A DNA stretch of 64,000 bases, taken from the IMG/VR virus record IMGVR_UViG_3300047564_002155, positions 1-64,000 of that record, one strand, 5' to 3'. A program made the translations under genes and the position numbers. The stretch comes from a virus. The notes beneath the pieces were generated by a model. The model did not search any database and was not told where the DNA came from. It saw only the letters and a program-made list of their open reading frames with translations. Of the stretch, positions 1-64,000 are shown piece after piece; positions within the stretch are counted from its first letter, which is position 1; each line of letters starts with the position of its first letter.

Positions 1-133
1 TACAACGAAACCTTTAACGATAACGAGAAATGAAAGAACAAAATGTGCCGCTACTTATCTTTCTCAAAAAGAAACTCCAATCTATTTTTGGAACAAGCTC
101 TTGGTGGTGGTTTAACTGGTAAATAAAAAAGAA

Positions 134-319
134 ATGAAAAGACTAATCACCGCTCTGACACTTATTGTAAGTACATCCGCTTGTACCCAATACAATGAAA
201 CATCTGAACCAATTGGGGTTGATACCAATACCGTAGAATTTTTAGATTCAAGTACATTGGAAGGTAACTTTGATGATGACTCGTTTGGTGAAGATACCAC
301 CTTATTTAAAAGCAAATAA
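134..319 (+). CDS. small putative lipoprotein
   Basis: MKR + hydrophobic stretch + TSA-C lipobox-like Cys17; acidic tail. Confidence 0.6.
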   Translation: MKRLITALTLIVSTSACTQYNETSEPIGVDTNTVEFLDSSTLEGNFDDDSFGEDTTLFKSK

Positions 320-320
320 A

Positions 321-623
321 ATGAACAAATTTGATATTAAAAAACTAAACGCTCTGATTGAGGTTGCGAAGTCGGATGGGATGTCCTACCGAATGTTTAA
401 ACTTAATGGTGTTTTCTATACTGTATCATATGTAGTAGACCAAACTCAACCTCAAGGTAAAGAGCGGGCTATCTTTATAAAGACTCGTAAGGGTACATCG
501 GAAGGACTAAATAAGTTTTATCTAAATCATACCTATGATTCTTCTTGGGATTCTATCTTTAAGGAGATGTATGATATCTACTTTAAAGAATATCAATCAC
601 GGCGTAATAACGATTTTCAATGA
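321..623 (+). CDS. hypothetical phage protein
   Basis: ORF track 270..623; ATG at 321 directly follows the upstream stop. Confidence 0.6.
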   Translation: MNKFDIKKLNALIEVAKSDGMSYRMFKLNGVFYTVSYVVDQTQPQGKERAIFIKTRKGTSEGLNKFYLNHTYDSSWDSIFKEMYDIYFKEYQSRRNNDFQ

Positions 624-696
624 AAATTTTTTTAATATCACTTATAGTTATCACCATCGGATTCGTGGTATGGGTAATCAAGAAAATGGATGACCT

Positions 697-1152
697 ATGA
701 ATTGGACTGAATATTTTAGGGGGATTGCACACCAAGTAAAATTAAAGTCAAAAGACATCCGAACTCAAATCGGTGCGGTGGTGGTTGGTAAGGACAACGA
801 AATCCTATCCACGGGCTACAATTCATTTCCACGAGGGATTAACGATGAGTTGGATTGGAGACAGGAACGACCCGAGAAATATTATTGGTTTGAGCACGCA
901 GAACGCAACGCAATCTACAACGCAGCACGAATTGGTGTATCGCTAAAAGATTCTACTATGTATCTTACTTGTGGTATATCGTGTTCGGATTGTACTCGTG
1001 GAATCATCAATTCAGGAATCAAAAGGGTTTACCTTGAAAAGGGTGGTGGTGCTCAAGGAGTGTTGTGGGATGAACACGAAAAGAGGTCAGTTGAAATGTT
1101 TAAAGAAGCCGGAGTGGAGATTGTATTTTACGATGAGATTTGTAAAAAGTAA
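697..1152 (+). CDS. dCMP deaminase (ComEB/CMP-dCMP deaminase family)
   Basis: GAVVV, TGYN, HAERNAI and CSDC zinc motifs. Confidence 0.92.
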   Translation: MNWTEYFRGIAHQVKLKSKDIRTQIGAVVVGKDNEILSTGYNSFPRGINDELDWRQERPEKYYWFEHAERNAIYNAARIGVSLKDSTMYLTCGISCSDCTRGIINSGIKRVYLEKGGGAQGVLWDEHEKRSVEMFKEAGVEIVFYDEICKK

Positions 1153-1203
1153 ATACTATTTATTAGGGTAGATATTTACAAACAATTTTTAAAAAGGAAA
1201 CAT

Positions 1204-1803
1204 ATGGCAATTTCAGACCAATTTAAGGGACTTCCAATTGAAGACCTTATCGTGCAACCATTAGTTGGAATGGCCAAAGGTCAAGCCCAACTAAATGATG
1301 TTACTTGGAGATACATCTCTGAAGTAGCATTTGAAAAAGATGAGAAAACTGGTAAGTCTTCAACAAGATTTCTTGATGTTCAGTTAAATCGTTATGTAAC
1401 TAATCCTGATTCAGGAGAACAAGAGTTACAACAAATCAACTCAATGGTTCCGATGTTACCATTAGTACCACTACCAGCATTAGCTATCACATCTGCTGAT
1501 GTTGAGTTCACTATGGAGATTCAACAATCTTCTACTGAAAAAGACACATCAAGTTCAGAAGCATCTTTTGCTGCATCTGCTCAAGGTGGTTTCTGGGGTA
1601 TGAAATACAAGGCGTCTATGTCTGGTAAAGTTGCAACCTCAAGAGAAAATACTCGTTCAACTGACAATTCTGCGAAATACAATGTAAAAGTACACGCTGA
1701 ACAATTACCTGCTACTGAAGGTATGTTGAAATTGTCTGATATGTTGAATATGATGATGGAACCAAGCATTGTTGCACAAGCGGACAATAACAACGCTAAC
1801 TAA
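1204..1803 (+). CDS. DUF2589-like protein (long form with Ser/Thr-rich beta-hairpin)
   Basis: FKGLPIEDLIVQPL...AQ, VPMLPLVPLPALAI..ADVEFTMEI, RSTDNSAKYNVKVHAEQLP..EG pattern recognised as DUF2589. Confidence 0.8.
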   Translation: MAISDQFKGLPIEDLIVQPLVGMAKGQAQLNDVTWRYISEVAFEKDEKTGKSSTRFLDVQLNRYVTNPDSGEQELQQINSMVPMLPLVPLPALAITSADVEFTMEIQQSSTEKDTSSSEASFAASAQGGFWGMKYKASMSGKVATSRENTRSTDNSAKYNVKVHAEQLPATEGMLKLSDMLNMMMEPSIVAQADNNNAN

Positions 1804-1806
1804 TAA

Positions 1807-1838
1807 TTTGGATATATAAAATATTTTTTGTATATTTG
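1807..1838 (+). promoter_or_regulatory. Bacteroidota sigma-A-type promoter (-33 TTTG / -7 TATATTTG)
   Basis: TTTG-N20-TATATTTG upstream of ORF 1860. Confidence 0.75.
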
Positions 1839-1859
1839 TTTATTAAAAAGTTACGCTAA

Positions 1860-2351
1860 ATGGCAAAAGTCAATTTAGAGGAACTATTGGGTGGTCTCCA
1901 AGAGGCCGCCCAAGTAGTTCTCTCAATACAAGAACGACAACACATCAATACGTTGTCAAAGTATTTTGATGAGGATGGAACTCCCATCACCCAAATTTTT
2001 AAAATTGGCGATTCGGAAGTGGCAGTTCCACTTTATATCCTAGCAGACCATTCTTCAGTAGGATTAGATGAATTAGACATTGAATTTCAAGCAAGATTAT
2101 TGCCGGGTGGAGAAACTCCATCAGAACTCAAAAAAAACTTATTACCTATTTTTGAAAGACAAAAACAAAAAGGTAATGCGCAATATAAACATCAGATTTC
2201 AAACATATCCGTTGATGGTGATACTCCCAACAAAGATGGTGTAGCAACTATTAAAATTAAATTTAAAAAAGATAACAAGCCCGAAGCGGTATCACGCTTG
2301 GTAGATATGTTGATTAATCAAATGAATGACCCAAATCACAAATTGAAATGA
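1860..2351 (+). CDS. DUF2589-like protein (short paralog)
   Basis: LEELLGGLQEAA..QHI..L..YFD, VPLYILA, LDELDIEF, IKIKFK...PEAVSRL; same layout as upstream gene. Confidence 0.7.
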   Translation: MAKVNLEELLGGLQEAAQVVLSIQERQHINTLSKYFDEDGTPITQIFKIGDSEVAVPLYILADHSSVGLDELDIEFQARLLPGGETPSELKKNLLPIFERQKQKGNAQYKHQISNISVDGDTPNKDGVATIKIKFKKDNKPEAVSRLVDMLINQMNDPNHKLK

Positions 2352-2623
2352 TACCTGAATTAGAATTACCAAATTCAAAAAAGAAAAAAGAAGAACCACA
2401 AAAAATGAAAAACATTTCACCAGACCAACATAGAAAAAGGTTAGGTATTTTCATAACCTCTATTTTTGCATTCACTTTAGGATTTATTTTCTTTGAGTTA
2501 CAACAAGAACAAAAGCTTGATGGTGAGTGGAAAGAACTAATTCTTGTTTTAATTGGCGCCCTTATTGGTAATTTTGGAAAAGTGGTTGATTTTTGGTTTC
2601 ATCACAAACAAGACCAAGAATAA
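2348..2623 (+). CDS. small two-TM membrane protein (holin-like)
   Basis: two hydrophobic segments (LGIFITSIFAFTLGFIFF; LILVLIGALIGNFGKVVDFWF). Confidence 0.6.
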   Translation: MIPELELPNSKKKKEEPQKMKNISPDQHRKRLGIFITSIFAFTLGFIFFELQQEQKLDGEWKELILVLIGALIGNFGKVVDFWFHHKQDQE

Positions 2624-2835
2624 TGCCGCTACCTTGTCCAGGATGTAGACAACCCCTTGGAATGGACCTTGACTTTATTGTAAAAAATCCTATATCAGTA
2701 TGTCCACATTGTGGGGTGATTATGAATTTTACTGCTGATAATAACGTAGTAGCTGATTATAGAAGAGCATTGTCTGATATTGAATCTATCAAAACAAAGT
2801 ACAAAGACATAGCTAAATTTGGTGCAAAAACTTAA
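2623..2835 (+). CDS. zinc-ribbon protein
   Basis: CPGC...CPHC; ATG overlaps upstream TAA. Confidence 0.7.
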   Translation: MPLPCPGCRQPLGMDLDFIVKNPISVCPHCGVIMNFTADNNVVADYRRALSDIESIKTKYKDIAKFGAKT

Positions 2836-2887
2836 CAATTTCTTAACATTGAGGGCTTGACACAAGTCCTCTTTTTTATTATCTTTA
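2832..2887 (+). promoter_or_regulatory. TTAACA-N5-TTAACA box + terminator hairpin overlapping a TTG...TATCTTTA promoter
   Basis: direct repeat at 2832/2843; GAGGGCTT/AAGTCCTC stem + T-run; TTG 2857, TATCTTTA 2880. Confidence 0.7.
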
Positions 2888-2901
2888 CTATGTAATAAGA
2901 A

Positions 2902-3153
2902 ATGAGTGTTATGAGAAAGTTACTAAAAATCCAAAAGTCTAACAAGGTCATCAACGGAATGAATTGTTTTGAACTCCTTGAGGCGGGAAAAGTTGTGGGG
3001 ACTTTTGTCTCTGAAGAAAAAGCCAGAATCGCCTTGGGTAAGCGTAGGTTCTACAACCACGGTGAAAAATCCGCAGCAATAGGTGGGTTTGCTCCTGATG
3101 TGTTGATGATGCACAAAATTATGGGCGGTTTTTCTGAAATTGATGGAATCTAA
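2902..3153 (+). CDS. hypothetical protein
   Basis: ORF directly downstream of promoter. Confidence 0.6.
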   Translation: MSVMRKLLKIQKSNKVINGMNCFELLEAGKVVGTFVSEEKARIALGKRRFYNHGEKSAAIGGFAPDVLMMHKIMGGFSEIDGI

Positions 3154-3167
3154 TAAATAAAAAAGTT

Positions 3168-3386
3168 ATGACCGAAAAAGAAATACTAATTGAGTTGCTT
3201 AAGTTTAATGAACTACAACTCAAATTGCTAGCAGAGCAAATCAACGATACGGATGTTATAATAAGTGAAAACACTGTTGATTTCCTTAATCGGATTTCTT
3301 TGTTAGCTTCCAACATTTCAGAAGAATTGATGGAAGTACATAAAGTAAGTAATGATGAGTTAATTGAAATATTAGAAAAGTTATGA
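3168..3386 (+). CDS. hypothetical protein
   Basis: ORF, translationally coupled to next gene. Confidence 0.55.
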   Translation: MTEKEILIELLKFNELQLKLLAEQINDTDVIISENTVDFLNRISLLASNISEELMEVHKVSNDELIEILEKL

Positions 3387-3688
3387 AAAAAGTTATTAGA
3401 GATGGTATGGTAGGTGTATTGGTATCACCTGGTTTTGGTGGTGGGTTCTCAACTTGGGGTTACCCAACTGAAGCAATCTTTGACCCACACCTAATTTATT
3501 TGGTAGAAACCCGAAAGGAAGATGAGATACTTGAATACTGCGAAACCAAGTGGCCAGACCAATACTCTGGTGGTGTTGAAGATTTGGTAGTACGATGGAT
3601 ACCTGAAGGTTCGGAGTTTGTTATTGAAGAATACGATGGGGCTGAATCGTTGATGTTGAAAGAAGAGTATAATTGGATAACCGCATAA
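3383..3688 (+). CDS. conserved phage hypothetical protein
   Basis: VLVSPGFGGGFSTW...F.IEEYDGAE pattern seen in large-phage proteins. Confidence 0.7.
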   Translation: MKKVIRDGMVGVLVSPGFGGGFSTWGYPTEAIFDPHLIYLVETRKEDEILEYCETKWPDQYSGGVEDLVVRWIPEGSEFVIEEYDGAESLMLKEEYNWITA

Positions 3689-3692
3689 AGTT

Positions 3693-4016
3693 ATGAAAAA
3701 TTTTATTAATAAGAAAGTATTAGTTACTACACAAGGTTGGTTCTATGGTAAGGATGGAAGGTCATATAAGGGGGTTCACGGAACCCTAAAGGCCATTCAC
3801 GAAGCTGGTAAAACACTTGGGTTTATACCTAACCGAGCACACGCTAACTGGTTTATAGAAATAGGTGAAATGGTAATTATGGGATGTCAAGTAATGTATA
3901 TTGTTGAATGTGAAACCATACATACTGGTAATGTTACCGATTGGACAACCGAAGGTCAAAGTGAAACTGGTATAAAGGAATATGAACGCCCAACAGCTAT
4001 TTATATGGTATCCTAA
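3693..4016 (+). CDS. hypothetical protein
   Basis: ORF track. Confidence 0.6.
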   Translation: MKNFINKKVLVTTQGWFYGKDGRSYKGVHGTLKAIHEAGKTLGFIPNRAHANWFIEIGEMVIMGCQVMYIVECETIHTGNVTDWTTEGQSETGIKEYERPTAIYMVS

Positions 4017-4048
4017 AAATTACAACCAACCAACACAAATAAAAAGTT

Positions 4049-4675
4049 ATGAACAAGAATAGTAAATTTTTTACTCCTCCTCCTAAACCAACTCTTAAAG
4101 AGAGATTGGAGGATTTGAAGTACACCATCCTATTTTGGAAAGGTCGTAAGATGAAGTATATCACCACTCGTAATTTGGAATGGAGTGATATTCGTTATAT
4201 CTTCTTTCCATCCAAATTGGACAAGTATGGATACCTAAACATCACATTCTATAAGGATAATGAATTTACTAAAGCACTTATGCCGCTGGTATTAGCAATG
4301 GATTACGAAGCAAAACCTTGGTGGTGTCCTCGTTGGTTCCTACGATTCCTTCACGTTTTCGGAAACGATAAATCATTGGTTAGGGTTCGTAATCGTAGAC
4401 TACACAACCTACACCGAAAACTTACCAAAGGTATCTTATTTTGGGATTGGAAAACAAAGTGGTATGACTATGATTTGAGAATCTCCATTTCAGGTCCCGC
4501 ACACTTACACAATCTAGCAAGTTGGATTGAGAATGGATTTTACAAAAAAGGATATCAGAACGAACTGATTCAAAAAATCAAAAAGATTGACCCCAACGCT
4601 AGTACAAATATTATTAGTATAGACTATTTAGAGAAACAATTAAAGGAGTTAGAAAATGGTAAAGCGGAAGAGTAA
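4049..4675 (+). CDS. hypothetical protein
   Basis: ORF track. Confidence 0.6.
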   Translation: MNKNSKFFTPPPKPTLKERLEDLKYTILFWKGRKMKYITTRNLEWSDIRYIFFPSKLDKYGYLNITFYKDNEFTKALMPLVLAMDYEAKPWWCPRWFLRFLHVFGNDKSLVRVRNRRLHNLHRKLTKGILFWDWKTKWYDYDLRISISGPAHLHNLASWIENGFYKKGYQNELIQKIKKIDPNASTNIISIDYLEKQLKELENGKAEE

Positions 4676-4943
4676 ACAAGAAAAGCACGCAGAGTTTATG
4701 CAAGATGTAATCAACAAAATGTTTGAGATTGCAGGACACGAAGTAACTTACGATGACATCAAAGATAGAAAAGATGATTGGTTCACTCAATGGACTATGA
4801 CTGAAGCTCAGAATGATGAGTGGCAAGAATGGGGTATTGAAGAAATCCGTAAACGATTCCGATACAATAAGGAATGGGCTAAAAAAGAAATGGGTATGAT
4901 TTCCCTAATGTGGGGATTAAAATTTAGTGATTTTAAAATCTAA
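4656..4943 (+). CDS. hypothetical protein
   Basis: ORF track. Confidence 0.6.
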   Translation: MVKRKSKQEKHAEFMQDVINKMFEIAGHEVTYDDIKDRKDDWFTQWTMTEAQNDEWQEWGIEEIRKRFRYNKEWAKKEMGMISLMWGLKFSDFKI

Positions 4944-5023
4944 TAAAATGGTATTTGGTATTATAGTTGTAGTCTTATTATGGGCTATCCTAAAACAACT
5001 ACAACGAAACGAAAAACGCTGAT

Positions 5024-5779
5024 ATGAAAACTTTATTATTGGGAGATACCCACGGAAGAACTTATTGGAAAGACATCATCAAAAAAGAAACACCTGATAG
5101 GGTTATTTTTATTGGTGATTACTTTGACTCATTCAATATTCCTGCGGTATCCCAAATCCAAAACTTTAAGGATATTATTGAATTCAAAGAAAATACTGAC
5201 ATTGAGGTAGTAATGTTGATTGGAAACCACGACCATCACTATTTGAGTGATGAAACTTATAGTGGATTTCAACCCGCAGCAAAATGGGATATCAACGACC
5301 TACTTACTAAAAATATGAATCACCTTCAAGTTGGATATTCATTTGATGATATCTTATGTACTCACGCTGGGGTAAGTCCTGTTTGGATGGATGATATGTT
5401 TGGCTGGAATGGTTGGAGTTCAGATAATTTAGTCCAACTAATCAACGACCTATACAAATACAAACCACGAAGCTTTAACTTTTCTCATATGGGATACGAC
5501 CCATATGGAAACCATCCATCACAAGGACCTATGTGGATTAGACCGGCTGCGTTGATGAAATCAAACAAAGGTGACAATGGATTAAAGAAAAAGTTTATTC
5601 AAGTGGTTGGTCACACCCAAGTGAATAGTATCTTTGATTCAGTCACCGCATACGAAAAATCAATGGGTAGTAGATACTTACTGATTGACGCATTGGACAG
5701 TGGTGGATATGTATATCACATTGATGGAAAATTCTATCCAGATGTAATACCCTTGGTAGAAAAAAATAATAAAATTTGA
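5024..5779 (+). CDS. calcineurin-like metallophosphoesterase
   Basis: GDTHG, GDYFD, GNHD, THAG, GHT motifs. Confidence 0.9.
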   Translation: MKTLLLGDTHGRTYWKDIIKKETPDRVIFIGDYFDSFNIPAVSQIQNFKDIIEFKENTDIEVVMLIGNHDHHYLSDETYSGFQPAAKWDINDLLTKNMNHLQVGYSFDDILCTHAGVSPVWMDDMFGWNGWSSDNLVQLINDLYKYKPRSFNFSHMGYDPYGNHPSQGPMWIRPAALMKSNKGDNGLKKKFIQVVGHTQVNSIFDSVTAYEKSMGSRYLLIDALDSGGYVYHIDGKFYPDVIPLVEKNNKI

Positions 5780-6628
5780 TATGAAGGCTTGTTTTAATGA
5801 AAAAAAATTCGTATATTAGAACTATGAAAATTAAACACATCCAATTTGAGCGATTCAACCAATGGGGTCAAATGTACCCTCTACCTACAATTCGTGTTAC
5901 CCACACACTAAAATTGTACGGATGGTACACCATTGAGTTTATTTGGTTTAATAGGGGATTATCTATAAATATTTTTGTATAAGCTATGGAAGAAATCAAA
6001 GAAATGCTAATGAAAATCTCCGACCAATTAGAACGGATGGTTGGAGTATTGGAACGTGCTGAAGAAAAGACAAACAAACCTACCAAGTGGGTTAAAGTTA
6101 AAGATGTTCCAAAAGAATTGTTAACTGACGCAGGAAGAGACCCACGATGAAAACGCCAAAATACAAAATCCTAAAATATCAAGAAACCCAAAGTGGTACG
6201 ATAGTAGGACATTATGTAAATGATTCCGAAGGAATTGCAGTAGAATGGTCTAATAAGGAAGATGCAGAGAGAGTTGCAGAACTATTCCAAACAAATTCCG
6301 TTCACGGATACCTTTATAGGGTTATGGAAATCTGAATGGTTAGCACCTGCTGACATTTAAAAAAATTGATTATGAATAAAATCTCCGAATCCCACCTCCG
6401 CTCATTAGGTTTTCAGAAAGAAGTAGTTCCTATTGATGAAAGTGGTTATGAAAAAGACTTTTACTACTATTCAGTAGATATAAACCATCTTACTCTGATT
6501 ACTGAAGCAGATGATGAAATCGTAGACAATCAATGGTCAGTCAGTATTATGGAAAGTGGATTAGAAAAAATCTACGACTTGGATGATTTGACACGATTGT
6601 TACATCTACTAAAAAAATACGAAGTAAA

Positions 6629-6877
6629 ATGATATTTGTAGATGGATACGATTCTGCAATCCTTGGAATGGATACGGAATACCAAAGAGTTGTATACTCT
6701 AAATCAAAAATGGTTGATGTTTTAATTGGGGATGGGTTATCTGAATCCGATGCATTAGAATGGTTAGAATACAACGTATGGAATACTTATGTAGGAGAAC
6801 ATACGCCAATCTTTTTACACGAGTTGACAAAAGAAGATATCCAAGAATGGGTTGATAGAGATGAAGAAATTCTTTAA
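6629..6877 (+). CDS. conserved phage hypothetical protein
   Basis: DGYDSAILG..RVVYS..ALEWLEYN..YVGEHTPIF pattern. Confidence 0.65.
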   Translation: MIFVDGYDSAILGMDTEYQRVVYSKSKMVDVLIGDGLSESDALEWLEYNVWNTYVGEHTPIFLHELTKEDIQEWVDRDEEIL

Positions 6878-7049
6878 GTACCTTATGTGGTTGGAAGGAG
6901 AACGAATCAAGATTATGATTCATTGTGGTAGACCAACCTCTATCTAACCCCCTCCAAGCTATCAAGCGATAAAGCAGACAGGCACCACGGGCAAACGGGC
7001 GGAATGGCAAATTCCTTTACACACCAAAAAATTTTTAAAGTTATACACG

Positions 7050-7961
7050 ATGATTACAAACGGAATTTCGGGACCTTCAACGAAAGCAATCACATACAAA
7101 GAGAAGAGTGTTTTAGAAAAAGAGTTGGATTTTATCAAAACCCAATATGGGGAGTTTATTTATGATATTCCCCTACCTGAAGGTATTTGGACAAATGGGG
7201 CGTTAGACATCCCCCATACACGATTGAAGCGAATCTTACAAGTGGTGTCTGATTTATCTAAAAAACCTCTGAACAAAATTCGTGTTTTGGATTTGGGTTC
7301 TTTAGATGGTCAATTCTCTTTAGAGTTTGCGTATCACCAATCCGATGTCGTTGGGGTTGAAGTCCGACACGCAAATGTAATGAAGTCTGAATTTTGTAAA
7401 CGAACTTTGGAACTTCGTAATGTAACTTTCTTGGAAGAAGACGCAAGAAGTATTTCTTTGGAACAACACGGAAGGTTTGATGTTATTATTTGTAGTGGGT
7501 TATTGTATCACTTAACCGCAACTGACGCAATTGAGTTGATAAAGAAAATGTATCAGATGACCGAAAACCTATTGGTGTTGGATACACATATTAGTCTACA
7601 ACCCCAATTAGAATTTCCATATGAGGGAAGTTCATACTTTGGTAATCTACACAAAGAACACGGAGAAGATGAATCACAAGATATCAAGGAAACGCGAATT
7701 CTTGCGTCTTGGGACAACCCACATAGTTTTTGGTTTACACGACCCTCGTTAGTAAACATTCTAAACAAAACAGGGTTTACATCCATCTACGAAGCGTTCA
7801 CGCCCGCACATAAAAATTACGGAAATGATGGGTTTGAACACGAAGACCGATGTACATTTGTAGCTGTAAAAGGTAATGAACAACACCTATTTACATCACC
7901 ATCCGCAAATAATACGAATGAATTTTTTGATGAATCACAACTACAATATAAACTTAAATGA
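7050..7961 (+). CDS. class I SAM-dependent methyltransferase
   Basis: RVLDLGSLDGQFS, VVGVE, FDVIICSGLLYHL. Confidence 0.88.
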   Translation: MITNGISGPSTKAITYKEKSVLEKELDFIKTQYGEFIYDIPLPEGIWTNGALDIPHTRLKRILQVVSDLSKKPLNKIRVLDLGSLDGQFSLEFAYHQSDVVGVEVRHANVMKSEFCKRTLELRNVTFLEEDARSISLEQHGRFDVIICSGLLYHLTATDAIELIKKMYQMTENLLVLDTHISLQPQLEFPYEGSSYFGNLHKEHGEDESQDIKETRILASWDNPHSFWFTRPSLVNILNKTGFTSIYEAFTPAHKNYGNDGFEHEDRCTFVAVKGNEQHLFTSPSANNTNEFFDESQLQYKLK

Positions 7962-8299
7962 AACCTCTATTTGAATTAGGCGATTATGTAGTTCCCATCG
8001 GAACAAAAAGTGTAAAAACTATTCACGAAATTGAGTTCTATAAAGAGTTTAAAGACTATGTATATTATACAACCGATGGTCTATCATTTGGTGGAAATCA
8101 GTTGGAACCAATGGAACTCGTTTATGAAAGGGAATACAAAATGACCTGTGAAGCTCAGATTGAAGAAATCTTAATGGAATCACATTCATATGGATTAAGA
8201 CAAGAAGTTATGGAAACTGCAAAAGAGCTTATGAGTAGTGACCATAAAATTGATAGGTTAACTGCATACGAACTTGCGTATCGGGAATGGATTAAATAA
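7958..8299 (+). CDS. hypothetical protein
   Basis: ORF track, coupled start. Confidence 0.6.
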   Translation: MKPLFELGDYVVPIGTKSVKTIHEIEFYKEFKDYVYYTTDGLSFGGNQLEPMELVYEREYKMTCEAQIEEILMESHSYGLRQEVMETAKELMSSDHKIDRLTAYELAYREWIK

Positions 8300-8473
8300 T
8301 TTATTTATGTATTGTTTTTATTATATCAAGAACGACCAAAAAAAAGAACCACTTGGAAAGGTGGTATCTACATCAAGACTCAAAGCAGCACAATCATTTG
8401 CTGAAAGAAAACAACTACCACTAAAAGACTTTTTAAAATTATTTTCGGTAGAAAAGAAAAACCCATTTTTGTT

Positions 8474-9088
8474 ATGAAATATAAATTATACCTTCGTGGT
8501 TGGGAACTCAATATGTCAGCCCACCAACTTACGCAAGAAGAAGTTGATACTATCCAAGATTTAATTGAAGATGGCGAGTATGAAGATGTTACTGACATTG
8601 GGTTTGAGTTAGAATATGATATCTTACCCAATTATGCGGTGTTTGATACCAATATGTGGAAAATCTCCTCAAAAGCAACTAATGAGTCTACCACGACACT
8701 TTATCTTGTTGATGAAAACGGAAATGACATATTTGAATGTTCATTAACCGACATTATGGATTCTTACGAAATGTTAGGTGATGATGATGGTCTTGGTGAG
8801 TATGAAGGTTTTAATGAAGGTCATACTATTGTAGGTGAAGACATCCCACACATCCTTGTATACCTTGAAGAAAACAAAGGGATTATTTGTCACTTTGAAT
8901 TTGAATCAGATACCCAACCAACTCCAAAAGATTTTTGTATTATAGCTGGTTCAGTTGAGACTGAAGATGGTGACCTTGATTTTGTAGATAAAGTTTGTTT
9001 TGGAAGACAAGTTCTTGAACCTAATTACGATGAAGAATCTCTTAATGGTAAAAATTTAGAGTTTAATATTTTATCTTACGAAGCGTGA
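8474..9088 (+). CDS. acidic hypothetical protein
   Basis: ORF track. Confidence 0.6.
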   Translation: MKYKLYLRGWELNMSAHQLTQEEVDTIQDLIEDGEYEDVTDIGFELEYDILPNYAVFDTNMWKISSKATNESTTTLYLVDENGNDIFECSLTDIMDSYEMLGDDDGLGEYEGFNEGHTIVGEDIPHILVYLEENKGIICHFEFESDTQPTPKDFCIIAGSVETEDGDLDFVDKVCFGRQVLEPNYDEESLNGKNLEFNILSYEA

Positions 9089-9762
9089 TTTTTGGAAGAG
9101 AACATATTACAAAAGAATCACTTGATATACTAAAACACATTACCCACGAAATTGATGGTGATATGTCTTACGACTACCCATTGGGTGATATTCAAAATAA
9201 AATTCTACACCATCACAATCACATACTCTATGATATCCGTAGTGTATTGGGTAGTGATGAAAAAGTATATCTTGAATTAGGAACTTATGCTGGTGGTTCA
9301 TCCGCTTTAGTAACATCCCACCCATATCCCACCAAGGCATATGGGATTGATATATGTGAACGATTTTACGAAGATACAGTTTATGATACTGTAAATCGGT
9401 TTGTAAAACCACATAACTCTTTTAAATTTTACGAGGGTAATTGTCAAGACAAAAACTTCATTCAAAAGCTAAAATCAGAAATACCAAAGGTTGATTTATT
9501 ATACATTGATGCGGGTCATTGGTTCTTTGATGTATTGTATGATTTTACAAACTTTGTTGACTTCGTAAACCCAGGCGGTTATATTGTATTTGATGATTAT
9601 GAAGATATTTGGTCATCAACCGAAGTTTGTTATGCTGTTGATTATTTGGTAGCTAACAAAATGAAGGATGGGTTTGAGATAGTAGGTTCATTACCAAATA
9701 TACAAAACGCAAGACCGGCGATTATGTTAAACTCAAATTTGTTTGTAGTAAAGAAATTATAA
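9085..9762 (+). CDS. class I SAM-dependent methyltransferase (Methyltransf_24-like)
   Basis: YLELGTYAGGS, VDLLYIDAGH, PGGYIVFDDY. Confidence 0.88.
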   Translation: MIFGREHITKESLDILKHITHEIDGDMSYDYPLGDIQNKILHHHNHILYDIRSVLGSDEKVYLELGTYAGGSSALVTSHPYPTKAYGIDICERFYEDTVYDTVNRFVKPHNSFKFYEGNCQDKNFIQKLKSEIPKVDLLYIDAGHWFFDVLYDFTNFVDFVNPGGYIVFDDYEDIWSSTEVCYAVDYLVANKMKDGFEIVGSLPNIQNARPAIMLNSNLFVVKKL

Positions 9763-9997
9763 TTCTTGTGTAATTCAAACTTATTTTGTATATTTGTAAA
9801 ATGATTAACGTAATATCACTATATCTGATTGTTGGATTCATCCATATGTTTTTGATTGGATTTGTCACAACAAGAATAAAAAAACTTGGCGGTGATATTG
9901 AATACACCCATTTGGAACGAATTATGGTTATTTTAGTATGGCCTGTATTTGGATTCTTTTTTTGGTATAACTTTTTTAGAACCTTACTTGGAAATAA

Positions 9998-10399
9998 GTG
10001 ATGGATTTATCTACCGAACAACAAATAGAATTATTGGGTCTGATGAAGCATTGGGTAGTTGCTACTCAAATTGATAAGACCAAAGAGGGAAACTATATGG
10101 TAGTTGTAAATGACTCATTTGAACAACACTCATTAGGAAACCCATATGATTTGGTGGAAATGATAGAGAATCTTCGTGGTGATTTATTTGCTAAAGATTT
10201 TATAGAATTTGAACGCAAGTTAAAAGACAAGATAAAAGTTAATGATAGTCGGTTTGTTAGGACACGATACATTTTGAATATGTTGTTTGAAGATATGGTA
10301 CGGCAAGTGAATGTTCGTAATCACCGAAAGGATACAAAATACAAGATGTTGTATTTGAACTTTGTTGATTTTCTTGAAAAATTACCAAAATCAAAATGA
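9998..10399 (+). CDS. hypothetical protein
   Basis: ORF track. Confidence 0.55.
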   Translation: MMDLSTEQQIELLGLMKHWVVATQIDKTKEGNYMVVVNDSFEQHSLGNPYDLVEMIENLRGDLFAKDFIEFERKLKDKIKVNDSRFVRTRYILNMLFEDMVRQVNVRNHRKDTKYKMLYLNFVDFLEKLPKSK

Positions 10400-11136
10400 A
10401 ATTAGATAAGGTATATATCATTACATTGGACCAATCGGATGAGAACCAAAAGTCTATTTTAGAAAGATTGGTTTTTATGGGTGTTCCAAATGAAACGACC
10501 TATATAATTTTTGATGGTGTAAATGGTCGTGAATTATTTTCTACCGAGCAAGGTCGTTTAGACTACGGAATTAAATTCTACGATGGTTGGAAGTTGAATG
10601 ACTCAAATGATTTTTGGAATCGTGCAGTCACAACTGGCGAAGCTGGTGGTATGTGTTCCCATATTAAAGTGTGGGAAGACGCCTATACAAATGGATATGA
10701 AAATATTTTAATTCTTGAAGATGATTACAATCCCGAGCAACCATTTCCGTGGAGTGTATGTGATGAGTTAGAAAACTACGAATACGATATTTTGTTTCTA
10801 TCAAGAAAATTACAAAGTGGTCATTACGACATTGAAATTGGATTTGATAATTTTGTAGTTCCTGGTTACTCATATCAAACACATTCTTACATAGTATCCA
10901 AATCGGGACTGAAAAAATTAGTAGAAACGCATCTACCAACTCTAAAACAAAACATAGTAGTATCGGATGAGTTTTTACCTGCAACCTATACAACACACCC
11001 ACGAGAAGACATTCGTAATATGTATCAACGAAATATCAGCGCTCTGGCTTATAGATACAACCTCATAACACAATTACGATTTGAAGCTTTAGGAAATTCA
11101 CTAACATCTCCTATTCAAGGAATAGATTATTATTAA
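10396..11136 (+). CDS. glycosyltransferase family 25
   Basis: VYIITL, DGVNG, GE.G.MCSHIKVW, ILILEDD, THSYIVS. Confidence 0.88.
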   Translation: MKLDKVYIITLDQSDENQKSILERLVFMGVPNETTYIIFDGVNGRELFSTEQGRLDYGIKFYDGWKLNDSNDFWNRAVTTGEAGGMCSHIKVWEDAYTNGYENILILEDDYNPEQPFPWSVCDELENYEYDILFLSRKLQSGHYDIEIGFDNFVVPGYSYQTHSYIVSKSGLKKLVETHLPTLKQNIVVSDEFLPATYTTHPREDIRNMYQRNISALAYRYNLITQLRFEALGNSLTSPIQGIDYY

Positions 11137-11138
11137 TT

Positions 11139-11459
11139 ATGACTGAACAAGAATTACACAAGCTATTAGAAATCCAATACCTAAAGGGTCGTTTGGATGA
11201 ACTACACAAAGCGTTTCCAACGGTGATTGATTTACATCGCTCTCGTAAATTAGATGCTCGTATTCAAAAATATTACGACAAACTCAAGAACACGGATGAA
11301 ATGGCATATCACTTATATTTGGTGGAACGACACAACCAACAAGTGTCCAAAGAAAAATCTCAAAAGCATATGAAAGACTTGTTGGAATCAATCATCCCAC
11401 AATTGGGTGATATGGAACTGATAAATAAAATTAAAAAACAAATTGAAACTTATATTTAA
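11139..11459 (+). CDS. hypothetical protein
   Basis: ORF track. Confidence 0.6.
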   Translation: MTEQELHKLLEIQYLKGRLDELHKAFPTVIDLHRSRKLDARIQKYYDKLKNTDEMAYHLYLVERHNQQVSKEKSQKHMKDLLESIIPQLGDMELINKIKKQIETYI

Positions 11460-11465
11460 ATAAAA

Positions 11466-11497
11466 TTTGGCAATATCAAATTAGTTTCGTATATTTG
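11466..11497 (+). promoter_or_regulatory. sigma-A-type promoter of tRNA cluster
   Basis: TTTG-N20-TATATTTG ending 13 nt before tRNA-Leu. Confidence 0.8.
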
Positions 11498-11510
11498 TAT
11501 CAACAAAAAT

Positions 11511-11596
11511 GCCGATGTGGTGAAATAGGTAGACACAAGGGACTTAAAATCCCTCGCTCAGTAATGAGTGTGCCGGTTCAAGTCCGGCCATCGGTA
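11511..11596 (+). tRNA. tRNA-Leu(TAA)
   Basis: cloverleaf, AGGGA-CT-TAA-AA-TCCCT, long variable arm. Confidence 0.93.
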
Positions 11597-11644
11597 CACG
11601 GAAACCCACATAGAGTTCTTTGATTTATTGGTTTTTAAAAAAAC

Positions 11645-11718
11645 GCCCCGATAGCTCAGCTGAATAGAGCAACGCACTTCTAATGCGTAGGTCGCAGGTT
11701 TGAATCCTGCTCGGGGTA
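11645..11718 (+). tRNA. tRNA-Arg(TCT)
   Basis: ACGCA-CT-TCT-AA-TGCGT; T-loop TTTGAAT. Confidence 0.92.
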
Positions 11719-11743
11719 CTCCCAGGCGTGTACAATCAACACC

Positions 11744-11770
11744 AAGGTTATGGTTGTCCTTTAACAACCA
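11744..11770 (+). ncRNA. putative H-type pseudoknot upstream of tRNA-Pro
   Basis: AAGG/CCTT + TGGTTGT/ACAACCA. Confidence 0.55.
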
Positions 11771-11773
11771 GTT

Positions 11774-11846
11774 AGGGAAGTAGCGCAGATGGTAGCGCAC
11801 CGCATTTGGGATGCGGGGGTCGCAGGTTCAAGTCCTGTCTTCCCTA
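11774..11846 (+). tRNA. tRNA-Pro(TGG)
   Basis: CCGCA-TT-TGG-GA-TGCGG. Confidence 0.92.
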
Positions 11847-11938
11847 CAAACAGTACTTACTACGCTACCCATAAGAACAGCGTCCCAGGGTAAGTCATTT
11901 ACGAGGGTAGGTAGTTGCAAATGCCTATCCTCACTTAA

Positions 11939-12021
11939 TGGAAGGTGGGTGAGTGGTTAAAACCGGCAGACTGTAACTCTGCTCCCTTACGGGTACGGCG
12001 GTTCAAATCCGTCCCTTCCAA
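11939..12021 (+). tRNA. tRNA-Tyr(GTA)
   Basis: GCAGA-CT-GTA-AC-TCTGC, variable arm. Confidence 0.9.
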
Positions 12022-12032
12022 CTAAATAATAT

Positions 12033-12104
12033 GCTCCGTTAGTGAAGAGGTTATCACACATCCCTTTCACGGATGAGTCAGGGGTTCAATTCCCCTACGG
12101 AGTA
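12033..12104 (+). tRNA. tRNA-Glu(TTC)
   Basis: CATCC-CT-TTC-AC-GGATG. Confidence 0.9.
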
Positions 12105-12145
12105 CAATGATTAAGTTTCTTTTACATACTTATTCACACAACAAC

Positions 12146-12232
12146 GGAGGTTTGGCAGAGTGGTTGAATGCGGCAGTCTTGAAAACTGTTTTACGAGAAA
12201 TTGTAACCGGGGTTCAAATCCCTGAGCCTCCG
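12146..12232 (+). tRNA. tRNA-Ser(TGA)
   Basis: GCAGT-CT-TGA-AA-ACTGT, long variable arm, G73. Confidence 0.92.
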
Positions 12233-12244
12233 CTAAAAAAAAGA

Positions 12245-12276
12245 TTTGGCAATATGAAATTTATTTCGTATATTTG
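12245..12276 (+). promoter_or_regulatory. sigma-A-type promoter
   Basis: TTTG-N20-TATATTTG. Confidence 0.8.
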
Positions 12277-12286
12277 TCAAACAATT

Positions 12287-12358
12287 GCGGAAAAAGACTT
12301 AAAAGAAAGTCGCTTATCATCCAGATAAGAGGAGTTGGGGCAGTTCCAACTTTCCGCT
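12287..12358 (+). tRNA. non-canonical tRNA-Gly(TCC)-like RNA
   Basis: GCGGAAA/TTTCCGC acceptor + T73, GACTT/AAGTC D-stem, CTTAT-CA-TCC-AG-ATAAG, GTTGG-GGCAGTT-CCAAC T-arm. Confidence 0.7.
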
Positions 12359-12416
12359 CAAACAAGGATGTGTTCTTTGTCGTTTTATGTTTAACAATTT
12401 AATGTAAAGTTTTCGT

Positions 12417-12584
12417 ATGAAGAAAATCATTGCAATGTTCGCTATCGCAGCATCAGTTGCTGCTTGTAGTGAAGCTACTGAAGAAGTAGTAGTTGAAGAA
12501 ACCACCGTAGACACTACGGCTGTTGTAGATTCTGCTGCTATTGAAGTAGAAGAAGTAGAAGGCGTAGAAGCTGCCGCTGAATAA
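12417..12584 (+). CDS. small acidic lipoprotein (55 aa; absent from ORF track)
   Basis: MKKIIAMFAIAASVAA-C-SEATEEVVVEETTVDTTAVVDSAA...; lipobox VAAC. Confidence 0.8.
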   Translation: MKKIIAMFAIAASVAACSEATEEVVVEETTVDTTAVVDSAAIEVEEVEGVEAAAE

Positions 12585-12608
12585 TATAAAGAGCTGAGTC
12601 TAGCCGAT

Positions 12609-12640
12609 GGGTTTTGATAGTTGAACCCTAATCAACTATC
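12609..12640 (+). ncRNA. putative H-type pseudoknot upstream of tRNA-Thr
   Basis: GGGT/ACCC + GATAGTTGA/TCAACTATC. Confidence 0.55.
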
Positions 12641-12644
12641 GTAA

Positions 12645-12717
12645 GCCTCCATAGCTCAGTTGGTAGAGCTACTGATTTGTAATCAGTAGGTCGCTGGTTC
12701 AAGTCCGGCTGGAGGCT
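12645..12717 (+). tRNA. tRNA-Thr(TGT)
   Basis: ACTGA-TT-TGT-AA-TCAGT. Confidence 0.93.
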
Positions 12718-12798
12718 CAAGGTATGAATTGAAGACAGTAATAAAACCGACTGCGGTGTTCTTTATGAACGAGTGTAACCGGATATTCATATCCCATT

Positions 12799-12872
12799 GG
12801 GGGTATAGCTCAGTTGGCTAGAGCATCTGCTTTGCACGCAGAGGGTCGGGGGTTCAAATCCCTCTATCTCCA
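12799..12872 (+). tRNA. tRNA-Ala(TGC)
   Basis: TCTGC-TT-TGC-AC-GCAGA; G3:U70. Confidence 0.93.
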
Positions 12873-12934
12873 CCTTGCATGCCATGCGAAGGTTTCTTTG
12901 TTCCTTGGGAAAAACAAAGTGGAGCTACAGTGGC

Positions 12935-12960
12935 GGGTTGCTGTTGTCCCACAACAACAG
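12935..12960 (+). ncRNA. putative H-type pseudoknot upstream of tRNA-Gly(GCC)
   Basis: GGG/CCC + CTGTTGT/ACAACAG. Confidence 0.55.
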
Positions 12961-12963
12961 GGT

Positions 12964-13036
12964 GCGGTAATAGCTCAGTTGGTAGAGCATAACCTTGCCA
13001 AGGTTAGGGTCGCAGGTTCAAGTCCTGTTTACCGCT
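12964..13036 (+). tRNA. tRNA-Gly(GCC)
   Basis: TAACC-TT-GCC-AA-GGTTA. Confidence 0.93.
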
Positions 13037-13156
13037 CAAGTAGACCTTTAAAAGGGCCCTTCCGTGTTACACGGCTTGTTGGGCCCGGGTCTACGACCTA
13101 ATTAAATTTTAAAATAATAATTTAATAATTATTAACCGAACGATATCACTAAATTT

Positions 13157-13228
13157 TGCCCTATCGTCTAATTGGCAGGACATCTGATTTTGGTTCAGCG
13201 AATTGAGGTTCAAATCCTTGTGGGGCAA
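13157..13228 (+). tRNA. tRNA-Gln(TTG)
   Basis: TCTGA-TT-TTG-GT-TCAGC; U1-A72. Confidence 0.9.
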
Positions 13229-13247
13229 CAAATATTTACGGAGTTAT

Positions 13248-13748
13248 ATGAAGAACCTATTAAATTGGTTTAAATTTTTACTACCTCAAAAGAAATTCAA
13301 TCCATCTATCATTGAGGATTATAAATTGATTTTTGAGCATACTGAATATAAAAAACATAGACTTTCCGGCTATACCGAATGGAAAGTTGAACGCAGCATT
13401 TTAAAATCCAATAAAGAATACAAATACGGATATTTTGAAATCCAAACTGATGGTGATGCTATTTTAGCATCAGATAGGATATTTGGTTTAAATATTTCGT
13501 TGAATAGTAATGGTTGGTTTTTCTTTTCAACTTTGGAACCTGAAATGAAGAAGGTTTGGAAACACCATAATAAAAACAAATCCGTTAAGTATGGATTGTT
13601 GTGGACTCCAAGCCGAATCATCGTTTTTATAAACGACACTATGTTATATGATACATCAGATATTGATATTGTTAAATATTATATTGAACCTATGAAGATA
13701 ATCACATCCAAAGAATGTGAATATATAAAGGTATACCAAAAAAAATGA
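13248..13748 (+). CDS. degenerate GH16/ConA-like protein
   Basis: YKYGYFEI and YGLLWTPSRIIVFIND resemble GH16 strands; no EIDIxE catalytic motif; start moved past tRNA-Gln. Confidence 0.5.
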   Translation: MKNLLNWFKFLLPQKKFNPSIIEDYKLIFEHTEYKKHRLSGYTEWKVERSILKSNKEYKYGYFEIQTDGDAILASDRIFGLNISLNSNGWFFFSTLEPEMKKVWKHHNKNKSVKYGLLWTPSRIIVFINDTMLYDTSDIDIVKYYIEPMKIITSKECEYIKVYQKK

Positions 13749-13771
13749 TATTTTGATTAAAAATAATTAAG

Positions 13772-13809
13772 AGGGGGCTTGTTTAAGTCCCCTTTTTTTA
13801 TTATCTTTA
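13772..13809 (+). terminator. intrinsic terminator overlapping a TTG...TATCTTTA promoter
   Basis: GGGGGCTT-GTTT-AAGTCCCC + T-run. Confidence 0.75.
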
Positions 13810-13828
13810 CATCGTAATAATTATTGAT

Positions 13829-13981
13829 ATGGCTAAGACATATAAAGACAAGTTGAAATTCAATGGTGATTGGACTGTTGGTGAAGCAGCCCATCATATC
13901 GGTAAGAAGACTACTACCAAAACACACAAGTCCGAACGAATGTATAATCGGAAAAATAAATCGTGGAAGCAAGAAATTTAA
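13829..13981 (+). CDS. small basic protein (50 aa; absent from ORF track)
   Basis: MAKTYKDKLKFNGDWTVGEAAHHIGKK...KQEI downstream of promoter. Confidence 0.6.
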   Translation: MAKTYKDKLKFNGDWTVGEAAHHIGKKTTTKTHKSERMYNRKNKSWKQEI

Positions 13982-14032
13982 CAATTTGTTAACATTGACC
14001 TATTGTGTATTCAAATTATTTTCGTATCTTTG
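13978..14032 (+). promoter_or_regulatory. TTAACA-N5-TTAACA box + sigma-A promoter
   Basis: repeat at 13978/13989; TTG 14003; TATCTTTG 14025. Confidence 0.75.
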
Positions 14033-14050
14033 TATAGTAATCATTGACCT

Positions 14051-16096
14051 ATGACTAAATCAAAATCTTCTTACTCTTCGTTCTGGCTTGACAAGTCCCT
14101 ATTCCTTGATGAGGACACTACCTATGTCACCGATATAGAACGAAAGTCCTCTGACCTTATGAAATTGGTATCCTACAAACGTGCGGTATCCAACTTCGTT
14201 AATATTGTAACGGGTATGCCAATTAAGGTCACCTTTGATGAACGGGGTTCCGACTCTTACACCGATGGTACGGAAGTAGTTATCTCCGCTAAGATGGATG
14301 ATGCTGAATTTGACCCCACGGTGGGTCTGGCGCTTCACGAGGGTTCTCACATCAAACTTACTGACTTTGAGACTCTTCGTAAAATGGCTCGTGATAATTA
14401 CTTTCCATCTACTATTGATGTGAACTATCTTCGTGAAAAGATGGGTCTTGAACTTGAGTCAAGTGTTTCATCCGCTATTTACGACCAACTGAAAGACCTG
14501 CTTAATGTGGTTGAGGACCGTAGGATTGATAACTACATCTTCCAAACCGCTCCGGGCTATCGTGGTTACTACGAGTCAATGTACGATAAATACTTCAACG
14601 CCAAGATTATTGATAAAGGTCTTCAGTCTTCCGAGTATCGTGATGAGAATTGGGATTCTTACATTTTCCGAATTGCAAACATCACCAACGCAAATCGTGA
14701 CCTTGACGCTTTGAAGGGTCTTCGTGAGATTTGGAACATCCTTGACCTTAAAAATATTGGTCGGTTGAAAACTACTTGGGATGCTCTTGAGGTTGCAGGT
14801 GCTGTGTTTATGGTTTACTTTAAAAATTACATTGAGGCTAAAGAACAAGGTCAAGGTGGTGGTGATAATCAGACCGAACCAAAAGAACACGAAATGAACG
14901 GACAAGCCGATATGAGTGGTGATATGGATGACCAATCATCGGAAGGCGGTATGTCTTCTAATATGGATATGAGTGGTGAACCTACCGATAGTGGTGATGA
15001 GACTGAAGTAGAACAACTCAGCCCATCTCAAGTTGAACAACTTAAACGGGCTATTGAAAAGCAGAAGAAGTTTCAAGAAGGTGAGGTCACTAAAAAGAAA
15101 ATTGGTAAGAGTGAAAAGCGTAAGGTAGAAGCTCTTGACCGAGCTGATATTGATGTTGAGGTCACGGGTAAGGATATGACTCGTAAGTGGAATAGTTCCG
15201 CTTCGGGTGGAACCCAAACCTATGTGGTTCGTAACTTTAGTAAAGAGTTGATTTCTACCAATCAGTTTCCAATTCTTACGGATTCTGTCTGGCGGACTGA
15301 ACAAAATGTGAAAAACACCCAACGGGGTATTCAGTTGGGTATTCTCTTGGGTAAAAAACTCAAGACTCGTAATGAAGAACGCTCTTTGATTACCCCTCGT
15401 ATGAAGAGTGGTAAATTAAGTGCTCGTATGATTCACGAGATTGGGTTTGGTAACTTTGATATCTTTGAACGAACGATGGTCAACAAATCCAAGCCCGCTG
15501 TGATTCACATCACTATTGACGCTAGTGGTTCAATGGGTGGTGATAAGTGGAACAACACCCAAGTCGCAGCGGTTGCTATCGCTAAGGCGGCTTCAATGAC
15601 CCAAAACATTGATGTGGTAATTTCTTACCGAAGTACAATGGGTTATGGTAGTGATTATGTACCATTCATCTTGGTGGCTTATGATAGTCGTAAGGACAAG
15701 TTCTCTAAAATTCAGAACTTATTCCACCACATTACTCCAAACGGAACGACTCCTGAAGGTTTGTGTTTTGAGGCTGTGATGAAGGATATTATCGGATACG
15801 CTAAAGGTAGTGACGCTTACTTTATCAACTTTTCCGATGGATGTCCGACATTCTCAAACAACGACATCTACTACGAAGGTCAAGATGCTTACAATCACAC
15901 TGCCGCTCAAGTTAAGAAAATCCGCCAAGCCGGAATCAATGTCCTTTCTTACTTCATCACCGAAGGTTACTACGGAACCGACGCACAGGCCTTCAAAACG
16001 ATGTATGGTAAAGACGCTCAGTTCATCAATGTGACCGAGGTGGCTCCTCTTGCTAAAACACTTAACTCAAAGTTTGAGGCAAATTTAACAATTTGA
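14051..16096 (+). CDS. zincin (HExxH) + vWA domain protein (CobT-like)
   Basis: ALHEGSH...NVVEDRRID; acidic linker; MIDAS DASGS, GTTP, FSDG. Confidence 0.85.
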   Translation: MTKSKSSYSSFWLDKSLFLDEDTTYVTDIERKSSDLMKLVSYKRAVSNFVNIVTGMPIKVTFDERGSDSYTDGTEVVISAKMDDAEFDPTVGLALHEGSHIKLTDFETLRKMARDNYFPSTIDVNYLREKMGLELESSVSSAIYDQLKDLLNVVEDRRIDNYIFQTAPGYRGYYESMYDKYFNAKIIDKGLQSSEYRDENWDSYIFRIANITNANRDLDALKGLREIWNILDLKNIGRLKTTWDALEVAGAVFMVYFKNYIEAKEQGQGGGDNQTEPKEHEMNGQADMSGDMDDQSSEGGMSSNMDMSGEPTDSGDETEVEQLSPSQVEQLKRAIEKQKKFQEGEVTKKKIGKSEKRKVEALDRADIDVEVTGKDMTRKWNSSASGGTQTYVVRNFSKELISTNQFPILTDSVWRTEQNVKNTQRGIQLGILLGKKLKTRNEERSLITPRMKSGKLSARMIHEIGFGNFDIFERTMVNKSKPAVIHITIDASGSMGGDKWNNTQVAAVAIAKAASMTQNIDVVISYRSTMGYGSDYVPFILVAYDSRKDKFSKIQNLFHHITPNGTTPEGLCFEAVMKDIIGYAKGSDAYFINFSDGCPTFSNNDIYYEGQDAYNHTAAQVKKIRQAGINVLSYFITEGYYGTDAQAFKTMYGKDAQFINVTEVAPLAKTLNSKFEANLTI

Positions 16097-16139
16097 TAAC
16101 ATTAGACGCTTGTATATTCCGAATAATTTCGTATCTTTG
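16085..16139 (+). promoter_or_regulatory. TTAACA-N5-ATAACA box + sigma-A promoter
   Basis: repeat at 16085/16096; TTG 16110; TATCTTTG 16132. Confidence 0.75.
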
Positions 16140-16165
16140 TTAAGTAATCAGTTAATCACTCTTTT

Positions 16166-17437
16166 ATGAAAAACCAACGCTTTGTTTATGGTTCAGTTGT
16201 TGAGAAAAACGGAATCCTCCTTTTCTCTGATGTGGAAGGTAAATTGTATAATTTGCCAGAGTTAAATGAAAAGGGAAGTCCCCTTTACAAACGAGCCCGA
16301 GCGGCTGCTAACGCTCCTGGCAAGTGGGCTTTTAAAGTTCGTGTTGTTGGGACATTAAAGAGTGGTTCTTTGGGATTCACTCGTGTTGGGGTTGAGATGC
16401 TCGCTGGAGCTGAACCCGTGACCAACTTTGATAAACCAAATGGTGGTCTTGAATCTTATCTTTACAATTCTAATCCTACTACCGAACCTATGGTAACTAA
16501 TGTTCCTGAAGATGTCCTTAACTTTATTCACAATGAAGCCGAGGGTCTCAAACCCAAGATGTTGTTTATGAACTCACTCAAGTGGAAATACTTGGTTCGT
16601 AACATCATCCGTGGTAAGAACATTATGATGACCGGCCCTGCTGGTTGTGGTAAGACTATGGCTGCTAAGGCGGCTGCTAACTCCCTTGAGGGTTACAACA
16701 CCTTCATCATCAACTTGGGTGCTACACAAGACCCACGAACGACCTTGATTGGTAATACTCAATTTGATACCACGAAAGGTACGGTGTTTAACTCATCACC
16801 ATTTGTTAAGGCGATTCAGACTCCCAACATGGTGATTGTGTTGGATGAGATTACTCGTGCTCACCCAGAGGCTTGGAACATTCTGATGACGGTACTTGAC
16901 CAAGGTCAACGCTACCTACGATTGGATGAGGCTGCTGACGCTCCTGTGGTTCGTGTCGCTGATGGTGTATCGTTTATCGCTTCCGCTAACATCGGTAACG
17001 AGTACACCGCTACACGAATGCTTGACCGGGCTATCCTTGACCGATTCACTATCATTGAGATGGATACCTTGACCAAAGAAGAAGAGACCCAACTGCTTCA
17101 GATGATGTATCCTTCAGTTGAGGCTGAGTTGATTGCAAGTGTGGCTGAGATTACTTCAATGACTCGTAACGAGGTCAAAGGTGATTCTCCCAAACTTACC
17201 AACTCACTATCTACACGGGCTGCTGTGGAGATTGGTTCACTTCTCTACGATGGGTTCTCTCTTGAAGAGGCTGCTGAAATTACCATCTACCCATTCTTTG
17301 AAGAAGCCGGTGGTGCTCAATCTGAACGAGTCTACATCAAGCAGTTCGTTCAAAAGTTTATCAAGACTACATCTACCGAAGATATCTTCAATGTGGATGT
17401 TGATGTGGAAACTTACGATTACTCTAATCCTTTCTAA
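16166..17437 (+). CDS. MoxR-family AAA+ ATPase (CbbQ/NorQ/CobS-like)
   Basis: GPAGCGKT, VLDEITR, ASAN, LDRAILDRF, STR. Confidence 0.9.
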   Translation: MKNQRFVYGSVVEKNGILLFSDVEGKLYNLPELNEKGSPLYKRARAAANAPGKWAFKVRVVGTLKSGSLGFTRVGVEMLAGAEPVTNFDKPNGGLESYLYNSNPTTEPMVTNVPEDVLNFIHNEAEGLKPKMLFMNSLKWKYLVRNIIRGKNIMMTGPAGCGKTMAAKAAANSLEGYNTFIINLGATQDPRTTLIGNTQFDTTKGTVFNSSPFVKAIQTPNMVIVLDEITRAHPEAWNILMTVLDQGQRYLRLDEAADAPVVRVADGVSFIASANIGNEYTATRMLDRAILDRFTIIEMDTLTKEEETQLLQMMYPSVEAELIASVAEITSMTRNEVKGDSPKLTNSLSTRAAVEIGSLLYDGFSLEEAAEITIYPFFEEAGGAQSERVYIKQFVQKFIKTTSTEDIFNVDVDVETYDYSNPF

Positions 17438-18030
17438 TGGATTTTAAAGAATCAATAGGAATTTTTCCAAACTCAATATCAGATGAGTTTTGCGACCACC
17501 TTGTTAGTATTTTTAACAATGAATGGAATAATCACTATATCGGAATTGTTGGGTCTGGTGAGGTAGAGTCACAATCTAAAGTATCACGAGATTTTAATTT
17601 GATTCAATATGAACAATACACCAATGAGGTGAATGTGTTGACTCAAATTTCAAACACTAAAATTAATGAATACATTTTAAGATATAAAGATGTTCCAAAC
17701 TTAAACACAAAAGCTTGTGTATTTCAAAACGGAACTCATTATCCGGTATGGCAAATTCAATATTATAAAAAAGGTGAAGGTCACTTCAAACAATATCATA
17801 CTGATGGTGATATAAAATTTGCAAGTCGTAGGTTTGCTGTAATGTTTTATTTAAATGATGTTGAAACGGGTGGTGAAACCGAATTCCCATATTGGGATTT
17901 AAAAGTAAAACCCACCAAGGGAACATTCATAGTTTGGCCGGTTCCTTGGCCGTGGATACATTCGGGTCATATTCCAATTTCAAACGATAAGTTTATTGTT
18001 ACATCTTGGTTGACGCTAAACGAAAAATAA
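17437..18030 (+). CDS. 2OG-Fe(II) oxygenase
   Basis: HTD, MFYLNDVETGGETEF, WIHSG, K..TSW. Confidence 0.9.
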   Translation: MDFKESIGIFPNSISDEFCDHLVSIFNNEWNNHYIGIVGSGEVESQSKVSRDFNLIQYEQYTNEVNVLTQISNTKINEYILRYKDVPNLNTKACVFQNGTHYPVWQIQYYKKGEGHFKQYHTDGDIKFASRRFAVMFYLNDVETGGETEFPYWDLKVKPTKGTFIVWPVPWPWIHSGHIPISNDKFIVTSWLTLNEK

Positions 18031-18080
18031 TCAAAAATAATTTGGCAATTTAAATTTTATTTCTTATCTTTACAATCGTT

Positions 18081-18506
18081 ATGGGATACAACAAATTTCA
18101 ATGGTGGATGAATGGTCAAAACAAACGCCGACCTTTGGGTAAAAATTCATCACTATTAGACAAAATTAAAAATGGAGATTTTGACTATTCACCATTGTTT
18201 GATGCTTCTAAAAAATGTCGTGAAGATGCTGACCTTGCTTACGAATTGGCTTATAAAAACTACCTTGGTAATGATGAGTCAAATCGTAAACGGGCGGCTG
18301 AAGATAGTGCTCGTATGACCCGAGTTCGGGCGTTGAAACTCAAGGAGACTGCAAATGAACAAGAAAACAAACGACTGATTGATTTGCGGATTGCTTTAAA
18401 AAATGAGTTTGGCGCTGACCTTTGGGACAAAATGATGGAAGAAACTCCTATGTCTTTAGTTGAATTATATAAATGGTATGAAAAACAAGTTCGTAAAGCT
18501 AAGTGA
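18081..18506 (+). CDS. hypothetical protein
   Basis: follows promoter TTTG(18041)-N20-TATCTTTA. Confidence 0.65.
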   Translation: MGYNKFQWWMNGQNKRRPLGKNSSLLDKIKNGDFDYSPLFDASKKCREDADLAYELAYKNYLGNDESNRKRAAEDSARMTRVRALKLKETANEQENKRLIDLRIALKNEFGADLWDKMMEETPMSLVELYKWYEKQVRKAK

Positions 18507-18902
18507 TAGTGAGGTAGAGAAACTCAACGATGATGAGTTGATGACCTACCTTGATAATCTATCAGAACATCTGATGAAAGGAGCAGCCCCTTTGCCCGGC
18601 TATTACCTAAAACGATTTGCGTATATGGATGCTAAACAACGAGGTGTAGAAATTACCGATGAACAACATCGTGAACTAAATAAACTGGCAATTAAATATC
18701 GTAAAGAAGCAAATGAAAAAATTATCCAAAAAATTCAAGAAGATGGGATTTAATAAAATGTTTGTTCCAAGTATTAACATCGTATCCGCTGAGGTTTATG
18801 ATTATGGTGTTGAGTGGGTTGTTCAAAAATACGGAAAGGCTGATGCTTTGATGGGCGACTCCGAATCAGTTGACTACATTAACCGACTAATTCAGATTAA
18901 AA

Positions 18903-19214
18903 ATGAAAATGAATTACGATAGTGATGAGGACTTTAACGAACTCTATGAGAATGTTAAAGAATATATGTATCAAGAGAATTTTTTTGAAACTGCTCATAT
19001 TGAATACGAAGGTCGGTTTTTAGACATTGTAAAACACCTTCTTATGGTAGCGAACGATGATGACCTATTATCAGAATTGTTAATTAAAGCTATTAAAATA
19101 TATCGTGAAATTGAAATAGATGAAGCGATTGAATCCCTTTCCGAAACTGGTCTTATTCGGATGGTTGTAGATGAGAATGGAAATCTTGGATACGAAATAA
19201 ATTTTAAAGACTAA
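18903..19214 (+). CDS. hypothetical protein
   Basis: ORF track. Confidence 0.55.
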   Translation: MKMNYDSDEDFNELYENVKEYMYQENFFETAHIEYEGRFLDIVKHLLMVANDDDLLSELLIKAIKIYREIEIDEAIESLSETGLIRMVVDENGNLGYEINFKD

Positions 19215-19246
19215 TTATTAAACAACTAACCCTAATTTTTTTATTT

Positions 19247-19447
19247 ATGAGTTACTATGTAGTAAAGGTTAAAGTTAACCAAGAAGATGCAAAAGGTCGT
19301 ATCAAAAAATTGACCGAACAATATATGGTTCACGCAGTATCCGTTACTGATGCTGAAGCCAAGGTTGTTGCAGACTTTGAAGGTTCTAATTTGGAGTTTG
19401 AAGTGTCAGCAGTAATTGAAACAAAAATCATCAAGGTAATTGAATGA
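19247..19447 (+). CDS. DUF4494-like protein
   Basis: KKLTEQYMVHAVSVTDAEAKV...FEV pattern typical of Bacteroidota DUF4494. Confidence 0.7.
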   Translation: MSYYVVKVKVNQEDAKGRIKKLTEQYMVHAVSVTDAEAKVVADFEGSNLEFEVSAVIETKIIKVIE

Positions 19448-19657
19448 ATCTAATGATTGGTGAAAAAGTAATTGCGGAGGTAAATGGTGTCCACAAAGTG
19501 GGCACCATTGTCTCCAAGACAAAGTTGAAACGAGGTAATACCTACGCATTAAAATTGGAAGATGGAAAGCTCATTGATGTGTGTTCTATCAACAAAGAAT
19601 TGTCTCCGTATTGCCACATTAAACGAGGTCTTACGAAATCATTAAATAAAATAGAAG

Positions 19658-19957
19658 ATGATAACTCCGGACAAGAAGAAGTTTCAAAGTCTTAAGCGAA
19701 AAGTTCTAAAGGTATTCCCTAACGCCAAAACACATATGACTAAAGATGGTCAGTATTATGTATCTAATGGTGAGGGTGGAATAATTGGGTCAGAGCACCT
19801 GATACCAGCACAATCAAATGTAATGAATGCTTGGTATTGGGCTGCGGAATCCGTTAAAATTGAACGAAACATTGAACGAACTTCACCAAATCGTATGAGT
19901 TTGGACTCATTTGAGAAAAAATTTGAAAGAATCTCTAATAGAAACAAAAGATATTAA
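19658..19957 (+). CDS. hypothetical protein
   Basis: ORF track. Confidence 0.55.
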   Translation: MITPDKKKFQSLKRKVLKVFPNAKTHMTKDGQYYVSNGEGGIIGSEHLIPAQSNVMNAWYWAAESVKIERNIERTSPNRMSLDSFEKKFERISNRNKRY

Positions 19958-20001
19958 GCTCAAGCAAACTATTTATATTCGTTAACTATAAATTTTTTGT
20001 T

Positions 20002-20295
20002 ATGAAAAAATATAACCAAAACCAACGAAATGGTTCACTAAACCACTCGTATGGTGTTTCTGACTCTGAAGAAGCTAGACTAAATAAAGCATTCGGAGAA
20101 AAGTTCTCATCCATTGATTTTGAATTTGATTTAGAAGAATCGGATTACCCTATTAAGAACTCAACTCAAATTGGAGCTCTTGTAGTTGGTGATTACCGAA
20201 TCTCACTATCACTTGGTGAAATGGATAGAATTATGCGCACATTAGAAGATACATTAACCACTGTGAATATGAAGGGAAGGTTGGGTGTCTTTTAA
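20002..20295 (+). CDS. hypothetical protein
   Basis: preceded by TATTTAT (19970). Confidence 0.55.
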   Translation: MKKYNQNQRNGSLNHSYGVSDSEEARLNKAFGEKFSSIDFEFDLEESDYPIKNSTQIGALVVGDYRISLSLGEMDRIMRTLEDTLTTVNMKGRLGVF

Positions 20296-20319
20296 CTACT
20301 TATAATAAAGGGGGTCGGT

Positions 20320-20628
20320 ATGGGTGATGAATCTTGGGATGAGGCAGAATACAACTTTTTTTCAAGTCTATCAGATGAAGACAAGTTGTATTACATATAC
20401 GATGTATTTACAGAGGAATTTGTTGAATTTGAAGATACCTATGTATCATCCGTTGAAATTACAATTACCGATACCCATCTTATTATATCTTGTGAAGAGC
20501 CGGATATATCAAAAAAATTAATATCATCATTTATTATGGATGGTATGATATTACAATTTCAAGAAGAAAAACATTCATCGCTTTTTTACAAGATAGTAGG
20601 TAATACTGAAAATATGTCAGTAAACTGA
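20320..20628 (+). CDS. hypothetical protein
   Basis: preceded by TACTTAT (20297). Confidence 0.55.
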   Translation: MGDESWDEAEYNFFSSLSDEDKLYYIYDVFTEEFVEFEDTYVSSVEITITDTHLIISCEEPDISKKLISSFIMDGMILQFQEEKHSSLFYKIVGNTENMSVN

Positions 20629-20666
20629 CAAAGTGTATTATAATACACAATTGGTATGTATTTTGT
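20615..20666 (+). promoter_or_regulatory. putative sigma-54-like promoter with two upstream palindromes
   Basis: TGTCAG-TAAA-CTGACA, GTGTATTATAATACAC, TTGGTATGTATTTTGT (GG-N10-GT). Confidence 0.5.
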
Positions 20667-20728
20667 CCCTTTTATGATACATTAACATTCAAAAGGGTAA
20701 TATAATACACTTTAATTTGAAAAACAAA

Positions 20729-22585
20729 ATGAGCAAAATAATTGGTATTGATTTAGGAACTACTAACTCGTGTATTTCCGTAATTGAGGGTGGTGAATCC
20801 GTGGTGATTGTAAATGGTGAAGGCGCTAGAACAACACCATCGGTAATTTCTTTTGATAAGGGTGAAGTAAAGATTGGGGCGGCTGCTAAACGAGTTGCAG
20901 TGACCAATCCTAAAAATACCCTATATTCAGTAAAGCGTTTCATTGGTAAGCGTTATTCTGAATTAAATAAAGACCACCTTAATGTTGGATACGAAGTAAA
21001 GAAAGGTCCAAACGACTCTATTCTTATTCAAGCGAACGGAAGAGATTATGTTCCACAGGAGATTTCGGCAATGGTTCTCCAAAACATTCGTAAGTCTGCG
21101 GAAGCATATCTTGGTGAAGATGTTCGTAAAGCGGTAATCACGGTTCCTGCATATTTCAATGATTCACAACGACAAGCAACCAAAGAAGCCGGTGAAATTG
21201 CCGGGTTAGAGGTAATGCGTATCATTAACGAACCAACAGCCGCAGCACTCGCTTATGGTTTGAACAAGAAAGATACTGATATGAAAATCGCAGTATTTGA
21301 CTTGGGTGGTGGAACTTTTGATATATCAATCCTTGAATTGGGTGATGGTGTATTTGAAGTTCTATCTACAAATGGTGATACACAACTTGGTGGTGACAAC
21401 TTTGATGAGGCGATTGTAGAACATATTGTCTCTATGATTAAAACCACCAAAGGAGTTGACTTAACAAGTGACTCAATGGCTATGCAGAGAATCCGTGAAG
21501 CTGCTGAAAAAGCTAAAATTGAATTATCATCTACAACATCTACGGATATTAACCTACCATACATTTCAGTAGGTCAAGATGGTCCTATTCATTTTGAAAC
21601 ATCATTGTCTCAATCGGATTTTAATCGTTTAACATTACCACTTGTGGACCGATGTATGAAACCTTGTCAACAAGCCGTTAAGGATGCTGCTGTTTCATTG
21701 AGTGATATTGATGAAGTTATTCTTGTAGGTGGTTCAACTCGTATCCCAGCCGTTCAAGACGCCGTTGAAAAGTTCTTTGGTAAAAAACCAAGTAAGGGTG
21801 TGAATCCTGATGAGGTTGTTGCTGTTGGAGCTGCTATTCAAGGTGGTGTTCTTGGTGGTGATGTTAAAGATGTTCTTCTTTTGGATGTGACTCCATTGAG
21901 TTTGGGTATTGAAACTCTTGGTGGTGTGTTTACGGCTATCATTGATGCAAACACAACCATTCCGGTGAAAAAATCACAAACATTCTCAACCGTATCGGAC
22001 AATCAACAAGTTTTAGAGGTTCACGTTTTACAAGGTGAACGACCTATGGCGAAAGACAATAGAACTTTGGGTAGGTTCCACTTGGAAGGTATTCCAATGG
22101 CTCCTCGTGGGGTTCCACAAGTTGAAGTTACATTTGATATTGATGCTAATGGTATTTTAAATGTGTCCGCAAAAGACTTGGGAACTAAAAAAGAACAAAG
22201 AGTACGAATTGAATCTTCAACAGGATTATCCAAGGATGAAATCCAACGTATGAGGGATGAGGCTGAAATGAATCGTGAAGAGGATTTGAAACGACAAGAA
22301 TCGGTGACGCTCATTAATGCTGCTGATGGCTATTTGTTCTCCAGCGAAAAACAAATACAAGAATTGAATGATAAAATTCAATCAGATGAGAAAGAGAAAT
22401 TGGAAAGTCTTATGAGGGACTTAAAATCCGCAGTTGATAGTAGAGATATAGAATTAGTTAAAGATAGTAAGATAAAATTAGAATCTGCGTGGTCAAAAGT
22501 CACAACACGAATGTATCAGAACCCGCCAACTCAAACGGGTGATAGTACACAAGACATAGAGTTTGAAGAAGTTACGAACTCGTAA
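20729..22585 (+). CDS. dnaK: chaperone DnaK (Hsp70)
   Basis: [48 protein letters not shown]. Confidence 0.97.
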
Positions 22586-22589
22586 TGAT

Positions 22590-22645
22590 TTAACAATTTC
22601 TTAATATAGGGGGCTTGGAAAAGTCCCCTATTTTTTTTATCTTTA
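22590..22645 (+). promoter_or_regulatory. TTAACA-N5-TTAATA box + terminator/promoter hybrid
   Basis: repeat at 22590/22601; AGGGGGCTT-GGAA-AAGTCCCCT + T-run; TTG 22615; TATCTTTA 22638. Confidence 0.7.
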
Positions 22646-22662
22646 TGTATAAAGAAAAAACT

Positions 22663-23592
22663 ATGACAAATTTAGGTTATTGTTGCATCAATATGACCCT
22701 TGGTAAGGACAAGATTACTACCAATCGGTCTATGGTCAAAAAAACATTTCTCAAAGAGGGTATTAGTCGGTCATCCGACCTTGCTGTACAAAACGCAAAA
22801 GACTTGGTGGAGATTATCAAGTGGAATCACAAGAATGGTTTCAAACTATTTCGTATGACTTCTGACCTCGTTCCTTGGGCCAGTGAGTTTCATTTGAACG
22901 AAATGCCCGACTACGACAAGTTCTCTAATGTCCTCAAGGGTGCAGGTACGCTTGCCAAGACCTATGGACAGCGTATAACATCACATCCCGGCCCATTTAA
23001 TGTCTTGGTGTCTCCCAACGAGAAAGTCGTTCAGAACACGATTAAAGACCTTTCTATACACGGAGAACACTTTGACCTTATGGGATTGGAACGAACCCCA
23101 CACAACCTTATTAACATCCATTGTAATGGGGTCTATGGTGATAAACAATCTGCTATGGATAGGTTTTGTAAAAACTTTGAATTGCTGCCAGAATCAGTTC
23201 AAACACGATTGACTGTTGAGAACGATGACAAGGGAAGTATGTATTCAGTTAAGGACCTTATGTATATCCACGAGCGTGTTGGTATTCCTATTGTCTTTGA
23301 CTATCACCACCACACCTTCAATACCGGTGGTCTTACTGAACAAGAAGCCCTTGAACTTGCTATGTCCACTTGGGGTGATGTTAAACCATTAGTCCACTAC
23401 TCTGAATCCAAAACATTGGAAGACCCTACTGCTAAACCTCAAGCACACTCTGACTACATCTATTCCGAGATTAATACCTATGGTCATAACCTTGATATTG
23501 ACATTGAAGCCAAGATGAAAGAGCTGACAGTATTAGACTATATTTCCAAATTTGGTCAACACTCAACAGGGCATAATATGGGGAAAGCTTAA
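22663..23592 (+). CDS. uvsE: UV damage endonuclease
   Basis: LGYCCIN, FRMTSDLVPW, HPGPF, ENDD, FDYHHH, HYSE, HSDY, EAK.KE. Confidence 0.92.
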   Translation: MTNLGYCCINMTLGKDKITTNRSMVKKTFLKEGISRSSDLAVQNAKDLVEIIKWNHKNGFKLFRMTSDLVPWASEFHLNEMPDYDKFSNVLKGAGTLAKTYGQRITSHPGPFNVLVSPNEKVVQNTIKDLSIHGEHFDLMGLERTPHNLINIHCNGVYGDKQSAMDRFCKNFELLPESVQTRLTVENDDKGSMYSVKDLMYIHERVGIPIVFDYHHHTFNTGGLTEQEALELAMSTWGDVKPLVHYSESKTLEDPTAKPQAHSDYIYSEINTYGHNLDIDIEAKMKELTVLDYISKFGQHSTGHNMGKA

Positions 23593-23725
23593 TATAATCT
23601 GTTATTATTCAAGCACTTTAATATTTATTAACCACAGGGTGCTTAAGCACTTAAGCTTTAAGCGACTTAATAAGTGATTATAAGTATCGCTCCTGAAGTT
23701 AATGAAAATAGGTTTTTAGGAAAAT

Positions 23726-24829
23726 ATGAAAAATTTTTTTAATAGAAAGAACGGATTTGTTTTACTGATGATTATCAGCACTTTTGCTCTGGCTGGGTCT
23801 GCTGCATATTATTCGGTATTTGGATTAAGTTCTCTTTTCGCTGGGGCCAGAACCGAGGTTATTATAATGGCTGGTGCTTTAGAATTTTCTAAACTAATTC
23901 TTGCATCATACCTACATAATCATTGGAGTAAAGCTGGTTGGATGAAATGGTATTTAACCTTTGCAGTTGGTATCCTTATGGTAATTACATCAGCTGGTAT
24001 TTACGGATTCCTAACATCAGCATATCAATCTACTGCTGATAAATTAGGAACTACTGATAAGTTGGTGGAAGTGGTTGAATTGAAAAAGGGAAGGTTTCAA
24101 GAGCAATTAACTTACTACAATGATGAAAAATTAAAATTGAATGAATCCATCAACGGACTTCGTGGTGGTTTAGCTAATAATACTCAATCTCGTGTTGATA
24201 GAAATGGTAACGTAATTACATCTACATCATCATCACAGCGAAGGTCTTTAGAATCTCAATTAAAAAGCGCAGTAGAACAACGAGAGTCTATCTCAAAAAA
24301 GATTGAAGTGTTAACCGATTCTATCACCAAATTAGAATTAAATGTATTGGATTTACAAACCAATAACGAAGTAGCGGCAGAAGTGGGACCTCTCCGTTAT
24401 ATGTCTGAAATTACAGGCAAACCTATGAATGTAATCGTAAACTGGTTTACCCTTTTGATTGTATTCGTATTTGACCCTTTAGCCATTTCAATGGTAATTG
24501 CTTTAAATAAATTAACTAAAAAAGAGAATGAAAATGGAAATGAACTTTATTCTATCAACACTAGCAGTAGTGATAACAATAGCAGCGTTGGGATTCCTAA
24601 CAGCGACACCAATAATGAAGAAGTATTACAATCAGAGTATTCAAGCGGAGAATCAATTGAAACAAACGCAGACCCAATTAAGTCAGAAGATATTACGATT
24701 GAAGAACAAACTAAAAAAGAAAAAGAAGAAGTAGTATTTGTTCCAACCGATGAAGACGCTATAATTGATGCTCGTACTTTATATAATGAAACTTATCAAA
24801 AAAAGCAACAACACACATACCTAAAATAA
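23726..24829 (+). CDS. multi-pass membrane protein with coiled coil
   Basis: 3 N-terminal TM helices, long coiled coil, EVGPLRY, VFVFDPLAI TM. Confidence 0.75.
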   Translation: MKNFFNRKNGFVLLMIISTFALAGSAAYYSVFGLSSLFAGARTEVIIMAGALEFSKLILASYLHNHWSKAGWMKWYLTFAVGILMVITSAGIYGFLTSAYQSTADKLGTTDKLVEVVELKKGRFQEQLTYYNDEKLKLNESINGLRGGLANNTQSRVDRNGNVITSTSSSQRRSLESQLKSAVEQRESISKKIEVLTDSITKLELNVLDLQTNNEVAAEVGPLRYMSEITGKPMNVIVNWFTLLIVFVFDPLAISMVIALNKLTKKENENGNELYSINTSSSDNNSSVGIPNSDTNNEEVLQSEYSSGESIETNADPIKSEDITIEEQTKKEKEEVVFVPTDEDAIIDARTLYNETYQKKQQHTYLK

Positions 24830-24830
24830 A

Positions 24831-24862
24831 TTTGGATAATTCAATTATTTTTCGTATATTTG
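24831..24862 (+). promoter_or_regulatory. sigma-A-type promoter
   Basis: TTTG-N20-TATATTTG. Confidence 0.75.
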
Positions 24863-24884
24863 TATCAATATAAATTATAAATCT

Positions 24885-25517
24885 ATGGATGAACTATATA
24901 CAACTACTTTAGGCAATACCACTAAAATTGCTTATGAAGAAACAAATAACGATGGAACTGATATTGATAACCATCGTAAATTTTATCGTGAGTTTGACTA
25001 TGGTATTGATACCGAAGACAATGTAATCTTTATCCAAGATGAAATCCAAAGCGGACTTACCTTTGATATTGTATCTAAAGTCCGATTGTTGAAAAAAATC
25101 AATGGTAATATTGACACGGTAAATATTCTACTGAACTCCGGCGGTGGTGATGTAATTGAAACTCTTGCGTTGATTGATTATATGAAATCACAAAAAGACC
25201 AAATGAAGTTTAACATTATTGTTCGTGGTATGGCTATGTCCGCAGCCGCTCTTCTTTTGGCTAATGGAACCGGAACTCGTGCTGCAAGTAAACACTCCAA
25301 GATTATGGTTCACCAATTGTCTACTATCGTAGTTGGTAAGTTGAGTGATGTTAAATCAAATGCAAAGTTTAGTGAAGAGTTGGAAACTGAATGTAATCAG
25401 TTGATGGCTGAAAGCACAAAAATGGATAAGGACTATTGGCAGAACATCCAAAGTTCAGATTATTTTATGTCGGCTGAAAAGGCTTTGGAATTAGGAATTA
25501 TTGATGTAATCATTTAA
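24885..25517 (+). CDS. clpP: ClpP-like serine protease
   Basis: LNSGGGDV, AMSAA (Ser), MVHQ (His), DYFMSAEKALELGIID. Confidence 0.88.
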   Translation: MDELYTTTLGNTTKIAYEETNNDGTDIDNHRKFYREFDYGIDTEDNVIFIQDEIQSGLTFDIVSKVRLLKKINGNIDTVNILLNSGGGDVIETLALIDYMKSQKDQMKFNIIVRGMAMSAAALLLANGTGTRAASKHSKIMVHQLSTIVVGKLSDVKSNAKFSEELETECNQLMAESTKMDKDYWQNIQSSDYFMSAEKALELGIIDVII

Positions 25518-25520
25518 ACT

Positions 25521-26312
25521 ATGGTAAATTTTTTCACGGCGGAAGAACTTGTAGAAAACTATGAGAAATTTCGTAAACTAATCAATCAAACCTTTACCGG
25601 TGAACGATTGGATGCTCTCAACAAAATGTACGACCATTTTGAAGAGCGTATGATTTACACCCCAGCATCTTCAACTGAACACTTCCATAATGCTTTTCCA
25701 GGTGGGTATGTAGACCACGTTCTTCGTGTCACTCGTAATGCTTTGAAGGTATATGACTTGTATACCGAATTGGGTATGGGTATGAATGATTACACTCGTG
25801 AAAACTTAATCTTTACAGCCCTACACCACGACTTGGGTAAGTTGGGAACTCCATCGGAAGATTTATACATCAAGAACGATTCGGAATGGCATGTAAAAAA
25901 CCAAGGTAAAATTTACAAGTACAATCCAAATATTCATTGGATGTCTTTAAATGATAGAACTTTTTACAATCTAAACTACTTTGGTATTAAGTGTACGGAA
26001 GAGGAGTGGATTAGTATTAAACTTACCGATGGATTGTATGATGATAATAACAAAGAGTATTTCATCAAATTTGATAAAGACCAAGCAATCAAAACATCGC
26101 TTCCGTTTATAATGCACACTGCTGACTTGTTTGCTGCACGATTTGAGAATGAACGATGGATTAAAGAAATGCAACCACAAAAATCAACTCGTAGTGTAAC
26201 GAATGGTAGACCTGCTATTAAAGCATCAAAATTATCTGATACCTTTCAGACGAGTGGTACGTTTACAACAACAAATGTGTTTGATGCTTTTAAAGATGTA
26301 ATTGAGGATTAA
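25521..26312 (+). CDS. HD-domain phosphohydrolase
   Basis: PASS..HFH..GGYVDH, ALHHDLGK, HTAD. Confidence 0.85.
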   Translation: MVNFFTAEELVENYEKFRKLINQTFTGERLDALNKMYDHFEERMIYTPASSTEHFHNAFPGGYVDHVLRVTRNALKVYDLYTELGMGMNDYTRENLIFTALHHDLGKLGTPSEDLYIKNDSEWHVKNQGKIYKYNPNIHWMSLNDRTFYNLNYFGIKCTEEEWISIKLTDGLYDDNNKEYFIKFDKDQAIKTSLPFIMHTADLFAARFENERWIKEMQPQKSTRSVTNGRPAIKASKLSDTFQTSGTFTTTNVFDAFKDVIED

Positions 26313-26313
26313 T

Positions 26314-26619
26314 ATGATTTGGATTATTTTTATTTTATTATCAGTTTGTGTATCGCTTGGATATGCTGTTAGAAACTTACTAAAAAAGTATGAAGCTCTT
26401 GAAGCGGAGTTTGAAGATTTGACTGAAACTTATGAACAAGCTGAAGTCCAGTTGTCTGATATGGCTGGTCATATTGACAACGCTTTGACTCGTATGAAGG
26501 ATATTGATAAGATTGGTTCGTTTGAAGCTGATGATGAAACTGGCTATGTGTTTAAAGAAATGTATGAAATCGTACAACAATTAGAAGATTATTACAATGG
26601 CCAGAAAAGCGAAGAGTAA
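26314..26619 (+). CDS. membrane-anchored coiled-coil protein
   Basis: N-terminal TM; GSFEADDETG. Confidence 0.65.
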   Translation: MIWIIFILLSVCVSLGYAVRNLLKKYEALEAEFEDLTETYEQAEVQLSDMAGHIDNALTRMKDIDKIGSFEADDETGYVFKEMYEIVQQLEDYYNGQKSEE

Positions 26620-27313
26620 AAGATACTTCACCCAAATTACGGAAATGGCTATCAACGCCTATAACCGATGTGATGACCAACGATTAAAAAATAAAATCTA
26701 TAATAGGTTTATTCACTATCCCTTTGATAAACTTGCAGAGAATGTAATTCACACCTACAAGACATATTACTTTGATGTTCCGTATGAAGATGTTAAGATG
26801 AATGTGGTTGCGTTTCTAAACGAGAAGATTCATAAGTTCAACGGAGATAATGGTCGGGCGTTTTCTTACTTTACGGTAATTGCACGAAACTATCTATTCA
26901 ATGAGAACAATCAGAACTACGCGAGAATGAAGGCTCAGACCGATGTTGATTCTATTGATAATGAGCGTGATGTAGTCAACGAAACTTATATTGCACAAAA
27001 TTTGGAGTTTCAATCTGACTTTATGGATTTCTTTGGAGATTATATGGATTTTCATATGAAGCGCTTGTTTCCCAAAGAACGAGACCAAAAAATTGCCGAC
27101 TCTTTGAATGAGTTATTTAAACACCGAGATAATCTCTATTCCTACAACAAAAAGGCATTATACATACTTATTAGAGAAAGAACTGGAGTATCAACTCAAT
27201 ACATTACAAAGATTGTTGGTAGATACAAGGTAATTTACGCAGAATTATATTCTGATTATAGTAAGGGAACAATAAAAAACTTAAATCATCGTATAGAGGA
27301 ATTCAATGCATAA
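26597..27313 (+). CDS. late-transcription sigma factor (T4 gp55-like)
   Basis: KLAENVI...IHKFN..GRAFSYFTVIARNY region-2-like motif; precedes the structural module. Confidence 0.7.
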   Translation: MARKAKSKRYFTQITEMAINAYNRCDDQRLKNKIYNRFIHYPFDKLAENVIHTYKTYYFDVPYEDVKMNVVAFLNEKIHKFNGDNGRAFSYFTVIARNYLFNENNQNYARMKAQTDVDSIDNERDVVNETYIAQNLEFQSDFMDFFGDYMDFHMKRLFPKERDQKIADSLNELFKHRDNLYSYNKKALYILIRERTGVSTQYITKIVGRYKVIYAELYSDYSKGTIKNLNHRIEEFNA

Positions 27314-27668
27314 AGATGATGAAATCTTTAAGGGTAAAACTTTTTCGGATTTGATGTCTGACATCTACAACAATTCAAAAAAGAAAGACCGACAAATTAA
27401 ATTGCTAATCGCCCAACTTGAACCTATGGTAAAAAGTGTGGGCGATGCTGCTGCGGTAGTACCCTTAATTAGAGAATATTTGGATGTGTCGGTTAAAAAC
27501 GATGACGCCCTAATTAAACTTGCAGCAATCGTTCAACGAATGATGAAAAACGAATCTGATGCCGAAGGTGGTGGACTACTACTTTCAGAGGATGAAAAGA
27601 AACAACTTATGCAAGCTATGGAAGAAGTTGAAAAAGACCTTCCTAAAGATGATGAGGATGATTTGTGA
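27306..27668 (+). CDS. conserved hypothetical protein
   Basis: helical ORF coupled to sigma gene. Confidence 0.65.
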   Translation: MHKDDEIFKGKTFSDLMSDIYNNSKKKDRQIKLLIAQLEPMVKSVGDAAAVVPLIREYLDVSVKNDDALIKLAAIVQRMMKNESDAEGGGLLLSEDEKKQLMQAMEEVEKDLPKDDEDDL

Positions 27669-28723
27669 TATTTGGTACGGTAGAAAATATAGTATTGGAT
27701 GATAAAGACTCTGAAAAGTTATATAAAATTTATGTAGCAACTACCACAGGTCTTACAGGTAATACAATTGAAGCATATCCACTTGATATGACTTCTAAAA
27801 AGATTCCTGTTATTGGTGAACAAGTAATGGTGGTGTTGGGTTCCAATGCTGATGCTAATTCACAAAAAAGGTCATCAGTTAGAAATTATTATATTTCAAC
27901 GGTTGGTATTCAATCAAATATAAACCATAACGCATTACCAAAGTTAAATCTAAAAACAGCATCTTCCCTTGGTAATTTAGATGGCGCTTTTGCTGGTGTT
28001 CCTGCTCAAACATCTACTCCTACACCACACGATTTTGGTAATGGGTTTGTTGAATTAAAAACCCTATCTCAATTACAACCCTACCTTGGTGATGTTATTT
28101 TTGAAGGTAGATTTGGTCAGTCAATTCGTTTTGGATATACTCCACGAAATACAAAAAGAACTAATAGTTTGGTAAGTGGTGCTACGATTGAACCAAGTTG
28201 GACATCACCACGACCTGAAGCTCCAATTACAATTATTAGAAATGGTGTTGGATTTTCTCGTGGATATAATAAATTTGTAGTTGAAGATATAAATCGTGAT
28301 GACTCATCATTGTATTTAACATCACAGCAAAAACTACAAATTAAAACAAGACCATTTTCAGTTGGTGTATCTCCAAGTGGAATCTATCAAAACCCACAAG
28401 CGGTATTAAACTCTGACCGAGTTTTAATCAACTCAAAAAAAGATGGAGTTCTTATTAGTGGTGAAACGGGAGTTTATGTTTCTACTCCAAGTTGGAAAGC
28501 TGATATGGACAAGATGTTTACTCAAATAGATGAACTTAAAAAACAAGTTCAGGAAATAAACATTGTTTTAAGCCAGTTAGGGCCCGCTTTACAAAGTGCT
28601 GCAAATGGGGGTGGTCCTGTTCCAACATTAGTAGCTGTGGCTCCAACTATTATCACAAAAGCGGCTCAGATAAGCGGTAAGTTAGTTAAAATAACAACCG
28701 AACTACAATTGATGAAAAACTGA
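27665..28723 (+). CDS. baseplate hub/spike protein (gp5/gpV-like, no lysozyme domain)
   Basis: PVIGEQV OB-like start, GDVIFEGRFGQSIRFG, LNSDRVLINSK. Confidence 0.65.
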   Translation: MIFGTVENIVLDDKDSEKLYKIYVATTTGLTGNTIEAYPLDMTSKKIPVIGEQVMVVLGSNADANSQKRSSVRNYYISTVGIQSNINHNALPKLNLKTASSLGNLDGAFAGVPAQTSTPTPHDFGNGFVELKTLSQLQPYLGDVIFEGRFGQSIRFGYTPRNTKRTNSLVSGATIEPSWTSPRPEAPITIIRNGVGFSRGYNKFVVEDINRDDSSLYLTSQQKLQIKTRPFSVGVSPSGIYQNPQAVLNSDRVLINSKKDGVLISGETGVYVSTPSWKADMDKMFTQIDELKKQVQEINIVLSQLGPALQSAANGGGPVPTLVAVAPTIITKAAQISGKLVKITTELQLMKN

Positions 28724-28734
28724 TATTTATTACT

Positions 28735-29220
28735 ATGGATACAAATAAACTATTTAAAGCAATTCAAATCATTGTCCAAGAGGAAGTGAAGAAGGAAGTG
28801 GCCAAGAGAGAAAAAGCCATTCGTGAATCTATTTTGAAAGAAATTAAATCAAAGCCAATTCAAAAATCAACTCCAAAGGTTGAGGCTGACCCATTAGAGG
28901 TAAGTCACATTTTTGAATCTCAAACACCAAAGAAAAAGTCTGGTCCAAAATTTGAGGGTAAATTTGCATCTCTACTTAATGAAACTGCTGATGGTGGTGA
29001 GTGGAGAAGTATTAATTCTGCTGGTGGTGCTTTCAACTCAAATCAAGCAATGGCTTGGGGTGCTATGAACCAAACCCCGAATGTTTTACAAACAGCAGAA
29101 GGTAGAGCGGTACCTGTTGAGCAACTACAACAAACTGAAGCGGGTCAAGCGGTAGTAAACGCATTAACACGAGATTACTCCGGATTGATGAAGGCGATTA
29201 ACGCCAAGAAAGGTAGATAA
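28735..29220 (+). CDS. hypothetical virion-associated protein
   Basis: TATTTAT ends 4 nt before ATG; IVQEEV, LLNETA. Confidence 0.6.
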   Translation: MDTNKLFKAIQIIVQEEVKKEVAKREKAIRESILKEIKSKPIQKSTPKVEADPLEVSHIFESQTPKKKSGPKFEGKFASLLNETADGGEWRSINSAGGAFNSNQAMAWGAMNQTPNVLQTAEGRAVPVEQLQQTEAGQAVVNALTRDYSGLMKAINAKKGR

Positions 29221-29654
29221 TGGCTGTTCGTAAGGAATGGAAAATAAATCCAATTGATTTAAAAAAGAATATTGCCGTTGGTGTTAAATTACCATTTGGC
29301 GGTGCTGGTATTTTCCAATTATCTTACACTACTGAAGAACAAGCTATTTCTAATTTAAAAAATTTGGTATTAACTCGTAAGGGTGAACGACCATTCCAAC
29401 CTCTTTTTGGAACCGATGTTTATTCTCTTTTGTTTGAACAAATGGGTGGTTTTATTGAAGATAATTTAAAATCATCTATCAAAGAAGATATAAATTTTTG
29501 GTTACCTTATATTTTATTAAGTGATGTTATTGTAGACGCTAATCCTGATTACAATAGAGTTAATATATCACTTAATTTTACAGTAACCGAAACTGGTGCA
29601 AACCAAACTATAACATTACAAGTAGACCAACAGGGTGGTCTAACTATTGCTTAA
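29220..29654 (+). CDS. baseplate wedge gp25-like
   Basis: NLKNLVLTRKGERPFQPLFG..LLFE. Confidence 0.88.
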   Translation: MAVRKEWKINPIDLKKNIAVGVKLPFGGAGIFQLSYTTEEQAISNLKNLVLTRKGERPFQPLFGTDVYSLLFEQMGGFIEDNLKSSIKEDINFWLPYILLSDVIVDANPDYNRVNISLNFTVTETGANQTITLQVDQQGGLTIA

Positions 29655-29663
29655 GGAATATAA

Positions 29664-31580
29664 ATGGCTGATAAGGTAAATAAAGAAGTAAGTTTAATTG
29701 GTAGGGACTTTGGTGATTTCCGTAAGAACCTTATTGACTTTGCTAAAAATTACTTCCCCGAAACATACAATGATTTCAATGAATCATCTCCGGGTATGAT
29801 GTTTATGGAAATGGCATCATATGTGGGTGATGTTCTTTCTTATTACACCGATGTTCAGTTAAGAGAATCTATTCTTGAACAAGCTCAAGAAAAGGGTAAT
29901 GTATTTCTCATCTCTCAAGCAATGGGATATACACCCAAACTTAATGTTCCAGCTACAACGGTTTTAAGTGTTTACCAAATCGTTCCAGCACAAGGTAGTG
30001 GTGATAATGTTAGTCCTAATTTTGATTACTCTTTAAAAGTCAAAGAGGGTATGAAGGTCAACTCTGCTACAAATAATGAGATTCAGTTTTCAACAACTCA
30101 AAAAGTAGATTTTGCTTTTTCATCTTCATTTGACCCAACCGAAGTGACGGTTTATCAAATTAATGAAACCACATCCGAACCAACATATTACTTACTAAAA
30201 AAATATGTTAAAGCTGTTAGTGGTGAGGCTGTAACACAAGACTTTACTTTTACCTCTCCAAAGATTTACGACAAAATTCGTATTGAGGCTGAAAACTTAA
30301 TTGATGTTGTAAGTATTATTGATGATAATGGTGATACTTGGTATAAGGTTCCGTATTTGGCTCAAGACACTATTTTTGAACAAGTTCCTAATACATCTGC
30401 ATATTCTTTGAATTACAATTTATACGCAGGAGAAACGCCATATCTTTTAAGATTAAAAAAAGTTCCAAAAAGATATACAACTCGTGTAGAAGAAGATGGT
30501 TCAATGACCATTCAGTTTGGTGCTGGTATTTCATCAAATGCTGATGAAGAGATTCTACCAAATCCAGACAATGTGGGTTCTGCTCTCTACCCAGCAAGCG
30601 GTGACCTTGACCAAGGTATTGACCCATCAAACTTTATGTATTCAAAAACATATGGTGTAGCTCCATCCAACACAACCCTAACTGTAACATATCGTATTGG
30701 TAATGGTGTATTGGATAATGTACCATCAAGGGATTTGACTGATATTGATACGGTCATTTTTGAAAATCAAAATACTTCGGCTTTAAACGCCGGAACCTTA
30801 CAAGTAGTTCAAAATTCAGTTGCTGTGACTAATGAGTCTGCCGCTGGTGGCGCTAAATACGAAGAAGACATCAACCAAGTTCGCCAGAACGCAATGGCTT
30901 ACTTTGCTGCTCAAAATAGAGCGGTGACCAAAGAAGATTATGTTTTAAGAGCATATGCTTTACCACCACAATTTGGGTCGGTTGCAAAAGCGTTTCTTGC
31001 GCCTGATTGGCAAGTTCAAACTTTACTTGATGATGGACCTGACCCAATTGCAAATCCACTAGCATTAAATCTTTATGTGTTGGGTTATGACAATGAAAAG
31101 AAATTAAAAAACCTAAATACAGCAACCAAGGAAAACTTAAAGAATTACTTGTCTTACTATCGTATCTTAACTGATGCTGTAAACATTAAAAACGCATACA
31201 TAGTAAATGTTGGTATTGAGTTTGAAATTATCGTATTACCAAATTACAACTCAAATGAAGTTCTTTTAAAATGTATCAACGCATTAAAAGATTACTTTAA
31301 CATTGATAAGAGACAAATCAACCAACCAATTATGTTATCAGAACTTTATGTTCTTTTAGATAGAATTGATGGTGTTCAAACTGTTGTAAGACCTGATAGA
31401 GATGGTGTGGGTGGTTTACAAATTGTAAATAAATGGAGTGGTGTATATTCTGAAAACAAATACAGCATTTCTAACGCAACAAAACAAGGAGTTGTATATC
31501 CACCAAAAGACCCATCAATTTTTGAAATTAAATACCCTGACCTTGATATTAAAGGTAAGGTAATCCCAATGACATATTAA
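29664..31580 (+). CDS. baseplate wedge gp6-like
   Basis: RDF, YNDFNESSPG, SYVGDVLSYY, IQFG, QNRAVTKEDY. Confidence 0.88.
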   Translation: MADKVNKEVSLIGRDFGDFRKNLIDFAKNYFPETYNDFNESSPGMMFMEMASYVGDVLSYYTDVQLRESILEQAQEKGNVFLISQAMGYTPKLNVPATTVLSVYQIVPAQGSGDNVSPNFDYSLKVKEGMKVNSATNNEIQFSTTQKVDFAFSSSFDPTEVTVYQINETTSEPTYYLLKKYVKAVSGEAVTQDFTFTSPKIYDKIRIEAENLIDVVSIIDDNGDTWYKVPYLAQDTIFEQVPNTSAYSLNYNLYAGETPYLLRLKKVPKRYTTRVEEDGSMTIQFGAGISSNADEEILPNPDNVGSALYPASGDLDQGIDPSNFMYSKTYGVAPSNTTLTVTYRIGNGVLDNVPSRDLTDIDTVIFENQNTSALNAGTLQVVQNSVAVTNESAAGGAKYEEDINQVRQNAMAYFAAQNRAVTKEDYVLRAYALPPQFGSVAKAFLAPDWQVQTLLDDGPDPIANPLALNLYVLGYDNEKKLKNLNTATKENLKNYLSYYRILTDAVNIKNAYIVNVGIEFEIIVLPNYNSNEVLLKCINALKDYFNIDKRQINQPIMLSELYVLLDRIDGVQTVVRPDRDGVGGLQIVNKWSGVYSENKYSISNATKQGVVYPPKDPSIFEIKYPDLDIKGKVIPMTY

Positions 31581-31590
31581 GAGGTAGAAA

Positions 31591-33630
31591 ATGATTTATA
31601 GAATTTATCCAAAAAAAGACGCCACAATTTACGAGGATACTGCTCGTAAAAATCAAAATACTGGCAAGGATGAGATTCTTGAGGTTGGTAAGTTTTACGA
31701 CCCTACCAACCCATCTACCTTAATTGGTAATAGTAGAGCCTTAATTCAATTTGACCTTGCTTCTATTTCACAATCAATTCTTGATGGTGATATTAGTGGT
31801 AGTATCAAATATTATTTAAATTTGGAATCTACCGAAGAAAAAGAAATTGCTTCAAATTATACGTTGTATGTTTATCCTGTAAAAGAACAATGGTTAGAGG
31901 GTGTTGGTAAGGAATCTGACACTCCACATAATGAAATTGATGTGTCGTGGGTGTATCGTATTAGTGGTTCTACTTGGGATGTGAGTAATGAAAATGTTAA
32001 TAAACCTGTTGCTCCTGAAACAATCGCTGGGTTAATTGATGCTTATATATTCTCATCCGGAATTAATAATTTTACATTAGACCCATCTCAAAGTATACTT
32101 GGTATCAATGGTCAATCTCCAACCGCAACAATCGTAAATGATAGATTACAAATGTCCGCGTCTTCTTACGGAGGTGGTACAATTTTATTATCAGCATCAC
32201 TTGAGTCCGGGTCAACATATACTACTTACTTTGAAGTAGACCCAAACACTTTGAGTGGTATTGATTTTAGAGTAGCTTACAATCAAAGTTACTTAACATC
32301 CTTGTCAAATTATACACAATCAATTATAAATGCTTCTACTCAATCAGTATCATTTACCACAAATAACACAGGGGTGTATGAATTTTCGCTTACATTCTTT
32401 GATAGAGATGGTACTAACGGGTCGGATGGTTCAATTGATAATTTTTACATTTACGCAACACCACCGCTTGGTACTTTACTATATGATACTTTTGCTATCA
32501 ATGGATTTACATCAGTTTATTTTTTAAATAATGCTATAACGGGGTCAGGTGGTGAACTTCCTACGGTATTTGTCAGTCAGTCAAAATTATTTATGTCATC
32601 ATCTAATTTTGGCGGTGCTGCTGTAAATAGAAATTATAGATTGATTGAAGGCGTTGGTTATACTTCAAGTTTTGATTTGGGATTTGGAAGTGGATACTCT
32701 TCTTTAAAATATGAAGTTGTTGAACCGGATGGTCGTGTTGAATACTACACAATCCTCACATCATCAGTAGCACATACCTCAAGTTTTGTAGCCGACCAGA
32801 CTGGAGAATATTCATTTAGGTGGTCGTTTTATACAAGCGGTTCTAACCAAGCATCCGCATCACTTGATACATTTAAATTAAGTACAAACTATTCATTATA
32901 TCCAACATCTTCTGATGTGCAAGATTTGGTTTATGAGGCTAGATACAATGTAAATTCTGGCGGTGGTACTTGGTATACTTCTTCTTGGGGGACTAACACA
33001 TCATATTCACAATCCTTTGACAAATATGTTCAAAATCTAAATGTTGAAGTTACGGAGTATGTAAATGATTGGTTAAGTGGTAATAGAACCAATAATGGTT
33101 TTATTATTTTAAAATCAAAACAAGATGAATCATCTGCTCGTAAATTGGGAACGGCTAAATTCTTCTCATCGGATACGCATACCATTTATGTTCCAAACCT
33201 TGAGGTTCGTTGGAATAATACAACATTCACAACCGGGTCTTTATCACCACAAACCAATTCTGATTTGATTGTTTATATGAAAGATTTTCAGTCAGAATAC
33301 AAGGAAAACTCTAAAACTAAAATTAGAGTATATGGTCGTGAGCGATATCCGAGTAGAAACTTTTCTTTAGCATCTCCGATTAAGAGTATAAAGTATCTTC
33401 CAACTACCACATATTATTCGGTAGTTGACGCTGAAACAAATAAGACATTTATTCCATTTGATGATACATATACAAAGTTAAGTTGTGATTCTACATCAAA
33501 TTACTTTAACTTTTGGTTTAATGGATTACAACCTGAAAGATACTACAAGTTTATATTTAAGGTTGTGGATTCTACAAATGGAACTACAAAATACTATGAT
33601 GATAATTTCTACTTCAAAGTGGTAAGATAA
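31591..33630 (+). CDS. virion structural protein with beta-sandwich inserts
   Basis: KDATIYE..NTGKDEILE, NNGFII, FFSSDTHTIYVP, LQPERYY; position in baseplate module. Confidence 0.7.
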   Translation: MIYRIYPKKDATIYEDTARKNQNTGKDEILEVGKFYDPTNPSTLIGNSRALIQFDLASISQSILDGDISGSIKYYLNLESTEEKEIASNYTLYVYPVKEQWLEGVGKESDTPHNEIDVSWVYRISGSTWDVSNENVNKPVAPETIAGLIDAYIFSSGINNFTLDPSQSILGINGQSPTATIVNDRLQMSASSYGGGTILLSASLESGSTYTTYFEVDPNTLSGIDFRVAYNQSYLTSLSNYTQSIINASTQSVSFTTNNTGVYEFSLTFFDRDGTNGSDGSIDNFYIYATPPLGTLLYDTFAINGFTSVYFLNNAITGSGGELPTVFVSQSKLFMSSSNFGGAAVNRNYRLIEGVGYTSSFDLGFGSGYSSLKYEVVEPDGRVEYYTILTSSVAHTSSFVADQTGEYSFRWSFYTSGSNQASASLDTFKLSTNYSLYPTSSDVQDLVYEARYNVNSGGGTWYTSSWGTNTSYSQSFDKYVQNLNVEVTEYVNDWLSGNRTNNGFIILKSKQDESSARKLGTAKFFSSDTHTIYVPNLEVRWNNTTFTTGSLSPQTNSDLIVYMKDFQSEYKENSKTKIRVYGRERYPSRNFSLASPIKSIKYLPTTTYYSVVDAETNKTFIPFDDTYTKLSCDSTSNYFNFWFNGLQPERYYKFIFKVVDSTNGTTKYYDDNFYFKVVR

Positions 33631-33631
33631 T

Positions 33632-34054
33632 ATGGCGGAAAGACAAATAAAAAGAAATGGTAGAGGTCAAATTGTATCATATGAAATTGCTGCAATTAAT
33701 GACCCAACTGTCGCTACGCCAGAATATGGTAAGTTTCTATTGCAAGGAGTTGGTGAAGAGGGAACTATCATAGAAAAATATAGTGCTGCTTCATTTAACG
33801 AAGAAATAAATACGAATGTTACTTTGGAATTGGTTACATCAGATACTTTAATAGACACTCAAATAGTATTAAATGAAATTATTACTTCACGGGACGAGAG
33901 AGCTACTGGCGATGGTGCTAGTGGTACTGGGTCAATAAATACAGCCCCATTTGGTGTGGTTGGTAACTCCATTGGTGAGGTTAGAGTATTTACACGACCT
34001 GATGGGTCTGATGTAGATTATGAGTGGACTGGAACATTCTGGCAACAAGTATAA
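33632..34054 (+). CDS. hypothetical structural protein
   Basis: position; YEWTG.FW tail motif. Confidence 0.55.
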   Translation: MAERQIKRNGRGQIVSYEIAAINDPTVATPEYGKFLLQGVGEEGTIIEKYSAASFNEEINTNVTLELVTSDTLIDTQIVLNEIITSRDERATGDGASGTGSINTAPFGVVGNSIGEVRVFTRPDGSDVDYEWTGTFWQQV

Positions 34055-34065
34055 GGATAAAGTAA

Positions 34066-37000
34066 ATGTCATTAGATAGATTTGAAAATAAAGATGAAGT
34101 TGTAGGAGCAAGTCCTGTTTTCGGTAAAACTATGTTTGCTGATGAGGAGCCCCGTATTCAGAAATTTAATGACCAAATTACACAAAATGATGTAGATGGT
34201 ACATACTCTGGTATAACTTTAACCAATGCGTCTGAAATTCACATTTATGCTGAAGATAATCTTCTTCAATCTCAATATGGTCAACCAATCCGTTCGGTAC
34301 TTACAAATGGTAAACCAACAGCATATGTTGTTCCGGAATTAGATTTAAGACAAACGGGCATTAACGAAGGAAATTATTCGGTATTATATAACTTTCATCA
34401 CAATATTGTTTCTAATTTAAAAATTGATGCAATTTCAGCAGATAGGACCGAAGTTCGTTTAGTATCAAAAACAAATATTCCAAACGTATTTCAACCACTA
34501 AATGTAATGAGTCAGATAATTGGCTCAAATTCATTTGATGCTTATTTACGAAAAAAAGATTTTGTTATCAACTTTAGTCAAAATCAAATATACGATGTAA
34601 CTAATTTATTATTAGATGGTCCTCGTATTGGTGAGGTTAATGGAACTCTAAATTATCCAACGGCTGTTTTTAACTCAACTCCAACTGTGTTTGTTCCATT
34701 AGATGATGTTATTGCTGGTGGAGTTGGTATTTGGAGAACTTTTATAGAAGTTTATAATCCAGCAATCAATCAAACTACACCTCAACTTGGAACACCAACT
34801 GGTAGATTTAGAAAATATGAATTACAACAAAACCCAAACGGAACTTTAAAATGGAATGCTGGTCAGAACACATTTATATTTCCTGATATTCCAAGTGAAG
34901 TTCCATCTGAAATCGTTGACTTTCTTTCAGACACTAATTTACAAGATAAGAGATATCAAGTTGATGTTACTAAATTAAATTTAAATTATAAGTGGTATAA
35001 TAATTTACCATCACAATTTGATGAGTGTATTATTAAGTTATTAAAACCCCTTGAAGCGTCAGTTGAAGTGGGTGACGCTTTAACTGTTGATGCTAGAATC
35101 TTACCAACGTGGGTGGATAAAGTAATAGCATTTCCAGCAATCAAATCACAAGACAAAGATGACTTTTCAACTCCAAACTTTGCGGTTGAAATGGAATCTT
35201 ACGGAAAATCAGATGGAACTGATTGGAAAACTTGGAATGATTTGTTAGACGCAAATTTGTCTACATCTCAACAAATTATTGATTACTATTTTAGCGGTTC
35301 CCTTGGAAAGATAAAGTTAAATATTCAATATAACGATTTCCAAAATTACATTCACTTTTCATCAGCAACCGAACGAGTTGATAATTTTGTATACAAACTT
35401 CAACAAATTGAAGCATACAATTCTCGTATTGATTTATTACAAAATGTTAGTGGGTCAACCGCATTAACTAATATTTCACAATCAATCACTCGTAGAGATA
35501 AAATTATAGGTGCGTTTGATGGATTTGAACATTGGATGTACTATCAAGATACATCTTCCATTTACACACATTGGTCATCTTCGGATTATACAATTACACC
35601 ATATCCAAAAGTGTCCACCTTCCCTTATGTTTTGTATCACACAACATCATCACAAGGTGAAACTTGGTATAATGGTGTCTACGCATCTGCGTCTTTGTAT
35701 GATTCTCAAAACCAAGCAAGACTTCGTAATATGATTCCAACTCATCTGCAAGAAGATGATAAAAATTCAGATTATGTTACATTCATTGATATGATTGGCC
35801 AACACTTTGATATTTCGTGGACATATGTAAAAGCCCTAACCGATATCAATAGAAGAGAAGAACATCCTTGGGATGGTATGTCTGATGAGTTATTGTTCAA
35901 TGTTGCAAAGTCAATGGGTTGGTCTTTGTCTAATGGGTATGGTGATTCTGAACTTTGGAGTTATGTTCTTGGAACTGACCAAACGGGTTCACTATCACAA
36001 ACAGGTCAATTAAAAACCAAGTCGCGAGAGAAAATTGTAAAAGAAACTTGGAGAAGAATTGTAAATAACCTACCATACATTTACAAGACAAAAGGAACTC
36101 CAAGGTCAATCAAAGCACTTCTTGCTACATATGGTATTCCACAAGCATTTCTACAAATTCGTGAATATGGTGGTCCTGTAATTGTGGATTCTCCAAACCA
36201 ATACGAACACGAAAGATTTGTATACAAAGTAAACATTGACGCTCAAGCTGGGAAGTATATTGTAAATCCTTGGGGTGAAATTCAACCAGAAGGATATGCT
36301 GCGCTATTCCCAAGAGCAATTGAAGTTATTGCAAAATTACCTGCAAGTATAAGTTCAGATGATGGTGGTTCAACTGGCGAATACACTATTTTTGATATGG
36401 TTGTTCCTGGTCAAAGAATTTCAGTTAAATTTAATGGTGTTAATTCTACTACCGCTAACTTTACATTAGTTTCTGGCTCAACATCGTTATTAACCACAAA
36501 TAACTTTACTTGGAATGGTGGTAGAGATGTTGTAATAGTTTTAAATAATGATTCAACAACTACATCTTTAAGAGCAGCTATGCCTGATAACTTTGGTAGT
36601 GTTCTTGCAAGTGTTAGTGCTTCGGCAGCCACCCCTAATGCTGTTGAAGATATCTGGTTAGATAGCGGCTCTTTAAATGTTGGTTCTCCAACCGATAATG
36701 ACTACACCTCATTTAATTTACAAGAATTAAGATACTATTATAACATTGTCAGTCAAGAGATTGTTGAAGACCACGCAAAAAATCGTGATGCTTACTTTAT
36801 TGATGATAACACAACTGACCTTGATACTACGGGTTCATTAGTTTCGTTGGTTTACCGTCAATTTTTTGATAGTAAATATGGTGGGTCTAATTGGAATAGT
36901 GCTTCACTACATCCAAATCAAGAAGTAACTACTTTAGTTGATGGTAGAATTTTAAGTTGTTCGTTTGGTCCAAGTGTAACTTCAACTGACCTTGAAGGTG

Positions 37001-38643
37001 AGTTAGATACATACTACTCAAAGATTCCATCAGCAGGCGCATTAAATGTAAACAATAATAAAATTCGTATTGAATCATCAAGTTTGGCCGGGGTATTATC
37101 ACCTGATAAATCACAAGAAAGAAGTCAGTATGATTATGCTCCGCTTGATTCAAACTTGGTTGGTGTTTACTTTTCAACTACCGACACTGTAAACTACGAC
37201 ATCTATAACTCCGAAGGTTATTTTGAGATTGATGATTGGGTTGGTGATACTGATGAAAGATACAATGAATCATATCCATTGTTAAAGTATCGTTCACAAA
37301 ACTACTTTGCAAAATACACAACAAAGACCGCACTAAATCTTATCCTGAGTTTGTTGGCTAGATATGACTCATCTATTTTTAGTCAAATCAAACAAGTTCT
37401 TCCCGCTCGTGTAAATTATATGAGTGGTATCTTGATTGAACCACATATTCTTGAAAGAAACAAATACAAAAGAAATCGTGGTATCACACGAGACTATCAT
37501 CAATATGTTGGAACTATTCCAATGTATAGTGAAGCAAACATAATCGGAAGTAGAAATGACTATGGGTTTAGTAGTGGTTCTCGTATTGTAAATGATGGTG
37601 CTATTGATTTATACAATTATGAACCATCTACATATCAGTATCAAATTGCAACTTTATCATCAAGTATTTCGTGTAGTATTGTTTCAACAAATGTAACTGC
37701 TAGTGTTTTAAGTGAAGGTTTGGTTGGTGGTAACAATGAATTTAATTTTACATCAGTTACTACAAACGCTTCTCTATTATCACATATAACATCAAGCGTT
37801 CTTTGGGTTATTGACAAAAATCAACAACAGGTATTTGTGAGCGGTGGTTTTTCAATTAGCGCAAGTGTTAGTTTAATAACTACAAATGATAGCGAAGGAA
37901 CTATTCAACTTTCAAGTGGATATACTATTGACGGTGCATACACAGGTCAGACCCGTGTATTCATATTAGCATCAGCAAACGATATCAGTAGCGAAGGTTA
38001 CGACCAGTTTAACTCATCAAGTTTATTTTGTGACTCTATAACCACCTATGTTAATAGAACAAATGGGTATTGGGAATATTCACCAACCGGAAGTCAAGCG
38101 GTAAATGCTAGAACAACAAGTCAGGCGTTCATCGTTAATAGATTCTTTTCAACGGCTGGTTCCGCAAGTAGAAATGAAGCGTTTTCATCATCACTTTCGC
38201 CAGCGGATATTCAAGAGTATCGTGGATTGTCAATTGAAAATCTATACTTTAACGGATGTAGAATTTCTTCAGACTCTTTGACCACGGATTCAGCGGATAC
38301 GCCGGATGGTGGTCCTGTAATTGAAGTAAATGTGGTTGATTCAAATACATTAGTTCTATCAACTAAAACGGCATTAGATGGTGATTTACAAATTGGGTCT
38401 GCTGAACCAATTCAAACTATGGTTCCAACCGAACTTGTATCATTACAAAATTATGAATCATTAACAACCGAAACATCAACGCAAAAACGAAATGATGTTG
38501 ATGCTGAACAATATGTCTTAAATGGTCCGTTAATCTATGTTGCTCCATCAAAACCTTTGTATAGAGATGCTGTTTCTACGGAAGAGCAATTAGATTCAAA
38601 TGTGACAATTCAAACAAACTTTATACAACCACAAAATGGTTGA
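34066..38643 (+). CDS. large baseplate/tail protein (gp7-like)
   Basis: KTKGTPRSIKALLATYGIP, IKQVLPAR, LamG-like segment. Confidence 0.7.
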   Translation: MSLDRFENKDEVVGASPVFGKTMFADEEPRIQKFNDQITQNDVDGTYSGITLTNASEIHIYAEDNLLQSQYGQPIRSVLTNGKPTAYVVPELDLRQTGINEGNYSVLYNFHHNIVSNLKIDAISADRTEVRLVSKTNIPNVFQPLNVMSQIIGSNSFDAYLRKKDFVINFSQNQIYDVTNLLLDGPRIGEVNGTLNYPTAVFNSTPTVFVPLDDVIAGGVGIWRTFIEVYNPAINQTTPQLGTPTGRFRKYELQQNPNGTLKWNAGQNTFIFPDIPSEVPSEIVDFLSDTNLQDKRYQVDVTKLNLNYKWYNNLPSQFDECIIKLLKPLEASVEVGDALTVDARILPTWVDKVIAFPAIKSQDKDDFSTPNFAVEMESYGKSDGTDWKTWNDLLDANLSTSQQIIDYYFSGSLGKIKLNIQYNDFQNYIHFSSATERVDNFVYKLQQIEAYNSRIDLLQNVSGSTALTNISQSITRRDKIIGAFDGFEHWMYYQDTSSIYTHWSSSDYTITPYPKVSTFPYVLYHTTSSQGETWYNGVYASASLYDSQNQARLRNMIPTHLQEDDKNSDYVTFIDMIGQHFDISWTYVKALTDINRREEHPWDGMSDELLFNVAKSMGWSLSNGYGDSELWSYVLGTDQTGSLSQTGQLKTKSREKIVKETWRRIVNNLPYIYKTKGTPRSIKALLATYGIPQAFLQIREYGGPVIVDSPNQYEHERFVYKVNIDAQAGKYIVNPWGEIQPEGYAALFPRAIEVIAKLPASISSDDGGSTGEYTIFDMVVPGQRISVKFNGVNSTTANFTLVSGSTSLLTTNNFTWNGGRDVVIVLNNDSTTTSLRAAMPDNFGSVLASVSASAATPNAVEDIWLDSGSLNVGSPTDNDYTSFNLQELRYYYNIVSQEIVEDHAKNRDAYFIDDNTTDLDTTGSLVSLVYRQFFDSKYGGSNWNSASLHPNQEVTTLVDGRILSCSFGPSVTSTDLEGELDTYYSKIPSAGALNVNNNKIRIESSSLAGVLSPDKSQERSQYDYAPLDSNLVGVYFSTTDTVNYDIYNSEGYFEIDDWVGDTDERYNESYPLLKYRSQNYFAKYTTKTALNLILSLLARYDSSIFSQIKQVLPARVNYMSGILIEPHILERNKYKRNRGITRDYHQYVGTIPMYSEANIIGSRNDYGFSSGSRIVNDGAIDLYNYEPSTYQYQIATLSSSISCSIVSTNVTASVLSEGLVGGNNEFNFTSVTTNASLLSHITSSVLWVIDKNQQQVFVSGGFSISASVSLITTNDSEGTIQLSSGYTIDGAYTGQTRVFILASANDISSEGYDQFNSSSLFCDSITTYVNRTNGYWEYSPTGSQAVNARTTSQAFIVNRFFSTAGSASRNEAFSSSLSPADIQEYRGLSIENLYFNGCRISSDSLTTDSADTPDGGPVIEVNVVDSNTLVLSTKTALDGDLQIGSAEPIQTMVPTELVSLQNYESLTTETSTQKRNDVDAEQYVLNGPLIYVAPSKPLYRDAVSTEEQLDSNVTIQTNFIQPQNG

Positions 38644-38695
38644 ATTTAATTTCATAAAAAAGTGATATTTATATACATAAAATAAGGAAAACACT

Positions 38696-39361
38696 ATGGG
38701 ATATTTAGATAATTCATCGGTAACTGTTGATGCGATTTTGACCAAGAAGGGTAGAGAACTTCTTGCACAAGGTCGTGATAAGTTTCAAATCACTCAATTT
38801 GCACTTGCAGATGATGAGGTAGATTACAACCTTTGGAACCCCGCTCACTCATTGGGGTCAGACTACTATGGTACAATCATTGAGAATATGCCCGTATTAG
38901 AAGCCCTAACTGATGAGAACTACACTATGAAGTATAAATTGTTGACTCTTCCAAAATCAACTGTAAAACTTCCAATCATCACTCCTTCGGTGACTTCACT
39001 TTCTTTAGAAGAAGATGGTATCTCTTCAACCATCAACATTACAACCAAAAATGGTGGAAATACTTTGTTGGGCTACACCGCCGTGTTGTTAAATTCAGAC
39101 GCTGCTACTATCGTAGGTAATCAAGGTGTTCCAGGTGGAACTTCTCCAAGTGTTAACACAACATCATACATTTCTAATAAGAGTGTTACGGTGGTTGGTA
39201 AAGACGCATTTACAATTACAACCAAAGTTCTTCCATCTGCTACCGCAATTACAACTCGCATTATCTTTATTGGTAACGAAACGGGTGGTAGAACCGAAGT
39301 GACTTTAACTGTAAACCCATACACAGGTAGAGTGTTAAACACAAGAACGATTGCAGGATAA
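38696..39361 (+). CDS. baseplate/tail-fibre-associated structural protein
   Basis: DAILTKKGRELLA..ITQFALADDEVDY. Confidence 0.65.
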   Translation: MGYLDNSSVTVDAILTKKGRELLAQGRDKFQITQFALADDEVDYNLWNPAHSLGSDYYGTIIENMPVLEALTDENYTMKYKLLTLPKSTVKLPIITPSVTSLSLEEDGISSTINITTKNGGNTLLGYTAVLLNSDAATIVGNQGVPGGTSPSVNTTSYISNKSVTVVGKDAFTITTKVLPSATAITTRIIFIGNETGGRTEVTLTVNPYTGRVLNTRTIAG

Positions 39362-39381
39362 TAAACTAAAAGGACACTAAA

Positions 39382-40581
39382 ATGCCAATAAATCCAATAG
39401 ACCCATCAGGCGGCGGATTCTCAAATACGGGAAATATCGGTGGAAACACCGGTGGAACTTCAACACCATCCCCATCAGGTAATACACCACCACCAAGCAC
39501 TTTGACCGCTCAACAACTTTTAGCGTTTGATATTAGTGAAAATAGAACGCCTATCGTTCCTGCCGGCGCATATAATGCTGGTAATGGTAAGGTATACACC
39601 GCATTCAGTACGGATGATGTGGTTGAAGGTGGAATCCAAAGAATTACTCGTGGATTGTGGAGTGGTAATGTTGGTGAATTAACTTCATTCTGGACATCTT
39701 CATTTCAGTCTGCTACTCAAAAATCATACTACTACGAGATTTACAACGGTAACCCAACCACATCTACTTCAGAAGCACAATTCTCCATTGCATATGGACA
39801 TAGATTAGGTAGTGGTTCATTTAGTACAGGTCCTGATTATGATGCTCCATCTAAAGCCATTTATGGTCAGTATCAACAAGCTCTTTTACCATCAACTCAA
39901 ACCCAATTTATATTTGGAACTACAAACTCCGATGATATCTACGCTATTACAATCAATAGAGCAAGATTAAAGGATAAGTTAGATAGAGGAAACTGGGAAT
40001 TGTGTTTGTCGGGTTCTTTAACAGGAAAGTTTGTTAGATTAATTGATGATAGTGGTGATGTAAATCAAAACTCATCAAATGACGCAGAGTCATACAATGT
40101 TGTATCCGGTTCTCTTGCTAATGGTGTATTTTCTGCAACACAAATCTTTGGTACTGTATACCCACATAGAGGTGTAATCATCCTAAATCCAGCGGCTCTT
40201 GACGCTTCTGCCTCATTAGGAACTGTTAGAACAATTAGTGATGCTCAGAACCACAACAAATTATTCCTTGCAATTAGCGGTGCTGCTGCTGCAAATTCAA
40301 GTAATGGTTTCCAAGCAAGAAACGAAGAAGAGGTAAAATCTACATTCTACTTTGTGAGAGCTAAAAACGCAGAATATAATTTCTCAAACAACCCATCGTA
40401 TGTTTCTGGTTCAAATGGTGAACTAAATCAACAAACATTTATTGGTGACTCAAAAACTTACATTACAACGGTTGGATTATACAATAATGATAATGAGTTA
40501 TTAGCAATTGCTAAATTATCTAAACCAATCTTAAAGTCATTCTCAAACGAGGTCCTTGTTAAGGTTAAACTTGATTTCTAA
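39382..40581 (+). CDS. tail structural protein
   Basis: C-terminal YITTVGLYN..NELLAIAKLSKPI.K..VKVKLDF. Confidence 0.65.
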   Translation: MPINPIDPSGGGFSNTGNIGGNTGGTSTPSPSGNTPPPSTLTAQQLLAFDISENRTPIVPAGAYNAGNGKVYTAFSTDDVVEGGIQRITRGLWSGNVGELTSFWTSSFQSATQKSYYYEIYNGNPTTSTSEAQFSIAYGHRLGSGSFSTGPDYDAPSKAIYGQYQQALLPSTQTQFIFGTTNSDDIYAITINRARLKDKLDRGNWELCLSGSLTGKFVRLIDDSGDVNQNSSNDAESYNVVSGSLANGVFSATQIFGTVYPHRGVIILNPAALDASASLGTVRTISDAQNHNKLFLAISGAAAANSSNGFQARNEEEVKSTFYFVRAKNAEYNFSNNPSYVSGSNGELNQQTFIGDSKTYITTVGLYNNDNELLAIAKLSKPILKSFSNEVLVKVKLDF

Positions 40582-40596
40582 AGATGTTTGTGTTAA

Positions 40597-41172
40597 ATGA
40601 GTATTGTATTCAAAAAAATATTCCAAGAGGGTCTACAAAGAAGACCCTTTAAGGCTCACAAAAGATATGAAGTAACTAATTTAAATTACTCATCATCTTT
40701 TGGAATACAAGTATTACGAGCAATTAACCCAAACGATACGAAGGTAGAAATTTCATCTTCGGTTAATGGTAGTATTGCAGTAGACCCAAATACTCACTTT
40801 AATACAAACGCTTGGGGTTCAATGACTCAAGTGTCCCAAGAGGTTCTTTGGAGTTCTCTTAATCAAGTATTTTTCCAAGAGTCGGATAAAGCTCTATATG
40901 ATACTGCTTCGGTGATGTCTATACCTGTAAATAAGTTTGGTGATGGCATCAAACCTGGTTCAGTTTTTATTACGGATAATTCACACTACCCATCGGCTTC
41001 AATAAAATTATACGACCAATCAATGGATGACTCATATGGTTTATTGATTGCAAGTGAATTAACATCTTCGGTAAAAATAAATCAATCTGATGTTGTATTA
41101 AAATTATCATTTGACAATACTACACGAGTTGTTGATTCTTCAAATTTTAAAAACGAAATTATAGTGAGTTGA
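40597..41172 (+). CDS. tail structural protein, N-terminal part
   Basis: PFKAHK, SIPVNKFGDGIKPGS; ends in LamG-like first strand. Confidence 0.6.
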   Translation: MSIVFKKIFQEGLQRRPFKAHKRYEVTNLNYSSSFGIQVLRAINPNDTKVEISSSVNGSIAVDPNTHFNTNAWGSMTQVSQEVLWSSLNQVFFQESDKALYDTASVMSIPVNKFGDGIKPGSVFITDNSHYPSASIKLYDQSMDDSYGLLIASELTSSVKINQSDVVLKLSFDNTTRVVDSSNFKNEIIVS

Positions 41173-41173
41173 T

Positions 41174-42646
41174 ATGCCGACTTATACACTTACAACCAAC
41201 TATACAAACAATGTAACTGGCTCTACGCTCCGTAGTTCCGCTGACCCGTTATCATCAATAGTTACAACTCGTACAGTCAATGGAACTCAAACAGGAGGTT
41301 ATCTATTTAATGTTGCATATCTTCATCCCGATAGTGGTTATGAGTTTACTTCTGTTGGTAATATTTCATTTGTACTTGATGGTAACCCATATACACCTGG
41401 GTCTGGTGTAATTGGTGCTTCTCTAAACCCAAGCGGATATATAACTATCCAAACCACACAACAAAATCCAAGTAATACATACAATTTAGTATTAAATGGA
41501 ACCTCTACAGTAGAAGCTCCACCCGTTGAAGATACCGGTTCCGGTGGCGGCGGAGGTGGTGGAGGTGGTGGAGGCGACGCCGGCGTTTCAACTACAAGTG
41601 GTGTGGGTGGAACTGGATATGCATATTCATTTGCAGCAACAACTCAAAGTATTCTTGTAAGACATAACTCTAATTTTGATGTCTTTAATAAAAATGATGA
41701 TTGGGCCGTTTCATTTTGGGGCAGTCTACCAATATCTCAATCCGCTGTGGGTGATTTTTCTACCGAAAAGTTAATCGTATCAAAACACATCGCGGAACGA
41801 TACATAAACGAAGATGGAACTATCACCACTCAAAATAGTGAAGTTGGTTCTTACCCATTTAAAATTGGAGTTTATACAAAATATTCCGATGCGGGTAATG
41901 ATGGTAAAGTATTCTTTGAGACATCTGATGGTACTTCTACTAACCGCGTAACTTCATCAGCACAATATAACGACACCGCATATAGACACTTTACCTTTAA
42001 TAAAACGGGGTCTTTATATGAAATTTGGGTGAATGGCGCAAGAGTAGTAAGTCAATCAGTTTCATATTCATTTAATATCAATAACCAAAAAGATATTTTA
42101 ATTGGTAATGATTCATATGGTAATGAATTTGGATTTAGTGGTTCAATAGATGAATTTCAAATTCATAGAGTAGGTCTTACATCAGCAGAAATTGGTTCAC
42201 TTGCAGATAATAATTTAGTAAGTGGTTCATATCTTCAAAAAAATGATGTTGGGTATGTATTCTACAAACAAGGTATGATTGTGGTAACTGACCCAAGACC
42301 ACGATACCAAAATGTTCTTTTGGGTGATGGTAATGGTTCTTATACAAATAAAAACTATCAAGTTGATTATCGTTCAACAAAAGTCGTAGAGGAAGTAGTT
42401 GCTCTTTGTGAAATTGGTAAAGAAGAATTTCTTGTTACATCAAACCCATCCGCAAGATACGCTCCAAGTGAAAATGAATTCCAACTGGCAGGATTTACAA
42501 CATCATCTTCATTCTATCCATATGTAACTACAATTGGATTGTATAATGATGCCGGTGATTTATTAGCAACGGCAAAATTGGGGTCTCCTCTAAAGCGTAG
42601 GTCTGATGTTGATGTAACAGTTCAAATTAAATTTGATATAGATTAA
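41174..42646 (+). CDS. tail protein with poly-Gly linker, LamG domain and C-terminal TTIGLYN domain
   Basis: G11 run; WAVSFW, YRHFTF, FSGSIDEFQIH; PYVTTIGLYND...KFD. Confidence 0.7.
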   Translation: MPTYTLTTNYTNNVTGSTLRSSADPLSSIVTTRTVNGTQTGGYLFNVAYLHPDSGYEFTSVGNISFVLDGNPYTPGSGVIGASLNPSGYITIQTTQQNPSNTYNLVLNGTSTVEAPPVEDTGSGGGGGGGGGGGDAGVSTTSGVGGTGYAYSFAATTQSILVRHNSNFDVFNKNDDWAVSFWGSLPISQSAVGDFSTEKLIVSKHIAERYINEDGTITTQNSEVGSYPFKIGVYTKYSDAGNDGKVFFETSDGTSTNRVTSSAQYNDTAYRHFTFNKTGSLYEIWVNGARVVSQSVSYSFNINNQKDILIGNDSYGNEFGFSGSIDEFQIHRVGLTSAEIGSLADNNLVSGSYLQKNDVGYVFYKQGMIVVTDPRPRYQNVLLGDGNGSYTNKNYQVDYRSTKVVEEVVALCEIGKEEFLVTSNPSARYAPSENEFQLAGFTTSSSFYPYVTTIGLYNDAGDLLATAKLGSPLKRRSDVDVTVQIKFDID

Positions 42647-42648
42647 GT

Positions 42649-43356
42649 ATGGCTATCACATTTACAAATGGATTTACAACAATAACAAACAATGGTGGTT
42701 CTTTTGTGAATCCAACTTTGACTTTTGGGTCGGCTGTAACAACAGCAGTTCAAAGTCCATTTTCCGGCGGTGGTAATTCCTATCAGTTTAGTTCATCGGT
42801 AAACAGCTTTATTAGTTTGGTAGCAAGTAGTGATTGGGCTCCAGGTACGGCAGACTTTACAATAGAATGGTTTAGCTATCAGACATCAACAGGAAGTTTT
42901 CCAAGACCATTTTCAGTTGGAAATTACTCAACCGCTCCCATCGCAGTTAGTATTGAGGGTGGTACTTTTTACTACTGGGCAAACGGAGGATTTAGGTATT
43001 CAAATTCAGCTGGAACAATTTTAAATTCGTGGGTACATTGGGCTGTGGTAAGAGGTAGTGGAGTTACAAAAGTTTATAAAAATGGAACCCAATTGGGTAG
43101 TCAAATAACCGATACAAATAATATAACCAATACGAGCACCGAACTTACTGTGGGAAATGAAACCACAAAATCAACCGGCGCTGCTTTAATTGGATATTTA
43201 ACAAACTTCCGCTGGGTCAAAGGATTAGCAGTTTATACTGGAGATTTCACAGTCCCAACATCAGCTTTAACAGCAACGGCAAATGCAAATCCATATGGTG
43301 GGTCTAACACACAAGCTATTGGTGATGGATATACTAAATTACTATTAGTTCCTTAA
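42649..43356 (+). CDS. LamG-like tail protein
   Basis: DFTIEWF, WVHWAVVR, GYLTNFRWVKG.AVY. Confidence 0.8.
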   Translation: MAITFTNGFTTITNNGGSFVNPTLTFGSAVTTAVQSPFSGGGNSYQFSSSVNSFISLVASSDWAPGTADFTIEWFSYQTSTGSFPRPFSVGNYSTAPIAVSIEGGTFYYWANGGFRYSNSAGTILNSWVHWAVVRGSGVTKVYKNGTQLGSQITDTNNITNTSTELTVGNETTKSTGAALIGYLTNFRWVKGLAVYTGDFTVPTSALTATANANPYGGSNTQAIGDGYTKLLLVP

Positions 43357-43357
43357 A

Positions 43358-43591
43358 ATGAAAAATTGGACACAATACTATAATGAAAATAAAGACAAAA
43401 TGTCTTTAAATGAAATGGTGCGTCAATACAATATGGTTTTGTTGCAAAATCAACAAGAATTTATATTAAGACAACAATCTCATAGAAGAAGTGGTAGTCC
43501 GTTTGAATCATCCACTCAAGATTCCGGGTTTTTATTACAAGAAAATAATGACTATTTATTACAAGAAAACAACGATAGGATACTTTTGTAA
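43358..43591 (+). CDS. small tail-fibre-associated protein
   Basis: tandem LLQENND repeat. Confidence 0.55.
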   Translation: MKNWTQYYNENKDKMSLNEMVRQYNMVLLQNQQEFILRQQSHRRSGSPFESSTQDSGFLLQENNDYLLQENNDRILL

Positions 43592-44622
43592 TGGCTGATA
43601 AGAAAATAACGGATTTAACAAGATTAACCGACCCGGTTCTTGCTGATGCTCTACCTATTGTAAATGGTGGTGAAACTAAAAAAACACTCGTTGGTGATAT
43701 TGCAACTCCAATTAGAAATTATAATGCTCCACTTACTGCAAGTGGTATTGTTATATCGGGTCCCATAGTTCCATCAACTCCAAGTGGTTCAAGTTTAGGA
43801 ACTGCAGAATTTCCATTTGGTGATTTATTCGTATCTTCTGGTTCTATTAACATTGCAAGTGATGTGCCGGGAGACCCAAACACATCTCTATCAAATGAAG
43901 GTGGTAATATTTTAGTATCCGCTGGTGGTATGAGATTGGTTGAACCCGGTAACTCGTTTATCGCTGAAACGGGGTCATTCCAATATATTTCGGGAAGTTT
44001 AACTCAAGTAGGTAGTTATAATAGGATTGGAAACACTATAACAACAGGTTCAGTTGACTTTTCAGGTTCATTTACCGCTTCTTTACAATCAGGTTATATG
44101 TGGATAGGTAATTCTAATAATAGAACAACAACAATTCCTACATCTTCTTTATACACAAAAACTAATTTTGGATTCTATGGTTCATTTTATTCCACAGCAT
44201 CACAATATAATCCCGTAGGTAATGTGTCACGTTCTATGATGTTGGAAACTTTAGTTACATCTAATGGTGTAAGTGTAGTAAGTGGTAGTAGAATGAAAGT
44301 ATCTGGTGCCGGTGTTTATAACTTACAATTTTCCGCTCAATTAGAAAAAAGTGATAATGGTGTAGATACGGTTTATATATGGTTTAAGAAAAACGGACTT
44401 AACATACCAGACTCTGCTACCTCACTTGATATATTAAAAGACGCGGGTGGTTCTGGTAGATTTGTTGCGGCTTGGAACTTTGTAGATACATTTAATGCTA
44501 ATGATTATATAGAAATAGTCTGGCAATCCGATGACATTAACGTAAGTATACCTTATGTGGCTCCTTCGGGTAATATTCCATCAATACCATCGGTAATAGC
44601 AACGCTAACTCAAGTATCATAA
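43591..44622 (+). CDS. tail fibre/spike protein with C1q/BclA-like C-terminal domain
   Basis: MADKKITDL start; GVYNLQFSAQL, IWFKKNG, DYIEIVW. Confidence 0.7.
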   Translation: MADKKITDLTRLTDPVLADALPIVNGGETKKTLVGDIATPIRNYNAPLTASGIVISGPIVPSTPSGSSLGTAEFPFGDLFVSSGSINIASDVPGDPNTSLSNEGGNILVSAGGMRLVEPGNSFIAETGSFQYISGSLTQVGSYNRIGNTITTGSVDFSGSFTASLQSGYMWIGNSNNRTTTIPTSSLYTKTNFGFYGSFYSTASQYNPVGNVSRSMMLETLVTSNGVSVVSGSRMKVSGAGVYNLQFSAQLEKSDNGVDTVYIWFKKNGLNIPDSATSLDILKDAGGSGRFVAAWNFVDTFNANDYIEIVWQSDDINVSIPYVAPSGNIPSIPSVIATLTQVS

Positions 44623-44639
44623 TAAAAATAAAAAAAGTT

Positions 44640-45068
44640 ATGGCAAAAGGAAATTGGAGCCATATCCAAAAGACCAAAGGACATAAGTCAGGTCTTGAAG
44701 ATAGGATAAACGAGCAGTTACGAATTCAAGGAATTGATGGTGAGTATGAGAAACACGAAATCCCATATACCATCCCAGCATCACACCACACCTACAAACC
44801 TGATTTTAAATTACCAAATGGAATTTATATTGAATCAAAGGGGTGGTTCTTGCCGGAAGATAGAAAAAAACATTTGTTAGTAAAAGAACAACATCCTGAA
44901 ATGGATTTGAGATTTATCCTTCAATCTCCAAATGGTAAAATTTATAAGGGTTCAAAAACTACTTATGCTCAATGGTGTGAAAAACACGGATTCAAGTGGG
45001 CAAAGAAAGAAGTTCCGCGAGAATGGATAGATGAGAATCCAAAACAAAATTTCTTTGATTTCTCATAA
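44640..45068 (+). CDS. T7 endonuclease I-like Holliday junction resolvase
   Basis: KSGLE, YKPDF, IESKG, DRKKH, KGSKTTYAQWCEKHG. Confidence 0.9.
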   Translation: MAKGNWSHIQKTKGHKSGLEDRINEQLRIQGIDGEYEKHEIPYTIPASHHTYKPDFKLPNGIYIESKGWFLPEDRKKHLLVKEQHPEMDLRFILQSPNGKIYKGSKTTYAQWCEKHGFKWAKKEVPREWIDENPKQNFFDFS

Positions 45069-45088
45069 ATATTTCGTATATTAGTGGT

Positions 45089-46024
45089 ATGGAGGAAAGA
45101 CTATTATCACTTTTAGAATCAATTCTTGGTAAGTCCAAGAAAACTTCGGGCGACAATTACTCGTTCTATTCTCCATTTGTAGACCACTACAAGAGAAAAT
45201 TAGAAATCAATATACGATTAAATTCCAAAGGAGAAAATCCTTGGCATTGTTGGATTTCTGATGAGAAGGGTAGAACTATTAAATCCCTTTTCAAAAAACT
45301 TCGTGTATCCAAACAAACTTGGGATGAATACAATTCAATCTTCAGCAAGGTCAACCGATATGCAAGTGAGTATGAAACTACTGAAATTGTAGAACAAGTA
45401 GAACTCCCAAAAGAATTCAAACCACTTTACCAAAAGTCAGATTCCATCAAATGGAAACACGCTATGAATTACTTGTTAAATCGTGGGGTTCGTGCTGAAG
45501 ATATTGTTAAATACAATATTGGATATTGTGAGGGTGGTGAATACGACAATAAAATTATCATCCCATCCTATGATGAGCGTGGTAAGTTAAACTACTTTGT
45601 TGGTAGGTCATTTTATGATACAAAGTTTAAACACAAAAATCCAAAGGTTTCCAAAGATATAGTTGGGTTTGATTTGTTAGTGAATTGGGATACTCCTATT
45701 ATCCTATGTGAGGGTGCGTTTGACGCTATTTCAATTAGAAGAAATGCTATACCGCTTTTCGGTAAATCAATACAACCAAACCTTGAAAAGAAAATACTTG
45801 GAAAATTGGTAAAAAAGTTGTATATTTGTTTAGATTCGGATGCTATAAAAAATTCCATAGGATTGGCTGAAAAGTTTGTATCGTATGGAATTGAAACGTA
45901 TTTAGTGGAGTTAAAAGATAAAGACCCATCTGAAATGGGATATGAAAATATAAATAAACTTATTTACAATACACCACCCTTAACACTCCGAAGGTTGGTT
46001 GAGTTGAAGATGAACGGCTTATGA
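45089..46024 (+). CDS. DNA primase (TOPRIM)
   Basis: YL..RG, IIIP, GR, CEGAFDA, LDSD, KDP; sigma-A-type promoter at 45054-45084. Confidence 0.9.
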   Translation: MEERLLSLLESILGKSKKTSGDNYSFYSPFVDHYKRKLEINIRLNSKGENPWHCWISDEKGRTIKSLFKKLRVSKQTWDEYNSIFSKVNRYASEYETTEIVEQVELPKEFKPLYQKSDSIKWKHAMNYLLNRGVRAEDIVKYNIGYCEGGEYDNKIIIPSYDERGKLNYFVGRSFYDTKFKHKNPKVSKDIVGFDLLVNWDTPIILCEGAFDAISIRRNAIPLFGKSIQPNLEKKILGKLVKKLYICLDSDAIKNSIGLAEKFVSYGIETYLVELKDKDPSEMGYENINKLIYNTPPLTLRRLVELKMNGL

Positions 46025-49000
46025 GTAAAGTTAAAACTCTTAATATTGGTATAGAAAAGATTGGTAAGATTTACCATATCGCAGATGTCCACATTAGAAA
46101 CCTAAAAAGACACTCCGAGTATCGTGATGTGTTTTCCCAACTTTATGGGTATATTTTGTCCACAATGTCGGAAAACGACATCATCGTAGTTGCTGGTGAT
46201 ATTGTCCACGCTAAAACCGATATGTCACCCGAAGTAGTAGATTTAACGCAAGAGTTCTTTACTCGTTTATCAGACCTACTTCCAACTATTGTAATTCCTG
46301 GCAACCACGATGCTAATCTAAACAACCCATCTCGTATGGACGCTTTACAACCTATTGTAAATGCGTTGAAACTTGATAATCTATACTATCTTCGTGATAC
46401 GGGTGTTTGGAAGATTGGTAATTGTTCGTTCTATCATCAGTCGGTATTTGATGAATCACCGGGGTTCCCAACACCGGTTGATGTTGAGGGGTGTGACCAT
46501 AAGATTGCATTATTTCACGGAGCGGTTGATAAAATTGTTACCGAGTTTGGGTTTGTAATTGAAAACAAAAAAGTTCTTGTAGATAATTTCAAGGGATATG
46601 ATATTGTTCTTCTTGGCGATATTCACAAACCAAACAATGGTGTATTAGGTAATGAGTGGATTAAGTATCCTGGCTCTTTGATTATGCAGAATCACGCCGA
46701 ATCGGTATTTCCAGAACACGGAATCTTGGTATGGGATGTTGATACAAAAACAAACGAATTCGTTCAGATTAAAAATCCATATGGGTATGTGACTGTTGAT
46801 GTTGAGAATGGTAAGATTGTATCTAACTCACCGATTCCACAAAAACCACGAATGAGAATTCGTGTTAAAAACACCAAAGCTGCTGACCTAAACAAACTGA
46901 TTGCAGAATTAAAGAAGGGTAGACAAGTACAAGAACTTACGGTTCAAAAAGTTATTACTCGTAAGGATTCTAACGAAAGTGAAAAGATTGTTCTTCAAAA
47001 TGTTCGTGATGTTGCATATCAGAATAAATTGATTGAAGAGTACCTTTCCGATACCGAACATTTGACTGAAGACCAAATGAGTGTTGTAAAGGGAATCAAC
47101 ACCGACCTCAATGCTAAGTTGGGTAGTCACACTATCAAACTGAATTCTACTTGGGTTCCAAAAACATTTGAGTTCTCAAATATGTTTTCATATGGAGCAA
47201 ACAATATTATTGACTTCAGCAATATGAAAGGTGCTTATGGAATCTTTGCACCAAACGCAAGTGGTAAGTCAACTCTTTGGGATGCTCTTTCGTTTTGTAT
47301 CTTTGATAAGTGTTCACGAACCTCAAAGGCTGAGGATGTGATGAACTACTCTAAAAATTCGTTTGATTGTAAATTTACTTTTGACCTGAATGGGGTTGAC
47401 TATGTGATTGAACGAAGTGCAAAGAAATCTCCAAAGAGGGGGACTGTAAAGGTAGATACAAACTTTTACAAAATAGAAAATGGTGTGATGGAATCTCTTA
47501 ATGGAGAACAACGAAGAGACACCAACTTTATTATCCGTGAGTATGTGGGAACATATGATGACTTCATCCTTACAGCAATGTCCACTCAATCAAACAATAC
47601 AGGGTTTATTGACAAGTCACAAAAGGAAAGAAAAGAACTACTTGCTCAATTCTTGGATATGGATGTATTTGAATCTCTTTACCAAATTGCAAGTGAAGAA
47701 ATCAAAGAATTATCTGCTCTTCTAAAGGATTATAAGAATCAAGACCTACCGACCCAATTAGCTGACGCTGAGGAGACTTTAACATCCATTACAGGTTCTT
47801 TAACCGAATTAGAAGATAAGCGTCTTAAATTGGATTCTCAGCGAGATTCAATCAACACAAAGATTGAGTTTGAAGTTGGTAGTTTAAAGCCCGTTGATGA
47901 TGTTGGTGATGTGGAACAATTAGAAACACATTTAGAGTCACTTAACAAGCAACGAAAAAGACAAGATACCGAATGTGGTGTAAATCTTTCGGAGCTTAAA
48001 AGTATAGAAACAAAACAACAAGATGTTGAGTCAAAGATGTCCAATTTAAACATTGATGACTTAAAAGAAAAAAATGAACAATACAAAACTTACAATAATA
48101 AGTTTAATGAAATGGGAGTTCAACTTGATAAGTTGGAATCTCAAATGGTTCACGCTAAAAAACACTTGGATGGTATTGGGTCTCTTACCTTTGATGATAA
48201 TTGTGACCATTGTGTAAGTAATAAAAACACACCATTTGCAAAACAAGCCCAAACCCTTGAAGATGAGTTGAAAAAATTGGGTAATGAATATACTGACTTG
48301 GTAACCAAACGTATGGATGTAATGACCCTACGAAATCAAAATGATGTGACCAAAGAGCTAAAGCTTTGGGATGACCTTTCCGAAACTTCTTCTAAATTGG
48401 AAAAGGAATGGTTAAAGGTCAGTCGTTCGTATGAGTCGTGTTTATCGCTTGTTAAGGACTATGATACCTCTATTAAAAATTTAGAGATTGATATTCAAAA
48501 AGCCAAGAACCAACAACAAGCGGTAGAGCATAACAAATTGGTAAAGGAAAAGATACAATCTTTAAAAGGTAAACGAACTGAAATTGAAGAGTCTATCAAA
48601 GAAACTACCAATGAGTTAATGAATATCAATTCAGAAATTAAGGTAGCTGAAAAAACCATTGAGAATGTTCATCAGTCTTTGGAAAAACTTCGTGGTATGG
48701 AAATGAAATACGATGGGTATGAATATTACCTCAAGTGTGTAAAGAGAGATGGTATTCCTTACAATCTTATTTCAGAGGTTCTTCCAAAATTAGAAATGGA
48801 AATTAACAACATCCTTTCACCTATTGTAGATTTCCAAATCCTATTGAATACGGATGGTAAAAACATCAATTCGTATATTGCATATGGTGATGCTGAATAC
48901 TGGCCATTAGAACTTACAAGTGGTATGGAAAAATTCATTTCATCTATCGCAATCCGAACTGCTTTGATAAATGTGTCTAATTTACCAAGACCAAACTTTA

Positions 49001-49191
49001 TTGCAATTGATGAGGGATTTGGGTCATTAGACACGGACAACTTCAACTCACTCTATTTATTATTTGATTATCTAAAGACGCAGTTTGATTTTATAATCAC
49101 CATTTCGCACATTGATAAAACGAGGGATATGGTAGATTTCATTATTGACATCAATAAAATCAAAGGGTTTTCATCTATAAGATATTTATAA
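46021..49191 (+). CDS. fused Mre11/SbcD (gp47) - Rad50/SbcC (gp46) nuclease-ATPase
   Basis: ADVH, GDIVH, GNHD, GDIH; NASGKST; CDHC zinc hook; TSGMEK; IDEGFG.LD; ISH. Confidence 0.92.
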   Translation: MSKVKTLNIGIEKIGKIYHIADVHIRNLKRHSEYRDVFSQLYGYILSTMSENDIIVVAGDIVHAKTDMSPEVVDLTQEFFTRLSDLLPTIVIPGNHDANLNNPSRMDALQPIVNALKLDNLYYLRDTGVWKIGNCSFYHQSVFDESPGFPTPVDVEGCDHKIALFHGAVDKIVTEFGFVIENKKVLVDNFKGYDIVLLGDIHKPNNGVLGNEWIKYPGSLIMQNHAESVFPEHGILVWDVDTKTNEFVQIKNPYGYVTVDVENGKIVSNSPIPQKPRMRIRVKNTKAADLNKLIAELKKGRQVQELTVQKVITRKDSNESEKIVLQNVRDVAYQNKLIEEYLSDTEHLTEDQMSVVKGINTDLNAKLGSHTIKLNSTWVPKTFEFSNMFSYGANNIIDFSNMKGAYGIFAPNASGKSTLWDALSFCIFDKCSRTSKAEDVMNYSKNSFDCKFTFDLNGVDYVIERSAKKSPKRGTVKVDTNFYKIENGVMESLNGEQRRDTNFIIREYVGTYDDFILTAMSTQSNNTGFIDKSQKERKELLAQFLDMDVFESLYQIASEEIKELSALLKDYKNQDLPTQLADAEETLTSITGSLTELEDKRLKLDSQRDSINTKIEFEVGSLKPVDDVGDVEQLETHLESLNKQRKRQDTECGVNLSELKSIETKQQDVESKMSNLNIDDLKEKNEQYKTYNNKFNEMGVQLDKLESQMVHAKKHLDGIGSLTFDDNCDHCVSNKNTPFAKQAQTLEDELKKLGNEYTDLVTKRMDVMTLRNQNDVTKELKLWDDLSETSSKLEKEWLKVSRSYESCLSLVKDYDTSIKNLEIDIQKAKNQQQAVEHNKLVKEKIQSLKGKRTEIEESIKETTNELMNINSEIKVAEKTIENVHQSLEKLRGMEMKYDGYEYYLKCVKRDGIPYNLISEVLPKLEMEINNILSPIVDFQILLNTDGKNINSYIAYGDAEYWPLELTSGMEKFISSIAIRTALINVSNLPRPNFIAIDEGFGSLDTDNFNSLYLLFDYLKTQFDFIITISHIDKTRDMVDFIIDINKIKGFSSIRYL

Positions 49192-49206
49192 GAAATGGAG
49201 TAGTTA

Positions 49207-51591
49207 ATGGGTTTGGAACTCAAAATAAAGTCAAAACAAAATCTATCCAAATATAGAGTTTTAGTAGAAGACTCATCAGCAACATCTGATGAGTATTTTT
49301 CTATTGTAGAGTTTCCAGAATACTTGGGTGAGGGTAAGAACCTACTTCGTATCAAAACGAACCCAAATGTATTTGAACCCAACACTCAAATCTTTATTGA
49401 GGTATTAGACCCAAATGGAACGCCGGTATATTGGGAGATTCCAAATCATAGAGAAAAAGATGACTCTCGTTTAATTTCTATTTGGGTTTATGGTGATAGA
49501 AACGACAAGTACGATAATGGTAAGGGTATTGGTGAGATAGTCTTGCTTGGAACCTTATCAACTACATCGGATGGTAAACAAGTTCCTACTGATTTCAAAA
49601 AGGTTCCAAATATAAGGTGGAGACGTAAAGTTTCGTTTGCACCAAACAAACCATCAAATGGTAAGATTGTATTTAGGACAGATAGTTTACCAAGACTAAC
49701 ACTATCTTCAAGTGTTGATACATTCACTAATAAAGTAGTATCAAATAATCAATTAGTTAAGACCATCACCAATTCGGATGTTTATTATAAGAAATCTACA
49801 TTTGGAAATACTGTATCACTTGAATATGAAAATGGTGATGCGTTTGAGGGTCAAATGGTTGGTGGTATTGTTTATGGTAATTTGTCCACTACTTTATTTC
49901 CAAGATTGGGTGGTGGTCAATCACAACCAACTACATTTACTGCAAGTATTAGTTCAGTTCCATCCATTTCTATTTTAAGAATAGAAAATCCACTAACTCA
50001 AAGTGATAATAGAACAAATGGGTCCATTCACACATATGAGTATTCTGATGGAACTATAAATGTAAATGTAGAGTATTACTCAACCGCATCTGATACACAA
50101 ACTCAAAATCAAGTTGCTGTTGCAAATATAACTTTAACTAACCTTGACCCTATTGTAGGTAGGGTTCATTCAGTTAACACCTTACTAAAATCACAAGGAT
50201 TAACTTCGGCTGAATATCAATTGATATCAAACAACTTGGTTAGTGCTACAGAATCAGTATCATTTAAAGTTCCAATTCCAACCGAACAACTAAACGACCC
50301 AAAGACTTTAAAATTACAATTTTTAAATGTTGATGGTGTGAAGTCAGAAACCGAACTTGTTAAATCAGATGTTGTATTTACGGGCGGTAACGTATACATT
50401 GCAGGTGACCAATCCTTAATCACCGGCTCATTCCATATTGGAAACGCAATTGGAACTGGCATTGAAATGTCCGGCCAATCAAGTGGATATCTAAAATCGG
50501 TTGGATACCAAGGATTTACATCAGCATCACTTGGTAAAGGGCCGGGTGGATTTCTTATTTGGAGTGGTAGTGGTAATTTACAAATTGGAGTAGACCAATA
50601 CCCTGGTGTAGGAATGGAAATGGTGTCGGAGGGTGGTAGTTCAAGTTTCTTCTTTACAACCGCAGGTGGTGGTAATTTGCAGGTAATCACCGATGATTTC
50701 TTTATTGGAACCGAAGCCACTCAATTTGTTAGTGGTTCAAATGGTAACATAGAAATTAGTTCATCATTTTTCCATCTTAATCCAAAAGATAATGAAGCTG
50801 TGATTGGTGGGTTTGTTGTAACCCCAACTGCAATAAGTTCATCACAATTTGATACATCCGCATCAGTATCCGTTCCAAAACTTGCACTAAAATCAAATGG
50901 ACAAATTACAGGTTCAAGCGTTCTTATCCAACGACTATTGGATGGTGACTTTTACACTTTGTTTGATACGAATGTTGGTATTATAGACGCAAGAAATAAT
51001 GGTAGACAAATTATTTCGGATTATACTGAATATGAGTGGACCGGTTCGGTTGAAACAAAAGTGGCAGAATATTACTTTCAGTTAATGCCGGGTGAAAATA
51101 GACTATTATATGCGTTTAGTCAGTTAACTCATAGGCAAGCGACTGGTTTTACTGGTTCAGTTGGATATGTTCAAGGAACTTGCAAAATGACACTACAAAT
51201 TCCAAATACGGGCTCTGTAACTAATGGTCCATATGGGTATTCATCTCCAAGTCAAGGTACATATTACTACGATGGTTTTGCAAACGCAACAGAATACACG
51301 GTATTTGAACGAACTTTAGGTAATATTGCAACCAATGACTATTATTCAAGTAGAACAAATCAGCCAGGAGACCAAGGGTCTTATTATGTTGTTCCAAGTA
51401 ACTTACAAGGTCGTTTGATTCGTGCAAATCTTTATTTAAAAACTTTAAATGTTGCAACCACTGGCCCACGAACGGCCGGAACTTATTCAAGAGTCAAGGG
51501 TGTGAGTTTAGTTGCCACGAGACAATTTGGTCAGAGAGCTGGTGATATTACGGAAGTATTGCCTGATTTGGGTGAAGGGTTAGGAATATAA
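49207..51591 (+). CDS. virion structural protein
   Basis: TATTTAT upstream; beta-rich with SGS/TGS motifs shared with tail proteins. Confidence 0.65.
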   Translation: MGLELKIKSKQNLSKYRVLVEDSSATSDEYFSIVEFPEYLGEGKNLLRIKTNPNVFEPNTQIFIEVLDPNGTPVYWEIPNHREKDDSRLISIWVYGDRNDKYDNGKGIGEIVLLGTLSTTSDGKQVPTDFKKVPNIRWRRKVSFAPNKPSNGKIVFRTDSLPRLTLSSSVDTFTNKVVSNNQLVKTITNSDVYYKKSTFGNTVSLEYENGDAFEGQMVGGIVYGNLSTTLFPRLGGGQSQPTTFTASISSVPSISILRIENPLTQSDNRTNGSIHTYEYSDGTINVNVEYYSTASDTQTQNQVAVANITLTNLDPIVGRVHSVNTLLKSQGLTSAEYQLISNNLVSATESVSFKVPIPTEQLNDPKTLKLQFLNVDGVKSETELVKSDVVFTGGNVYIAGDQSLITGSFHIGNAIGTGIEMSGQSSGYLKSVGYQGFTSASLGKGPGGFLIWSGSGNLQIGVDQYPGVGMEMVSEGGSSSFFFTTAGGGNLQVITDDFFIGTEATQFVSGSNGNIEISSSFFHLNPKDNEAVIGGFVVTPTAISSSQFDTSASVSVPKLALKSNGQITGSSVLIQRLLDGDFYTLFDTNVGIIDARNNGRQIISDYTEYEWTGSVETKVAEYYFQLMPGENRLLYAFSQLTHRQATGFTGSVGYVQGTCKMTLQIPNTGSVTNGPYGYSSPSQGTYYYDGFANATEYTVFERTLGNIATNDYYSSRTNQPGDQGSYYVVPSNLQGRLIRANLYLKTLNVATTGPRTAGTYSRVKGVSLVATRQFGQRAGDITEVLPDLGEGLGI

Positions 51592-51609
51592 AATTAGATA
51601 CTTATTATT

Positions 51610-54600
51610 ATGGGAAATTTAATTAAAGAGTGGGTTAGGGGAATTCTTGTTGAAGAAGTAAAACAAGAAGTAGTAGTTTATGCTGGAAGGTTTCAACCAT
51701 TTCACAAAGGACACTACGCTACCTATGAACATTTGGTAAAAAAGTTTGGTAAGCAAAATGTCTTTGTTGGGACCTCAAATCAACAAGGTGGTCCAAGACA
51801 TCCATTTAATTTTAAAGAAAAACGAGAAATTATGATGAAGATGTTTAACATCCCATCATCACAAATTGTCCAAGTAAAAAACCCATACCAACCAAGTGAG
51901 GTTTTAAATAAATTTGATTCTAAAACCACCGCATTTATCACGGTAGTTGGTGAAAAGGATGAGGCTCGTTTGGGTGGTAAATACTTTAAGAAATACGATG
52001 GTAAGCCCGAAAGTGGATATCTTGATAACGGATATGTGTATGTATCCCCGGCACAACCAAACGCAATAAGCGGAACTGATGTTCGTAATTGGTTATCAGC
52101 ATCAGATGATTCTCAAAGAAAAGCTGGATTCAAGAAAGCATACCCAAAGTTTGACCCAAAGATTTACAATTTAATTTCAACAAGGTTAATGAAGATTGAA
52201 TCCGTAATGGAATCGTTCTTTAAATCATTTGATGTTGAATCTCTTTTAGAGGGCTCTCTTTATGGGGCAGATGCTGGTGAACCCGACACTATGTTTGTAT
52301 TGCCAGGAAAAACTCGCAAACTTGGAATGAAAAATCCAGGTCAAAAAGATGATGTGTGGTTTGTAAATGGTGGTTATGTTCAAATGCACTTTCCGGTAGC
52401 TGATGTGATTGTTTCACCTGATGCAAAGGGGTCATCTGATTACTACCAATATTCATCCAAACGAAATATCCGTAATAATACCGATTTGGAAATCCCACCC
52501 GTAAGTGATGACTTTACAACGGCTAAACAGGGTAGAAAACAAGTTGATGTTCAAGACCTCAAAACCGAAGGTTCTACTATGGGACCAATTTCACTTGATA
52601 TGGTTGATAATGGTCCTGCGTTTTCTTGGGCAAGTAAAGAAAAATACCAATCTGCAAATAACGAAATTGCAAAACGATTGGGATTTGAAGTAGTTGATTG
52701 GATGTTGGGAACTGACTTGGAAACTCAATTTGTTCAAGACCGACCAACACAAGTTTCTTACTATCCAAAAAGTAATAGACCTGCAAATAAAGACTACTCT
52801 GATTGGAAATCTGATATTGAAAAAACAGCCACCGCTGTTGGTGTTGAGTTTATAAATTTTCTTGATAAAAAACAAATTGGATTAAACGAAGACCTTTTCG
52901 GAACATCGTTAAAAATGAAACCATATGAAACCTTGATGGTTAAATCCGTTATTGAATTTATGATGGATAAGTATAATTTTAATGCAAAGATTATAGTAAA
53001 GAAAAAAGAAAAAGTTGGATTGATAGGTGATATATCCTTAAATTCAAATTCAGTAGATGGAAATAAATTTTATTTACACTTTAATCCCAATCAGTCATAT
53101 CAGAGAATAATTCAAACAATGATACACGAGTTGACTCATATCAAACAAGTTTCCAGAAAAGAATTATTACCAAATAAAGACTATACCGCAATACTTTGGA
53201 AGGGTAAAGAATACATAACTGCAAAAGACTATAATAAGTTAATGAAGTCAAGTCCTTCGGAGTATATCAAATTACCTTGGGAAGTTGAAGCTATTTCAAA
53301 TATGAAAAGTTTGTATCCTCAATTTATAAAATCAAAATATTGGTTGGGATTAAAGGGTAAGGACTCTACATTAGATTATATTATCAATACAAACGAAAAT
53401 GTATTAAAAGAATCTTTATTGGTTGAAGGTGGTGCGTATGGTCATATGGCTCACCCATTTGATACTGAAATGAATTTAACTTTTGGTGACTTAAAACAAA
53501 TCATCAACGGAGCCCTAACGGGCGAATTAGAACTTGCAAGAGAAAAGACCGATGGTCAAGCCCTTGCTATTTCGTGGAGAGATGATAAGGGTTTAATTGC
53601 AGCAAGAAACAAAGGACACCTTGCTAATCGTGGTGAAAAGGCATTGGACATTAGCGGTATTGCTTCAAAGTTTGGTGGTAGAGGTGGTTTGACCGACGCA
53701 TACAACTTTGCAATGAAAGACCTTACATCAGCTATCAAAGGTTTATCAAAAGCACAACGAGACAAAATCTTCAAACAAGGTGCAAAGTTTATGAACCTTG
53801 AAGTAATCTGGCCAACATCGGTCAATGTAATCCCTTATGGTCAAGCCCTTTTGGTATTCCACAATACGACTGAATACAACGAAGCTGGTATAGCTATTGG
53901 TGCTGACCAAAGTGATGCAAAGGTTCTTGCTGGGATGATTAAACAAGTTAATGCTGATGTTCAATCAAAATACACAATCCAAGGACCGCCGGTAACCCAA
54001 TTACCAAAGTCGCAAAAACTTACATCTTTAAAATCAAAATTTGATGGTCAGTTGAATAAACTTCAAAAAGAATTTAATTTGAAAGATACTGATGGTGTTG
54101 CAGAATATCACCAAAAGTGGTGGGAAAATTTTGTAGATACAAAATCACCATCAACACTTGATAACAAAACTAAAATGGGTCTTGTTAAAAGATGGGCGTT
54201 CTACGATAAAGGGTTCCGTTTGGACAGTAAAACCATCACCGACCCTAAAGTGTTGACTTGGGCTCAAGGTATAGATAAAAACGACCACGCCAAAATTCAA
54301 AAAGATAATATTAGACCATTTGAAGATATTTTCTTGGGTGTTGGTGCCGAAGTTCTTTCGTTTATGAGTTCAGTTTTAACTGCAAATCCTGATGCTGCTG
54401 TTAGAAGTATGAAAGACCGACTTGACCAAACAGTTAAGGACGTTCAAAAAGCAGGTGACCCAAAGAAAATTGCAAAACTAAAATTAGAATTAGAACGACT
54501 TGCCGCTATTGGTGGTAAAGACAAAATTGTTCCTAATGAGGGTATCGTATTTGTGTATAAAGGTAATACTTATAAACTTACAGGCACATTCGCACCACTC

Positions 54601-54633
54601 AATCAAATTTTAGGATTGTTCTACGGAGAATGA
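51610..54633 (+). CDS. multidomain protein: HIGH nucleotidyltransferase + small domains + HExxH metallopeptidase + RNA-ligase-like NTase
   Basis: GRFQPFHKGH, ISGT.VR; IHELTH..PWEVEA; EKTDG, NLE, EGIVF, YKL. Confidence 0.75.
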   Translation: MGNLIKEWVRGILVEEVKQEVVVYAGRFQPFHKGHYATYEHLVKKFGKQNVFVGTSNQQGGPRHPFNFKEKREIMMKMFNIPSSQIVQVKNPYQPSEVLNKFDSKTTAFITVVGEKDEARLGGKYFKKYDGKPESGYLDNGYVYVSPAQPNAISGTDVRNWLSASDDSQRKAGFKKAYPKFDPKIYNLISTRLMKIESVMESFFKSFDVESLLEGSLYGADAGEPDTMFVLPGKTRKLGMKNPGQKDDVWFVNGGYVQMHFPVADVIVSPDAKGSSDYYQYSSKRNIRNNTDLEIPPVSDDFTTAKQGRKQVDVQDLKTEGSTMGPISLDMVDNGPAFSWASKEKYQSANNEIAKRLGFEVVDWMLGTDLETQFVQDRPTQVSYYPKSNRPANKDYSDWKSDIEKTATAVGVEFINFLDKKQIGLNEDLFGTSLKMKPYETLMVKSVIEFMMDKYNFNAKIIVKKKEKVGLIGDISLNSNSVDGNKFYLHFNPNQSYQRIIQTMIHELTHIKQVSRKELLPNKDYTAILWKGKEYITAKDYNKLMKSSPSEYIKLPWEVEAISNMKSLYPQFIKSKYWLGLKGKDSTLDYIINTNENVLKESLLVEGGAYGHMAHPFDTEMNLTFGDLKQIINGALTGELELAREKTDGQALAISWRDDKGLIAARNKGHLANRGEKALDISGIASKFGGRGGLTDAYNFAMKDLTSAIKGLSKAQRDKIFKQGAKFMNLEVIWPTSVNVIPYGQALLVFHNTTEYNEAGIAIGADQSDAKVLAGMIKQVNADVQSKYTIQGPPVTQLPKSQKLTSLKSKFDGQLNKLQKEFNLKDTDGVAEYHQKWWENFVDTKSPSTLDNKTKMGLVKRWAFYDKGFRLDSKTITDPKVLTWAQGIDKNDHAKIQKDNIRPFEDIFLGVGAEVLSFMSSVLTANPDAAVRSMKDRLDQTVKDVQKAGDPKKIAKLKLELERLAAIGGKDKIVPNEGIVFVYKGNTYKLTGTFAPLNQILGLFYGE

Positions 54634-54651
54634 TAAATTAAAATAAAAGTT

Positions 54652-55239
54652 ATGTCTAAAAAATTACAAAATGTTAAGGCGATTAAAGAAATGCTCGCCG
54701 GAACACACAAAACTCAAACAAAAACTACAATTGGCTTTGAAACTAAAGATTATGTAAGAAGGGAAGTTGGAGAACAATGGACCGATGAGTTTGGTAATCA
54801 ATGGGAACAAAAAAAAGGATACAAAGTTAAACTTGGTAAACTTTCAGAGGTTCGTAAAGAAGTTTCACAATTTTCAAATTGTCGTAAAGAAGTTTGTACT
54901 TGCACTACACCATCTCAAGCTGATAAAAAGATGATGGCATATCACGGAATGTGTTTGGATTGTGTGGTTGATATGGAACATCAATTACGAATTGAGGGTA
55001 AGTTTGAAGAATACGAAAGAAGTAAGGTTTTAGAAAATGCAAAAGCTTGGCTAAAACAAGCCGAAGTAGAAAAGGAAATCTTAAAATCAGCATTAAAAGC
55101 TCAATACATCCTTGAAGATGGTCGTGTTGAAGAGTGGGAGGGTGGAATGTCACCTGAAGAACTTGAGGCTAAAATTGATGCTGAATTTGAAAAATTTAAA
55201 ACGGATTTCATTGCCAAGTTAGAAAACGGAAACAATTAA
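54652..55239 (+). CDS. conserved hypothetical protein (Cys motifs)
   Basis: REVGEQWTD..G..WEQKKG; C..CTC; C..C. Confidence 0.65.
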   Translation: MSKKLQNVKAIKEMLAGTHKTQTKTTIGFETKDYVRREVGEQWTDEFGNQWEQKKGYKVKLGKLSEVRKEVSQFSNCRKEVCTCTTPSQADKKMMAYHGMCLDCVVDMEHQLRIEGKFEEYERSKVLENAKAWLKQAEVEKEILKSALKAQYILEDGRVEEWEGGMSPEELEAKIDAEFEKFKTDFIAKLENGNN

Positions 55240-55256
55240 CCATACCTATTTATTTT

Positions 55257-57812
55257 GTGAGGTATTATATGAAAAGTAAAGAGTATTACATTCGTTTAGG
55301 TGAAGCGGTTCAAAAGCTAGAAGAAAAGAATTGCCCAACCGACCCATCAAAGTGGTCATATTATAAATCACAAGCAAAAGAAAAGTTTGATGTATATCCA
55401 TCAGCATATGCTAATGGGTGGGCTTCAAAACAATATGGTGATGCTGGTGGTGGTTGGAAGAAATGTGAAAACGAAGCTACTGATTCTCAAGAAAAAGAAT
55501 TTCATACTCAACTTGATAAGTTAGTTCACAAAACTTTTGGTAAAAGTCCGGAAGAAGAAAAAATGGATGAGAAGTTTGATAGAACTCACCTTGGTATTTT
55601 AAAATACGCTTATAAGGACATTGATAAAATCAATCCATCCGACCCAATGTATGTTAGAGTGGCTCAGATGTTGGATAAATTATCAAAACAGGAATTACAA
55701 CAATTGATTGATGCTGACATTAAGTTCATATCACTTCTTGCAAAGAATCGTTTATCAAAAAAAGAATCAGTAAACGAAGAAAAAGTAGATATGGAAGAGC
55801 TAGAAATGATGCTAAAGAAATTAAAAAAAGAGAATCCAGGTAAAAAAGTAACATACAGTTTTATTAAAGGTAAACAATACCCTAAAGGTTATGTTATTAA
55901 AATAAATGGAAAAATTTTAGAAGGTGAATCAGTAAACGAATCTCATTTTCAAGTTGGTGATAATGTCACTTGTCTTAAAAGTGGTATGACTGGTCAAGTT
56001 GTTGGGATGGATAAACCACACGGTGCGGATGATGAGGAATATTATACAGTTAAAAGACAAGATGGTGAAGTAATGAAATACTCACCAAACGAATTAAGAC
56101 TTACTGAAAACACTTTGAAAGAAGGTTTGTTCCAAGACATTATGAGAGCTGTTAAAAAAGGTGATGGTCCTTTCACTTTGGTTGTTATTAAGAACAACAA
56201 AGTAATTAAACAAGTAGAAGTTAAAACTCCACAAGCAATCCCTGCAAACTACTCTTCATTATTAAAAGATTTTCCTAATACGAGAATCAGAATAGAGGAT
56301 GCAACAGGTAAAATTGTAATGGGTGAATCGGTAAACGAAGCTAAGGCAATCGGAAAAAAGATATTCTCTGATGCTAAAGGAAAACTTTTCTTTGGATACC
56401 AAAATGATGATGATACTGTTCAACTTGTAGATTACAAAACTTGGAAAAAACTTCCAATGACGGACTTATCTAATGAGTTTATGGCTAACAGAATAATCAA
56501 CTCAATTGTTAGAAATGAAAGACAATTCAACAAAAAAGTTGAATACAATATGTGGTCTAAAAAGACTAACCCATCTTTTGAAGAGAGAATGGATTACTTC
56601 ATTAAAAACAATTGGATATCTAATATCACTAAAACTGGTATCAAAGAATCGGTAAACGAATCATCAATGAGTAATATTGATATTATCGCACAAGAAGCAA
56701 AAGATTTTAAAGATTTTGTGAAAGAGTTCTACAACGAATACAAAGATTTTCCAAAAGATAGAGATACTATTAAATGGTTAAAAGGTGTTTATGATAATAG
56801 AAGCACAAACGAATCGGTTGAATCATTAGATGAAAAATTACCAAATGAGTTTGCTACCATTCCTAATGATTCTCGTGTAGATGGTATGATGAAACATCTT
56901 CAGCACCATTTGGGTGTTATTAGTAAGAATGTAAAGACTGGTAAAGGTGTTTACAAAAAGGATTTGATGAAGATGGCAAACATCATTAAAGCCCTTCAAA
57001 TGTATGAATCAAAATCAGTAAACGAATCATCGGTTGAAATTGGTGATATCGTATTGTTCCCACCAGCGAATAGTGCTGCTACTGTTGTTGATAGGTTTGG
57101 TAGAAGTGTGACCTTAAAGTTGGCTAATGGTAAAAAAGTTAAAACCGTGGTTGATAAAGTTAAGTTATTAGCACAAGATAATGTAAACGAGGGTAATGCT
57201 TTCACAGGTGCTTTGTTCAAAGCTCGTAAAGAAGGTTTGACTGAATTTGAATTCAACGGAAAAAAATATCCGGTTCACAAACTTGAAGAAGAAAAAGAAG
57301 AAACTCTTGCTGAATCAAAATTGACCAAAGATTCTTTGAAGCAAATTATCAAAGAAGAATACCATAATGTAAAAACCTTTATGGAAGAAAAATACGGATT
57401 TACTCCTGAATTAGGTAAGGTATATTCCAATCTTGCAGCTAAACCTTTTTTAAAAGAAGAAGAGGAAGAGGTAGTTGATGAGTATGATGTAGAAAATTAC
57501 CAAGACCTAAAAGAGTTTGTTCAGTTTATGGCTGAATACAAAAGTGATATCAACGAGGCAGAATATCAAGGTAGAAAAGTAAAACTTGGTAAGATTATGC
57601 AAGGTGATGTTAAGAAATTCAAAGTATATGTTAAGAACGACAAAGGTAATGTTGTTAAAGTAAACTTTGGACAAGGTGGTGATGCTAAGGGTGGAACTAT
57701 GAGAATTCGTAAAGACAATCCTAAAGCAAGAGCATCGTTCAGAGCAAGACACAATTGTGATAACCCTGGTCCAAGATGGAAAGCAAGATATTGGTCTTGT
57801 CGTAAATGGTAA
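55257..57812 (+). CDS. modular polyprotein, putative internal head protein (start may be ATG 55269)
   Basis: repeated ESVNE linkers between unrelated small domains; C-terminal KFKVYVKN..VNFG..FRARHNC..YWSC (DUF6321-like). Confidence 0.75.
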   Translation: MRYYMKSKEYYIRLGEAVQKLEEKNCPTDPSKWSYYKSQAKEKFDVYPSAYANGWASKQYGDAGGGWKKCENEATDSQEKEFHTQLDKLVHKTFGKSPEEEKMDEKFDRTHLGILKYAYKDIDKINPSDPMYVRVAQMLDKLSKQELQQLIDADIKFISLLAKNRLSKKESVNEEKVDMEELEMMLKKLKKENPGKKVTYSFIKGKQYPKGYVIKINGKILEGESVNESHFQVGDNVTCLKSGMTGQVVGMDKPHGADDEEYYTVKRQDGEVMKYSPNELRLTENTLKEGLFQDIMRAVKKGDGPFTLVVIKNNKVIKQVEVKTPQAIPANYSSLLKDFPNTRIRIEDATGKIVMGESVNEAKAIGKKIFSDAKGKLFFGYQNDDDTVQLVDYKTWKKLPMTDLSNEFMANRIINSIVRNERQFNKKVEYNMWSKKTNPSFEERMDYFIKNNWISNITKTGIKESVNESSMSNIDIIAQEAKDFKDFVKEFYNEYKDFPKDRDTIKWLKGVYDNRSTNESVESLDEKLPNEFATIPNDSRVDGMMKHLQHHLGVISKNVKTGKGVYKKDLMKMANIIKALQMYESKSVNESSVEIGDIVLFPPANSAATVVDRFGRSVTLKLANGKKVKTVVDKVKLLAQDNVNEGNAFTGALFKARKEGLTEFEFNGKKYPVHKLEEEKEETLAESKLTKDSLKQIIKEEYHNVKTFMEEKYGFTPELGKVYSNLAAKPFLKEEEEEVVDEYDVENYQDLKEFVQFMAEYKSDINEAEYQGRKVKLGKIMQGDVKKFKVYVKNDKGNVVKVNFGQGGDAKGGTMRIRKDNPKARASFRARHNCDNPGPRWKARYWSCRKW
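55764..57026 (+). repeat. dispersed 15-bp repeat (G/A)AATC(A/G)GTAAACGAA
   Basis: copies at 55764, 55926, 56325, 56646, 57012. Confidence 0.85.
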
Positions 57813-57868
57813 TTATTAACATTGAATTACATACTTATTAGTAGTTTTAAATTAAATTGGAATAAACT

Positions 57869-58144
57869 ATGGAAACATTAAAGAAAGTTTGGAATTGGTT
57901 ACTTGGTAAAACTACCATTGATGAAAAAATCAAAGAAACCGTTGCCGAAGTTAAAAAAGAAGTAGCCGAAGTAAAGGTTGCTGTTGCAGAAGTAAAAGTT
58001 GCTGCTAAAAAAGTAGTAAAAGAAGCATCTGATGTAGCTAATGTAGTAGAAAAAGCTGCTCCTAAAAAGAAAAGATACTACCCAAAGAAAAAAGCTGCTG
58101 CTAAAACCGAACCAACTGCTAAAAAGCCGGCTGCCAAAAAATAA
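57869..58144 (+). CDS. Lys/Ala-rich protein (histone-H1-like tail)
   Basis: AEVK repeats, KKPAAKK; TACTTAT upstream. Confidence 0.65.
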   Translation: METLKKVWNWLLGKTTIDEKIKETVAEVKKEVAEVKVAVAEVKVAAKKVVKEASDVANVVEKAAPKKKRYYPKKKAAAKTEPTAKKPAAKK

Positions 58145-58489
58145 ATGAAACGATTCAATACTCAACAACTTGTAATTCTTGCTTTATTAGCTTTACTGGC
58201 ATATCAATTCTTTTTTGCTGGTAATCGTTACAAAAAAGATTACGAAAGAATGTTGAAAGAGCGTGAACAAGAATACAACACGCAGATTGAAAAGTTAGAA
58301 AGTCAATCAGATTCTCTTTTAAAAATCAATAAAGATATTGAAAAAGAATTAAAAAGAATTGATGGTCAAATTGGCAAAAAAGATGCTCAAATCAATAAGT
58401 TAAGGAAACAATATGAAAAAGATGTTGCTAAGCTTGACGCTATGTCTGATAACGACATTGCCGATGCTTTCACAGACGCTTTCAACTGA
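58145..58489 (+). CDS. i-spanin-like membrane-anchored coiled coil
   Basis: N-terminal TM, periplasmic coiled coil. Confidence 0.5.
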   Translation: MKRFNTQQLVILALLALLAYQFFFAGNRYKKDYERMLKEREQEYNTQIEKLESQSDSLLKINKDIEKELKRIDGQIGKKDAQINKLRKQYEKDVAKLDAMSDNDIADAFTDAFN

Positions 58490-58820
58490 ATCTAACTTAA
58501 TTGCAGTTCCGAGAGCGGCTCTTGAAAACGCATTAAAGGTAAAAGCAGAACGTGACTTGTGTGTTAATGAATTACGATTAACACAAGAAAAGGTTGTTTT
58601 ATACTCAAAATCTATTGATTTGTATAAAGTTGAAGTTGAAAACTTAAATAAAGTTATTACTTCAAAAGATTTGGTTATTGTAGAAAAAAACAAAATAATT
58701 TCTCTAAAAGAAGACCAAATCAAAGTTTTAAAAAGAGAAAAATCTTCTAAAATGTGGCAAGGTCTTTTGGTTGGCTTTGCTGGTGGAGCTGCTACGGTTA
58801 CATTATTGCTCGCTCTATAA
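58413..58820 (+). CDS. spanin-like partner (signal peptide, coiled coil, C-terminal TM)
   Basis: overlaps upstream gene by 77 nt in +1 frame. Confidence 0.5.
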   Translation: MKKMLLSLTLCLITTLPMLSQTLSTESNLIAVPRAALENALKVKAERDLCVNELRLTQEKVVLYSKSIDLYKVEVENLNKVITSKDLVIVEKNKIISLKEDQIKVLKREKSSKMWQGLLVGFAGGAATVTLLLAL

Positions 58821-58830
58821 ATAAAAATGT

Positions 58831-60405
58831 ATGGCAAAAAGTTTAAAGGAACTTATTAGGGAAGAGTACATTAAATGTGCTAAAGACCCAGTGTATTTCT
58901 TTAAGAAATATTGTTATATCCAACACCCTCACCGAGGTAAAATTCTTTTCAATCTTTATGATTTCCAAGAAGATTTGATGAGGGAGTTTGATGACCACAG
59001 GTTTAATGTAATCCTCAAATCACGTCAGTTAGGTATTTCTACTCTATCCGCCGGATACTCTTTATGGATGATGTTATTCCACGAAGATAAAAACATTTTG
59101 GTAATTGCAACCAAACAAGAAGTAGCAAAAAACCTTGTGACTAAAGTAAGGTTTATGCACGAAAACCTACCAAGTTGGTTAAGAGGCCAAACCGAAGAAG
59201 ACAATAAACTTTCTTTACGATTGAGAAATGGTTCTCAAATTAAAGCAACATCAGCAGCAGGTGACGCGGGTCGTTCTGAAGCTCTTTCAATGTTAATTAT
59301 GGATGAGGCTGCGTTTATTTCCAACATTGAAGATATTTGGACTTCTGCTCAATCAACTCTTTCAACCGGTGGTAAAGCTATTGTCTTATCAACTCCAAAT
59401 GGTGTTGGTAACTGGTTTCATAAAATTTGGTTAAAAGGTGAGGCCGGTGATAGTTGGAATCCAATCAAACTTCACTGGACCGTTCACCCTGAACGAAACC
59501 AAAGTTGGAGAGATGACCAAACAAAATTACTTGGTGAAAAGGGCGCAGCACAAGAATGTGATTGTGACTTTATCAGTTCGGGTTACACGGTAGTAGACTC
59601 ATCAATTCTAACTTGGTATACTGAAACTTATATTAAAGACCCAATTGAAAAACGAGGATTTGATGGAAATTATTGGTTGTGGGAATATCCAAATTATTCT
59701 CGTGACTATGTAGTGGTAGCCGATGTGGCTCGTGGCGATTCATCCGACTATTCAGCATTTCACGTTATTGATATTGAAACCGTAGAACAAGTTGCTGAAT
59801 ACAAAGGTAAGATTGAAACCAAACAATATGGAGCATTCCTTACATCGGTTGCTGCGGAGTGGAACAATGCTATGTTGGTGGTTGAAAACGCAAACATTGG
59901 TTGGGCTGTAATCCAAGAAGTTATTGATAGAAACTATACAAACTTATATTACTCATATCGTGAGTTGGGTTATGTAGATGATGATGTCCACCTACGAAAA
60001 GGTTGGGACCTAAAGAAAAAAGAAGATATGGTTCCGGGCTTTACAATGTCTTCACGAACAAGACCTTTGGTGATTTCTAAACTTGATACCTATATGAGAG
60101 AAAAAACACCAATCGTTCACTCAAAGCGTTTAATTGATGAGCTGTTTGTATTCATTTGGAATGGTTCCAAGGCGGAGGCTCAACAAGGGTATAACGATGA
60201 CTTGGTTATGTCGTTCTCCACAGGACTTTGGGTAAGAGACACCGCATTAAAATTAAGACAACAGGGTATAGATTTAAGCCGTACCGCATTAACTCACATT
60301 TCAAAGACTCAAGGTGGTGTTTACAACGCCAGAATGGGACAACATAATCCTTGGGTATTAAAAGATGGTAGAGGTAATGATGTAGATATGACTTGGATAC
60401 TTTAA
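58831..60405 (+). CDS. terminase large subunit (T4 gp17-like)
   Basis: KSRQLGIST, IMDEAAF, STPNG, ADVARG, VENAN, NDDLVMS. Confidence 0.95.
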   Translation: MAKSLKELIREEYIKCAKDPVYFFKKYCYIQHPHRGKILFNLYDFQEDLMREFDDHRFNVILKSRQLGISTLSAGYSLWMMLFHEDKNILVIATKQEVAKNLVTKVRFMHENLPSWLRGQTEEDNKLSLRLRNGSQIKATSAAGDAGRSEALSMLIMDEAAFISNIEDIWTSAQSTLSTGGKAIVLSTPNGVGNWFHKIWLKGEAGDSWNPIKLHWTVHPERNQSWRDDQTKLLGEKGAAQECDCDFISSGYTVVDSSILTWYTETYIKDPIEKRGFDGNYWLWEYPNYSRDYVVVADVARGDSSDYSAFHVIDIETVEQVAEYKGKIETKQYGAFLTSVAAEWNNAMLVVENANIGWAVIQEVIDRNYTNLYYSYRELGYVDDDVHLRKGWDLKKKEDMVPGFTMSSRTRPLVISKLDTYMREKTPIVHSKRLIDELFVFIWNGSKAEAQQGYNDDLVMSFSTGLWVRDTALKLRQQGIDLSRTALTHISKTQGGVYNARMGQHNPWVLKDGRGNDVDMTWIL

Positions 60406-60477
60406 TTTGGTAGTGTAGTTTATTTTTTGTATATTTATAGATTGTAAAAGTATACTCTTTTAGTTTAGAAAAACATT

Positions 60478-62337
60478 ATGGCAGACAATTCATTATTTGG
60501 AAGATTACAAAAACTATTCGCTACCCAAGTCATCGTAAGAAGAGTTGGGAAGAATCGTTTACAAGCCGTAGACTCACAAAGACTACAATCTCAAGGTAAT
60601 ATCCGTGGAACATCATACTACGATAGATTTGGTCGTTTACATACTTCTCGTAGGAATTGGGAAACCTACAACCAACAATTTAATTATCACTCAAACAAGT
60701 TAGAATTGTATACTGACTATGAGGCGATGGACAAAGATTCAATCATTACTTCTATTTTGGATATCTACTCCGATGAGTGTACCTTAAAGAACGATATGGG
60801 TGATGTGATTCGTATTAAATCTTCTGATGAGAATCTAAAAAAAATCCTTCACAACTTATTTTATGATATCTTAAATATTGAATTCAACCTTTGGGCTTGG
60901 GTTCGTGGTATGAACAAATATGGTGACTACTTTTTGTATTTAGATATTGAAGAGGGAGTTGGTATTGTAAATGTCCAACCAATTTCAGCATACGAATTTG
61001 AACGTGAAGAGGGATTTAATCCTGATAACCCTTATGAGGTTAGATTTAAATTATCCAATATGAGTTCTTCTACCAATTTCTCATATGGTAAAGATAAAAA
61101 TACATACTTCCCATTTTATCAGATTGCACACTTTAGATTAATGACCGACTCAAACTTCCTACCATATGGTCGTTCTTTGTTAGAGGGTGCTAGAAAAACT
61201 TGGAAACAATTAACTCTTATGGAAGACGCAATGATGATTCATAGAATTATGAGGGCGCCTGAAAAGAGAATCTTTAAAATTGATGTTGGTAATATCCCAC
61301 CACAAGAGGTTGACCAACATATGAGAAACATTATTGATGGAATGAAAAAAGTTCCATATATTGACCAGAACACGGGTGATTACAACCTCAAGTTCAATAT
61401 GATGAATATGTTGGAAGACTATTTCTTGCCGGTTCGTGGTGGTCAAAGTGGAACTGAAATTGATTCTTTGAGTGGTATGGAATTCGGTGGTATTGATGAT
61501 ATTGAATACCTAAAGAATAGAATGATGGCTGCTTTAAAAGTTCCTAAAGCATTCATTGGATATGAAGAGGGTGTGGAAGGTAAAGCTACCCTTGCTCAAC
61601 AAGACATCAGATTTGCAAGAACTGTGGAACGAGTTCAAAAGATTGTTCTATCAGAACTTACTAAAATTGCAATTGTTCACCTTTACTCACAAGGATACGA
61701 AAACGAAGACCTCGTTAATTTTGAGTTAGAGCTTACAAACCCATCTATTATTTACGAACAAGAGAAAATTGCTTTACTTTCTGAAAAGACAACTCTTGTA
61801 AGCAATATGAAGGATTTGAAGATGATTTCACAAGAGTGGATTTACAAAAACATCTTTAATATGTCTGATGATGAGTGGGAAAAAGAACAACAAAAAGTAA
61901 TTGATGACTTGAAGTTATCGTTCAGACACGAACAAATTACTACCGAAGGTAACGACCCAGCTAAAACGGGTGAATCGTTTGGAACACCTCACGACCTTGC
62001 TGTGATTGCACAACAACCTGCTGAAGAAGAGGGTGGTTCTCCTGAAGGTGGATTTCCTGGCGCTGGAAGACCAACTGAAAGTGGAACATACGGAACCGAC
62101 CAAGCAAATATGGGTAGAGACCCACTTGGTAAACAAACCGACATTAGTAGAGACAGTACATATCATAATTTTAGAAAAGGGCCAATGGCGGTTGAATCTC
62201 AAACGGCATTAAAATCTTCTCTGAAAAAAATGAAGGTTAAAACCAAGTCTATGATTATGGAATCCTTAAAACCAGAGTCTAAAACTGAAGAGCTGGGGTT
62301 GTTGGATGAGTCACAATTGTTAGATGATACGATTTAA
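60478..62337 (+). CDS. portal protein (T4 gp20-like)
   Basis: MEDAMMIHRIMRAPEKRIFKIDVGN, EDYFLP.RGG, ALKVP. Confidence 0.95.
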   Translation: MADNSLFGRLQKLFATQVIVRRVGKNRLQAVDSQRLQSQGNIRGTSYYDRFGRLHTSRRNWETYNQQFNYHSNKLELYTDYEAMDKDSIITSILDIYSDECTLKNDMGDVIRIKSSDENLKKILHNLFYDILNIEFNLWAWVRGMNKYGDYFLYLDIEEGVGIVNVQPISAYEFEREEGFNPDNPYEVRFKLSNMSSSTNFSYGKDKNTYFPFYQIAHFRLMTDSNFLPYGRSLLEGARKTWKQLTLMEDAMMIHRIMRAPEKRIFKIDVGNIPPQEVDQHMRNIIDGMKKVPYIDQNTGDYNLKFNMMNMLEDYFLPVRGGQSGTEIDSLSGMEFGGIDDIEYLKNRMMAALKVPKAFIGYEEGVEGKATLAQQDIRFARTVERVQKIVLSELTKIAIVHLYSQGYENEDLVNFELELTNPSIIYEQEKIALLSEKTTLVSNMKDLKMISQEWIYKNIFNMSDDEWEKEQQKVIDDLKLSFRHEQITTEGNDPAKTGESFGTPHDLAVIAQQPAEEEGGSPEGGFPGAGRPTESGTYGTDQANMGRDPLGKQTDISRDSTYHNFRKGPMAVESQTALKSSLKKMKVKTKSMIMESLKPESKTEELGLLDESQLLDDTI

Positions 62338-62385
62338 CCTACAATACGATATTTATTTATTAGAAAGTCAAATAAAAGGTTTGAA

Positions 62386-63225
62386 ATGGGTAAGTTAAAA
62401 CACAGTAAGTTCAAAAATACGGGTATTTTATTTGAGTTGCTCGTGAGACAAATTGCTGCTGATACATTAGGTGGCAAAAACTCACTGGCGCTTGAAATAA
62501 TTAAATCCCATTTCAAAAAAGGGACTGAACTAACCAAAGAGTTAAATCTCTATCAGACGCTTCAAAAAGAAACATTTGATACTCAATATAAAGCTCAAGA
62601 ATTTGTTAATATTATTTTAGAGCAGAGAAAAGGTTTAAACGAATCTATTCTTCGTAGACAAAAATATAATCTTATCAAATCTATCAAAGAATCTTATAAG
62701 ATTGATGACTTTTTTAAGTATCGTGTAAACAATTACAAAGAATTAGCATCAACCTACAAGTTATTTGAATATAAGCAAGAAAATTCTCCAAAAGAATGGG
62801 TTGATTGTAAGAATACTATCTTTGAAAGTATTATCACCAAAAAAGAACAATTGGTAGAACAAAAAACCAACGAAGAATACACAACACAACCAAAAGAGGT
62901 TCGTTTATTGGCTTACAAATTCTTGGTTGATTCATTCAATGAAAAATATTCAAGTTTAACTTCGGAACAAAAGAATGTATTAAGAACATACATCAATAAT
63001 ATTGATAATTCAGAGAAATTAAGAAAGTATGTTATATCTGAAGTTAAAAAATTAAAGACCGCATTTGGTAAAGTAAAAGTATCTGATAAGGTTCTATCTA
63101 TTAAGTTAAACGAAACTGTTAATTTGATGGAAAGTATCGCAACATCAAAGGTAATCAGCGAAACGCAGGTTCTTTCTCTATTAAGATACCACGAATTGCT
63201 TCAAGAAGTGAGGAAACTAAAATGA
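62386..63225 (+). CDS. putative prohead core protein
   Basis: KHSKFKNTGILFELLVRQI; downstream of portal; several (L/V/I)xE sites. Confidence 0.6.
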   Translation: MGKLKHSKFKNTGILFELLVRQIAADTLGGKNSLALEIIKSHFKKGTELTKELNLYQTLQKETFDTQYKAQEFVNIILEQRKGLNESILRRQKYNLIKSIKESYKIDDFFKYRVNNYKELASTYKLFEYKQENSPKEWVDCKNTIFESIITKKEQLVEQKTNEEYTTQPKEVRLLAYKFLVDSFNEKYSSLTSEQKNVLRTYINNIDNSEKLRKYVISEVKKLKTAFGKVKVSDKVLSIKLNETVNLMESIATSKVISETQVLSLLRYHELLQEVRKLK

Positions 63226-63731
63226 GTAAATACTTGCTAAAAGAACTTGAAGACAAATTCAATCAACTTGAACTTCAACAAGAAGAAGATGAGTTGGATG
63301 AAGCAAATGTGACCGCAAACCTTGATGGTGGTGCTGGTCCCCCAAGAACCCCATATGCTTTTGCTAAAAGTGAGGATGATATGGATGATGACCACATTGA
63401 AGTATTAGGATACAAAAAATCAAAAAAATCAAATCAACATTTTGAATCACTTTCACAATTAGATTCTAAATTAGAAAGTTTGATTGAAGCAACCTATCGT
63501 GCTTATAGAAAAGATGAGTCAATGTCTGCAAAGAAAAAAGTGAATCTTGCTATCAAAGAAATCAATCGTAAGTTGTATGAGGTTGAACAATTAGTAAATC
63601 AGAATACAAAACTTAAAACCGAAATGGGATTGAGTCAAGGTCAGTATTGGGAATCTACAAAAGTAAGATTTAGTAAGATTTCCGAAAGAATGTTAAAGAT
63701 TTCTCGTAAGATTAAAGAGCTGGGGTCGTAA
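63222..63731 (+). CDS. putative prohead core protein
   Basis: ELDE-AN, TPYAF; between portal and protease. Confidence 0.6.
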   Translation: MSKYLLKELEDKFNQLELQQEEDELDEANVTANLDGGAGPPRTPYAFAKSEDDMDDDHIEVLGYKKSKKSNQHFESLSQLDSKLESLIEATYRAYRKDESMSAKKKVNLAIKEINRKLYEVEQLVNQNTKLKTEMGLSQGQYWESTKVRFSKISERMLKISRKIKELGS

Positions 63732-63732
63732 T

Positions 63733-63873
63733 ATGTCTTGCGGATGTGAAAAGAACCAAGTTAATGAAGCTTTAGAGGTGGATGACATCTCTCAAATCAG
63801 ATTGTTGATTCGTAAAGAATTAGCTAAAGTATTTCTTGACCTTTACCGCAAAAAACAAATCTGGGAAAAATAA
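63733..63873 (+). CDS. small head-module protein (46 aa; absent from ORF track)
   Basis: MSCGCEKNQVNEALEVDDISQIRLLIRKELAKVFLDLYRKKQIWEK. Confidence 0.65.
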   Translation: MSCGCEKNQVNEALEVDDISQIRLLIRKELAKVFLDLYRKKQIWEK

Positions 63874-64000
63874 TGAAACAATTATTAGTTGATACTACTG
63901 TATTCCAAATTACACCTCAAATCTTGAAGGAGTCGCAAGACCGCCACGGAAGATTTTTGGTTACAGGTGTATTGCAGAGAGCAAACGCTAAAAACCAAAA
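63873..64000 (+). CDS. prohead core protease (T4 gp21-like), truncated by window end
   Basis: MKQLLVD...LVTGVLQRANAKNQ matches the gp21-family N-terminus. Confidence 0.8.
   Translation, partial: MKQLLVDTTVFQITPQILKESQDRHGRFLVTGVLQRANAKNQ

Follow-up and report, generated by a model that had tools for sequence, protein, structure and literature searches.

What does a phage do with two soluble paralogs of an uncharacterized protein family that it encodes beside a small membrane protein and a zinc ribbon? The window analyzed here covers positions 1 to 64,000 of an IMG/VR virus record 168 kb long and comes from a freshwater T4-like phage, and because the record holds T4-type baseplate, terminase, and portal genes, the description of this locus as phage-encoded in an earlier note on the DNA is correct. 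Neither megablast of the first 8 kb nor tblastn of the first paralog (A) found a match among 50,697 deposited phage records. All four open reading frames described in the note are confirmed on the + strand and, with the signals that accompany them, are arranged in the window as follows.

1172–1178, + strand: ATATTTA box, candidate late promoter element, 32 nt 5' of A
1194–1199, + strand: Shine-Dalgarno-like AAGGAA box, 5' of A
1204–1803, + strand: DUF2589 paralog A (199 aa), with the hairpin and probably the major subunit
1555–1632, + strand: amphipathic β-hairpin of A, residues 118–143
1831–1838, + strand: TATATTTG box, Bacteroidota -7 type (TAnnTTTG), 29 nt 5' of B
1860–2351, + strand: DUF2589 paralog B, 163 aa, without the hairpin
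2348–2623, + strand: 2-TM protein, 91 aa, facultative partner
2623–2835, + strand: zinc-ribbon protein, 70 aa, CPGC...CPHC and a C-terminal helix
2851–2881, + strand: intrinsic-terminator-like hairpin and T-run, end of the unit

A and B are separated by a 56-nt spacer that contains no hairpin in this phage. The last three genes are translationally coupled, as had been claimed, with stop/start overlaps between B and the TM gene (ATGA, 2348–2351) and between the TM gene and the zinc-ribbon gene (TAATG, 2621–2625). The hairpin that closes the unit has a 9-bp stem with 5 GC pairs and a 3-nt loop, followed by TTTTTTATTA. The zinc-ribbon protein starts at ATG 2623 (MPLPCPGC...CPHC); an upstream TTG at 2593 was rejected as its start by alignment with relatives.

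HMM searches place both paralogs in Pfam DUF2589 (PF11655), A with E 2.3e-29 and 103.2 bits over profile positions 1–152 of 154 and B with E 3.4e-9 and 37.7 bits over positions 2–153, both above the gathering score of 23 bits, and they are the only two DUF2589 matches in the whole record. Alignment of the A family with the B family by hhalign (97.3%, E 2e-11, 155 columns) extends the paralogy over their full length, which bears out the initial identification of two paralogous DUF2589 genes. DUF2589 comprises 1,057 clusters at the 50% level; A itself has 985 close homologs, with close relatives encoded on at least 219 viral contigs, and is unusually conserved, phage copies being about 70% identical to those of Bacteroidota type. 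Wherever the available sequence is long enough to tell, A and B are neighbors; five bacterial genomes carry exactly one copy of each, and the pair recurs, one per genome, in several bacterial phyla. In all loci examined a hairpin-bearing paralog is paired with a hairpin-less one. The A/B pair, obligately associated, is thus the universal core of the locus. The DUF2589 literature mentions the family only in passing, with no explanation of its function and no assigned structure, and PADLOC, NCBIfam, and PHROGs gave no informative match for any of the four proteins. Looking for longer proteins in which A is fused to something else yielded just one, of 362 aa and without an additional Pfam domain, and a contig scan with a narrower alignment returned 6 loci; the fusions reported below come from the representative search.

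The third and fourth genes differ in how faithfully they accompany this core. Pfam and PDB searches returned nothing above threshold for the zinc-ribbon protein. In 77 of 80 viral loci its homologs are linked to A/B, as they are in Bacteroidota-type chromosomal loci, although gene order is shuffled (A-B-zn, zn-A-B, A-zn-B). The zinc ribbon is a third partner found only in the Bacteroidota/T4-like-phage clade; other clades have an unrelated partner of about 87 aa. The 2-TM protein, with hydrophobic segments at residues 32–50 and 64–82, carries the motif EWKELxLxLxGAxIGxxGKxxDxWF and a weak match to phrog_1544 (function unknown). Both small proteins are therefore as first described, a 2-TM protein and a CxxC..CxxC protein following the paralogs. 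Members of the 2-TM family lie within 5 kb of the A/B/zinc-ribbon triad in 17 of the 80 viral loci, sometimes kilobases away, with variable position and C-terminal extensions, and the gene is a facultative fourth partner. An insertion unique to this lineage was also considered for it and rejected, because HMM searches detected family members close to the triad in further lineages. The four genes first described are therefore not one fixed unit. Frequent neighbors in the 80 viral loci include gp23, DNA ligase, and homing endonucleases, with no wall hydrolase among them; in 14 loci the triad directly follows the major capsid gene, and its position in phages is highly variable. The best explanation treats the locus as a cassette that is self-contained and moves horizontally.

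The feature that distinguishes A from B is the hairpin. Its arms span residues 118–128 and 135–143, meet at a G-G-F-W-G tip, and are flanked by a polar Ser/Thr collar (residues 107–117 and 144–156); the segment EASFAASAQGGFWGMKYKASMSGKV corresponds to residues 119–143. B shares the order of elements with A and has a short helical loop at this position. The claim that A carries a Ser/Thr-rich alternating segment with an aromatic tip, absent from B, thus stands and extends well beyond this phage. In 64 relatives at 28–79% identity the alternation of hydrophobic and polar residues is strict (lag-2 autocorrelation 0.73 for arm 1) and the G-W/F-G tip is conserved, with A/V/L/I/G/F in the outward columns and S/T/K in the inward ones. 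As judged from this alignment, the hairpin is a conserved family feature and no local oddity. An arm of ~11 residues suits a bilayer-spanning β-strand, as is established for β-barrel pores.

The AlphaFold2 model of the A monomer (pLDDT 72) is elongated and β-rich with long strands; region 113–150 is of low confidence, and the hairpin itself falls below pLDDT 50. With the hairpin modeled at this low confidence, Foldseek found no counterpart in the PDB (best E 0.3), and VIA-align wide found no match among 48,161 chains (best Z 4.0). Only one true homolog was found in BFVD, and no PDB chain scored below E 0.09 in sequence or profile searches. A fold like that of aerolysin thus found no support in these searches, as neither it nor any other solved fold matches the model. 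Given that no solved structure is alike and that the hairpin is poorly modeled, a β-barrel is read from the sequence pattern only. The B model (pLDDT 52 when folded alone) was left out of the fold search because it folded poorly, and prediction of an A+B complex with alignments scored 0.14 against a mark of 0.32, which speaks neither for nor against binding.

Expression signals set A apart within the cassette. The + strand of the window holds only 12 copies of ATATTTA, 7 of which lie within 60 nt 5' of a start codon, compared with about 0.9 expected, and the genes so preceded include the portal gene and others of the structural region. Shine-Dalgarno boxes of the AAGGAA type are likewise concentrated on structural genes (29–63 kb); within the first 23 kb, which are of early type, the only intergenic one lies before A. 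Among the four genes of the phage cassette, only A carries these late-gene signals, an ATATTTA box and an AAGGAA Shine-Dalgarno sequence. The region 5' of B instead holds an extended box, T(T/C)GTAT(A/C)TTTGT, that also precedes genes at 9801, 14051, 16166, and 24885. Across distinct viral upstream regions, late-type boxes occur 5' of A in 14 of 40 and 5' of B in 3 of 38, against a background of 3%. Motif enrichment of this kind suggests late expression of A as a candidate assignment. In some lineages a terminator-like hairpin lies between A and B, suggesting that A is made in excess.

Relatives of the pair are repeatedly associated with peptidoglycan enzymes. Such links occur independently in 4 of the 9 Pfam-annotated lineages in our own sample, as an Amidase_2-A fusion (P0256), as a PG_binding_1 domain inserted into the loop that stands in place of the hairpin in B relatives of jumbo-phage-like contigs, as a signal-less GH19 neighbor (29.5 bits against a cutoff of 25.5), and as a signal-less Phage_lysozyme gene immediately 5' of A. 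The phage itself encodes a putative endolysin of 281 aa, the only PG_binding_1 protein in the 168-kb record, at about 153.9–154.7 kb of the record and thus not adjacent to the cassette; Amidase_2, Phage_lysozyme, and Peptidase_M15_4 have no matches in the record. T4 scatters the lysis genes in its own genome, so this non-adjacency is weak evidence. In the five bacterial genomes that carry a single pair among housekeeping genes, no lysin was visible. A, B, and the zinc-ribbon protein have no TM helix and no signal peptide, and any action on the envelope must therefore begin in the cytoplasm, as with endolysin systems. Of the roles originally entertained (lysis, exclusion, or an anti-predator function), the peptidoglycan links and the late signals on A favor an envelope function and lysis over an anti-predator polymer.

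We tentatively propose, with a probability of roughly 40%, that the cassette encodes a late-made soluble β-hairpin assembly that perforates or breaches the envelope. Its core would be a heteromeric pair of soluble DUF2589 proteins with A as the major subunit; A would oligomerize, and B would serve as a hairpin-less minor or regulatory subunit. The long hairpins of A, in which the distal 11+11 residues alternate small-hydrophobic and Ser/Lys positions around the Gly-aromatic tip, would enter a membrane as a β-barrel-like stem. The 70-aa zinc ribbon may be a factor, specific to this clade, for assembly or control, and the 2-TM protein may be an optional helper on the membrane side, resembling a holin, an antiholin, or an anchor. 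In the phage, the assembly would act late in infection and aid in breaching the envelope; it might, for instance, give signal-less wall hydrolases access to the peptidoglycan or destabilize a membrane. This reading draws on linkage of A, B, and the zinc ribbon that outlasts the shuffling of gene order (77 of 80 loci), on the recurrence of the 2-TM protein by the triad, on the hairpin pattern, on the peptidoglycan links in 4 of 9 lineages, and on the late signals on A. It is further supported by experimental knowledge of β-barrel pores built from inside by small soluble proteins, namely Pepco (Trypco1/Trypco2), the β-barrel effectors of protease-linked defense (Evans et al. 2025, bioRxiv 10.1101/2025.11.14.688446). 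The hetero-oligomeric, membrane-active system envisaged in the earlier note remains the best reading, although the R-body link suggested with it was rejected and no aerolysin-like fold matched. A broader and more doubtful extension is that DUF2589 A/B pairs form an unrecognized ancient class of soluble, inside-out β-barrel membrane perforators in bacteria, archaea, and tailed phages. In large T4-like Bacteroidota phages they would then provide a non-holin lysis route, in which late-made A assembles on pre-made B and zinc ribbon (with the 2-TM protein where present) and opens the membrane for signal-less wall hydrolases.

Much of the same evidence can be read without a pore. An unlikely alternative is that A and B polymerize, inside the cell or on its envelope, into a filament, sheet, shell, scaffold, or other lattice. 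A would be the major subunit, capped or nucleated by the minor subunit B, and the zinc ribbon would assist assembly. The hydrophobic face of the A hairpin is weak, mostly Ala/Gly, so sheet-on-sheet packing of a Ser/Ala hairpin within a polymer, rather than insertion into lipid, fits too. The very high conservation across phages and bacteria, the separate and apparently stronger expression signals of A, and the elongated monomer model without a globular PDB counterpart all agree with such an assembly, and a single pair among housekeeping genes, together with that conservation, would be as compatible with a structural or housekeeping role as with lysis. A polymer would nevertheless not account for three observations: signal-less wall hydrolases and PG-binding domains that are repeatedly fused or adjacent to the family, a Gly-aromatic tip of the kind typical of hairpins that insert into membranes, and the recurrent 2-TM partner. 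The occurrence of pairs as single copies among chromosomal housekeeping genes would also fit a role of A and B in protecting or remodeling membranes, as a stress-response coat like PspA/Vipp1 that phages took over so that the host envelope holds until all progeny are made. Two omics papers (PMC3949148; PMC11402942) do record DUF2589 genes responding to growth conditions or antibiotic, and a PspC-domain gene lies just 5' of the pair in one phage lineage. We consider a protective coat improbable, however, as that neighbor is not conserved, no likeness to PspA/ESCRT-III folds was found, and the lysin links favor breaching over protecting.

A pore could also serve conflict rather than lysis, and A might be a latent death or exclusion effector, like Pepco or bacterial gasdermin, that is restrained by B and/or the zinc ribbon and acts in abortive infection in bacteria and in superinfection exclusion or competitor killing in phages. 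The hairpin pattern, the small, mobile, shuffled cassette common to phages and cells, and the precedent that Pepco sets for toxic β-barrels from small cytoplasmic proteins would suit this role, as would weak Trypco2 matches in 4 of 64 A-type relatives (best E 0.041). Trypco2 (PF19631), however, matched no window protein at E≤1, and hhalign against three genuine Trypco2 sequences, a profile too thin to speak against remote homology, gave a probability below 1%; genuine copies numbered none in 201 genomes of one phylum and only 2 in 301 genomes of another. Homology to Pepco was accordingly rejected as a relationship, the hhalign result being non-significant, and kept as an analogy. No protein of the four matched PADLOC-DB v2 at E≤1, no protease, sensor NTPase, or defense-island gene appeared in any neighborhood examined, and late-type expression of A suits lysis better than exclusion, which is usually early. 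We therefore regard a conflict module as rather unlikely. The late-type box and Shine-Dalgarno sequence on A, along with the position of the triad right after gp23 (directly 3' of the major capsid gene, as noted for 14 loci), would be accounted for if A and B were virion components such as head or tail accessory proteins. This is very improbable, since the same pair occurs once per genome in non-prophage chromosomal contexts of several bacterial phyla, its phage position varies greatly, and no PHROG structural family was matched.

If the assembly we favor, an envelope-breaching A/B pair, does perforate membranes, it would constitute a new mechanism of phage lysis beside helical holins, pinholins, and spanins and a possible new route of bacterial protein release, and would account for the access of many signal-less bacterial wall hydrolases to their substrate. 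For Bacteroidota phages, with poorly known lysis systems and no cultured carrier of the cassette, it provides a concrete candidate. DUF2589 is abundant and lacks a function, a structure, and an explanatory literature; should the pore idea prove wrong, a structure would still be worthwhile for an assembly with an unmatched fold and such conservation across phages and cells.

Among known systems, the closest is DUF2589 itself, the uncharacterized A/B gene pairs of bacteria, archaea, and viruses, of which A and B are both full-profile members; the clade described here differs in that a zinc ribbon joins the pair as third partner and, in part of the phages, a 2-TM protein as fourth. R-bodies (RebA/RebB) resemble it as small multi-paralog sets proposed to build large assemblies, but Reb proteins are helical and DUF2589 is β-rich. 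The link to reb loci suggested earlier did not survive: RebB (PF11747) is absent from the phage record, no neighborhood examined held reb genes, and RebB was present in one of five pair-carrying bacterial genomes, on a different contig (C29) from the pair (C17). Pepco likewise consists of a small cytoplasmic protein with an N-terminal helix and a Gly-rich hairpin, features shared with DUF2589, and forms a 9-10-mer β-barrel that kills from inside (bioRxiv 10.1101/2025.11.14.688446), but DUF2589 is twice the size, comes as a paralog pair with a small partner, and has no associated protease or sensor.

Holin-endolysin(-spanin) cassettes and type 10 secretion share with DUF2589 the adjacency or fusion of its relatives to signal-less muramidase, amidase, GH19, and PG-binding domains, the late-type signals, here on A, and a small 2-TM protein beside the cassette. 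They differ in that holins are helical membrane proteins, whereas A and B are soluble, β-rich, and without a TM helix, and in that no lysin is adjacent in the phage or in 80 relatives and the cassette also occurs in bacteria without a visible lysin. Compared with β-barrel pore-forming toxins, A has no detected fold or sequence similarity, A and B have no hydrophobic N-terminal segment or signal peptide and so are not secreted, and they are much smaller, heteromeric with a hairpin-less paralog, and weaker in their hydrophobic face. The likeness, a pattern taken from sequence, is to the stems of alpha-hemolysin, aerolysin, and anthrax PA, whose features are general knowledge for this class of toxins: A has the alternating hydrophobic/Ser-Thr hairpin, the Gly-aromatic tip, the poor order in the monomer, and the polar collar between core and stem.

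The window covers the first 64 kb of its source record, which is 168 kb long in IMG/VR and rated ~94% complete. Large ORFs of the window have matches in families of T4-type baseplate wedge, SbcC-like nuclease, large terminase and portal. All genes of the window region lie on the + strand, and the four-ORF arrangement described in the earlier note was right on all points:

697-1152, + strand: dCMP deaminase gene, preceding the four-ORF set
1204-1803, + strand: A, the hairpin-bearing DUF2589 protein, 199 aa
1860-2351, + strand: B, the hairpin-less DUF2589 protein, 163 aa
2348-2623, + strand: 91-aa protein
2623-2835, + strand: Cys-rich zinc-ribbon protein, 70 aa, true start at ATG 2623
2851-2881, + strand: terminator-like hairpin and T-run, 3' of the zinc-ribbon gene

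The stop of B overlaps the start of the 91-aa gene (ATGA), whose own stop overlaps the zinc-ribbon start (TAATG). Two TM segments are found in the 91-aa (2-TM) protein, and neither a TM helix nor a signal peptide in A, B or the zinc ribbon. A sigma-70-like TTGACA-17-TATCTT at window 2857-2885 overlaps the cassette terminator, 5' of the next gene (2902).

Both A (E 2.3e-29) and B (E 3.4e-9) pass the Pfam DUF2589 threshold over the full profile span, and they are the only DUF2589 matches in the whole record. BLASTP detects no significant similarity between them; a profile-profile alignment of the A and B families reaches 97.3% probability across 155 columns, upholding the proposal that the genes are DUF2589-like paralogs. 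DUF2589 is a named yet wholly uncharacterised family, with just two passing mentions in the literature searched, where PF11655 is not mentioned. Searches with the cassette proteins returned no match in PADLOC or NCBIfam and no informative match in PHROGs. Elsewhere in the window (14051-17437) are a 681-aa ORF, weakly similar to a PHROG labelled 'cobalamin biosynthesis protein', and a 423-aa ORF with PHROG matches to AAA-ATPase and 'porphyrin biosynthesis'.

The family is abundant, with 985 close homologs and, at the 50% level, 1,057 clusters. At least 219 IMG/VR contigs carry a close relative of A; no homolog was found in 50,697 deposited phage genomes. Across the 80 viral loci retained for analysis (source contigs up to 274 kb), the zinc ribbon is linked to A/B in 77, in the orders zn-A-B (35), A-B-zn (30), A-zn-B (7) and A-B-tm-zn (4). 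This linkage, kept despite order shuffling, argues for a functional triad of A, B and the zinc ribbon. The 2-TM protein is a facultative partner, lying within 5 kb of the triad in 17 of the 80 loci, upstream in 13 of the 35 zn-A-B loci and ~6 kb off in another lineage, with variable position and C-terminal extensions; the four genes do not form a single fixed unit. Long 2-TM relatives of 200-233 aa (L031:3608-4300, L049, L052, L062, L078 and others) combine an acidic stretch of Ca-binding-like DxDGDG repeats with a CxH...CxxC motif at the C terminus, a hint that a metal-binding tail can be part of the membrane partner itself.

Contigs bearing Bacteroidota hallmarks (SusC-type TonB receptor, Por_Secre_tail) contain copies that are ~70% identical and keep the A-B-zn order. 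Bacteroidota-type chromosomal copies (L008-L010) are flanked by 2H-SAK, HAD_SAK_2, PolyA_pol and CoaE, genes of the RNA-repair 'Swiss army knife' type. For Planctomycetota, Desulfobacterota, Gammaproteobacteria and Spirochaetota, sharing is limited to the pair, with exactly one A and one B per genome, in the order B then A, among housekeeping genes. Certain of these clades have another third gene, of ~87 aa, with the motif NRCLxEGRG...YHIGFKRKPxW. This family, which has no Pfam match, is seen in Desulfobacterota and an unrelated metagenomic contig (L015:7759-8106, L017:7583-7846, L111:1760-2026).

An AlphaFold2 model of A built on a 64-sequence alignment (pLDDT 72) begins with a long helix (12-42), followed by a beta core, a pair of very long strands (93-111, 150-167) and a helix at the C terminus, with pLDDT below 50 for residues 113-150. 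B modelled alone (pLDDT only 52) has the same element order, a short helix replacing the hairpin. Among 64 relatives sharing 28-79% identity with A, strict alternation between a small hydrophobic face (A/V/L/I/G/F) and a Ser/Thr/Lys face runs through columns 118-128 and 135-143; a G-W/F-G tip (129-133) lies between these arms, and a polar Ser/Thr-rich collar (107-117, 144-156) connects the hairpin with the core strands. A beta-hairpin that spans a membrane has this kind of signature in its sequence; here it is a pattern rather than a demonstrated structure.

Expression signals set A apart from its partners. AAGGA Shine-Dalgarno-like boxes cluster on structural genes at 29-63 kb, and within the early-type first 23 kb no gene but A has an intergenic AAGGA-type box. 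The window + strand has 12 copies of ATATTTA, seven of them within 60 nt upstream of starts against ~0.9 expected; the genes that these precede are A, portal and others of the structural region. By analogy with T4's TATAAATA, we regard (G)ATATTTA as a candidate late promoter element. Copies at window 1172, 28723, 38665, 49182, 60431 and 62349 lie 12-47 nt 5' of structural-region genes including portal, usually with an AAGGA-type SD after the box. B is preceded by TATATTTG, a Bacteroidota -7-type box whose extended form is common to several early-type genes. This T(T/C)GTAT(A/C)TTTGT box (TAnnTTTG type; window 1831, 9789, 14025, 16132 and 24855, 12-34 nt 5' of several such genes) looks like a host-type promoter class of the phage. 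Late-type boxes stand upstream of A in 14 of 40 distinct viral upstream regions versus 3 of 38 for B (background 3%), and in some lineages a terminator-like hairpin separates the two genes. From these signals we infer that A is made late, probably in excess, and that B, the 2-TM protein and the zinc ribbon can be made earlier too.

Four of nine independent lineages sampled with Pfam annotation of context show a peptidoglycan connection. In the fusion protein P0256, an N-terminal Amidase_2 is joined to an A-type domain; in jumbo-phage-like contigs encoding tRNA synthetases, PG_binding_1 is inserted into B precisely at the hairpin-replacing loop; a chromosomal three-paralog locus has a signal-less GH19 protein two genes 3' of the third DUF2589 gene; and in one lineage a signal-less Phage_lysozyme lies immediately upstream of A. 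The jumbo-phage-like contigs (L011-L013, up to 612 kb) also encode DHFR and a ClpB-like ATPase. Cell-wall association of DUF2589 genes is not universal: the genes frequently found beside the cassette in the 80 viral loci are gp23, DNA ligase and homing endonucleases, and lysins are not among them. The only PG_binding_1 protein of the phage's own record is not next to the cassette (281 aa, ~153902-154747; L020:1441-2286); it has PG_binding_1 at the N terminus, then a linker rich in Ala/Pro and a C-terminal domain without Pfam match, and is the probable endolysin, its catalytic domain being unassigned.

Our best-supported reading, proposed tentatively (probability about 0.4), is that A and B form a soluble heteromeric assembly whose major subunit would insert a beta-hairpin stem into a membrane late in infection; with signal-less wall hydrolases, the assembly would contribute to breaching the envelope. 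The zinc ribbon may be a clade-specific factor for control or assembly, with the 2-TM protein as an optional helper on the membrane side. That the proteins instead build a non-pore polymer or lattice seems to us unlikely, and a latent conflict or exclusion toxin slightly more so. We give still less credence to a protective coat against membrane stress, and very little to a virion component.

Known systems offer no direct counterpart to this putative membrane-inserting assembly. Neither the aerolysin-like fold raised in the earlier note nor any other solved structure resembles the model of A (Foldseek best E 0.3; VIA-align against 48,161 chains, best Z 4.0), profile searches against PDB sequences gave no matches, and a BFVD search with the A model returned a single homolog without a name. 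The proposed proximity to R-body (reb) loci was rejected: RebB is absent from the phage record and present in only 1 of 5 pair-carrying bacterial genomes. There, in Desulfoluna spongiiphila, the RebB cluster is unrelated to the DUF2589 pair and on a separate contig (C29 versus C17); that cluster, at 338.4-341.7 kb, comprises eight RebB paralogs, one with an in-frame TAG. Pepco (Trypco1/2) proteins, small and cytoplasmic, have been shown experimentally to form toxic 9-10-mer beta-barrels (bioRxiv 10.1101/2025.11.14.688446), and no relationship between Pepco and DUF2589 is demonstrable. In membership tests the cassette did not qualify as a holin, Pepco, R-body or catalogued defence system, and A and B lack the export signal of secreted beta-pore toxins; the cassette appears to be outside every known kind of system, its function putative. 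New from this window are its wide spread in uncultured T4-like phages with probable Bacteroidota hosts, the zinc-ribbon linkage with shuffled order, the recurring 2-TM partner, and late-type signals specific to the hairpin subunit A.

What the first reader, a model, noticed from the sequence alone, without database searches (positions are those of the whole stretch)
11744..12960. Three covarying H-type pseudoknots placed 3-4 nt upstream of tRNA 5' ends
Seen: the same architecture S1(3-4 bp)-TTN-S2(7-9 bp)-S1'-(2-3 nt ending in A)-S2' occurs three times. Before tRNA-Pro: AAGG-TTA-TGGTTGT-CCTT-TA-ACAACCA (11744-70). Before tRNA-Thr: GGGT-TTT-GATAGTTGA-ACCC-TAA-TCAACTATC (12609-40). Before tRNA-Gly(GCC): GGG-TTG-CTGTTGT-CCC-ACA-ACAACAG (12935-60). 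S1 changes compensatorily between copies, and S2 keeps a GTTG/CAAC core. Known: compact H-type pseudoknots form plant-virus tRNA-like acceptor arms and type III toxin-antitoxin antitoxin RNAs, which some phages mimic. Inference: tRNA 5' processing releases small stable RNAs capped by a 3' pseudoknot, possibly an undescribed phage ncRNA family (decoy, antitoxin mimic or nuclease block).
Basis: partly seen in the sequence, partly recalled or inferred. Interest (0 to 1): 0.75.

Follow-up and report, generated by a model that had tools for sequence, protein, structure and literature searches.

The report
Pseudoknot caps before phage tRNAs
Three tiny RNA knots sit 3-4 bases in front of tRNA genes in a freshwater phage. 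They are real and conserved in many uncultured phages, absent from bacterial genomes and from the RNA family catalogue, and most likely cap the RNA end that RNase P makes when it cuts out the tRNA.

Summary
Three compact H-type pseudoknot (PK) candidates end 3, 4 and 3 nt before tRNA-Pro, tRNA-Thr and tRNA-Gly(GCC).

There are two sequence classes:
- **Class C (Pro, Gly):** RGG-UUR-nnGUUGU-CCY-nnA-ACAACnn. I found at least 13 distinct variants in IMG/VR phage tRNA arrays. All end 3-4 nt before a tRNA.
- **Class D (Thr):** GGU-UUU-9 bp-ACC-nRAA. I found 48 distinct instances: before tRNAs, before T-runs, and inside a phage tmRNA and larger ncRNAs.

The long stem covaries strongly. The short stem keeps an invariant GG/CC core, and compensatory changes occur at its other pairs. 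A U.G wobble places the structure on the tRNA-sense RNA strand.

Class C next to a tRNA occurs only once among one genome each of 185,579 prokaryote species, on a 555-bp contig that is probably phage. Rfam has no match. PK-Gly is the 3' domain of a conserved ~90-nt spacer RNA, and the PK-Pro spacer is a truncated copy of it.

Best reading (about 0.45): RNase P cuts 3-4 nt downstream, so the released spacer or small mRNA ends in a knot with an overhang too short for 3' exonucleases. Antitoxin mimicry is not supported. No expression data could be obtained. Earlier notes of this scan describe other small pseudoknots beside phage tRNAs, with different sequences.

The parts
11744..11770 (+). PK-Pro (class C): S1 11744-47 with 11758-61, L1 11748-50, S2 11751-57 with 11764-70, L3 11762-63
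   Evidence: S2 hairpin -7.9 kcal/mol. The homologue in L001/L049 keeps it with a compensatory G:C to C:G change in S2.
11720..11743 (+). 5' part of the Arg-to-Pro spacer, with a conserved box at 11721-11733 that is shared with the full-length ~90-nt spacers of L088/L089
   Evidence: the same box precedes the hairpin, linker box and PK in L088/L089. The window copy lacks the middle hairpin and linker box.
11771..11847 (+). 3-nt linker (U at -1) and tRNA-Pro(UGG); no encoded CCA
12417..12584 (+). 55-aa ORF with a lipoprotein-type signal, lying between a promoter-like site and PK-Thr. Its mRNA would end at PK-Thr after RNase P cleavage.
   Evidence: ORF. Read from the sequence. The C-terminal end and the following conserved 12-nt block recur in L001, L042 and L055. 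No family hit.
12609..12640 (+). PK-Thr (class D): S1 12609-12 with 12625-28, L1 12613-15, S2 12616-24 with 12632-40, L3 12629-31
   Evidence: S2 hairpin -10.3 kcal/mol, z -2.8. L001 keeps it with two compensatory changes and one U.U mismatch. It aligns with 39 class D instances.
12641..12718 (+). 4-nt linker and tRNA-Thr(UGU)
12875..12963 (+). Ala-to-Gly spacer RNA of about 90 nt: hairpin 12896-12902 with 12913-12919, conserved linker box 12919-12934, PK-Gly, and a 3-nt linker
   Evidence: Alignment A1 of 13 variants, RNAalifold and pair counts
12935..12960 (+). PK-Gly (class C): S1 12935-37 with 12948-50, L1 12938-40, S2 12941-47 with 12954-60, L3 12951-53
12964..13037 (+). tRNA-Gly(GCC)
11466..11497 (+). 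Bacteroidota-type promoter-like site (TTTG, about 20 nt, TAnnTTTG) before tRNA-Leu. Probable start of the first tRNA operon, which contains PK-Pro.
   Evidence: Read and conserved in L001. The consensus is from my own knowledge. No transcript data.
12245..12276 (+). Second copy of the same promoter-like site. Probable start of the operon holding the tRNA-like element, the ORF, PK-Thr, tRNA-Thr, tRNA-Ala, PK-Gly, tRNA-Gly and tRNA-Gln.
   Evidence: Read

Best explanation
The three elements are cis-acting RNA pseudoknots in the leaders of phage tRNAs. Each is a 10-13 bp quasi-continuous helix: S2 of 7-9 bp stacked on S1 of 3-4 bp, with a U-rich 3-nt loop in the deep groove of S2 and a 2-3-nt loop ending in A across S1. 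A 3-4 nt single-stranded linker follows, usually with U at -1, and then tRNA position +1.

Proposed mechanism:
- Host RNase P cuts at the tRNA 5' end.
- The upstream product is a spacer RNA, or the mRNA of the 55-aa ORF in the case of PK-Thr.
- That product then ends in a compact knot with a 3-4 nt overhang, too short for processive 3' exonucleases to load. It is therefore capped and stabilised.
- At the same time the knot keeps the long spacer from pairing with the tRNA.

Shown: the structure family, its covariation, its phasing to tRNA 5' ends, and the restriction of class C to phages. Inferred: the RNase P cut at the annotated tRNA 5' end, protection of the 3' end, and any function of the released RNAs.
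For: - **Exact sequences and spacing:**
- **Phasing:** pseudoknots end at -3/-4 in 21 of 393 distinct phage tRNA upstream regions, against about 0.1 per position in shuffles.
- **Class C covariation:** 13 variants, 99.1% of cells paired against 91.5% in shuffles, covariation score 0.289 against 0.134, 0 of 500 shuffles as high. The third S1 pair is A:U in 11 and G:C in 2. The outer S2 pairs covary, and a U.G wobble marks the sense RNA strand.
- **S1 arm found without being asked for:** the scan put no constraint on the 5' arm of S1, yet all tRNA-adjacent hits carry a complementary arm exactly 3 nt before S2.
- **Between classes:** the junction pair changes G:C to U:A while L1 stays 3 nt.
- **Class D:** S2 lengths are bimodal, 4 bp (chance) against 8-11 bp, and five S2 pairs covary.
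- **Predicted RNA 3' ends:** of the class D instances, 20 of 48 are followed directly by a T-run and 7 by a tRNA. At least 27 of 48 therefore sit at a predicted RNA 3' end.
- **RNase P preference:** U at -1 in about 17 of 20 tRNA-adjacent cases. That bacterial RNase P prefers U there is my own knowledge.
- **Other long spacers in the window:** they also end in helices 5-6 nt before tRNA-Tyr and tRNA-Ala.
- **General trend:** over 308 phage spacers without this pseudoknot, the last paired base lies 4-7 nt upstream in 42% against 25% of shuffles.
- **No encoded CCA**, so an endonucleolytic 3' cut of the upstream tRNA would free the spacer.
- **Precedent for the logic:** the MALAT1 3' end is made by RNase P at a tRNA-like structure and protected by a triple helix (PMC8457004, PMC13170383).
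Against: - There is no expression or end-mapping data of any kind.
- Nothing shows that the released spacers are stable or useful.
- A structure starting at -4 should cost bacterial RNase P its protein-leader contacts (own knowledge), so the knot could equally slow processing.
- Class D also occurs inside longer RNAs, namely a phage tmRNA and a ~390-nt ncRNA, where it cannot be a 3' cap.
- The S2 core and the GG/CC of S1 are invariant, which points to specific recognition or tertiary contacts that the cap model does not need.
- In class D, S1 shows no covariation at all.
Confidence: 0.45

Rival explanations
1. Folding insulator or processing tuner. The knot locks the 3' end of a long spacer into a closed module, so it cannot mispair with the tRNA acceptor strand. 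It presents a short defined leader to RNase P, either speeding or deliberately delaying 5' maturation. The released fragment itself has no role.
For: - Strict 3-4 nt phasing and U at -1.
- The pseudoknot occurs only in long spacers (35-99 nt). Tightly packed tRNAs with gaps of 2-6 nt have none.
- There is a general depletion of pairing at -1 to -2 and an enrichment of helix ends at -4 to -7 in phage tRNA spacers.
- Designed structures in 5' leaders can control RNase P cleavage in E. coli (PMC8925977, abstract).
Against: Any stable hairpin would insulate. This reading does not explain the invariant GUUGW/WCAAC core, the pseudoknot topology, or the T-run and tmRNA contexts of class D.
Confidence: 0.22
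2. Specific recognition site. The knot, with its invariant S2 core and loops, binds a phage or host protein such as a nuclease, a modification or repair enzyme, or RNA polymerase in the manner of put-type antiterminator RNAs. Alternatively it binds another RNA, marking tRNA precursors or transcript boundaries.
For: - Five S2 pairs, GG/CC, the UU of L1 and the last A of L3 are invariant, while the outer pairs covary freely.
- When S2 was left free in the scan, every fully paired hit still had the same core.
- Class C is restricted to phages.
Against: No partner was identified, and I made no test for a co-occurring gene. The invariant bases can equally be explained by base triples inside a compact knot. 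The carriers range from 32% to 56% G+C and look unrelated, so a shared dedicated phage protein is not obvious.
Confidence: 0.15
3. tRNA minihelix mimic or decoy. After RNase P cleavage, the 10-13 bp stacked helix with a 3-4 nt 3' tail imitates the acceptor/T arm of a tRNA. It would titrate tRNA-directed enzymes such as CCA-adding enzyme, 3' exonucleases or anticodon/acceptor nucleases of defence systems, or act as a type III antitoxin mimic.
For: - The topology and loop lengths match classical tRNA-like acceptor pseudoknots (comparison from my own knowledge).
- The distance from helix end to the next tRNA equals that of an upstream tRNA in tight tandem arrays, which have gaps of 2-4 nt plus the discriminator base.
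- Small pseudoknots can be RNase P substrates (PMC12710915).
Against: - There is no CCA or RCCA tail, which that paper found necessary.
- There is no further tRNA-like domain and no Rfam tRNA-like hit.
- There are no tandem repeats and no ToxN gene.
- There is only one copy per spacer, so the dose is low.
Confidence: 0.08
4. Only the S2 hairpin forms. The upstream GG and the loop CC are conserved for other reasons, or the element acts at the DNA level.
For: The GG/CC core never varies. Class D gave no S1 variants. ViennaRNA cannot score the knot, and the S2 hairpin of PK-Gly alone is no more stable than shuffles.
Against: - Compensatory changes occur at the third and fourth S1 pairs (A:U, G:C, U:A) and at the junction pair between classes, with no broken case in class C.
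- The 3-nt L1 and 2-3-nt L3 fit pseudoknot geometry.
- G.U pairs on the sense strand only argue against a DNA cruciform.
Confidence: 0.07

Closest known systems
MALAT1 / MEN-beta 3' end (ENE triple helix followed by tRNA-like mascRNA, cut by RNase P)
   Same: The logic is the same. A compact tertiary structure lies just upstream of an RNase P substrate, so the cut creates a non-polyadenylated 3' end that is already capped (PMC8457004, PMC13170383).
   Different: It is a eukaryotic nuclear lncRNA. The cap is a U.A-U triple helix that clamps an A-rich tail, not an H-type pseudoknot. Here the RNase P substrate is a genuine tRNA, and protection is not shown.
Acceptor-arm pseudoknot of plant-virus tRNA-like structures (TYMV type)
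   Same: Classical H-type topology: a 3-4 bp G-C rich S1, no nucleotide between S2 and S1', short loops, and stacked helices about as long as an acceptor/T arm (own knowledge).
   Different: There is no CCA end, no T/anticodon-like domain and no Rfam match. It lies 5' of a real tRNA in a DNA phage rather than at the 3' end of an RNA genome.
Small stable RNAs and structured spacers of phage tRNA clusters (T4 species 1 and 2 RNAs, T5 stable RNAs; own knowledge and earlier scan notes)
   Same: They are non-tRNA structured RNAs embedded in phage tRNA operons and released by tRNA-processing enzymes. Their function is unknown.
   Different: Those are longer, lineage-specific RNAs. A 77-nt query from the PK-Gly spacer found only weak, partial hits (E 0.2 or worse) in cultured phages, all cyanophages and none in T4 or T5. 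No 26-32 nt pseudoknot phased to the RNase P site has been described for them.
tmRNA pseudoknots
   Same: They are H-type knots with S1' directly following the 5' strand of S2 and an A-rich L3. One class D instance lies inside a phage tmRNA (L234) and another inside a permuted tmRNA (L229).
   Different: The window has no tmRNA. There the knot is internal to a larger RNA, whereas here it stands alone before tRNAs.
HDV-like theta ribozymes next to phage tRNAs (PMC10879173)
   Same: They are small pseudoknotted RNAs in phage tRNA arrays, proposed to take part in tRNA end processing.
   Different: Theta ribozymes are nested double pseudoknots of about 50-60 nt placed 3' of tRNAs to cut the trailer. 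The present knot has no room for the P3 and P4 hairpins that the HDV fold places between the strands of its pseudoknot, lies 5' of the tRNA, and has no Rfam ribozyme hit.
tRNA punctuation and t-elements of organelle transcripts (PMC1920247)
   Same: tRNA or tRNA-like structures define mRNA 3' ends through RNase P and RNase Z cuts. This is proposed here for the 55-aa ORF upstream of PK-Thr.
   Different: Organelle systems have no dedicated pseudoknot cap at the junction.

Membership tests
Plant-virus tRNA-like structure (TYMV-type acceptor pseudoknot) | H-type pseudoknot with a short G-C S1 and short loops forming a stacked acceptor-like helix | tested here: met
   S1 of 3-4 bp, L1 of 3 nt, no nucleotide between S2 and S1', L3 of 2-3 nt, stacked length 10-13 bp
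Plant-virus tRNA-like structure (TYMV-type acceptor pseudoknot) | 3'-terminal (A)CCA plus T-arm and anticodon-like domains; match to the Rfam tRNA-like models | tested here: not met
   The tails carry no CCA and run straight into a tRNA. No Rfam hit up to E 10 other than the true tRNAs.
Type III toxin-antitoxin antitoxin RNA (ToxI-like) | Tandem array of about 34-36 nt repeats | tested here: not met
   Tandem Repeats Finder finds no such array in 11400-13300. The three copies lie 865 and 326 nt apart and differ in sequence.
Type III toxin-antitoxin antitoxin RNA (ToxI-like) | Adjacent ToxN/AbiQ-type endoribonuclease gene | tested here: not met
   No PF13958 match in the 168-kb genome. The control genomes also gave no match, so the test is weak. 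Neighbouring ORFs are a methyltransferase, a glycosyltransferase and CobT/CobS-like proteins.
HDV-like / theta ribozyme | Nested double pseudoknot (P1, P1.1, P2, P3, P4) with the cleavage site at its 5' end, directly 3' of a tRNA | tested here: not met
   Only 5-7 nt lie between the S2 strands, leaving no room for P3, the 3' strand of P1 and P4. The element is phased to the downstream tRNA, not the upstream one. No Rfam ribozyme hit. Self-cleavage was not assayed.
tmRNA | tRNA-like domain plus tag reading frame | tested here: not met
   ARAGORN (which also searches for tmRNA) and Rfam find none in the window. Only the class D module recurs inside a phage tmRNA elsewhere.
RNase P-generated, structure-capped 3' end (MALAT1 type) | Compact structure immediately upstream of an RNase P substrate | tested here: met
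   The knot ends 3-4 nt before tRNA +1 in the window and in 21 of 393 distinct phage tRNA upstream regions from the fetched loci
RNase P-generated, structure-capped 3' end (MALAT1 type) | A U-rich clamp forms a triple helix with an A-rich 3' tail; the capped RNA accumulates | not testable with these tools
   No A-rich tail is present, so it is not an ENE. Accumulation needs RNA data, and none could be laid.
Exoribonuclease-resistant RNA (xrRNA / coremin-like) | Blocks a 5'-to-3' exonuclease and so protects the downstream RNA | not tested
   This came as a lead from an earlier scan note on a different motif. Here the downstream RNA is a tRNA whose 5' end is made by RNase P, so such protection is not needed.

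The most novel reading that the evidence does not exclude
Phage tRNA arrays double as factories for small pseudoknot-capped RNAs. RNase P, together with a 3' endonuclease acting on the upstream CCA-less tRNA, releases spacer RNAs such as the conserved ~90-nt hairpin-box-knot RNA. Their invariant knot makes them long-lived effectors, for example decoys for host 3' exonucleases or tRNA-directed defence nucleases. This would be a viral, bacterial-world counterpart of the MALAT1 ENE-mascRNA arrangement.
Probability: 0.18. Interest if true: 0.8.

Novelty: new variant of a known kind. Interest (0 to 1): 0.6.

Why it matters
Phage tRNA arrays are usually annotated as tRNAs separated by meaningless spacers. 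Here the spacers carry a sequence-conserved, covarying pseudoknot locked in register with the RNase P site. It is found across phages of very different base composition, and in its tRNA-linked form it is found next to a tRNA only once among one genome each of 185,579 prokaryote species.

If the knot caps RNase P-made 3' ends, it would be a new way for bacterial viruses to stabilise mRNAs and small RNAs without terminators. It would also be a compact natural part for RNA engineering.

Several other notes of this scan report different small knots beside phage tRNAs. Together they suggest a general, undescribed layer of RNA-processing signals in phages.

Tried and rejected
- **Rfam:** E-value mode over 11000-13600 gave only tRNAs and noise, including a wcaG hit at 19 bits. 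Gathering-mode scans of 13 related loci gave no family for the knot.
- **RNA evidence:** the phage is held by freshwater and estuary metagenome runs, but all are kept as contigs.
- **Cultured phages:** BLAST of the PK-Gly spacer and of a class D module against 50,697 phage records gave nothing useful, so no cultured model was identified. The whole array matched only through its tRNAs.
- **HDV-like/theta ribozyme, hammerhead and other ribozymes:** rejected on topology and the absence of Rfam hits.
- **Type III antitoxin mimic:** rejected.
- **Riboswitch-like knots (preQ1-I, SAM-II types):** considered from memory and dropped. The loop and tail arrangement differs and there is no regulated gene downstream.
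- **Pairing of the conserved linker box with the spacer 5' end or with the upstream tRNA 3' end:** 4-bp matches in some copies, no covariation, not predicted by RNAalifold.
- **S1 covariation in class D:** a scan leaving both S1 arms free found only GGU/ACC, so it was not informative.
- **Class C copies away from tRNAs (L099, L092, L122, L139):** about four among roughly 55 chance matches, which is what chance completion predicts. I do not count them as members.
- **AT-only knot-like pattern at 13109-13134:** low complexity and not conserved in form in L001, so treated as chance.
- **Earlier scan findings by sequence:** no shared sequence with this element.
Full report
**Setting.** The window is the first 64 kb of a 168,128-bp virus record with 36.9% G+C. 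It encodes CobT/CobS-like proteins, a methyltransferase and a glycosyltransferase around the locus. All ten of its tRNA genes lie at 11511-13229 on the + strand. None encodes CCA.

Two near-identical promoter-like sites of the Bacteroidota type (TTTG, about 20 nt, TAnnTTTG; consensus from my own knowledge) lie at 11466-11497 and 12245-12276. They probably split the array into two operons. Near-identical DNA is held by freshwater, lake and estuary metagenome runs.

**Observation.** The three elements read exactly as reported, and they end 3, 4 and 3 nt before tRNA-Pro, tRNA-Thr and tRNA-Gly(GCC).

A strict scan of both strands of the whole genome finds the bare architecture 10 times, against 4.45 expected from shuffles. 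The pattern alone is therefore not remarkable. However, the only + strand hits are these three and an AT-only one, all within the tRNA array. The S2 hairpins alone fold at -7.9, -10.3 and -7.9 kcal/mol. ViennaRNA cannot score the knot.

**Relatives.**
- *Closest relative.* Loci found through the neighbouring CobT-like protein showed one relative with 93% protein identity (three identical contigs, L001-L003). It keeps PK-Pro with a compensatory G:C to C:G change, and PK-Thr with two compensatory changes and one U.U mismatch. It lacks PK-Gly.
- *More distant relatives.* Those at 57% identity or less have tRNA arrays but no such knot.
- *Scan without S1 constraint.* An IMG/VR pattern scan that fixed only the S2 core, the loop CC and a downstream tRNA D-stem motif, leaving the 5' arm of S1 free, returned several further arrays. 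In every tRNA-adjacent hit a complementary 3-4 nt arm lies exactly 3 nt before S2.
- *Scans without a tRNA requirement.* These enlarged the set further.
- *Phasing.* Over 393 distinct tRNA upstream regions, knots end at -3 (15) and -4 (6), against about 0.1 per position in shuffles. U occupies -1 in about 17 of 20 cases.

**Two classes.**

*Class C* (PK-Pro, PK-Gly) has the form RGG-UUR-nnGUUGU-CCY-nnA-ACAACnn.
- At least 13 distinct variants precede tRNA-Pro (most often), tRNA-Tyr, tRNA-Val or tRNA-Gly. They lie in contigs of 34-42% G+C, and a looser form occurs in 55% G+C contigs.
- The few complete copies away from tRNAs are about as many as chance completion of the pattern predicts.
- Among one genome each of 185,579 prokaryote species, class C next to a tRNA occurs once. 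It is on a 555-bp contig binned with a Schleiferiaceae MAG, and the contig looks like phage DNA. The other eight hits are chance matches.

*Class D* (PK-Thr) has the form GGU-UUU-9 bp-ACC-nRAA.
- The stem lengths of its pattern hits are bimodal, at 4 bp (chance) and 8-11 bp.
- Of the 48 distinct real instances, 7 lie within 6 nt of a tRNA, 20 are followed directly by a T-run like a terminator hairpin, and 21 lie elsewhere.
- The instances elsewhere include one inside a phage tmRNA, one inside a permuted tmRNA, one inside a ~390-nt non-coding region, and some just before ribosome-binding sites.
- Many class D copies are preceded by a conserved hairpin and TAAA. The window copy is not.

**Structure support.**
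- *Class C alignment (A1, 13 sequences).* 99.1% of cells pair, against 91.5% in shuffles. The covariation score is 0.289 against 0.134, and 0 of 500 shuffles reach it. All slid controls collapse.
- *S2.* It varies only at its two outer pairs, always compensated. One U.G pair would be a mismatch on the other strand, which places the structure on the tRNA-sense RNA.
- *S1.* Two pairs are invariant G:C. The third pair is A:U in 11 sequences and G:C in 2, with no broken case. A fourth pair appears as A:U, U:A or G:C in single lineages.
- *Between the classes.* The junction pair changes from G:C to U:A while L1 stays 3 nt.
- *Class D.* Five S2 pairs covary richly (the sequences had been selected for at least 8 of 9 pairs). 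S1 never varies, even in a scan that left it free.
- *Conclusion.* The hairpin is beyond doubt. The knot is well supported for class C and rests mainly on conservation and geometry for class D.

**A longer RNA.** PK-Gly is the 3' domain of a conserved ~90-nt spacer. The spacer consists of a 5' box, a hairpin with three covarying pairs (12896-12902 with 12913-12919), a nearly invariant 16-nt linker box (12919-12934) and the knot. The same spacer precedes tRNA-Pro, tRNA-Tyr or tRNA-Val in other phages, so it is a module that moves among tRNAs. The PK-Pro spacer keeps one of the two alternative 5' boxes and the knot, but lacks the middle part.

**Mechanism.** The knot stands in fixed register with the RNase P site. 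The linker is the few unpaired nucleotides that RNase P needs, and U at -1 is the preferred leader base (own knowledge). The upstream tRNAs lack CCA and are probably cut endonucleolytically. The spacer would therefore be released as a fragment whose 3' end is the knot plus 3-4 nt.

- In the case of PK-Thr, the fragment would be the mRNA of a conserved 55-aa lipoprotein-like ORF.
- At least 27 of 48 class D copies also sit at a predicted RNA 3' end (a tRNA or a T-run).
- The other long spacers of the window end in helices 5-6 nt before tRNA-Tyr and tRNA-Ala.
- Phage tRNA spacers in general avoid pairing at -1 to -2 and favour helix ends at -4 to -7: 42% against 25% in shuffles.

I therefore favour a 3'-end cap coupled to RNase P, with insulation of tRNA folding as a by-product. 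My confidence is about 0.45. The logic parallels the MALAT1 ENE-mascRNA arrangement (PMC8457004, PMC13170383) and organelle tRNA punctuation (PMC1920247).

The rivals are:
- a pure folding or processing tuner (PMC8925977 shows that leader structure can control RNase P);
- a specific binding site, which the invariant core favours;
- a minihelix decoy. PMC12710915 shows small knots can be RNase P substrates but need a 3' RCCA, which is absent here;
- hairpin only.

Nothing here measures RNA, so every functional step is inference.

**Known families.** There is no Rfam match. The element is not a type III antitoxin. It is not an HDV-like or theta ribozyme, on topology and position (PMC10879173). 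It is not a tmRNA. It resembles a TYMV-type tRNA-like structure in knot topology only.

Earlier notes of this scan describe other small knots beside phage tRNAs and at phage gene boundaries. Sequence look-ups found no overlap with this motif, so they are parallel cases and not independent support.

**Verdict.** This is a real, phage-restricted, uncatalogued pseudoknot family phased to tRNA 5' ends. The structure is well supported and the function is inferred. I rate it a new variant of a known kind (structured spacers of phage tRNA clusters, and structure-capped RNase P-made ends), with interest 0.6.

Noticed in passing
window 12287-12358: tRNA-like cloverleaf about 10 nt downstream of the second promoter-like site. 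ARAGORN and Rfam do not call it. A homologous copy lies directly 5' of tRNA-Gly(GCC) in L001 (about 4456-4512). An earlier first-reader note, e1-5633187, reads it as a non-canonical tRNA-Gly(UCC).
   Followed up: partly
window 12719-12798: The Thr-to-Ala spacer folds into a closed multi-branch structure whose closing stem ends 5 nt before tRNA-Ala (MFE -16.3 kcal/mol, z -1.4). It may be a degenerate tRNA or another spacer RNA.
   Followed up: partly
window 11848-11938 and 13038-13095: The Pro-to-Tyr spacer forms two strong hairpins (z -3.7), the second ending 6 nt before tRNA-Tyr. A very stable nested hairpin domain starts 2 nt after tRNA-Gly (z -3.6) and is conserved after tRNA-Gly in L001.
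   Followed up: partly
window 13109-13134: AT-only sequence that fits the strict pseudoknot pattern 22 nt before tRNA-Gln. It is low complexity (tandem 8-11 nt units) and probably chance.
   Followed up: partly
L234 10640-11190 (-), L234 9188-9591 (-), L229 658-939 (+): These are uncultured phage contigs. L234 carries a tmRNA with a 153-nt insertion that contains a class D knot, and a GOLLD RNA followed directly by a tRNA. L229 carries a permuted tmRNA that also contains a class D knot.
   Followed up: partly
L195 9970-10360: A ~390-nt ORF-free, terminator-ended region with several hairpins and an internal class D knot. It recurs in L145, L168, L218, L223, L232 and L235. There is no Rfam hit at E up to 1. 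It looks like an undescribed larger phage ncRNA.
   Followed up: partly
L006 3125-3149, L007 2714-2738, L012 3336-3360, L021 3584-3608 and 3802-3826, L030 3491-3515 and 3688-3712: A recurrent pseudoknot-pattern motif (GAA, 5 nt, 6-bp stem, TTC, CA, stem) with covarying stems lies downstream of the tRNA arrays of distant CobT-bearing relatives. Its context was not examined.
   Followed up: no
window 12543-12570: A 9-nt tandem repeat (3.1 copies) inside the 55-aa ORF, encoding an acidic Glu/Val-rich tail.
   Followed up: no
genome 81.7-88.9 kb (outside the window), - strand: Many copies of a short repeated unit typical of a collagen-like (Gly-X-Y) coding repeat, probably in a fibre gene. Seen in the output of the hairpin scan.
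   Followed up: no

Follow-up and report, generated by a model that had tools for sequence, protein, structure and literature searches.

A single gene in the 64,000-nt window (the whole stretch of viral DNA that was analyzed) encodes a polyprotein of small modules and carries in-frame copies of a 15-nt DNA repeat, and differences in module content between related phages break at these repeats. Judging from sequence, we lean towards a polyprotein that would be cut at its junctions by the phage's own S77 protease into cargo for the head, with the repeat DNA acting as a micro-homology for module shuffling.

The reading frame is open across 55257 to 57812 on the + strand, the span that the earlier note had assigned to the gene. 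The GTG at 55257 is only an alternative start, because it sits within the GAGG Shine-Dalgarno sequence and because the identical database protein P0002 begins at ATG 55269; this ATG, 5 nt downstream of the GAGG, is the most likely start and gives a predicted gene of 847 amino acids (55269 to 57812). Where about a dozen unrelated small modules had been remarked upon, 13 segments of 4 to 13 kDa were counted in addition to a 12-amino-acid leader, and in module-versus-module comparisons similarity was confined to the linker. The 13 junctions read ESVNE (four times), KSVNE, DNVNE, DINE, SLDE, TLKE, TLAE, KMDE, CENE, and RLGE. The features of the gene are as follows.

55269..57812, +, polyprotein gene, 847 aa (open reading frame, Shine-Dalgarno sequence, identical database protein P0002)
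55269..55304, +, N-terminal leader, 12 aa, ending L-G-E; may be a propeptide or resemble a capsid-targeting sequence
55305..55475, +, module A, 57 aa, with a YPSAYA..GGGW domain; resembles DUF5872 according to an Atlas lead and also occurs within cyanophage proteins
55476..55571, +, module B, 32 aa, acidic, spacer-like (homolog junctions)
55572..55778, +, module C, 69 aa; C-terminal ESVNE repeat 1 at 55764-55778 (repeat and homolog junctions)
55779..55940, +, module D, 54 aa; C-terminal ESVNE repeat 2 at 55926-55940; presence varies among close relatives
55941..56123, +, module E, 61 aa, beta-rich, SH3/KOW-like, ending TLKE (homolog junctions, AF2 model)
56124..56339, +, module F, 72 aa; C-terminal ESVNE repeat 3 at 56325-56339 (repeat and homolog junctions)
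56340..56660, +, module G, 107 aa; C-terminal ESVNE repeat 4 at 56646-56660; presence varies among relatives
56661..56834, +, module H, 58 aa, ending SLDE (homolog junctions)
56835..57026, +, module I, 64 aa; C-terminal KSVNE repeat 5 at 57012-57026 (repeat)
57027..57191, +, module J, 55 aa, SH3-like, ending DNVNE (GAT AAT GTA AAC GAG) (homolog junctions)
57192..57314, +, module K, 41 aa, GNAFTGAL.., ending TLAE (homolog junctions)
57315..57557, +, module L, 81 aa, acidic, helical, ending DINE (homolog junctions)
57558..57809, +, module M, 84 aa, net charge +17, RHNC..YWSC; seen more often than any other module and always C-terminal

The large terminase gene begins approximately 1 kb downstream of the polyprotein gene and is followed by the portal gene and then by a Peptidase_S77 protease gene. 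Matches to PHROG 2, Portal_T4, and Peptidase_S77 bear out the proximity to a terminase-portal-gp21 block that had been claimed from the letters alone, and Gp23 was also identified in the genome using Pfam.

58831..60405, +, large terminase (PHROG 2)
60478..62337, +, T4-type portal (Pfam Portal_T4, 249 bits)
63873..64000, +, start, within the window, of the T4 gp21-type prohead protease gene, which runs to genome position 64514 (Pfam Peptidase_S77, PF03420, 108 bits)
genome 64511-65341 and 65353-66963, two further ESVNE-bearing genes after the protease gene, between it and the scaffold gene

The two post-protease genes carry four more copies of the 15-nt repeat (genome positions 64748, 66025, 66454, and 66661), and orthologs of the polyprotein gene also contain module family 4, which is found in the gene immediately following the protease. 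The polyprotein gene itself lies upstream of the terminase, outside the protease-scaffold block, and this position counts against a role as head cargo. The source phage is an uncultured, T4-like freshwater phage. Its terminase shares 58% identity with those of Microcystis phage Mel-JY01 and Flavobacterium phage immuto, placing it nearer to these two than to HTVC008M-type pelagimyophages. In the cultured relative, immuto, an 842-aa gene that carries ESVNE, ESLNE, ALNE, and KLNE sites lies upstream of the terminase gene. Peptidase_S77 was found on four of five related contigs; on the fifth, the polyprotein gene is near the contig end, and the protease gene may therefore lie off the contig. A late motif had been reported ahead of the polyprotein gene, but the T4 late promoter TATAAATA was absent upstream of it, and the window as a whole held 8 sites versus 7.96 expected. 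Ahead of several structural genes, the only recurring word was a loose, TATTTAT-like one.

The pattern RAATCRGTAAACGAA, encoding (E/K)SVNE, was found at exactly 55764, 55926, 56325, 56646, and 57012, all on the + strand. These are the five same-codon linkers picked out in the earlier note, and their number is beyond shuffle expectation (mean of 0.07 matches in shuffled sequence; 0 of 100 shuffles reached 5). Across 52 VNE contexts, a non-redundant but phylogenetically non-independent set, Val was encoded by GTA in 51 (37% elsewhere in the same genes) and Asn by AAC in 45 (39% elsewhere), and Ser was never TCT or AGT, so that the linker codons are indeed as unusual as had been remarked. Conservation was limited to the 15 nt, falling to background directly outside, and most positions of a 9-nt core were 98 to 100% conserved. 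Capsid and scaffold genes likewise prefer GTA, AAC, and GAA, and part of the linker codon bias could therefore be translational; codon optimization as its full cause would leave the 51 GTA codons and the avoidance of TCT unexplained. The GAATC contained in the repeat was also considered as a GANTC methylation site and rejected, with 604 GANTC sites in the genome being near expectation. At the peptide level, VNE stayed fixed while its codons and those of the adjoining Ser varied synonymously (TCA/TCG/TCC, AAC/AAT, and GAA/GAG), which indicates selection on the peptide.

In the syntenic relatives L020 and L019, flanks were 93 to 98% identical and the differences were insertions, deletions, or swaps of whole modules. 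L020 lacks exactly 55779 to 55925 (the module D region), and its two alignment pieces overlap by the 15-nt repeat; the same 15-nt overlap was seen in L005, which lacks module D and also module G. High identity to L019 resumes at 57017, inside repeat 5, and the breakpoints in the post-protease genes (64762, 66040, 66469, and 66661) are all at repeats. Ends of blastn HSPs lay ≤15 nt from a junction in 60% of cases, compared with 16% by chance; none of 10,000 simulations exceeded 38%. Contigs joined repeat to repeat were also found in independent lake and estuary metagenomes. Contigs from two other studies join 55763 to 55926, and a lake-metagenome contig joins 56324 to 56646, skipping 321 nt (module G); in both cases the 15 nt fit both sides. 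An RNA-library contig joins 56820 to 57027; RNA-library contigs over parts of the gene cannot show transcription. In 120 close homologs the linker was kept and inter-linker spacing shifted by whole-module steps, and homolog architectures written as strings of module families were combinatorial, with many differing orders. The suggestion that the repeat is where indels and module swaps end was upheld in all comparisons run (relatives, HSP ends, and metagenome contigs), and module content in orthologs was not fixed and colinear, as module orders differ widely among homologs. Together, these sequence comparisons strongly support in-frame shuffling of modules at the linker.

A length of 15 nt is short for homologous recombination, which counts against the recombination part of this reading. 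The word could alternatively be recognized by a dedicated enzyme, for example a homing-type endonuclease or site-specific recombinase, with cassettes exchanged as at integron attC sites or shufflon repeats; the sharply conserved 9-nt core, the abrupt drop outside it, and the exact breakpoints would all suit such a target. We regard this as very improbable, given that the annotated neighborhood showed no recombinase or endonuclease tied to the arrays, that the copies are all direct and in a single frame, as a coding constraint requires, and that T4-type phages recombine at short homologies without a dedicated enzyme (PMC2839356, discussion).

Prohead proteases of the T4 family cut on the C-terminal side of a Glu that follows a short motif, and the N-terminal targeting peptides of T4 internal proteins are cleaved (PMC5694885, PMC7411985, PMC9958956). 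In 266 homologs, the residues before module starts were almost always [VLIM]-x-E, even where the canonical DNA word is lacking (LKE, LEE, LDE, INE, LAE, IKE, MNE, and LGE at non-canonical junctions), against a background hydrophobic-x-Glu rate of 2.8% per position. P1′ was Ala, Gly, or Ser in 70% of junctions versus 19% in the background, VNE was 14.5 times over-represented, and where module A is internal in homologs another hydrophobic-x-Glu tripeptide precedes it. The hydrophobic P3 and Glu P1 at non-canonical junctions and the small P1′ are not explicable by a DNA repeat, and these patterns support the module junctions as putative Peptidase_S77 cleavage sites. Hydrophobic-x-Glu tripeptides are common, and linkers rich in Glu and small residues could arise without a protease. 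The earlier note had proposed a dual role for the linker; its micro-homology half is borne out by the breakpoints at repeats, while the protease-site half draws on the above sequence patterns and on co-occurrence with Peptidase_S77.

The leader, MK(N/S)KEYYIRLGE, is conserved in about 75 of the 266 homologs, and its LGE ending sets it apart from the leaders of the genes near the protease, which are of LLKE type; that it might serve as a capsid-targeting sequence is a guess. As a guide to the P3 preference of the protease, the capsid maturation site was sought by homology to T4 gp23, which yielded two candidates, LLE-51 and VSE-60.

The same junctions could belong to an uncleaved, beads-on-a-string multidomain protein, in which the 15-nt word is kept or spread only for cassette recombination and ESVNE is incidental. 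Conservation of the DNA beyond amino-acid need and breakpoint evidence that is all at the DNA level fit such a protein, as do the Atlas and AF2 models, which show small, discrete domains joined by weak linkers, like those of any multidomain protein. We consider it fairly unlikely, since junctions without the DNA word are still hydrophobic-x-Glu, the predominantly small P1′ lies outside the repeat, VNE is constant amid synonymous variation, and a free-standing homolog starts exactly at a junction. This homolog is Pelagibacter phage Kolga gp56, a 79-aa counterpart of module M that begins at the L/M junction.

Single modules were present both within other phage genes, where the earlier note had proposed to look, and as free-standing genes. 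In clustering at 50% identity, about 5,900 (5899) representatives have one or more modules in common, and most match module M. Free-standing copies of module M were identified in siphophages and podophages, and if these lack an S77-type protease, the modules would not be inherently head proteins. Module C occupies positions 4 to 72, 65 to 133, 212 to 280, and 296 to 364 of other homologs, and the E/F junction, TLKE here, is the canonical SVNE linker in others. With the whole protein, Pfam gave no family at threshold and no embedded peptidase, and PHROG gave matches only to unknown-function families; PDB sequence searches with the protein and with a module M profile gave no matches. For module M, the AF2 model (pLDDT 82.5) matched no fold credibly in Foldseek and VIA-align searches (best E, 0.66; best Z, 2.1), and the full-length model was poor (mean pLDDT 43), with confidence dipping at several linkers. 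Atlas look-ups returned unknown-function viral clusters only, with DUF5872 and DUF5754 as weak leads, and homolog P0107 of module E has a precomputed CarD_TRCF_RID match.

No resemblance of the modules to known anti-defence proteins or enzymes was found in the Pfam, PHROG, and fold searches. This would agree with a chain that is cleaved for head assembly, the products being core- or scaffold-like filler or DNA-condensing proteins (as T4 gp22, gp67, gp68, and the basic internal proteins) rather than effectors, as would the strongly basic module M (+17) and the linker and modules common to the genes between the protease and scaffold genes. Such a role appears decidedly unlikely, however, because a neutral or acidic character is seen in half of the modules, phages of unrelated types have free-standing copies, and fast gain, loss, and reordering among near-identical phages are typical of accessory, conflict-related genes and not of assembly parts.

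In the reading we favor, cleaved cargo that is shuffled at the repeat, the gene would yield a polyprotein of small, independently evolving modules, each junction being a cleavage site with hydrophobic P3, any P2, Glu at P1, and a small P1′. The chain would most likely enter the prohead as a single unit, where the protease would cut it into 4- to 13-kDa pieces too large to escape the shell; these would remain with the DNA as internal cargo, in the manner of T4 internal proteins, and could be delivered to the next host. The commonest site form in the lineage would be encoded by the one nearly fixed 15-nt word, which may act as a micro-homology because its copies separate unrelated modules and all keep the frame. 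Two copies, in one genome or in co-infecting relatives, could then recombine to delete, insert, replace, or reorder modules and leave the frame and cleavage site intact. Cleavage, packaging, delivery, and module function are what we infer from these patterns. A more tentative proposal, to which we would give slightly less than an even chance, is that the ESVNE word is dual-coded, a head-protease release site as peptide and an in-frame cassette crossover as DNA, through which a whole aquatic T4-like clade would load and quickly re-assort injected small proteins from a pool of well over 100 module families behind one targeting signal.

A dual-coded word would be the protein-domain analogue of integron or PeSL gene cassettes, and domain shuffling would be made safe for the phage because one short word keeps frame, processing site, and recombination target together. 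If the modules are cut out and delivered, they would form a natural plug-in system that brings many small proteins into the head via one entry signal, and the system suggests a design for multi-cargo loading of T4-type capsids. It could also represent a very large, fast-evolving, wholly uncharacterized source of proteins that are candidates for host takeover or anti-defence, in phages that abound in fresh and marine waters, and its predictions are directly testable in phage immuto.

No description of such a linker-joined, shuffling polyprotein was found in the literature searched; a full-text search for the linker motif returned nothing relevant, and such genes are unmentioned in pelagimyophage genomics papers. 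The system is thus undescribed, as the earlier note had it, as far as this literature goes, but T4 internal proteins, polyvalent proteins, and PeSL shuffling are close conceptual precedents.

In the giant phages phiKZ, 201phi2-1, and SPN3US, a gp21-related protease cuts many head proteins after Glu, at AXE or S/A/G-X-E, sometimes at several sites per protein. That cleavage mostly strips long propeptides off large proteins, and neither arrays of exchangeable mini-domains nor a DNA-conserved linker are reported there (PMC5694885, PMC9026906). [quoted passage not shown] T4 internal proteins are small and non-essential, have a short N-terminal capsid-targeting peptide that ends in hydrophobic-x-Glu and is processed by gp21, and are encoded at loci that vary strongly among close relatives. 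Ip1 to Ip3 are injected and each blocks one GmrSD restriction enzyme (PMC9958956, PMC7411985, PMC12373910), and by analogy such anti-restriction is the kind of role proposed for the modules. T4 internal proteins are encoded by separate genes with their own leaders, whereas up to ∼13 modules with internal sites are placed in one chain here, and no sequence similarity to them was found in Pfam and PHROG searches.

Polyvalent proteins of phages and conjugative elements also combine many disparate domains (2 to 15) in one polypeptide with variable architectures (Iyer et al. 2017, PMC5512222), and both transport along with the DNA and proteolytic release have been proposed for them (PMC5512222). 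Their domains are recognizable enzymatic or DNA-binding ones from the conflict repertoire (among them methylases, ARTs, nucleases, and ArdC-N), often with embedded peptidases such as MPTase (PMC5512222), neither of which was found here. The chain described here instead has small modules to which searches assign no function, a protease proposed to act in trans, and one DNA-conserved linker.

In PeSL cassettes, and in the PeSL-like repeats of T-even IP loci, a conserved repeat flanks accessory cassettes in T4-type phages (Arbiol et al. 2010, PMC2839356; Comeau et al. 2014, PMC4122927). Breakpoints of indels and replacements fall within that repeat among near-identical phages, as they do here. 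The PeSL is ∼100 bp, intergenic, and composed of a promoter and a terminator (stem-loop), whereas the present repeat is 15 nt, in frame, and inside an open reading frame. An intergenic PeSL therefore shuffles genes; a repeat within an open reading frame that encodes a putative protease site would therefore shuffle protein domains.

An open reading frame does span 55257-57812, as the earlier note had it, but its proposed GTG start (55257) is less likely than an ATG at 55269. The GTG falls within a GAGG ribosome-binding site, 5 bases ahead of this ATG, and a database protein identical in sequence begins at the ATG; together these place the gene most likely at 55269-57812. The phage contig is 168,128 bp long with a G+C content of 36.9%, and the window covers its initial 64 kb. 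The 15-nt word RAATCRGTAAACGAA, also recorded in that note, was identified at five positions, all in frame:

55269-57812 (+), polyprotein gene, most likely extent, 847 aa
55764 (+), repeat 1
55926 (+), repeat 2
56325 (+), repeat 3
56646 (+), repeat 4
57012 (+), repeat 5

Shuffled windows contained a mean of 0.07 matches to RAATCRGTAAACGAA, compared with the 5 observed. Eight other junctions, or module boundaries, carried variants of the peptide pattern (DNVNE, DINE, SLDE, TLKE, TLAE, KMDE, CENE, and RLGE). Together the junctions delimit 13 segments of 32 to 107 aa each in the 847-aa chain (modules A to M, N- to C-terminal), preceded by a 12-aa leader. These segments, described previously as unrelated, shared no detectable similarity with one another except for the linker, the peptide encoded by the repeat. 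Both the repeats and the modular array are almost certainly real.

Sequence comparisons indicate that module indels and swaps very probably end at the linker. A word-indexed search identified 2381 relatives of 468 to 1490 aa, with highly variable length and coverage, and an exhaustive HMMER search identified 5899 cluster representatives with at least one module in common; in the latter, module M was by far the commonest module and nearly always C-terminal. The 120 best matches carried 266 ESVNE, 87 DNVNE, 59 SVVNE, and 53 KSVNE linkers, and the spacing between linkers shifted by whole modules while the linker itself was kept. When 266 proteins were split after VNE and the pieces clustered, 184 segment clusters were obtained. 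Architectures written as strings of these clusters were combinatorial, with a variable and reordered interior and a usually retained N-terminal block and C-terminal J-K-L-M block, and a given module could be found at widely differing positions in different proteins.

Breakpoints could be located in two close syntenic relatives. L020, 94 to 98% identical to the window on either side, lacked exactly 55779-55925, and its two alignment pieces shared the 15-nt repeat as an overlap. In L019, a locus from a 182-kb contig with flanks 93 to 98% identical, identity dropped at 55469 (the A/B junction) and returned at 57017, within repeat 5; further L019 breakpoints in downstream head genes (64762, 66040, 66469, and 66661, in the same numbering continued past the window) each coincided with a repeat. 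Across 20 related loci, 60% of the distinct BLASTN segment ends within the gene lay no more than 15 nt from a junction, compared with 16% under random placement (maximum, 38% over 10,000 simulations). Metagenome contigs from other studies joined 55763 to 55926 (two studies) or 56324 to 56646, with 15 letters matching both sides in each case, and further contigs swapped or omitted modules from a repeat onward. These comparisons amounted to the refuting check set out in the earlier note, and the suggestion that such changes end at the repeat withstood it.

The linker was also conserved as DNA. The VNE contexts compared, 52 after removal of redundancy, came from this genome and related loci and are phylogenetically nonindependent. 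Val was encoded by GTA in 51 of them and Asn by AAC in 45; in the rest of the same genes, these codons account for 37% of Val and 39% of Asn, respectively. Linker Ser codons were confined to TCA, TCG, and TCC, with no TCT or AGT, although the latter two combined reach 44% elsewhere, and conservation dropped to background directly beyond the 15 nt. The unusual codon use noted earlier was upheld. Translational selection was considered as its source, given that capsid and scaffold genes likewise favor GTA, AAC, and GAA; however, TCT is the favored Ser codon of those genes, and such selection can yield neither GTA in 51 of 52 contexts nor the avoidance of TCT. Most simply, the linkers can be read as copies of a single word, which would have been spread and homogenized through the recombination responsible for moving modules.

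About 1 kb separates the gene from the large terminase gene on its downstream side, confirming the reported proximity to the terminase-portal-gp21 block. The order 3′ of the terminase is a T4-type portal (Portal_T4, 249 bits), two small ORFs, a T4 gp21-type prohead protease (Peptidase_S77, 108 bits), two genes, a bS21-like ORF, an acidic scaffold-like gene, and a Gp23-type capsid gene. Genome-wide, only four other copies of the word were found (64748, 66025, 66454, and 66661), all within the two genes that follow the protease gene, ahead of the scaffold gene. Short leaders ending L-x-E open both of these genes, the scaffold, and the capsid protein; the polyprotein leader ends LGE, unlike the LLKE leaders near the protease. 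The nearest cultured phages by terminase (58% identity), Microcystis phage Mel-JY01 and Flavobacterium immuto phages, have the same head-gene order. The bS21-like ORF is small and basic (genome 67126-67407) and is placed after the ESVNE genes and before the scaffold gene; in Mel-JY01, the same head block includes, between protease and capsid, a gene annotated RpsU (ribosomal protein S21). Sequencing runs containing the sequence were freshwater, lake, and estuary metagenomes.

A late motif had been proposed ahead of the gene, but the canonical T4 late promoter TATAAATA was not enriched (8 sites; 7.96 expected). A loose TATTTAT-like word was seen 20 to 70 nt upstream of several structural genes:

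55245-55256, TATTTAT-like word, window
60440-60452, TATTTAT-like word, window
62346-62360, TATTTAT-like word, window
67110-67125, TATTTAT-like word, genome
67490-67500, TATTTAT-like word, genome
71040-71050, TATTTAT-like word, genome

Several neighboring genes had features of their own. The 1007-aa protein encoded at 51610-54633 has a leader ending I-K-E, and its N-terminal domain is cytidylyltransferase/NMNAT-like (Pfam CTP_transf_like); the syntenic L019 ortholog has only 763 aa, with identity gone over 52565-53413, and thus this gene also varies by a whole internal block. Subject-coordinate jumps in alignments placed an insertion of ∼0.6 to 1 kb between the polyprotein stop codon and the next gene (57812-57830) in six related loci (L001 to L004, L009, and L010). 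Just upstream of the terminase, the overlapping genes 58145-58489 (N-terminal hydrophobic helix; weak Rz-like spanin PHROG match) and 58413-58820 (starting with a lipoprotein-like signal containing Cys) look like an i-spanin/o-spanin pair. At 46021-49191, one 1056-aa ORF joins Metallophos (SbcD/gp47-like) and SbcC/gp46-like AAA_23 domains, which in T4 are two separate genes (gp47 and gp46).

The T4 cleavage consensus is reportedly (L/I)-x-E, a rule attributed to Black et al. 1994. For each of the 13 module starts, residues ahead of homologous starts were gathered from other proteins and were nearly always [V/L/I/M]-x-Glu (background, 2.8% per position), including at noncanonical junctions (LKE, LEE, LDE, INE, LAE, IKE, MNE, and LGE). 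VNE was over-represented 14.5-fold and stayed fixed while the word showed synonymous variants. The residue following VNE, outside the DNA repeat, was Ala, Gly, or Ser in 70% of 331 contexts (background, 19%). T4-family prohead proteases cleave on the C-terminal side of Glu, following a short motif; such cleavage removes a 10- to 20-aa targeting peptide from T4 internal proteins and Alt (PMC5694885, PMC7411985, PMC9958956). Judged on residues, the linker pattern is this known protease rule. A Pelagibacter siphophage has a free-standing 79-aa gene, Kolga gp56, that starts exactly at the module M start, and the first module of the gene directly 3′ of the protease belongs to a family also found inside orthologs of the polyprotein gene. 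Peptidase_S77 was present on four of five related contigs; on the fifth, the polyprotein gene is near the contig end, so the protease gene may lie beyond it. Sites of the ESVNE, ESLNE, ALNE, and KLNE types also occur in a cultured immuto phage, in an 842-aa gene that precedes the terminase. The balance tips slightly toward the linker being a prohead-protease site and the products being head cargo; the modules may or may not be injected effectors.

A Pfam search of the whole protein identified no family at threshold, PHROG matches were to families of unknown function only, and atlas look-ups returned viral clusters only. The full-length protein model was poor; that of module M was confident (pLDDT 82.5), with two basic helices after a small beta unit, and matched no solved structure. 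Single modules, sought in other phage genes as the earlier note had advised, had free-standing copies in SAR11 and Roseobacter siphophages and podophages, phage types differing from this one. Module M occurs there as a small gene, and contig depth over it (57480-57911) rose by up to ∼30-fold in an estuary metagenome; from these observations it is a small viral domain that is very widespread and has no assigned function.

The system had been put forward as undescribed. A literature search found no paper describing an ESVNE-type shuffled polyprotein system, but four close precedents exist: T4 internal proteins, PeSL cassettes, polyvalent proteins, and the multiply cleaved head proteins of giant phages (PMC5694885). 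T4 internal proteins have a targeting peptide and come from hyperplastic loci, and each of Ip1-3 blocks a single GmrSD enzyme (PMC12373910). At PeSLs, which are intergenic repeats with a promoter and a terminator, T4-type phages insert, delete, and swap genes (PMC2839356), and polyvalent proteins are multidomain phage or plasmid chains proposed to accompany DNA and to be freed by embedded peptidases (PMC5512222). Here, in contrast, the cassettes are protein domains inside a single ORF, the protease would act in trans, and one 15-nt word supplies the frame, the putative site, and the crossover point. By this comparison, the present case unites the ideas of the four precedents in a form found in none of them.
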